From Wallemia ichthyophaga EXF-994 (lineage: Eukaryota > Fungi > Basidiomycota), in NCBI RefSeq assembly GCF_000400465.1, contig NW_008806276.1, positions 1 to 32,000 on the forward strand: a stretch of DNA of 32,000 nt, written 5' to 3'. Positions 1 to 32,000 of the stretch are shown here, piece after piece. Made by a program: the position numbers and the translations under genes. Each line of letters starts with the position of its first letter. Position 1 is the stretch's first letter. Under the pieces are notes generated by a model, which worked only from the letters and a program-made list of their open reading frames with translations, ran no database searches and was not told the origin of the DNA.

Positions 1-12
1 TGTTCACCTAAC

Positions 13-1513
13 CTAACCTTCTTTTTCACCGATTGCCAGACTAATATAAGCATCAATATGTCCATAAATCTTTCCGTTGTTTCTGTCTACAAATTGTTTG
101 TCAACAAAATCTGAGCTTGCTCCCGTATCTACAAGTCCTCTTGTTTCTTCTCCATTTATTCTAACTGGTGTTGTGATCATCTTGTCCTCCGGAGTGTCTA
201 CGTCTACTCCGGTCAGGGTTTCTCTAATTGTTCCTGTTCTCCTCATATGAGGGCATTGACGACGAAAATGTCCTGTTCTTCCACAACCGTAACATTGTAC
301 GTTACTCATTCTGTTGGCCTTCGTTGCGTTGAGGTCCATTGGGATCACCTCGTCTTGCTTTCTGTTAGGTGACGAGACCACGCCTTAAGCATTACCCCTT
401 TACTTACAGATTACTTCCCACATTTCCCAATTCAGCCTCAGACCGCCGCCCTGCCGGCTTAGCCTCCGATACTTCACACGGCACACATATAAAAGCCTCA
501 CTACTTTTCTATTGTATCTTAACGAATTACATTCACTTCTATCTATCTGTTTAGCTGTGTACAAAGCCATTCCTCATAACCTAAGCTAAGACAAGCCCAA
601 ACCTTAACACTTTCGATGTTGCGGTGGTGGTGGTGGCACAAAATAACCGAAATTTCTTTGTCCCTGGTTTCTCTGTAAACCTTGATTGCTTCGTATGAAT
701 GTTTCCTCGAAGTCAGTTGCATAACGATAGGCTTCTTCGAGTGTTTTGGGGTATTTTCCTAGTACACTGTCTTCTGTCTTTGGTTTGAGTGCTCTTGCAA
801 AGTTGTAAATTTCTAAATTCTCAGGCATAAGTGTGTCATGTGGTAGGATTGTACGTAGTTTTATATGCTTCTGGATGAGTTCATATACCGAATGTGTTTG
901 CTTTAAGTTCATGTATTGTCTAATCAAACTACGTTCCTCTGCAGGGTTGCTAAAAGTCTTCAACAAGATTTCCTTGAAGTCATTCCATGGTGGTAAATCT
1001 TCTCCGTTCGTTTTTTTGGTATTGCAGGTACCAAAGTTGGGCATGTTCTGTTAATAGACTAGTTGCAAATTCACTTTTTTCTTCTTCAGTGGCTCTAACG
1101 CTTTTGAAATAAGTGTTTAATTGATTAAGCCATGCTACTGTCTTTATTGAGTCTAATTCTCCTTCAAATGGTTGTGGCTTAATTGGTTCAATTTTTAGGG
1201 TGGTTTCGTTCTTTAACTTGATTCGGTCTCTTTCTTCTTGTCTAGCTTTCTCAATTGCTTGGTCTCTTTCTTTTTCTGCCCATAATGCCGAATATCTGGC
1301 CTCGAAGCTGTTTCTTTCGTTTGCTTGGTCTCTTACTTTTTCTTCCCATAATGCTTGGAAAGCTCTTTCTCTTTCTTCTTGTTCGATTTTACTGGTAACT
1401 CTCTCGTTTTCTACCGCTTGCTTGATAGCATCATTGATTTGTTCGTGAAGTGTAGTGATTTTACTCAAATCCATTCCTGCTACTTGTTCTGCTATCTCTT
1501 GATGTTCTGACAT
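13..1513 (-). pseudogene. gag-protease ORF of the retrotransposon, broken by three lesions
   Basis: ATG at 1513. One extra A in the A7 run (T7 at 1011-1017) shifts ...LWYLQYQK out of frame with TNGEDLPPWNDFKEILL. A solo LTR (363-609) interrupts PPQHRK|QDEVIPMDL. TAG at 13-15 follows the protease core. Removing one A, the solo LTR and one TSD copy gives a single gag-CCHC-protease frame. Confidence 0.88.
363..609 (+). mobile_element. Solo LTR (247 bp) of a second LTR family, nested in gag
   Basis: Begins TGTTAG, ends TTAACA. Flanked by identical CTTTC at 358-362 and 610-614 (5-bp TSD). TATAAAA at 488-494 suggests + orientation. No visible similarity to the host LTR at 1596-1864. Confidence 0.92.
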
Positions 1514-1578
1514 TTCTCTTCAGTTCTTTTTTACCTGACTGGCTAATACTTGCTCTCAAAATACTTGCTTTTATTTAA

Positions 1579-1593
1579 CTGGCGAAGCTACCA
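1579..1593 (-). other. Primer-binding site, complementary to a tRNA 3' end (probably initiator tRNA-Met)
   Basis: Minus strand TGGTAGCTTCGCCAG starts 2 nt inside the LTR end. Its complement CTGG-CGAAGCT-A-CCA reads as T-stem, acceptor strand, discriminator and CCA, implying an A1:U72 pair, the eukaryotic initiator hallmark. Confidence 0.8.
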
Positions 1594-1595
1594 AC

Positions 1596-1864
1596 TGTAA
1601 ACGTCTTGATCTTTGTGAGGTGAAACTGCACACAAAGAGCAAGGCGCTGAGATTAATAAAAGAATTAAGTCTAAGATGTATCAAAAGAAAAAGTAGTCGT
1701 TTAAATAGTTTAGAATTCTAGGTTTTATTCCCATTGTCTCGTTATCTTCATTGTCCTCGTGCATAATCATGCATAATCTTCATTGTTCTTTATTCTCATT
1801 GTTCTCATAGCGACCATGATGTCATGTTACCTGTTCCTGCATCTTGCCCGCTGTATTACCTACA
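1596..1864 (-). repeat. 5' LTR of the Ty3/gypsy element (about 269 bp)
   Basis: TGTA at 1596 and TACA at 1861-1864 form the terminal inverted repeat. The inner end is fixed by the adjacent PBS. TATA-like TATTTAAA on the minus strand at 1707-1700. The outer end is less certain because the partner LTR is outside the window. Confidence 0.75.
1730..1806 (-). promoter_or_regulatory. Cluster of four CATTGT(T/C) HMG-box-type sites in LTR U3
   Basis: CATTGTC at 1732 and 1749, CATTGTT at 1781 and 1797. 1795-1806 CTCATTGTTCTC matches the yeast Rox1 HMG consensus YYYATTGTTCTC exactly. The cluster lies just upstream of the TATA-like box in the element's sense. Confidence 0.45.
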
Positions 1865-1886
1865 AAGGCAGGGGCACATCCTTATA

Positions 1887-1973
1887 GCTCCCGTGGTCCA
1901 GTGGTTAAGATGTCGCTCTTATATGAAATCTATCGTATAGCGAAGGTCGGGAGTTCGAACCTCTCCGGGAGCA
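1887..1973 (+). tRNA. tRNA-Ile(UAU): tRNA-Ile(UAU) with 14-nt intron (1924-1937)
   Basis: Acceptor stem GCTCCCG/CGGGAGC plus A73. A-box region TGGTCCAGTGG. Anticodon stem TCGCT/AGCGA with TAT at 1920-1922 and the intron at the canonical 37/38 position. T-arm GGGAG-TTCGAAC-CTCTC. Length 87 = 73 + 14. Confidence 0.95.
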
Positions 1974-1975
1974 AC

Positions 1976-1980
1976 TTTTT
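1976..1980 (+). terminator. RNA polymerase III terminator (T5)
   Basis: TTTTT 2 nt after the tRNA discriminator base. Confidence 0.8.
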
Positions 1981-3569
1981 GTTATTATTTTGAATGTTTC
2001 ATTTCAAATGCCTTATATAATCGGAAAGGGCGCCTGAAATGAGAGATTTTTAAACCCGAGATATACTGCTAGACAATTTTGCGTCGCTGAGCTCATTTGT
2101 CAAAGTAATTGTAAGTTTCGATAGGTTGCTGTTCCTGAAAGGGTGCTATGATAGAATTAAAAACTACAAAATGGGGAATTAGGGGAATCTCAAAATGACG
2201 TAGCAGATTTATCGATCTCTGTTCATCTTTTGTCAATTGCAATTTACAGCAAACTATGCTTCGTCTTCAGAGTGAGTATTGGGATACCTTACTTTGTTTT
2301 TTAGTGGCTTCTCTCTCGTGCGACAAGACTCAGCTAGTTTAGACACCTTCGGAGACCTTTGGGTTACCGCTGAATTATGTTAACTTTGCTGACAAACCGT
2401 CAATTGTCCTCGAATTCAGTGAAAAAGGCCCTTGACTTATATTTATGTAATATAGTAAGGCTCATTTCAAGCCATATCTCCCCCGGGATTGATTCTCATC
2501 CATAGGCACGTTCAACCGGATCTTGCTTCCAGACGACTTGCAATTCACCGATTTGAATGCTTGTGCTGTTCTGAAATATATTCCTTTGTATACAAGACGC
2601 CTTCTATAATTAATTAATTCGCGTATCACTGACTCGTGCACTGTGACCACCACCTAGTATCATAGAGCGGCTGACCAATGCCACAGACGAACGAAAAAAG
2701 AGCGATTGTATTGGGATTTGGTGTATGAATCTTAAAGATATCTTGGCTCTTGGCACTCACCACTTCATAATAACCTTCGAGGTTACAGAAGCTGCTCAAC
2801 ACCAAGACGCTTGAAATCAATATCGAAAATTACGCACTTGGATAATACAGGAGATACAGTGTGTATATACGTGCTTAGTTACAAAGTCACAAAATTGGTC
2901 GTGTTAAGAAACAAACTGAAGCGCGGGATAAATACAGTACCTACCCACTCCCGTTTCAATGATCCAATGGACTTAGTTCCAAAATTCCCTGCGACTGCCA
3001 TTCTTACGAGGAAAAGATATCCAAAGCGGATGACAGACAGTCATAAGGAAATAGCAACAATCCATCATCACGATTCTATAATTAGGAAAATAAGTAGGAA
3101 CAAAGGCAAATTATTTACTCAAGTCCCACAACTTCCAATCACACACTGTATCGCGGACTCAATCAAAATCCAGTTGCAGTATCAAAAGCAGAGGCAACAC
3201 GACGAACACCAGGATTCATACGCGCGCTAAACAGTCAAAAGTCTGAACACCACCGTGATCATCATCCTATTCTTCCTAAATCGTCACGTTCAGCGTACAG
3301 GTAGGCCATCCAGAAGCTTCATTACCGATGAGCACAAGCGTAAAACAGAGCTAACGTGGGCATTCGTTTTGCAGCTGATGCCAAGAATTTTATTTTTGGA
3401 GCTTCAACTCCTCTGATAGCCAGTCTTAACAGCCGTGGCAGCCGTAGAAAATCAACGCCTGCAATAATAACTGAATCTGTTTAAAATGATTGTAAGGGAT
3501 TTTTATTTCAGCCAAAAATTACAGTATAAATGCGTGATATTAACATTTAAAGAAAAAAGAAATTTATGA

Positions 3570-4170
3570 TTACTTCTCGAGGCTGAACTGAGAAGTAGGA
3601 CCGCCTGGCAAGGCCTTTAGAACAAAGGTTGGGGCATCAGATCTGAGAATGGAAAGTTCAAGAATCTCAATGATGCCTTTCCGTTCTGACAATCTATCTT
3701 GATCAAATTCGGCCAGGAGTGAAGCATATTTGCTAACATCTTTCCTGTCAGCTATTACGAGCACGTCTGGCTTCTTTCATGTTGCTTTCTCTCAAAAAGG
3801 TTGGAAGTGATTTTGTACAGGTTCCCTGACAGAGTCAAATATGTTTTGGGGAAATAAACATACCAGAAGTAGAACGTATGACGCATACTTCGGTCAGCAG
3901 CTTAGGGCATTTTGAGGCACTTCTTGTGAATGAAAAAAGGCGCTTCTCTGCAGTTTGCGGTTTGTCTCCCTAGTTTCCTTCATCTAGAGCAGTCCAAGAG
4001 CTGAGATACGTTTATCTTCGAGCTTACCTTTCTCTAAAACTACGTTGATGATTCGCGCTACTTAATCTCCAAATTCCTCTCTAACCAAACTGTCGACCAG
4101 AGATCTTTTGATACGAGCGCAAATGGTCTCATCGCAAACTTGGTATTCTTCACTGGTGCTAGCTTTTTGC
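3570..4170 (-). pseudogene. RPC82: Pseudogene of RNA polymerase III subunit RPC82/RPC3 (POLR3C), C-terminal part; may extend to about 5.0 kb
   Basis: Minus-strand translation EYQVCDETICARIKRSLVDSLVREEFGD*VARIINVVLEKGKLEDKRISALGLL*...QEVP(fs)ADRSMRHTFYFWYVYFPKTYLTLSGNLYK...(fs)VLVIADRKDVS...ILELSILRSDAPTFVLK follows, in order, the RPC82 motifs I recall (GKL.EK.I, QEVP..ADR.PSRTFYLWYV, NLYK). Stops at 4062-4064 and 3984-3986; frameshifts near 3910 and 3765. Confidence 0.8.
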
Positions 4171-5899
4171 AAAGATCTGTTCGAAGCTCCGGGCGGTCCA
4201 GGGAAGTCTTGCGATGACTTTATTGGTGAAACAGGTACCGATTATACATCGGTCTGTCAAGTGCTCGTCAACTCTCTTAACCAGCATCTTCGCGATATGT
4301 CTTGCCAGGAGAATATCGTGACTGCCCACATTCTGAGGTCAGCGTCCTATTACTAAAAGAGGATCGATACAATTCTAGCTAATTCTGAGGTCAATGAGGT
4401 AAGTGCTTGGTGGTACTGTTGGTGGAGATATCGATGATGTTAGCATTGCCCTGAACGAGGCACAAAGTCAGAAAATGCCTCAAGGTAAGTTAGAGGCTAT
4501 CAAGACTGTTTAGACAAAGATTATGCATGTTACCGCGCTTTTCGAACGACACGATGGTTCTTTACTTGAGGCAATGCGTCATGGCTATCTGCTCTTGATG
4601 GTTGAGATATCGTTTTAGATTAAGGTGAAGCGATTGAAACCTTTTCTGTAGCCATTCCGCTCGTTAATTTTAGCTGATAGGGGTGGTAAGTATGTTTAGC
4701 AGCTGCAAGTCACAGCCTCAGATAGATTCCAAGTCATCGTTACCATTAACCCAGGTGGTGATTTCGATAACAAGGAGTTGTCGCTGCTCTTCTTAAACGT
4801 TAAATGCTAAGAGACTTGAATTGATAAAAGTGTTTGATAGACTTGGATAGACTTGGCAAGGACGCTAATGGTGTCTTTGGTGGTTGCGGTGATAACTGCG
4901 GGTCATTTCGGTGAGCACATCCTTGTCTCCGGCTACATCTACGCGACCGACAGACACTCTGATCGTGCGAACGTACTTGCCTCTAATGACTTTAATTCCA
5001 TCCTCATTTCAGTACACAGGTTGTGTATGTGTTTTTTTTTTAAAAAAAAAAAGAGTGTTTAGTGCAGAGAATATATTCTCTATTTGAACAGATGTATATT
5101 GCGCCATAGATGACAAATGTTATCTCTAACTCATTCGGACTGCTATAGGGTGCTGAAGGTCTCAAGAAACTTAAGAATCTATGGCTAAATGATTATGGTG
5201 AAATATATTGCTGAATAGTGTGAATTTACGTGCCGTTATCCTCGACATGGTTAAGGCCTACGCTGTCTTGCCCAAGGTGTCTCATTAGCATTTGAGACGC
5301 GCTGGGTGCCTTGAAAGACTTTTAAACATACGAAACAACGAGTAAACATAGCACATAGCACAAAACAAATCGTTGCAGATACACTAAACCTCTACACCTT
5401 ATACATATCGGTTAAATAAAGCATATTTCTCGCATGAACCCTTCTAGACAAGTGTTTTAATCGGAGACAGTGGAGACAAAAGTGGGGTTTATATCCTCGA
5501 ACCCAACTTGAACCCAAACTAATCAAATAATATTTAGTTTTTGCTGTAACGCTTGAAATAAGGATGTAGCTAGCTTCTTCAAATTCGTCACATGATTCAT
5601 AACCACCATCTCTCACAAATGACACAATTCGATATGTCCAACCTGCCAAGTGGTAATAACAAATAGGATGCCGAATTTAAATGGTTGGGGCACTATCATC
5701 GTCAAGATACAATCATCCAGTGTTTGTAAAACGTTCGCGCAATATTTAAATGATAGATGTTCATTTTTCTCAACTTATCCCCAAACGTTTTACCTATATA
5801 TTTGTTCCCTTAGCTTTTTACAATCGAATGATAAAGCTGAGCACTTGAAAACAAAGGGACTGGGCTTGACTTGAAGAAATCACCTAAACCTAACCTGAG

Positions 5900-6360
5900 A
5901 CAAGTTGAAACACCTCAATATTGATTACGTTACATTTACCAACATGTCTAATCGAACAATCTTTAAAGCCCTCAAGAAACTTACCTACTATTTGATTTTT
6001 GTTGAAGATGTAACTATCGCAAGCTACCTTCCCAGCATTGAGTATTCGGATTTGAAAGCCTCAAGTCAAACAACTGGATCGATACCTTTTGGAGAAATTC
6101 ATTTAACCTCAAAGCTCTGAAACTATACAAGTTTGGAGTAAATTTACTGACACAGAGACAGTGGAATCCCTGCAAGGGTTGGAGATTGAAGCTCCTGGCA
6201 TGCCTGTCGCGAAAATCGGAAGTTTACCAAGCTTCTTGAGGAAAATGACTTTATTCAGGATCCTCGAAACTATACAGTGCTTTTTTAAACCCTAAAAAGC
6301 TTTCAAAGTCGAATCATTTGAAATACCTCAATCTTAAAACGTATCAATCGGATTCGTGAA
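5900..6360 (+). pseudogene. Degraded leucine-rich-repeat-like coding remnant
   Basis: Periodic LxxLxL-type motifs across shifting frames: LKHLNI, LKKLTY, LKALKL, LQGLEI, LRKMTL, LKYLNL. No intact ORF. Confidence 0.35.
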
Positions 6361-6424
6361 GGGATTTACGACGCGAATATTCCACCACCCTTGGAGTAAT
6401 TTAGAGCGAAAACAATGTTTTATT

Positions 6425-6735
6425 CCAGATACGCATTTCAGCGCTTCAAATCTGCACACCTCTTTGTAAAATTAAATTAGCGTCACATCCAACATTTCTC
6501 AAAGGTTGTTCATTATATCACAGCCATACCTTTTGAAGTATTGTAGACTAAATTGTTGAACGTTAACATTTTTCTCCTTTATTAATCGGACGATTGAAAG
6601 TCATTGAACTTGAAAGAAAAAGCGATGTCGTTAAGAAAGATGCTGCACCGATTTAAGCAAGAACGCAATGAATCGCACTAAACGTCATCGTAAGTGAATT
6701 TTGTCATAGAGAAAATACAGGGCATTGCCACACGA
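6425..6735 (+). repeat. Dispersed duplicated block, copy A (partner at about 19885-20150)
   Basis: Core 6640-6678 matches 20061-20099 at 36/39 nt. Collinear shorter matches flank it (AGATACG, GTCACAT, ATCACAGC, ATTGTAG.CTA). Boundaries approximate. Confidence 0.75.
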
Positions 6736-7692
6736 CGAAGTGTTTTCGCTACCGATTCAACCTTATCAATTCACTTTAGTGCATTACGCGTGGCGCGGAT
6801 GATCTTATCTCACAAAAAATCTTCATATGTAGAAGACACGTAATGACCAGAGCCAAATTAAGAAGGAAAATAACCAATATCAACATTATACTCGAATAAG
6901 AACTAATGCTCGGAAGCGCACCAGCTCTATTAACCCGCGTACCCAAAATAACTCGGTGTTTTAGCGTAACCGTGAAAATTCGAGGATCGGAAATCACCAG
7001 AAAATTGCGAAAAGAGCCTCACAGTAGAATTACTATCTCCTTCAATCGTCATAGTATCGATGGATGCACGTTGATCATGTATCGTCTTGACAAAATATTC
7101 AGACTTCATCGTGGATCGACCACCCGCAGGGTGAAAGAAGTGCGCTCTTATTTATCTCCCCGTGACTCTCGACCTCAAATTACAGACTCTTGTCAAAGTT
7201 TCGATTGGATTAGTGATGTCATGTTGTGGAGATATTTGGCCAGCGATGCTAGGAATGAGAGTGACACCAACAGGTCAATGCTATAGAGCTCAGTTCTGAT
7301 TATCTTCAAAAGAAATGTCATCCTCAAAAGAAATGAGATTTTTTGTACGAGGCAAGTGCTGTCCATAAGACGTGAAATGTGCTTGAATTGTTGAATTACT
7401 CTTACATTCCGATCATGGCGAAATTTAACCTCAAAACCCATTGTTACACACACTCTTAACCGAACGCACCGTGTCATGTTTGTGGTTGTGCGTTGGACTG
7501 TTTAGATTATCAAAAAGCAAATCAGTAAGCACTTACACGATCTCATTCTTCGCGTGTGAGTAATGAAATAAAAAGGAATTTTATTCAATCATGGATGCAA
7601 CTATTATGCGAAATATTCATGCCTAAGAGATTAAAATTCAAAGAATAAACTGTGTCTTTGAAATACAACTTGAATTAAATGTGTGATTCAAT

Positions 7693-8424
7693 TCAACACG
7701 TCAGACGGTCTACAAGATGCCGAGTTGCTTGTTGAATGACATTCTTGTTATTCTCGTAGCCAGTGTGTCCCATCTCGTCCTCATCGCATGCCTCGTTACA
7801 TATACAGTCACCCTGTTGTCATTGAGTGAGACTAAACGACTGAGAAATTTCAACTTACTCCTAGGCAGAAATCAAGAACCTTGCCGCTGTCATCGAAATT
7901 TTCAGGAATACTTTTTTCGTTAGCAGCCCCAATGCCTTTAGCATCATCACTCCCAAATCCCCCTGCGTTTGAATCCTGGTTTGGCTTTCTGTATGGATTT
8001 CCAACTAATATAACGGCTTTAATGGCATCTCTAGCTTCCGCCGACAGATTGTTACTGTTGAGGGTGTCTAGGGTGGCAGTAGCTCCTTGCGAATATCCTA
8101 AAAGCACGTAAACCTGATGTGGGCATCGCTCGAGACCGTCGTCAATGGTGGTGATGATGTCTTTAACGGCTAGTGTGGTGTTTTGGTCATCTCCTGCGGG
8201 GTATACTGTGTCGTATTCGAAGCCGTTTGGTACTTTTGCGAGTGTATTGTTGACGACATCGATGAAAGACCTCGATGGACCTTTTAGGCTGTTAGAAGAG
8301 TAACGGAGATCCAATAGTACATGCCTTGCTCCTCGCCTGTGCCTCGAGTGGAAATGAGTACGTAGTCGTTGCAGAAGGCAGTGGCAGCAGTAATGAAAGC
8401 AAAAATAACAGCTGAGAAGATCAT
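7693..8424 (-). CDS. Secreted cutinase/acetylxylan-esterase-like CE5 serine esterase, about 213 aa, 3 exons (8424-8325, 8280-7859, 7812-7693)
   Basis: Signal peptide MIFSAVIFAFITAATA; CNDYVLISTRGTGE; nucleophile motif GYSQG; AVILVGNP; D-x-x-C and His in the last exon. Exon phases close correctly (100+422+120 nt). Intron 1 is GC-AG (44 nt), intron 2 is GT-AG (46 nt). Confidence 0.9.
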
Positions 8425-8726
8425 TGTTGATGATGAGGACTGGAATGCTGATTAGGTTGCTTTATAAATCGTGTAGAGGAACGGAATTTGAGGATCACGT
8501 GTTATTGGATGGCGTATGAGCGTTCTGCTCTAATGAATGCAGCGTCTATGCTCAGCTGGTTTAGTGATAATGAGATGGTTCAGGTGAAAGATCACTGGAC
8601 TTCTCTGATGACATTTCAGGAGGCTTAATTTTCTTTGAGTTTCGACAGGTAAACTCCTTACTGATATTTCTCATTTTTGTGATAAAGTTTGTGTAATTAG
8701 TGACAACAGAAGTGTTTTGAATTATT

Positions 8727-9433
8727 TCAAGACAATGCAAAAAATTTATTATCAAGACAAGTACTTTGTAAGTGCAGAGCCGCCTTGTGCTGCAAGTCAT
8801 TGTCAGAGCCATACCTCAGATGCACAGTGCTCTCATCTTTGGATGCGGTGGGGTCGTTGCAGACGTAGTCATCCGGGTAGCAGTAGTCCTGAGCTATTCC
8901 ACTCTCATCGAAAACTTCAGGGATCGGCTTTCTAGAAAGCGTGCTGGCCTCCCCGACTACATTATCTAAGCCCATTCCGTGAACGTTAGAGTCTTGCGTC
9001 GCTGGGTGGTATGGGTTGCCAACTAGAATGACGGCTTCAATCACATTTTTGGGGGAGTTATTGAGTTTCTCGCTGTTGAGGGTTCAGGACAGCTGTAGCT
9101 TCCTGAGAGAAGCCCAAAATTGCGTATACTTGTGCTGGAAATAACTTTAAACCCTCATTTATATTGTCGATAATGTCGTGAACAGCCAGAGTGGTGTTTT
9201 GGTTTATTTCAGCTGGTTAAAGCAAGTCATAATTAACACCATTAGGAAATTTGTCGAGCGTCTCGCTTATTATGCCAGTAAAACTCATGGATGGTCTTTT
9301 TATAGGTGTAAGCGATTAAACGAACGCCCTGCATTGATACCTGGATCCTCACCAGTACCTCTGAACGATTATAGGGCAAGCCCTGGGTTACAAAAGCCAA
9401 TAAAAAACTATTGCCCCATCAAAAATTTTTCAT
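8727..9433 (-). pseudogene. Tandem cutinase-like paralogue, pseudogene
   Basis: RGTGEDP|GPSMSF...NGVNYDLL*PAEINQNTTLAVHDII...QVYAILGFSQE..(fs)..VIEAVILVGNPY...DYCYPDDYVCN...H is collinear with the intact gene. Lesions: broken signal exon, a base missing at the intron-1 acceptor, in-frame TAA, GxSQG changed to GFSQE, frameshift near 9085. Confidence 0.85.
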
Positions 9434-10332
9434 GATTGCTTGGAACGTCAGATCTCCATGACATTACAATACCATTCCTTGAGATGCTAGGATTCATTCC
9501 AGCGACCGTTTTATAGGGCATTGCCAGCCCAGCTGCTTCGTAATGTCTTTTAAAAACTCAAGCACAAAAAAAGCTCCAAGATCTGTGTGCTGCATAAGTA
9601 ATGGTTTAATACTTATCCAAAGTACCCACTACTCTGCTCTTTTTAAGGCCACGATAAAGAAGTAAAAGTTTGGAATGGAGCGATTTTGTTTGGTTGAAAA
9701 TTTCCAAGTTTCACCATAATCGTTTCACGTGATTCGTATGTTGTTTGATTCACCAAACAGATTTTCTAGGCACGGTTGACGAGCAGCACATGACGAAAGT
9801 GAGTTATCTATGAGTAAATTGATGTGGATGGACAAAATCAGACGTCAAATTTGAGCGCAGCAAGTTGAACAAAAAATTCTAAGCGTTTCAACCGTTCGCC
9901 GGTCATTCCTTGTGTAATCATCTGATAAGGAACGACGGCACGGGCTGTCTCTGCCACGTACATTGCTTGGTCTCAATTGGTTAAAGTAATTACCATCTAT
10001 TGTCAAGACAAGGGAATTGTATTGATATACTTAGAACAATCCAGACGATTACCTAAAGAGCAAGGTAACTGATGCTGAGATTGAGACTCTTACAAAACAA
10101 GCTCAAGCAGTGGGGTGTTGCTATTGCGGAGCCCAAACAGTTTACGAATCTCTTGGAGAGTGTTTAATTAACCTAGGTAATTGACTCAGTCCAATCATTT
10201 GAATGGATTACCATAATCGTCTGAATGAATTACCACATTGTCATCCATTTTGACGTGGGAAGCAGTTGCGTAATTAAATCGAGTGGATAAGAAGACACAA
10301 TCTTCTTTTTTACACTCAACACACTCACATTC

Positions 10333-11284
10333 ATGGCATCTAACGATCAAGCATCTAACAACAACTCTGAGTTTAGACTCGACAACCTCTTCTCCACCAA
10401 AGGCAAGCTCGCGTTAGTGTCTGGCGGTGGCAGCGGCATAGGACTAATGATTTCACAAGCGTTGGCCGTCAATGGTGCGCACGTGTACATCTTCTCGAGG
10501 TCAGAGAAAGTGAGACTGGTCGCGGAGACGTACAACAAGGGCGATATTAGTGGAAAGATAACTGCCTTGCAAGGGGACGTCACGAGCAAGGAAAGCATCA
10601 AGAGTCTCGTCGAGGAGTATTCGAAGCACGAGGATAGACTCGACATTCTAGTGAACAATAGTGGAATCGCCGGTTCTAAGGTGAATTTCAGTACAAACTC
10701 GGTCGAAGAATTAAGCAACAACCTTTTCAACAGTGACACATTCGAGAACTGGGAGGAAGTAATGCGTACCAACGTTAGTTCTGCGTATTTCGTGTCTGCT
10801 GCGTTTTTGCCACTGCTTAACAAGTCCAGTGAGACACAGAAAGGATGGTCAGCTACCATTCTAAACGTTACGTCTATCTCTGGCTCCGTCAAGATAACAC
10901 AACATCATCCGGCTTACAACTGCAGCAAGGCGGCAGCAAACTACCTCACAAAATCACTTGCAAACGAGCTCAATCTTAATGGCTTCAAGATCAGAGTTAA
11001 CGCTGTAGCGCCAGGGGTTTTTGGCTCTGAAATGACTGCAGGTGGATCGTCCGCCAATCAGAAATCGAAAATCGAAAACGACAAGTACAAGAGCCTCCCA
11101 AGTGGCCGCGTTGGAGATGATAAAGATATGGCACAAGCAGCTCTCTTTTTGATCCTCGACCAGTACGTCAACGCCCAAAGCATAATCGTCGATGGAGGTG
11201 AGTGTGGCGGCATTAATGACGTCATATGTTAGCTGAAAAGTACTCATTCCCCTTACAGGATACCAAGTCAATCATGGCCAATAA
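10333..11284 (+). CDS. Classical short-chain dehydrogenase/reductase (SDR), 2 exons (10333-11197, 11259-11284)
   Basis: SGGGSGIG Rossmann motif, LVNNSG, catalytic S...YNCSK, IRVNAVAPG, IIVDGG. Intron GTGAGT...TTACAG (61 nt) gives a C-terminus GGYQVNHGQ*. Confidence 0.93.
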
Positions 11285-12348
11285 TTTTGGGTGAGATGGT
11301 TTTTGCTGTTGAATGATATAATGAATGATGTAATTAATGACGTTGGCGCAGCTGGATTATTGTCTGTGATTCGGCCATTGGCCCAGAGTACCAGAGTGAA
11401 ACATTTCACCTTGGTGCTAAGTCATTTTATGAGGGACAAGTCAATGACCATAGCTTGATTAGAAAGTCAATCCAAGGAATGAATTGGGAAAAATTGTCAG
11501 TAAATATGTCACAATGAGTATTTCAATCAGTAAAAATGAACGACATTTTTAAGTATATTAAATGGATTCATGTGGCAACTCATACAGCACGTGTTTGCAT
11601 ATCTCACCAGATGACATCACCTACTATAGAGCTCTACATCCTCACTTTTCGTTGATTAAGCTGTGACTCTGAAGATGTTTTATGTTCTCCGCTGAGTGCG
11701 ATTGCGATATTCATCTCTCGTCTCGACTCACGAAGCGCATTCGTCATCAAAGATTCCGCGATCAACGATCAGCGATCAGCGAAGAACGGTGATGAGTCTG
11801 CGATGAATTGAGATTCATAACTCTGATAAAGCTGCTAAGCCGACTAGTTGACTAACCGACTAGCCTTCTTGGTTAATGCTGCCTTCTTCGTTCCTCTCTC
11901 CGTCACCATCACTGCCACCAAGAGGGATAGTCACATTAAACTTATTCAACTTATTAAACTTCGATTTCGTCTTATTACTCGCTTAGTTGTGCTGGATCGT
12001 TAAAAATGTCCATCAAGCAAAGGAGTGTGATAATGTTCAATCGATTGTACACTATATTTAAGTATCTACACTGCCTTCTTCAAAAAGGCCAGATAGGTCA
12101 TTCTATTCGCTTGCCACTGATTAATCGATTAACTTGACGGAGATAGTATCCGTATTCATTAAAACCGAGGAAGTGTCACTTTGAGGGCTTGGCGCGAAGG
12201 GTTCATATTCGTCTTCCTGATGAAATTGAGAGTCTGTTAGTTGCAAGGGGGCTAGCATGACTACGGTCAATAGATTCCTGCACATTATCTTTTTGCTCAA
12301 TCAAGAGAGAAGAGGCCGTTGCACTAAGTTTACGCGAACTATCCGGAC

Positions 12349-12827
12349 CTACATGGGAATTTCAGGCTTATATGTTGGGCTGCCGAATGTAGAGTGCATC
12401 TGGCCATACGTCTTTGGCATTGTGATGAACGGCATTTTCAGTGGCTGCATCAACAAAGAAGCATTCGCCAGGATGATCATAATTCGGTTTTGATCTTCGA
12501 AGCGCTTTCGAGCGCTTCTCGTTTTCATCGGGGAATTACCCTTTATTTTGCTAGAGGAAGCACGTATATCTGTTTCAGAATCTTCAGAACTCCATAAAGT
12601 CTCGCTAATTGAGTTGCTTCTTTTAGGGGTACCAACAGCGAGATCAGGGAAACCCTTTAAAAATTGCCGTAGTTGTGTCTTCGATGCCTATAGATAACGC
12701 ATGATTAGCTGGCTGCTATTTACAAAAGCTGCAAAGAGACGCTTACACGCGCGCTTTGTCTCGTTCTAGAGGTCTTGTCCTTCTTGCGAGCATCATTTGA
12801 TGCAGGGAAAACGATTGCTTTTGGCAT
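12349..12827 (-). CDS. Hypothetical two-exon ORF (about 139 aa), basic and Ser-rich; may be the 5' part of a longer decayed gene
   Basis: ATG at 12827; exon 1 of 81 nt; intron 12746-12688 with GTAAGC donor, CTAAT branch and TAG acceptor; exon 2 open for 113 codons. No recognisable family. Confidence 0.35.
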
Positions 12828-13589
12828 AATTTTGGTTGCAAGTATCATGTTGCAATTGGTCCTTGTTAAGCGTTTGAGTTATGGGATGCAAACGCGTCGA
12901 GAAAGGCATTCGACATTCGATTTTTAGTCAATTTCATCGAAACATAAATGGAAAATGGTTTAGAAATCAAAATCAGCTTATCAATTATCACATTTTTTAT
13001 AGGATTCCATAGATTATGCAGGCGCTTTTCCTGCTTTTCTCCCTTTGCTTTGATCTTCGGGTAATGTTTGTGAATCCGGCGAAAAAGATAATAATGAGGG
13101 AGATAACCCAGTGGAAGTAACTGAACTTTATTGAATTTTCATATCAAAGTATCAATTATTTAGCATACTTCGTTATCAAGGCTGTACAAACCTTGGCATC
13201 TGATTGTTGATAGCTTGCTATGTGAGGATAGATACATACGAAGGCGATATTTTAGGAAGGACTTTAGAGAAAAGTAGCTTTTTATGCCGAAGGGAATTAA
13301 AGATCGACGTGTCATCATTGCAGCATGGCTGCCGATGCACTTAGATAGAGGGCAGACGCTGCGATAAAAAAGGTTCAAGAAGAAATAGAAGTAAATTTTG
13401 AGTGTCATAGGTATTTGAAGATGACAACGTCGCATACCTCAGTCCCTATCATTCTCATGCAGTGGTGCCTACCTCTGTCAAAGCGTTAATAAGTTCGCGA
13501 GTTAAATGACCATGATAAACTTTCCAAACCTGCTAAAAACTGGAAGATCGCATTTGACAACAAACGGAGATAATCCCTCCGTGATGCTG

Positions 13590-14091
13590 GCCTTAAAGAG
13601 TTAATGTCATACTTGCAACCAAAGCTGGAGACTCTTAAGATATATTCGGCTAGGATTAATAACGCCTTGCATTTGATGGGGTCTCATTCAAAGACCTTGC
13701 ACTGTAAGGTCTCATATTTAAACAATTTAGGTATATTGACGTTTTATTTGCACTACTTTGACTTTTTAACTTCTCAACAAATCGTTGAACCATTACTATT
13801 TAATCTAATAAGAAGAGGTGGATGTGTTGAAAATTTGGTTCATCTGCCTTGTGGAGCCGTAGCAGTCAACTTGAAACGACATTGAAAACTATTTCACTTC
13901 AGTATTTGGAAGAACTAATTTATGAACAGTTAGGGGGATCAACATGGACTTGTTTGAAATCTGCCGAAAAGATATGTAAACTCACAAGGTGGCTACTTTC
14001 ATCTTTGAACACAGCAAGTCAGATACATTTGGCGATAGATTTAACCGCGATTTTCATGACGACTCAAGTTCAAAGCCAGAAGAAGTATTAA
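13590..14091 (+). pseudogene. Second LRR-like coding remnant
   Basis: GLKELMSYLQPKLETLKIY, YLNNLGILTF, TLKTISLQYLEELIY in two frames joined by an apparent frameshift near 13870. Family not identifiable. Confidence 0.28.
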
Positions 14092-14667
14092 TTACTCTAA
14101 GAAACATCAATCAATAAGCATTCTATCGTTTCTTTTCGATATTCCAACTTTCGTGATGAAATGGTTCGTGAAGAGGGGCTGTTATGGAGACAATTTAATT
14201 TTTTGATTCGATGTTTAAGTTGAATTTAAGGAATCCCTCAAGCTTGAGATAATATTTAAATAGTATGTGCTATACCTGCCAAGTAATTACACTTAACTCA
14301 GGAACTTACGACATTCACGTGCCTTAAAGAAGTTTACCAAATTGAATTTTGTAATCAATTAGTGTAACGTAGGTATAGAATCGCGTGTAATTTAGGTGAA
14401 GAATCACATGTCTTACAGAGCGGATCCTTGCATTCATGAGTACTCTAATGCGTTCGGCCTGCGGTCAAATAAGCCAAGACGCAATTGATTTCACCGGCTT
14501 AGAAGCTCTGACAATTAATAAAAAAAACCTCTACATAGCCATCTCATTCATACGAGATTCCCTTGATGCAGACCGATGTAATTATATATAGAAAGCTGCC
14601 AAGGTCTAAATATAAATGCGCAATTTTGATTTCTCTTGATTGATAGATATCGATAAAGCTAAGTCAA

Positions 14668-16329
14668 ATGTATAATCATCAAAATGGATTTGAAAACCAG
14701 CTACTCTACCGCGACTACTATCGCTTTCCAACACCCGGCAACTCAATAGCACCGCCTCCTCATCCTCAAGACTACGGGTTGAGAGTACAGCCAGAATTAA
14801 GCAAATCAAGCAGATTGTTCCAAACCTCTCTGCACCCACCCGAGCCAGAGTAAGTAGTGTTTTGATAGCGTAGATAGGCTCCTGACATCACTGCATGAAC
14901 ATCTTGGCAAGCAATGGCCCTTATTATAGAAGGTGGATACGAATTATAACGGTGCAATTTACGCCTAACGAAATGTAGCACTCCAATTCCACAACTGCAA
15001 CAATCGCAGCAACTTCTCCAACCACAATCGCAGCAACTTCTCCAACCACAACCACAGCCTCAATATATTAAATCACAACCTCAGTATCAACAACAAAATG
15101 TACCACCACAAAGACAACCCCCACAATATCAGAGTCAAGTACGCTTCGAGGAACCAGCTAATCACGTGAACAATCAAAGACCTCAAAGACCGCGGAGAAA
15201 GAGGCCTACCAATGAAACACGCTCTTTTGGCCGTGGTGTTAAAGTAAATTATCAGTATTCGGAATGTACCGGCAGAAAAAAGGCGTTGTGCATTGTGAAT
15301 TGAGGTCTTAAAAATTACGCTGACACATCTGACGCAAGTTTAAGGGAATCAACTACGTAGGGACCGAAAATGAATTAGGTGGATGCCAGAACGACGCTGT
15401 GAGTGCACTTGCGCATTCAATACCCTTTTAAGACTCTTTGCAGGACAAAATACGAAGATTTTTGATCAAGAGATGCGGATATAAGCCTCAAAACATTATG
15501 CTTCTCAAGGATTCGAGTGAGATGGGTCAGAATATGCAGCCAACAAAGAGAAACCTCTTTAGAGCCATGGATTGGCTGGTGCAGGGTGCTAAGCTTAACG
15601 ACGCACTGTTTTTTCACTATAGTGGACATGGTGGACGCACAAAAGACTTGAGCGGTGATGAAATCGATGGTTTTGATGAAACTATCTTTCCTGTGGACTT
15701 TCAAAAGGTTGTTCATGTGTTTCAAAAAAGTACTACTGACATCCATTAAGGCTGGTCATATAATCGATGACACAATGCATGAGAAGCTAGTACAGCCACT
15801 GCCTGGTAGGTACACCGTTGGGTGATAATTTTCGCTGACAATAGAAGCTGGCTGTAGACTCACTGCGCTATTTGACTCTTGCCATAGTGGTACAGCGCTT
15901 GATCTGCCGTTCATGTACGACAGTAATGGTGAGGTCAAAGAGCCGGACGTCTTGAAAATGGCAGCCGGTGAACTGTTTTCTCACAAATTACCTAACGGGA
16001 TGATACTACCTCTACACGATATTTATTATTTTTCCAAAAAGCTGCTCACTGGCAGGTCAGAGGACAAGAAGCGAAAAAAGACGAAATTCAGTCCAGCGGA
16101 TGTAATTATGTTCGCAGCTTCCAAGGATTCAGAGACAGCTGCAGACGCTGGTCAGAGTGGCGCTATGAGCTATGCTTTTCTATCAATCCTCTACAAAAAT
16201 CGTGACGATGATCTCTCTTTCATCGATCTTTTAAATACTATCCGTGATCACATGAGAGGTACATACAGCCAACGGCCTCAACTCAGTAGCAGTCATGAGC
16301 TTGACATGGATCTCGCTTTCGTGTGCTGA
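14668..16329 (+). CDS. MCA1: Type I metacaspase with Q/P-rich prodomain
   Basis: YQYSECTGRKKALCI|GINY, FFHYSGHGG (catalytic His), DEIDGFDE, IIDD, LFDSCHSG (catalytic Cys), QRPQLSSSH. Proposed exons: 14668-14849, (14912-14932 tentative), 14979-15294, 15345-15398, 15444-15707, 15751-15805, 15848-16329. The symbol denotes the family, not proven orthology. Confidence 0.92.
15001..15048 (+). repeat. Perfect 24-nt tandem duplication (QSQQLLQP x2) in the metacaspase prodomain
   Basis: CAATCGCAGCAACTTCTCCAACCA at 15001-15024 and 15025-15048. Confidence 0.95.
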
Positions 16330-19274
16330 ATCCAATTGTTCTATTGACTATGCTGATCAGCCATCAATCTAAGCAGTGGATAGAAAATAAACTCAATGAA
16401 AGCTAAAAACAACAAGCATTGAAACTAGCTTGTGCTTTGTATTTTCACAACATACTTCTTTCCAAAATACCATCACCTTCATTAGCAGTAGTAAATCTGC
16501 AAGCTTATCATTAGAAATTTTTCAAGGAAACTTTGAAAAAAGCCCTACTCCTAGGATCTACGTGTCAGCTTTTACTCTTCAAGATAGCCAAAATCTTCTC
16601 TTAAAAATGAAAACATACATTTGAAAAATTCATTTGAAAAATGGGAGCAAGGTTTGTCATAAAGTGTAAATTAAGCATCCATTAAATGCATGAATTCTGT
16701 AAACTTCTTCATTGAGTTTTTAATCTACACAAAGCATCTATTAAGAGCATGGACTAACCTAAACTAAACCTAAACCTAACCATCTGGGTTGTGGTTTTTG
16801 TTGAAGCAATCGTACCAGGATGAAATAAACAAAAAGATGATGAGTATAGGTGCAGAAGGTATGCTGCCTTTTATACTCGCGATTGTGCGCTAGTGAATAG
16901 AATCGGAGAATCGACGCGCGAGATCAGATCAAAATAATTAAAATTCTGGAAATATCCGATCTTTCGGGGTGGAGGAGGGCAGCAAAGCTAAGAACATGGG
17001 CTTTTCAAAGGCGTTGAATCTGCCTAACCATTGATATACCTTCCAGCTACACCCGTTGCCTTGATACTAAAAATTTGCATTTGAAGTTCTAGGAAATCGT
17101 CTAACGCGTCTCGAGTTTGGTCCTTTAGCGCGAAAATAGTTTTGATACGTCAAAACGCACTGCAAAAGCCAAACAGTCGACTCCTAGCTGGATGCAAAGT
17201 AATATGTGCAACTTGTCTTGTCAAGAATCCCTTGGACCCATCGTCGATGAATTTGATTGGGCCAGGCCGCAAAAATAAGCCCAACAATAGCGGCTAGATA
17301 ATTTAAACTTTACAGTAGTTTTCACCCCAAATACCCCCGCAAAGGCCTTCCACCTACCCTCACATACTTGCGCGTTGTGGCCACCCTAGGCGCATAGACA
17401 ACATTAAAACAGAGCGATACTTTCAGTTAAACATCTGCAGGCTTCATTTAACACGCCCGCCTAATATTTTGGGTTTGGGTGCGGTGAAGGTGGCGCGTAC
17501 CTTTTTTTTTATAATAAAGACCTGAAGATCTAAGCTATTCACCCAAAGAAGTCGCCAAAGACTTCTATTGTACTCAAATCAAAAGATTTGAGAGAATGTC
17601 TAGTCTGACCCGTCCTCACTAGAGGCGCCCACTCAAATTGCTCTAGATGTTTCTTACGTTCTAGCTTTTCCTAAGCTTAAGCTAAACGTGGGATACCTCC
17701 TCTACAGTGTTTATGCTCAAATGCAAATGCATAGCTCTTCTAAATTATCCATATCATAGCGTCTTAGCCATTGGAGACAATATATTGATGATTGTGATTT
17801 GAAAAATAAGGCGCTACCATCCGTGTATTGAGCTCTATTTGTGGCTATTGAATCAAATAGCTATCTTCAAATGACGTTCTAAGCCTGAATCAAAGCCGGT
17901 ATTCGACACATTATACGGATCTACCAACGTACTTTCCCCTCTCAGAACTAATTTACCATTATATCACTAAATGATTGAATCTCTGATGGTGACGCGTAAT
18001 TTTTGACTGAAGTCGAGCGTCTCGACACTACGACAATATAACATGTGACACAGATAGGTAGAATATTATAGCAAAACTACTACAGCTCGGTGATTATCGC
18101 CTATTCACTTTCTGTGCTAATACTGCTGTTTAAGTTGAGTCACGCCCACAGTCTATACGCAACCACCAAGATCGATAATCTTACTTGTCTAGTCTCAATT
18201 AATCAATCTAGTTGATTTTTTAAGCTTTTTAACAAACCATCTCGGTGCCTTACCATCCCTATATACTCTTGCCTACGTATCTTTTTAAAGTACCCGCTTA
18301 TGCTGATAAACCTTGGATAGCTCATTAGAGCCAAGAAACAAACCTTCTGTTAATTTTTCTTAAGTTGCGACTAAGCAACTTTATTTTTCTATAACCTAAC
18401 ACGATCAAAATCTGACTATCAATGACACTAACACTGTCTCACTACTTTGTTATGACATCAACTCAACGGATGAAAAGGTTGACCAAAACGTTCTGAGCGT
18501 TGATAATGGCCTCGTTTTATTTAATACTTATTTAGGTCATGCATTATGATAGATGCGGTGTAGTCGTGAGTGTCTTTCAGTTTGCACTTATTTGCATGGA
18601 TGAGATAGTGAAACATCAAAGTCGGTCGAGCTTTTCAAGTACTGTCTAAATTAAAGTGATACAAAGAATGACAGACAGCCTTTCAAATGAGGGAGATTGG
18701 AGTGCAGTTGACACCGACGAGATCATCGTACTTGACAAATTTAAAGTTAGTTGGGGTGTGCTGCACTCGTCTGGGCTATTAGTTATGATATGAAACGATC
18801 CCATTTACAAACCCTCAATTGCAAGACTTGAATGCATTGAATGGCGACTTGTTCGAGAACGTCGCCAGTGTGGAGGAGACTTAATTATCTACCGATTGAT
18901 CTTTTTATCCTCTTATTTTTATTACAACATGAAGCTCTTGCTGGATGTAGGTGGTTAGGAAATCAAAAGAAAAAGTTAAACTCTAAGAACACCGCTGGGA
19001 TGATAGTGATACGCGTCAATGTCACATTTCGTGATGCTGACAAGTAAGAGAAGCTGGGATGTTTTTACTGGTAACGCTTTGATTGCGACTCTGTGTAATC
19101 TCCATGGATATTACTTAGATGGAAAGAGGATCAGTGGCGGCAGACAGATGAGCTATCTGAGAATGTCTATTCTTGTAATGAGAAAGTACAAACGCATTCG
19201 ATTTAATAATTAAATACGATAACTTTTTAGTAGATATACTTTTAGAAAAGTACTTTTGCTGCGAAGGTACTATA

Positions 19275-19496
19275 TTAGGAAACTAATTCACAAGCGTTGA
19301 AGAACTTAAGTAAGCTTATTGTGTATACTTTGTTGTAATGCTTCTTTTTGTGATTGTGGAAGGCTCGTAGAATAATCAGGTTATTGCATATTGGACATTT
19401 AATACGGGTACGAGTTGGTTCGGTAAATCTTAACACCGATGTATTCATGTCACAGTGAGCTTCCCACTCTCTATAAATCTTGTTACTATCCAACAT
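19275..19496 (-). CDS. Small hypothetical protein (73 aa) with a possible C2H2 zinc finger
   Basis: ATG-initiated ORF containing CPIC-x11-HKKKH (C-x2-C-x11-H-x3-H). No other support. Confidence 0.25.
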   Translation of the reverse strand: MLDSNKIYREWEAHCDMNTSVLRFTEPTRTRIKCPICNNLIILRAFHNHKKKHYNKVYTISLLKFFNACELVS

Positions 19497-19884
19497 TGAT
19501 TTCCCACTTTGATAACATGTATTAGATGAAGAGTCTTTTTAGAATAAGAACGACAACAGAAGGTGTTGCATAAGAATGATTACATGCGCATAAAGACATA
19601 TCATGCTACAATATATACTTATTCAACTTCGTATTTCTTTATTTTCCACGTTGGCGATTTGGTGGTGCCTTTACAGCCGCAACTCACTTGCCAGCTATAT
19701 ATACGACGGCGCCAATTTGGATACAGCCTTAGGGCTACTAGGGGTAAATTTTAAGGTGTAAAAGTGCTATCGATGCGCTTTTTGCCTTTTATGACAAAGC
19801 CTAGTCGATTAAAGAAAATTTTTACAGGCGTATAATAGTCTCAATTCAGCATAAGATGAGGTTTTGTCTAGTGAAGCAATTCAA

Positions 19885-20150
19885 TGATTTAATTTTAGAT
19901 ACGTCTATTTGAAATAAATGAGAGTCACATTCTATATTTCACACCAAATCTTGGTCAAGACATCACAGCAGTTTACCAATTAAAGCATTGTAGTCTAATT
20001 TTCATCTTTTATATTTTGTGTGATTCAGCGAAATAAAATTCGATATCACCAGAAAAAAATATGCTGCATCGATTAAAGCAAGAACGCCATGAATCGCACC
20101 TAAAACCTTATTGTAAGAGACGATGTTATAGAAAATGGATTCATTACAGT
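19885..20150 (+). repeat. Dispersed duplicated block, copy B (partner at about 6425-6735)
   Basis: Same orientation as copy A, about 13.4 kb away; 36/39 nt identity in the core 20061-20099. Confidence 0.75.
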
Positions 20151-20868
20151 CATCGGTACTGAGACATGAAGGCGGTCAATTGCTAGTGCTTAGGGACTTA
20201 AATTATTTACATCTTTAGCTGAGGTTATAAAGTATGCTTGTGGTTTTGTTGGTGGATGTAATGATAAGTGAGATTGCACATACGTTAAAGGTATCTGCGA
20301 TGCTGCTTGTGAGTAGTGTCAAAAAGCCGCGAGAGCATGCCGTAGATTACTAAAAATTGTTCTGGTATTCAGACTAGATTTCTTCAGATTTACTATATGA
20401 GAGCGCGTACACTAAATTACATTGGCCGCGTATGGTGAGTGAAATCCTGAAAATGTTTGTGCAGAATACATCTTATGCGTCGCAAAAGCACCTCAAATGT
20501 TTTATATGCTATGAGGTTTTGATATGCACATGTCTTCGCATAAATTTATTACACGGCGATTAGTCAGAGTGTCCCAATCGTTTGTTTAGTTTATCGAGTG
20601 TACATCTAACCTTGACTGGTTATCAATCAGATATAATATTAAACATGCCCTTAATAACCTGTGTGCGTATGACCTAGTGGTCAAGCGGCCCAACTCATTT
20701 CACGGGCCTATTTGAGACATCCAAATTTTCCCTTGAACAACAAGTAATCAGCTAGCAGAAATCCTCGATCATGTTGAATGAATCAACTAGAGTCATAACT
20801 AGCTCAGTGTAAGGTATACGCAATCTACAAATGACATAAAAAAAAAGTATTAGTAACGGCATGTTTGT

Positions 20869-21356
20869 CAAGCGTTTGGCGATGCAGAAAACCGCCTCAG
20901 TAAGCTCGGGCTGAGTATTGGCAAATTAAACAACGAATATTTTGAAAAATACTTCAGCAAATCTTCAGACAGTTACACACGATCACTCTCGAACAAAGTA
21001 CAGGCCAAGGAAGAGAAAGTCGATAGAGGCTTTGAAAAGACAAAGCAGCTTCTATTTAGCTAGTATGGTACCTCAAAAAATACTGATAGTCTAAAGGTCG
21101 TAATGTACAACAGCGTTACCGATAAATCCGACCAAACAGCCCTATCTTCAGTGGCTATCGACAAGCCCCAAATGTGGTTCTTGAGAAAAAGCGAAATGAG
21201 CTTCTCAAAGCTGCGTTTAGTTTGATTAATTTCGAGGGCGCATCTGAATACGTCGTCGACATATACATAAGAGCGTGGGCAAGGTATCTTTCAAAACAGG
21301 GTATAGGTGGCGTTTATGCACCTGTTTGTCGAGTCAAGGCTCTCTCAAAAGACTAA
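20869..21356 (+). pseudogene. Decayed coding remnant of unknown family
   Basis: About 160 codons with only one stop (TAG 21061-21063) and one frameshift (near 21172), which is unlikely for AT-rich non-coding DNA. Protein-like composition (QAFGDAENRLSKLGL...ELLKAAFSLINFEG). Confidence 0.35.
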
Positions 21357-22080
21357 CGGCCATAAAAATAAAGAGAATATTATGTTACGACAGGGTGATC
21401 GCGCATTTGTACAAAGTGTGTCTAAGATTTGCCAACATAGCTTAGATGGTTAAATAACCCCGTGTGTGTCTGCTCAACAAGCTGGCTATATCAAGGTGAG
21501 TAAGTAGTAAGACTCGAGCGATCGAAAAATGTAAATCACCTGTATAGAGCCGAATAAATGAGAATTCGGGTGCTTGAAGCGTCTATCGCTTAGTAACGTT
21601 GGTTTTTGTCGACAGACTAAGCCAAGTCTTCCGTATCTATCCTATAGAGTGCTCCAGGCTGATGTCGGATTGCATTCTCCAAAAAGCGTGTAGAGCGCAG
21701 TTGGAGCCTCAGAAATATAATTCTGGCGAAATGTTGTAGAGCTTATTCAGGGCTGTTTTCCCAAACTTTTTTATTTGGAGATGATCAAACCTCGTAAATC
21801 AGCCATAGTATGTCCATTGGTATGTTGATATGCGCGGTTAATAAGATCTTAAGTACGCGTCAAGCGACTTGAGATATAATGAGTGCTAGGACTATGCAAC
21901 AGACAATACATCAGCGTCTACAATCACATCACAGACGCGGCTTAGTAGCGCTCTTTGTGATTACAGCAGCGGCAACTTTTAAGAAGCGGGATTGAAATAA
22001 CATCAAACAAGCAAATCCCAATTATTTAATTAAACGCTCATTCCTAATCTCATTTCTCGTCTCCTCTATCACAAACTGCC

Positions 22081-24659
22081 ATGGCGATTACAGTGACGCC
22101 TCTTGCAGGCTCTGGGAGGGCGACGAGCGGGGAAATGAAAACCAGCGAGCCGCTTTGCTACCTGATGGAGATGGATGGCGCGCGGATATTGCTTGACTGT
22201 GGGAGCAGAGATTGGGAGGCTAATGCGAACCCGGAATTTGGATACGAGCGGGCGTTGAAGGAGTGAGTGGGGATTGCACGCATTCTAAAGGCTAACAGAC
22301 CGCCCCCAGTATCGCCCCGACTGTCGACCTGGTGCTGATATCGCACGCCTCCACCAAACACAGCGGTCTGTACGCCTACGCATACACGCACTACGGGCTC
22401 ACCTGCCCAGCGTACTGCTCTCTGCCCGTCAAGGAGCTCGCCCGGCTGACGACGCTCGAGGATATCATCGGTTGGCGCAGCGAGAGGGAAATTACCGGGG
22501 AGAAGGCAAGCGAGTCTCCAGACGCAACAGACCAATCGCATTCGCCCCTCTTCGTTCCTACCAGAGAAGAAAACCGCTCAGCGTGGTCGGCAGTCAAGGA
22601 TGTGCGCTATCATCAACCACAGCATCTTTACGGCAAGCTACGCGGTGTGACGATAACGGCGTACTCCTCCGGCCACACGTTGGGAGGCACGCTCTGGAAG
22701 ATCCGCGCGCCCTCCGTCGGCACCATACTCTATGCAGTCGGGCTCAACCACATGAAAGAGCGCCATCTTGACGGCACAGCGCTGATACGCGGTGACCAGG
22801 GGGGTCTGAGCGTGCACGAGCAGCTAGTGCGGCCTGGACTCGTCATTACCGACAGCGAGCGCGGTGACTGCGTCAATGCCAAACGCAAGGACAGGGATGC
22901 AGCGCTGCTCGACTTGATCAACCGCACTCTCCAGAACAGCAACTCCGTCCTACTTCCATGTGACCCCACCACGCGTATCCTTGAGCTACTCGTCCTCCTC
23001 GACCAGCACTGGTCGTATATCCGCGACAAGCAGCCATCCTTCCGCGTCCCACTCTGTCTCATCAGCAACACGGGCAACGACATGCTCAAGTTCGTCCGCG
23101 GTCTGATGGAGTTCTTCGGCGGGGCTACTGCTGCTGGCGACAACACCCTGCGGCAGGGCAGGGGAGTATTAGAATTCAAAACACTCAATATATTCACCTC
23201 AGTTGACGCTCTCGAGGCGACCCACCCGAACACCCCGAAAGTCGTCCTTGCGGTGCCGCTTTCCATGTCTTATGGCAGTTCGCGTAGGCTGTTCAGCTCT
23301 TTTGCAAGCACGCCGGGCAACGCGGTAGTACTGACCAGTCGCGGGATGGCAGGGTCGCTTGCGCGCGACATATTCGACCGCTGGAATAGCCGCCAGGGCG
23401 ATTCGCAGTGGGGCAGCGGGAGGCTGGGCGCGATGGTACATGGTGATTGGCGGGTTAACATTACACAGCACTCGAAAATTCCTCTGCTGGGCCAGGAGCT
23501 GGAGGCGCACCAGGCGAACGAGCGTCTCGCGCGCGAGCAAGAGGCAGCCAAACAGGCTGCAGATTCGCGACGCCGCAGGATGATGGAAGCGGATGCCCAG
23601 GAGGCGGACGAGGAGGAGGAGGAGGACGATGAGGACGACGATAAGGACTCAGACAAGGAGGATCAGAAGGAGGAGGAGGTGCAGCAGGTCAGCTTCGATA
23701 TCTTCCTCAAGGGTCACTCGACCCGCGGTGCAACCTCCTTCTTCAAGACCGCGCAGGGTTCCGCACCGCGCTTCAGGATGTTCCCTTTTAACGATACGAA
23801 AAGAAAAATGGATAGCTACGGTGAGGTGATTGATGCTGATAGTTGGGTGAGCCGGGGTAAGGAGATGGAGCGCCAGGCTATCGAAAGGGATCAGGAGCAC
23901 GAAGCTAAACGGAGGAAGATGGAGGAGGAGGCAGACGCGACTCCCATAGAGCCACCCTCAAAATACATAAGCGAGCAAGTGGAAGTAGATGTGCGATGTC
24001 AGATCATGTACGTCGATCTTGAAGGTCTTAACGACAGCAGGGCGATCAAGAATATAATGCCCCGTCTCAACCCGCGCAAGATGATTCTCGTAGGGGGTTC
24101 TCACTCTTCATCCCACTCGCTTATCGGTGCATTCGATGCCATATCGGCCATGACCAAGGATATATACGTGCCTGCTATGGGCGAAACGGTAACGATTGGC
24201 GAGCACACGCACAGTTACACGTTCACTCTCGGGGACAGCCTCGTTAATAGCGTGCATATGGCTCCATTCGAAGATTTTGTCGTAGGTCACGCCATCGGCA
24301 CGATGAAATACCATGAAGAGGCCCTCGTGCCGACTTTCGAAGAAGCAGATGCGCGTGCTGCACAGGACAACTCACGCGCATTGCCCACATCTCTCTTTAT
24401 CGGCGACATGAAATTGACAGCTCTCAAAGCCAAGCTGGTGGGGCTGGGAATGAGTGCTGAGTTTGGTGGAGAGGGTGTGCTGATATGCTGGAATGACAAG
24501 GATGGTGCTGAGGATAATGCAGACGGTGCAGTGGCCGTGTCGAAGAATACCAACGGTGAACTCAACATTACGTCTAGTTTGATAGGTGATGGTGACATAT
24601 ACTACACGGTACGCGAGGCTGTGTACGGGATGCATGCTGTGATACCGACGCCAGCATAA
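22081..24659 (+). CDS. CPSF2: Cleavage and polyadenylation specificity factor subunit 2 (CPSF100/Cft2), about 843 aa, 2 exons (22081-22262, 22310-24659)
   Basis: Inactive metallo-beta-lactamase/beta-CASP layout: PLCYLMEMDGARILLDCG, DLVLISH, SGHTLGGTLWKI, NHMKERHL, FRMFPF, SYGEVID, YVDLEGLNDSRAIKNI. Intron of 47 nt, GTGAGT...CTAAC...CAG, phase 2. Confidence 0.95.
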
Positions 24660-24745
24660 CACGAGAAGAAAAAGAAAAAGAGTATTGTAGATTATTTAAG
24701 GGTATTTCAAAAGTGTATTTCAAATACCACCACATCACACTCCAT

Positions 24746-25658
24746 ATGGAAGGAAAACTGCAACAATACCCTAATCCAAACAAGTCGCCAAATCTAGGAC
24801 CGCTTCCTATGTTCTTGAGCGGCGACAAGGCGTCTGCACAAGTGGTGGTGTTTGTAGCGGGGCTGACGAACACGCTACTGAGTGTGCCATACGTCGCGCC
24901 ACTGAGCGAAGCACTGGAGAGAGAAGGCTGGGGGCTGTGCCAGCTGTTAACCAGCTCTTCAGGCTACGGCTTTGCGCATGGTTCACTAGACCGGGATGTG
25001 CGAGAGATATCGAGTGCGCTGGGCGAGCTGCGCAAGCTTGGGTGGGTGTGGATTGTATTAAGAGGGGTGCATAGCAGCTCACGCTCGCCACAGCAAGCAA
25101 AAGATAGTGCTTATGGGCCACAGCACAGGCTCACAGGATGTGGTGCACTACCTTACCGCCGACGGACAGCGTGAGCGTGTAGACGGCTGTATTGCTCAGG
25201 CTCCCGTCAGCGATAGAGAGGGGATTGACGATGGTATAAGGTCGCATATCCCCCTCGCTCTGCAGATGATGAAAGAGGGGAGGGCTGATGAGGCTATGCC
25301 GCGCGATAGCTGCAGCTGGTTCGCTACACCTATCACAGCTTATCGCTTCCACTCCCTCTTTGCAGAAGGTGGCCAAGATGATTACTTCACTAGCACTCTC
25401 CCGGATGATGCGTTTGAGCGCGTGTTCAGTAGACTGAAAGCACCATTGGCTCTCATTTTCAGCGGCGCTGATCAGTTTGTGCCCGCTAGCGTGGATAAGG
25501 AAGCGCTCGCGAGGCGTATGCAGAGTTGTGGCGGCGAGAAAATCAGAGTAAGCACAGTCGTACCAGATGCCAAGCATGACTATCAGGGGGGCATGGATGG
25601 CAGCAGGCCGACACTAAAACTAATTGAGGTGGTTTTGGAGTTTTTAAAGGGCTGTTAA
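24746..25658 (+). CDS. DUF1749 / UPF0613-type alpha/beta hydrolase, 2 exons (24746-25041, 25094-25658)
   Basis: VVFVAGLTNTLLSVPY, LLTSSSGYGF..GSLDRD, nucleophile elbow MGHSTGSQD, IAQAPVSDRE, GGQDDYF, GADQFVP, AKH. Intron of 52 nt joins LG-KQKIVLM. Confidence 0.85.
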
Positions 25659-25694
25659 CATATAGAATGCATGTTAGTTTTCTACAAAACACTT

Positions 25695-26525
25695 CTACTC
25701 TTGTTTTACACCACCCTGATTACCCCTCCCACTCCACCACACAGCCCACGCAGCTTGGATGGCAGCTAACGGCGGACAAAGCCACTGGAGAAGATACCAA
25801 TAGCGCGTCCTGGCGCACCACTCACTCACCACGCCATCCACCTCTCTATACGTCTCCTCCCTGCTGCTATCGTTGTGCACCACCTGATCAGCCATATCGA
25901 CCTTGACGTCGATGGGGAGCTGTGCGGCTATCTTCTTCTGTGCATCGTGCTCGCTGATGCCATCTCTCTGCATGAGTCTGTGCAGCTGAACATCTTGAGA
26001 AGAATAAACCAGTGTCCTCACCCCCACGTAACGATGCAGATTGGCTTCAAAGAGGAGGGGCACATCGAGCACGACGACACGCGACAGACTCGCATAAGCC
26101 TTGAGCACCTGATGAGCTGAGCGGTAAGCAGTGCACTCGTTTCACAGCGCTCACCCACCTCCCACGCTGTCCGCTTGAGTATTTCCGGGTGGAGAACACT
26201 CTCTATCCACTTCTTCTCGGCCTTGTCGTCGAAAAGGATACGCGCGAGTGCTGGGCGGTTAAGAGTGTGTTGATTGGATGGCTCATCCCATTTCAACACT
26301 CTGTCGCCGTAGCGGTCGGCTATGCTGCGCAGAGCTGGGGTGTTTGGCTCAACGACCTGCCTGGCAACGCTATCTAAATCAATCACTCGCAGCTTGTGCT
26401 CCTCTCTTAGTCGCTGCGTCACTGTCGATTTACCCGTGCTGTGTGGACTGTTGAGTCGTTGTTATAAACTGCGCACTCCAGACACACGCTATTCCGCCAG
26501 TTAATCCAACGACTAGCATCAACAT
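25695..26525 (-). CDS. CAB5: Dephospho-CoA kinase (CoaE family), 3 exons (26525-26488, 26438-26159, 26108-25695); start may be 26519
   Basis: VGLTGGIA|TGKSTV P-loop, VIDLD..ARQVVEP, LNRPAL, VLDVPLLFE, RLMQRDG, AQLPID, and a hydrophobic C-terminal anchor as in fungal Cab5. Introns of 49 and 50 nt keep the frame. Confidence 0.93.
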
Positions 26526-26795
26526 AGTCAGCTGTGTCTGATGCTATGATGCTATCCCATTCACCCACCCAGCATCCTGATTGTACAAAGTCAAGAAATC
26601 TCAAACCAACGAGTCACACGATTCAAACTACATCTAATTCTCGTTTGTACTTTATCAATCGGTCAATGTGTAAAAAGAAAGCTCGGTGAAAAATTAGGGG
26701 AAAAAGTGGAAAGTGAAAAAGTCAAAGTGAAGAAATCCATTTGGTATATCTTGTATTACTCTAGCAACTATCCAAGTTGCTGTTTTTATTGGTGT

Positions 26796-27928
26796 TTACT
26801 GTGCCATCTGTGCATTTATCAATGACGATTTCCTCTTATCCACGTCCTCCTGCACTCCGTACAAAGACAATCTCTTATTAAATTGAGACAGCGAATCAGC
26901 AAAATCGTCAGCATGGCTCGTCAGCCCGAGCACCTCCTTAGGACACACCCCTTCCATGCCCTTAGCCAAGTGGTGGATGGAGCACCAACCATCATCCCAC
27001 TCCCTGACAATATGCACCTTATCGCCTGGTATGAGCATAATCTCATCTGGCAGACTAGGAACGAACTGCGTAGTAGCGGTAGCTTCTCGTCCTTGCGTGA
27101 TTGAAATCTGTGAGTTAGTTAGTTGGTTGGTGATGCTTTTCGAACAACTCTGCCACCCACCGGCATTGGTATGTAGGCAGATGAACGCTCTACCGTATTG
27201 TCTAAAGGCGTTGGCGAAGTTATCTCCTCTGGTATGACGGGTCCACCGCCGAAACTTGCATTTGATTGTCCAACAAGGCCGCGATCGCCAGTGAATTGCA
27301 TCCTAGAACCCCTCTGCAGAGTCTTCTCCTGCCTCTTGCGCTTCTTGAAGATTACCAGGCTGATTAACACGAGGATGGCTATGAATGCGGCTATTCCAAC
27401 GCATATACCCGCTATGCTGCCGCCAGAGAGGCTATCAGAGGAGTCTTCGATGTTAGCTGTGTTGTCGGGGGTGGAAAGTGATGTGTTTTCTGGTGAAATC
27501 GTTTCTGAGGGGGTTGTATTTGATGGGGATGTGTTCGATGATGATTTGTTTGATGGTGATACGCTCGGTGAAGTTTCTGGAGAATTTTGATTGCTTTCTG
27601 TGGTATTATCCTCTTGTTCGGTTGAATTTGCGTTTGCGACTGGATTTTGCGTATCTTGAGTATCTTGAGTATCTTGAGTATCTTGTGTGTTTGGTGTATC
27701 TTGTGTATCTGGCGTATCTTGTATGTTCAGTGTATCTGGTGTATCTGGTGTACCTTGTACATCTTGGGCACCCTGCGCACCTTGCGTTACTTGGGCAACA
27801 GGAGGAGGACTGTCTGCAGTAGGTGAAGCAGTGGGAAGAATATTCGCAGGAATTCCACGCCTAATCATCCTCGACGCCTTCCTCTCCCGCCCGTGGTTAT
27901 GGTAATGATTGTGAATTGAACTCTGCAT
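26796..27928 (-). CDS. Single-pass membrane protein: S/T/Q/D-rich N-terminal region, TM helix, C-terminal SH3 (Fus1-like architecture), about 359 aa, 2 exons (27928-27161, 27107-26796)
   Basis: TM segment GGSIAGICVGIAAFIAILVLISLVIF followed by KKRKR; SH3 FVPSLPDEIMLIPGDKVHIVREWDDGWC...EGVCP; intron of 53 nt, GTGGGT...CTAAC...CAG, phase 0. Confidence 0.85.
27651..27794 (-). repeat. 9-bp coding minisatellite, about 16 units, encoding (QDT/PDT/QGA)n
   Basis: GTATCTTGA x3 then degenerating units (GTATCTTGT, GTATCTGGT, GCACCTTGC) in exact 9-nt register. Confidence 0.9.
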
Positions 27929-28115
27929 AAACGAGCGTATATTGTAATGTAACTATTTAATTGAATATCGTCCCGCGTTATTCAATCCTTTTTCTTTTTT
28001 TTTTCGTTTTCCCCGTTGGTTGCTCTCCTCAAACCACCTCGCCGCGTGCGAGCCTCAGTTTCACTTTAACGTCAGTGCATTCCTCGCTGAAAAGTATTTT
28101 ATTTATTTAATCTGT

Positions 28116-31100
28116 TTACATATTTACTGCTACGTATTTATTGCGTGCTGCTTTCTTCCCTTTTCGTTGTATTGGTTGTGTTGGTTGTGGTGCATTTGGT
28201 GTAGGTGGTGTTCCAGCAGGTGTTCCAGCGGGTGTTCCAGTAATTGCCGTACTTAGTGGTCGTGGTGGTGGCGGCGGCATTACACCCGCTCCACTCCCAC
28301 TCCCACTCTCTCCCTTAAGATCCATACTCACGCTGTTTTTCAGCGCACTCGCTCCCCGCGTCCCAGCCAATCCCGGCGACACAGTGCTAGAGCGTGGAGG
28401 TGGCGGTGGCATCCTAGGCGACGCAGCAGTCCCACCTTCACTCCCACTCTCATTCGCCTTATTCACCCAGCGCTTCTGATCAGGATCGTAGTAAAACGAA
28501 GACTGCTCACCCAGCTTTGCCTTTACTGGCCCTCCTCCTTGGTTTGTATTCTGCTCATCCTTCTTCCACCACCTGCTCAGCCAACTCGATGAAACTGATT
28601 GTTTGAGTTCTGTTGGGTTCGTTAGTATGGTGTGCTGGTCAATAACTCTCTTTACACACCTGGTCGCTTCTCCTGCCTTCCCTTGCTCTCTTTATTTTCT
28701 CCCTCTTTCTCCATCTTCTCATCCATCCGAGGCGTGCTGGCGGGAGTCGTCGAGCGCGAAAACCACCCCGACTTCTCTTGTTTACCGGGTGCAGGTGCAG
28801 GTGGTGGTGGCGGTGGAGGTTGATATGTTGCCGCAGTTTTCTCTTCTTCTCCATGATGCCCCTCATTATCCTTCTCTCTCATCTCTTTCGCTTTCTTGGT
28901 CGAACTGTTGCCGAAACCGAGGTCATCTTCCAATTCATCCGCCTCGTCTATTTCATCAATTACGCGAGGACTGATGTACGCATTTGCATTTGAATTCTCT
29001 GTCGTCGTTGTCGGGATTGGAACATCCATCGAATCCATAAGCGAGACGAAATTTCCTCCCTCACTTTCATCCAGTTCTTCAGGCGCATTAAAGTCTTCAC
29101 TCGCACTTGTCGAATGACCGAATGGCGATGTTATAGCTGGTTGAGCAGGTGGTGGTGGGGGTTGAGAGTGTGATGAAGGGGGCTGGGGGTGAGGCTTTAG
29201 CTGCGACTGTGATTGTGATTGTGACTGTTGCTGCGCTGGTGAAACATTCCGCACTGGTTGAGCAAGTGGTGGTGGTGGTGGTGGTTGCATTTGCGCAGGA
29301 GGCGGAGGTGGGGGTGGTTGCATCTGTTGAGTGGCAGGATGTGGTTGCATTGACGTTTGCAGCGGCATTTGCACATTCTGCAAATCTTTACCAAGCATCT
29401 CTCCATCTTGTGCCACCCCAACCCCATTAAATTCATCGCTAAAGGGCGGCGTTACAGCTGCACGAGTAAAGCCCTCTCTATCTTCACCCTCCATTGGTGA
29501 AGGAAGGTCGCGCAGGAGGTTGTGCATGTTACCTAGCCCGTTGGCGATGGTATTGGCATTGGCAGTGGCCACACCACCTAATCCACCCATTGCACTCGCA
29601 GCTCGAGGTTGTCCAAGCGCACTGCGTGCACCGGCTGCACCGCTAGCAATGCCAGGAGTGAGGTATGACGGGCTGTGTGAGGCGCGTCTATCGAGCAAGC
29701 TCATACCCTCACTCATACCCGCACCCGCGTTTTCACCAGCAGCATTACTATAATTGGGTAAATCAAAAGCCGAGACTGCGCGACTGAGTCGACCGTTCGT
29801 CGAAGACTCGTCTATGCTGGTAAACGTAGCGAAGGGGTCATCCTGGGTAGTTTTCTGTGCGTGCGTTGTTATAGCATTCTCGCCCTCTTCGTCATTCCCA
29901 GCTATAAATTTGGTCAGCTTCCCCTCCATGCTATTCCACAATGTGTCTAGAGAAGGACGAGCTATTTTCTTTGTTAGCCACGATTTGTCCGCTGTGTGCA
30001 GATGCGCTGCTAGTCTGTCGCTCAGTTCCTTTAGCTGGATATAAATGTTGGGGTGGTATTGGAGTTGCTTGGACATTTTGATAGATGTTGCTATTGCTTC
30101 ACAGTACCTGCGATTAGTAGTAGTCAGCTGGTGCATCTCGCCTTTAGCTACATCATGTATCACCTACCTATTCGCATCATGAAGTCGACCAGCTTCGGCG
30201 AGATGCCAAGCATGTACGAGTTTGTAAATCTGCAAGTGTGGCATACCGCTGTACTCGCCGCGCTTCACATGCGCCTTCATATGCGGATTGAGGCTGAGAG
30301 CGTACTCGAGAATCTCGCTCATTTCGCACGACTCGTCTGAGTAAGCGTTATGTGCGCACCCCACCAAATTGAGACGCACTTTGTCCACACTCTGCGCAAG
30401 TATGTAGACCGTGTGCGCGCCATCCACTTCACCCACCTCCGCAAGCCTGTCACCTAGCTCGGACAGCGCGTGTTGTGCATCGCTATTGTCTAGATTGGAG
30501 ACGAGCGTCGCGGCCGTCGCGCTCCAGTTGCGCGTGTCACTCGGTGTGTTTGTGCTCCTGAGCGTACCTGCAAAGAGACCGTATGCAACGCGCAAGCTGT
30601 CCCAGTTTTTGGTGTTGTGGGTGCTGCCTGTGTTATCGTTGCCACTGCCACTGCTGCTTGGCAACTCATACGCTATCAACGCACTCACAACCTCCGACCA
30701 CAGCTGTCTGTCGACGCATGAAGAAATGAGCAGAGCATGCGACCATAGCTTGTGCTCGAGTGCATACATGACCGCTTCGCGCTTGGCCCCCTTCACGAGG
30801 AATTGTTGGATTGCACCGAGATGGCCCGTCGTCGTGCAGTACGTCGCTACAATGTCCGCACTGTCTTCAACAGCATAGGGGGTCTGCGATGACGGGAAAG
30901 GCTTCATGTGTGGGGACGTCTCGTCGGCAGGCACAGTGATTTGGAGACCAGATGGAGCGCGTTTGTGGGAGTGCGCGTTAATGTCGTCCGAGATGAGTGC
31001 ATCACGTATTTCTTCACTTTGGCGGGAGCTCAAAATACCATCATGGATGAGCATTACCCTAAGCACCTTCAGCAGAGCCATTTTCGGATACGTTGCTCCA

Positions 31101-32000
31101 GTGCTTATCTTGTTATCGAGGTATCGCAGAACTTGGGACTTGGTGGTATGGGAATTGCCCAAGAGTGGGCCTGGGAATGGTGGTGAGAGGTCTGGGGGTA
31201 GTACGCTGGCCAATTCGGCAATGTTGACAGTAGACGGAGTTGGCTGAGACATGCCCAATGTTGAGGGAGTGAAGGGTGATGCTATGGGAGTTGAGGGGTT
31301 GTGGATAACCAGTTTGCCACCAAAACCGAAAGAGACTATTGGGGCGTTTGAGAAGGTGTCTTGGGTGGGGTGGGGTGTTTGACAGTTAGATCGTGGCTCA
31401 TACTGTTGTTGATTGGTCGCAAGACTTGGATCATACTGCTGTTGAACAGGTACGGCTGCTGGTGAAAGAGCAGGAGCAGGAGTAGTGTAAGCAGAGTGTT
31501 GTTCAGAATACAAATCAGACTGTTGCTCAGAGCCCCGCTCGGCAATCTGCCCAGAAAATTGCTCATAAAGTTGCTCGGGCTGTTGAGTGATTGCTGGTGG
31601 GGAGTAGATGGACTGAGGGTGCACAGGTGGGGCAGTTGGAGCTGCTGGTGGTGGTGGAGAGTATCCTGATTGTTTTGGCGGTGGCTGCGTAGGCGTGGAA
31701 TAGAGTGATTGTACTGGGGGTTGTTGAGTGGCTTGCTGAGTGGCATGTTGAGTGGTTTGAGTGGCTTGTTGAGCAGGTGGAACGTATACTGATTGCTCTG
31801 AGTATAATGGCTGCTCTGAGTACGCTGGTTGCTCTGGATAAGCTGGTTGCTGTTGAGCCGTAAGATAATGCTCCTGCGTTGGCTGTTGATAGAGATAAGA
31901 TGGCGTATACTGTGGTTGCTGTTGCTGCTGTTGCTGCTGATACTCCTCCTGCTGCCATGGATCATCTACACCAACGAGCTGCTCAAAAGGCTCCTGAGTT
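28116..32000 (-). CDS. SEC16: COPII coat assembly protein Sec16, 5'-truncated by the window edge; exons >32000-30168, 30107-28660, 28609-28116
   Basis: [71 protein letters not shown]|[35 protein letters not shown]...KRWVNK. The Q/P/Y-rich frame is open from 31999 to the first intron. Confidence 0.93.

Follow-up and report, generated by a model that had tools for sequence, protein, structure and literature searches.

Integration beside tRNA genes is the textbook case of a retrotransposon safe harbour in compact genomes. In the basidiomycete Wallemia ichthyophaga EXF-994, an LTR of a Ty3/gypsy element lies against the 5' end of a tRNA-Ile gene near the start of scaffold KE007226.1, which raises the question of whether the tRNA gene directed the integration. 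The stretch of DNA that we analysed, hereafter the window, comprises 32,000 nucleotides (KE007226.1:1-32000), and window base 1 is scaffold base 1. The genome is 9.6 Mb in size, 73.6% coding, with 1.67% repeats, and its tRNA genes total 11.55 kb, that is, ~140 genes (PMC3849046). A preliminary description of the window proposed that this element may target tRNA genes in a compact fungal genome, and we examined the tRNA gene, the exact end of the LTR, the remaining anatomy of the element and its relatives at other loci.

The tRNA-Ile(UAU) gene occupies positions 1887-1973 on the plus strand, with a score of 52.5 bits against Rfam RF00005 (gathering score 29), and ARAGORN returned the same coordinates, bearing out the earlier placement of the mature 5' end at 1887. 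The anticodon loop, CUUAUA, presents the anticodon UAU (Ile), an intron of 14-15 nt follows position 37 (about 1924-1938), and the cloverleaf, the A box and the B box are all intact in the Rfam alignment (sequence TGGTCCAGTGG / GAGTTCGAACC). A T5 run at 1976-1980 on the plus strand, 2 nt past the 3' end of the gene, reads as the Pol III terminator. The cloverleaf, the anticodon, the intron 3' of position 37, the A/B boxes and the oligo-T terminator together are those of a eukaryotic tRNA-Ile(UAU) gene, and the orthologous locus in another strain (L003) carries an identical tRNA-Ile.

The preliminary description put the outer LTR end at 1864, giving an LTR of 269 bp separated from the tRNA by a 22-nt spacer, with AAGGC (1865-1869) as the target site duplication (TSD). 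However, LTR homology crosses 1864 without a gap and stops at 1886; the 22 nt of the supposed spacer, including AAGGC, are themselves LTR, and the U3 end adjoins base +1 of tRNA-Ile at a distance of 0 nt. The 5' LTR (TATAAGG...GTTTACA) thus measures 291 bp and spans 1596-1886 on the minus strand, as delimited by a seven-copy junction alignment, BLAST, the junction of polypurine tract (PPT) and LTR in L011, and the TSD in L010. The description had also named an LTR end other than 1864 as refuting its reading; the end is indeed elsewhere, but the shift tightens the association with the tRNA gene and does not break it.

Several lines of evidence converge on position 1886. When window 1886-1596 was used as a BLAST query, the match started at query base 1 in all copies that extend to the U3 end, namely L003, L010, L011 (two LTRs), L012, L013, L014 and L004. 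In the seven-copy junction alignment, the flanks are unrelated up to one column, and TATAA starts from that column. L004, from another strain, carries the LTR of a sister family, which aligns gap-free past 1864 and ends exactly at 1886, with 12/12 matches over TATAAGGATGTG, and beyond 1886 L004 and the window are unrelated (alignment score within shuffles). In Wallemia mellicola (L011), the internal LTR comes after the stop codon of the integrase and a polypurine tract, with AGGAGGGGGGAGTGA followed directly by TATAAGG, which is the expected PPT-U3 junction. A distant metagenome chromovirus shows AAAAGGGGGGAGGG followed by TGTAAGGAT at the equivalent PPT-U3 place (TGTAAGGAT is found there in L008, a distant relative of the Wallemia family); the JGI metagenome relatives L005, L008 and L009 are distant chromoviruses on wrap-around contigs and were used only for this comparison. 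The LTR-PBS junction and the U3 terminus were also sought as sequence patterns in the metagenome and GTDB collections, with 0 matches.

In all LTR copies the first two bases are TA, where TG would be canonical (window 1886, L010:9631, L011:8059 and 12090, L004:356), and the other end is the canonical ...ACA. A start at TGTG (1878, 8 nt from the tRNA) was considered and rejected: L010 reads AGTG there, and both the TSD and the PPT put the start at TATAA. The 3' LTR of the window element is not recoverable from the EXF-994 assembly because the scaffold itself begins at window base 1. Since L010 has a 5-bp TSD in a near-identical position, the TSD of the window element is predicted to be GCTCC at 1887-1891, that is, tRNA-Ile +1 to +5, with the second copy lying beyond the scaffold end.

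The interior of the element continues on the minus strand toward the scaffold start. A primer binding site (PBS; TGGTAGCTTCGCCAG) at 1579-1593, minus strand, is separated by a 2-nt spacer from the inner LTR end at 1596, and the same PBS is present in L010 and L011. This site is complementary to the 3' end of a tRNA with an A1:U72 pair, which suggests initiator tRNA-Met. In the sister family, and in L003 as the orthologous copy from a diverged strain, the TGG of the PBS is mutated to TGA, which fits long-dead copies. The gag gene (Ty3_capsid / Retrotrans_gag; 615-1513, minus strand) is split between the ORFs 980-1513 and 604-1044 by a frameshift near 1040, and a CCHC zinc knuckle with the spacing CX2CX4HX4C and the N-terminal part of a protease (LVDTGAS) are found in translation at 1-362, minus strand, with stop codons near 13. 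The Pfam domains of the element family are Ty3_capsid, Retrotrans_gag and zf-CCHC (PF00098); the gag homologs P0001-P0004 carry PF19259 and PF03732, and the Pfam scan also covered P0007. Reverse transcriptase (RT), RNase H and integrase (IN) are absent from the element portion in the window, which ends at the scaffold end. An exact look-up of the window gag ORF and of an ORF within the nested LTR described below gave no match, nor did word-index protein searches with the window protease fragment and the L004 RNase H fragment. The minus-strand LTR, PBS, gag, knuckle and protease agree with the earlier view of a Ty3/gypsy element transcribed away from the tRNA.

Ahead of the zinc knuckle, gag is interrupted by a nested solo LTR of another family (363-609, 247 bp, TGTTA...TAACA), flanked by the TSD CTTTC at 358-362 and 610-614. 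The corresponding empty site is seen in L006 (strain GCA_004917845.1), where two alignment blocks overlap by 5 nt. Contigs of other strains (L002 and L007) break inside the nested solo LTR, which is therefore multi-copy. With a frameshift in gag, this nested LTR and stop codons in the protease, the window copy is long dead. The insertion is also common to the strain of L003, with 98.8% identity over the shared locus, element and flank included; because L003 shares it despite 1.2% divergence, the window insertion is old, and as the orthologous locus in another strain, L003 represents no independent event. The annotated 'hypothetical protein' gene J056_002964 (window 604-1513) is the broken gag, the intron of the gene model skipping the frameshift near 1040, and its annotation is hereby corrected. 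The record of the J056_002964 locus matches window 1-11513 as its reverse complement with 100% identity.

The start of KE007226.1 is a gene-poor, AT-rich scaffold end that holds a nest of transposable elements (TEs). Beside tRNA-Ile, 5.7 kb (window 1974-7690) are without an annotated gene, despite the 74% coding genome, and the GC content is ~40% across window 1-22 kb vs ~52% across 22-32 kb, with a genome average of 45%. We also considered whether tRNA-Ile could be internal to a larger element, and rejected this on finding no Pol remnants in window 1974-7700.

A second insertion was recovered by a full HMMER search with gag, which was blind to tRNAs and brought up Wallemia relatives absent from the word-index results. 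The gag hit, E3P92_02100, lies in the interior of a contig of 199.6 kb (L010, SPOD01000019.1) from a different W. ichthyophaga strain, and its neighbours, Dynactin p62, an Oxidored-like gene and Nup88, are different from the cutinase and short-chain dehydrogenase genes that neighbour the window element. At this locus, a tRNA-Tyr(GUA) gene with a 21-nt intron occupies L010:9537-9629 on the minus strand (Rfam 54.7 bits), and a 5' LTR that is 88% identical to the window LTR starts at L010:9631, followed by the same PBS and gag. The U3 end lies 1 nt from tRNA-Tyr +1, in divergent orientation as in the window. The element is 2.3 kb long (9631-11909) and closes with a partial 3' LTR (R-U5; L010:11822-11909) that ends ...GACGTTTACA. 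A 5-bp TSD, GAGGA, stands directly before the 5' LTR (L010:9626-9630) and directly after the 3' LTR (L010:11910-11914), and therefore both LTR ends are fixed independently of the alignments. The duplication covers tRNA-Tyr positions -1 to +4, the intact tRNA being the copy beside U3, and thus the staggered cut was made across the first tRNA-coding base pairs. The insertion displaced the original tRNA-Tyr flank with its AATAAATATAA element at about -30; the L010 LTR has TATTTAATA at the same distance and might replace the upstream element, although this is only a suggestion.

The LTR and leader of the window element are 82-88% identical to those of the L010 element, against 67-75% for gag and protease, and to judge by these values the two are distinct subfamilies. 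As distinct subfamilies at unrelated tRNA genes, they represent two separate integrations and no single copy-and-paste event. At two independent loci, tRNA-Ile and tRNA-Tyr, U3 accordingly lies at 0 and 1 nt from +1, in both cases divergently, so that a fixed distance from Pol III genes is seen across the independent copies (n=2; the other copies are in rearranged contexts).

We compared this agreement with a chance model of ~140 tRNA genes in 9.6 Mb, counting U3 ends 0-1 nt from tRNA +1 in the observed orientation. The per-insertion chance of this geometry is ~1.5e-5, or 5.5e-5 if only non-coding DNA is available, and the chance of two such junctions among <=5 independent ones is ~2e-9, or ~3e-8 for non-coding DNA only. 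We therefore regard tRNA-directed integration as well supported and likely, resting on two clean junctions, with the TSD verified at one of them (L010). The central proposal of the preliminary description is thus sustained by a second, independent insertion with the same orientation and a TSD, in a 9.6-Mb basidiomycete genome, whereas the anatomy that it gave for the locus was wrong.

Among the alternatives, a preference of the integrase for a short DNA motif in place of Pol III (e.g. GGAG directly 5' of U3, equivalent to CTCC at tRNA +2 to +5) would draw on the NCTCC start that the two target tRNAs share (GCTCC in the window, CCTCC in L010) and on the PPT end in L011, which reads GGGAGTGA directly before U3. 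Yet a 4-nt motif is present tens of thousands of times in 9.6 Mb, and both insertions are nevertheless at tRNA +1; moreover, the register of the junction relative to GGAG shifts by 1 nt between the window and L010, and other junctions are without the motif (CAAAA at LTR1 of L011, ACATA at L004). We consider such a motif preference unlikely as the explanation of the two junctions.

We hold it to be equally unlikely that integration was random and that, in a 74% coding genome, the insertions that persisted were those in harmless spots, tRNA flanks among them. The genome is indeed very compact, with 1.67% repeats, every copy seen is old and defective, and copies lie in gene-poor or TE-nested settings, all of which would accord with survivorship. 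However, purifying selection cannot yield positional agreement to 1 nt together with the same orientation at two different tRNA genes, and the first bases of a tRNA gene are not obviously the most harmless intergenic spot. Finally, the notion that the tRNA-LTR junction is not an insertion junction, the tRNA being carried by the element or the junction reflecting a segmental duplication or an assembly artefact, might appeal to the position of the window copy at a scaffold end, to short-read assemblies that break in these LTRs and to the tandem and duplicated structures in W. mellicola, but it is largely refuted and scarcely credible, because tRNA-Ile-UAU and tRNA-Tyr-GUA differ in gene, intron and flanks, other LTR copies are without a tRNA, L010 lies within a 199.6-kb contig among ordinary genes with a clean 5-bp TSD, and the window junction is reproduced in L003, an independent assembly of another strain.

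With respect to tRNA genes, the further copies gave a divided picture: L010 is at tRNA-Tyr, whereas L004 and the W. mellicola cluster adjoin no intact tRNA. At the U3 end of L004, no tRNA was found within 355 bp, and the possibility of a degenerate tRNA hidden in this flank was rejected, the alignment score falling within shuffles and Rfam returning none. The same 2-kb contig carries a third type of LTR (TGTAAC...GTTACA, ~190 bp) twice, at L004:1-117 and 1668-1858, one upstream of the element and one inverted inside it, at the deletion from protease (PR) to RNase H.

In W. mellicola CBS 633.66 (L011), two LTR copies (8058-8357 and 12089-12388) are 100% identical and belong to a rearranged cluster in which two tandem elements share an LTR, an inverted truncated LTR lies inside gag and the flank is duplicated (D5/D6). 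One copy of the duplicated flank adjoins LTR1, and the other lies 24 nt upstream of a tRNA-like gene, which is itself 0.74 kb from the nearest LTR; the duplicated upstream flank beside LTR1 is 6.5 kb away. ARAGORN reports the tRNA-like gene at L011:14606-14704 (99 nt, with an intron) under the label Asn(att), whereas inspection by eye suggests Asp(GUC) and an intron of 25 nt. The gene folds as a cloverleaf, but a search of it with Rfam returned nothing at E<=1. The cluster is too rearranged for its original geometry to be derived, and L012-L014 seem to represent this same locus, carrying a deletion. L004 and the W. mellicola cluster are therefore neither clean counter-examples nor support, and the family also ends in TE nests.

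These copies also bear on the nature of the missing pol region. RT was found in none of the copies examined, nor was a complete IN, and RNase H is present only as a fragment, in L004, where the region from PR to RT is lost. L006 passes from the protease straight to the integrase C-terminus, and the position of the IN C-terminus downstream of PR in both L006 and L011 fits a PR-RT-RH-IN order in incomplete copies. The place of RT and RNase H in L011, between the protease and the integrase C-terminus, is occupied by a 407-aa ORF (L011:9884-11107) without a Pfam match; it overlaps gene WALSEDRAFT_60749 and appears to form part of the 628-aa proteins of other W. mellicola strains.

The integrase C-terminus of L011 (11403-12089) matches PF00385 (Chromo) with 27.8 bits (cutoff 25.1) and PF24626 (SH3_Tf2-1) with 30.8 bits, and, on visual inspection, the chromodomain keeps no more of the aromatic cage than its central Trp. 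A chromodomain or targeting domain at this terminus had been flagged earlier as worth seeking, and in this W. mellicola relative it takes the form of SH3_Tf2-1 plus Chromo; the window copy is without the integrase C-terminus. Since the L011 chromodomain scores above the Pfam threshold, the element family is a chromovirus. Its Ty3/gypsy character is expressed in direct LTRs (the L011 pair; a 5' and a partial 3' LTR in L010; the 5' LTR only in the window), a PBS (window) and a PPT (L011), a Ty3-type capsid, a CCHC knuckle and an aspartic protease, and a 5-bp TSD, within the 4-6 bp typical of such elements (GAGGA at L010; CTTTC around the nested LTR in the window). The feature in the window is likely the 5' part of a dead chromovirus-type Ty3/gypsy element that integrated onto the 5' end of a tRNA gene.

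We lean, with some reserve, towards the broader proposal that integration directed to Pol III genes arose independently in a basidiomycete chromovirus lineage and took on a new geometry, in which the intasome would sit on the first 4-5 bp of the tRNA gene in a fixed divergent orientation, the TSD would rebuild the tRNA and the TA-ended U3 would become the new upstream flank. In the mechanism that we envisage, an integrase with a C-terminal SH3-like domain and chromodomain would be anchored to part of the Pol III complex (TFIIIB, TFIIIC or Pol III), much as the Ty3 integrase is tethered to TFIIIB. The Pol III complex would then serve as a ruler with ~1-nt precision and impose one orientation. 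At L010 the staggered cut crossed the first tRNA base pairs and the duplication restored an intact tRNA gene beside U3, the LTR end becoming the new 5' flank of that gene. The tRNA 5' end could thereby offer a safe landing site in a 74% coding genome.

The comparison with known tRNA-targeting elements concerns mainly the landing point. Ty3 of Saccharomyces cerevisiae shares with the Wallemia element the Ty3-type capsid, the CCHC knuckle, a PBS complementary to an initiator-like tRNA, a 5-bp TSD and nucleotide-precise insertion at tRNA genes in a compact genome. However, Ty3 integrates 1-4 bp ahead of the Pol III start, which places it ~12-17 bp short of the mature tRNA 5' end, whereas the Wallemia cut spans -1/+1 to +4/+5. 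An insertion on the mature 5' end cannot lie upstream of the Pol III start, and therefore the geometry is not of the Ty3 type; the preliminary description, which had likened it to the upstream insertion of Ty3 and DGLT-A, does not hold on this point, as the insertion is on the first tRNA-coding bases. Furthermore, Ty3 is without a chromodomain and its LTRs are TG...CA, in contrast to the TA...CA of Wallemia, and an interaction with TFIIIB is shown for Ty3, whereas any such contact of the Wallemia element is hypothetical.

Tj1 of Schizosaccharomyces japonicus is likewise a Ty3/gypsy element with a 5-bp TSD, a fixed orientation and a short LTR (244 bp vs 291 bp). It lands at tRNA/5S genes, at -5 to -11 from the mature 5' end and upstream of the start, whereas the Wallemia element lands on the coding start; Tj1 is always in the same orientation as the tRNA, whereas both Wallemia insertions are divergent. 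Additionally, Tj1 self-primes and has an ascomycete host, in contrast to the tRNA-type PBS of the Wallemia element, and its targeting is shown by de novo integration, whereas the Wallemia evidence is genomic and comes from two sites. The elements of Y. lipolytica, inserted ~5 bp upstream of the Pol III start, are also unlike the Wallemia element.

In the amoebozoan Dictyostelium, DGLT-A and Skipper-2 are Ty3/gypsy elements at fixed distances from tRNA genes in a gene-dense genome. Skipper-2, a chromovirus whose chromodomain has diverged and which was re-targeted to tRNA genes, sits downstream of the tRNA gene, whereas DGLT-A lies 13-33 bp upstream and is without a chromodomain; neither is found on the first tRNA bases. 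The fungal chromoviruses (MAGGY and Tcn1-like) share the Ty3/gypsy backbone and the C-terminal integrase chromodomain, but MAGGY and Tcn1-like elements associate with heterochromatin or centromeres via H3K9me binding, and none is reported at tRNA genes in the literature searched. The Tcn1-like clade is described as widespread in basidiomycetes (PMC2864245). In the table of Pol III-targeting elements in a 2018 review, ascomycete yeasts and Dictyostelium are listed and no basidiomycete, and the Wallemia landing point differs from all the cases in that review. Our literature search on tRNA targeting in basidiomycetes found no report, and nothing relevant on Wallemia retrotransposons was found either.

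If the proposal is correct, the Wallemia elements would add one more independent origin to those of tRNA targeting, and the first to be listed from Basidiomycota, with a chromodomain integrase re-purposed away from heterochromatin. The basidiomycete case would add a different landing point, the opposite fixed orientation, a chromodomain integrase and TA...CA LTR ends to the known repertoire, and would offer a new system for asking what component of Pol III acts as the ruler. Moreover, it would demonstrate that an integrase of the retroviral type is able to cut inside a tRNA gene yet leave that gene intact, and would explain why short-read assemblies of Wallemia break beside some tRNA genes.

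The relationship between the subfamilies has a further aspect. The L010 element is 86-93% identical in DNA to W. mellicola L011:8059-13650, with 86% protein identity in gag/protease, and only 67-82% identical to the window element from its own species. This closeness points either to horizontal transfer among Wallemia species or to subfamilies that are old and co-exist.
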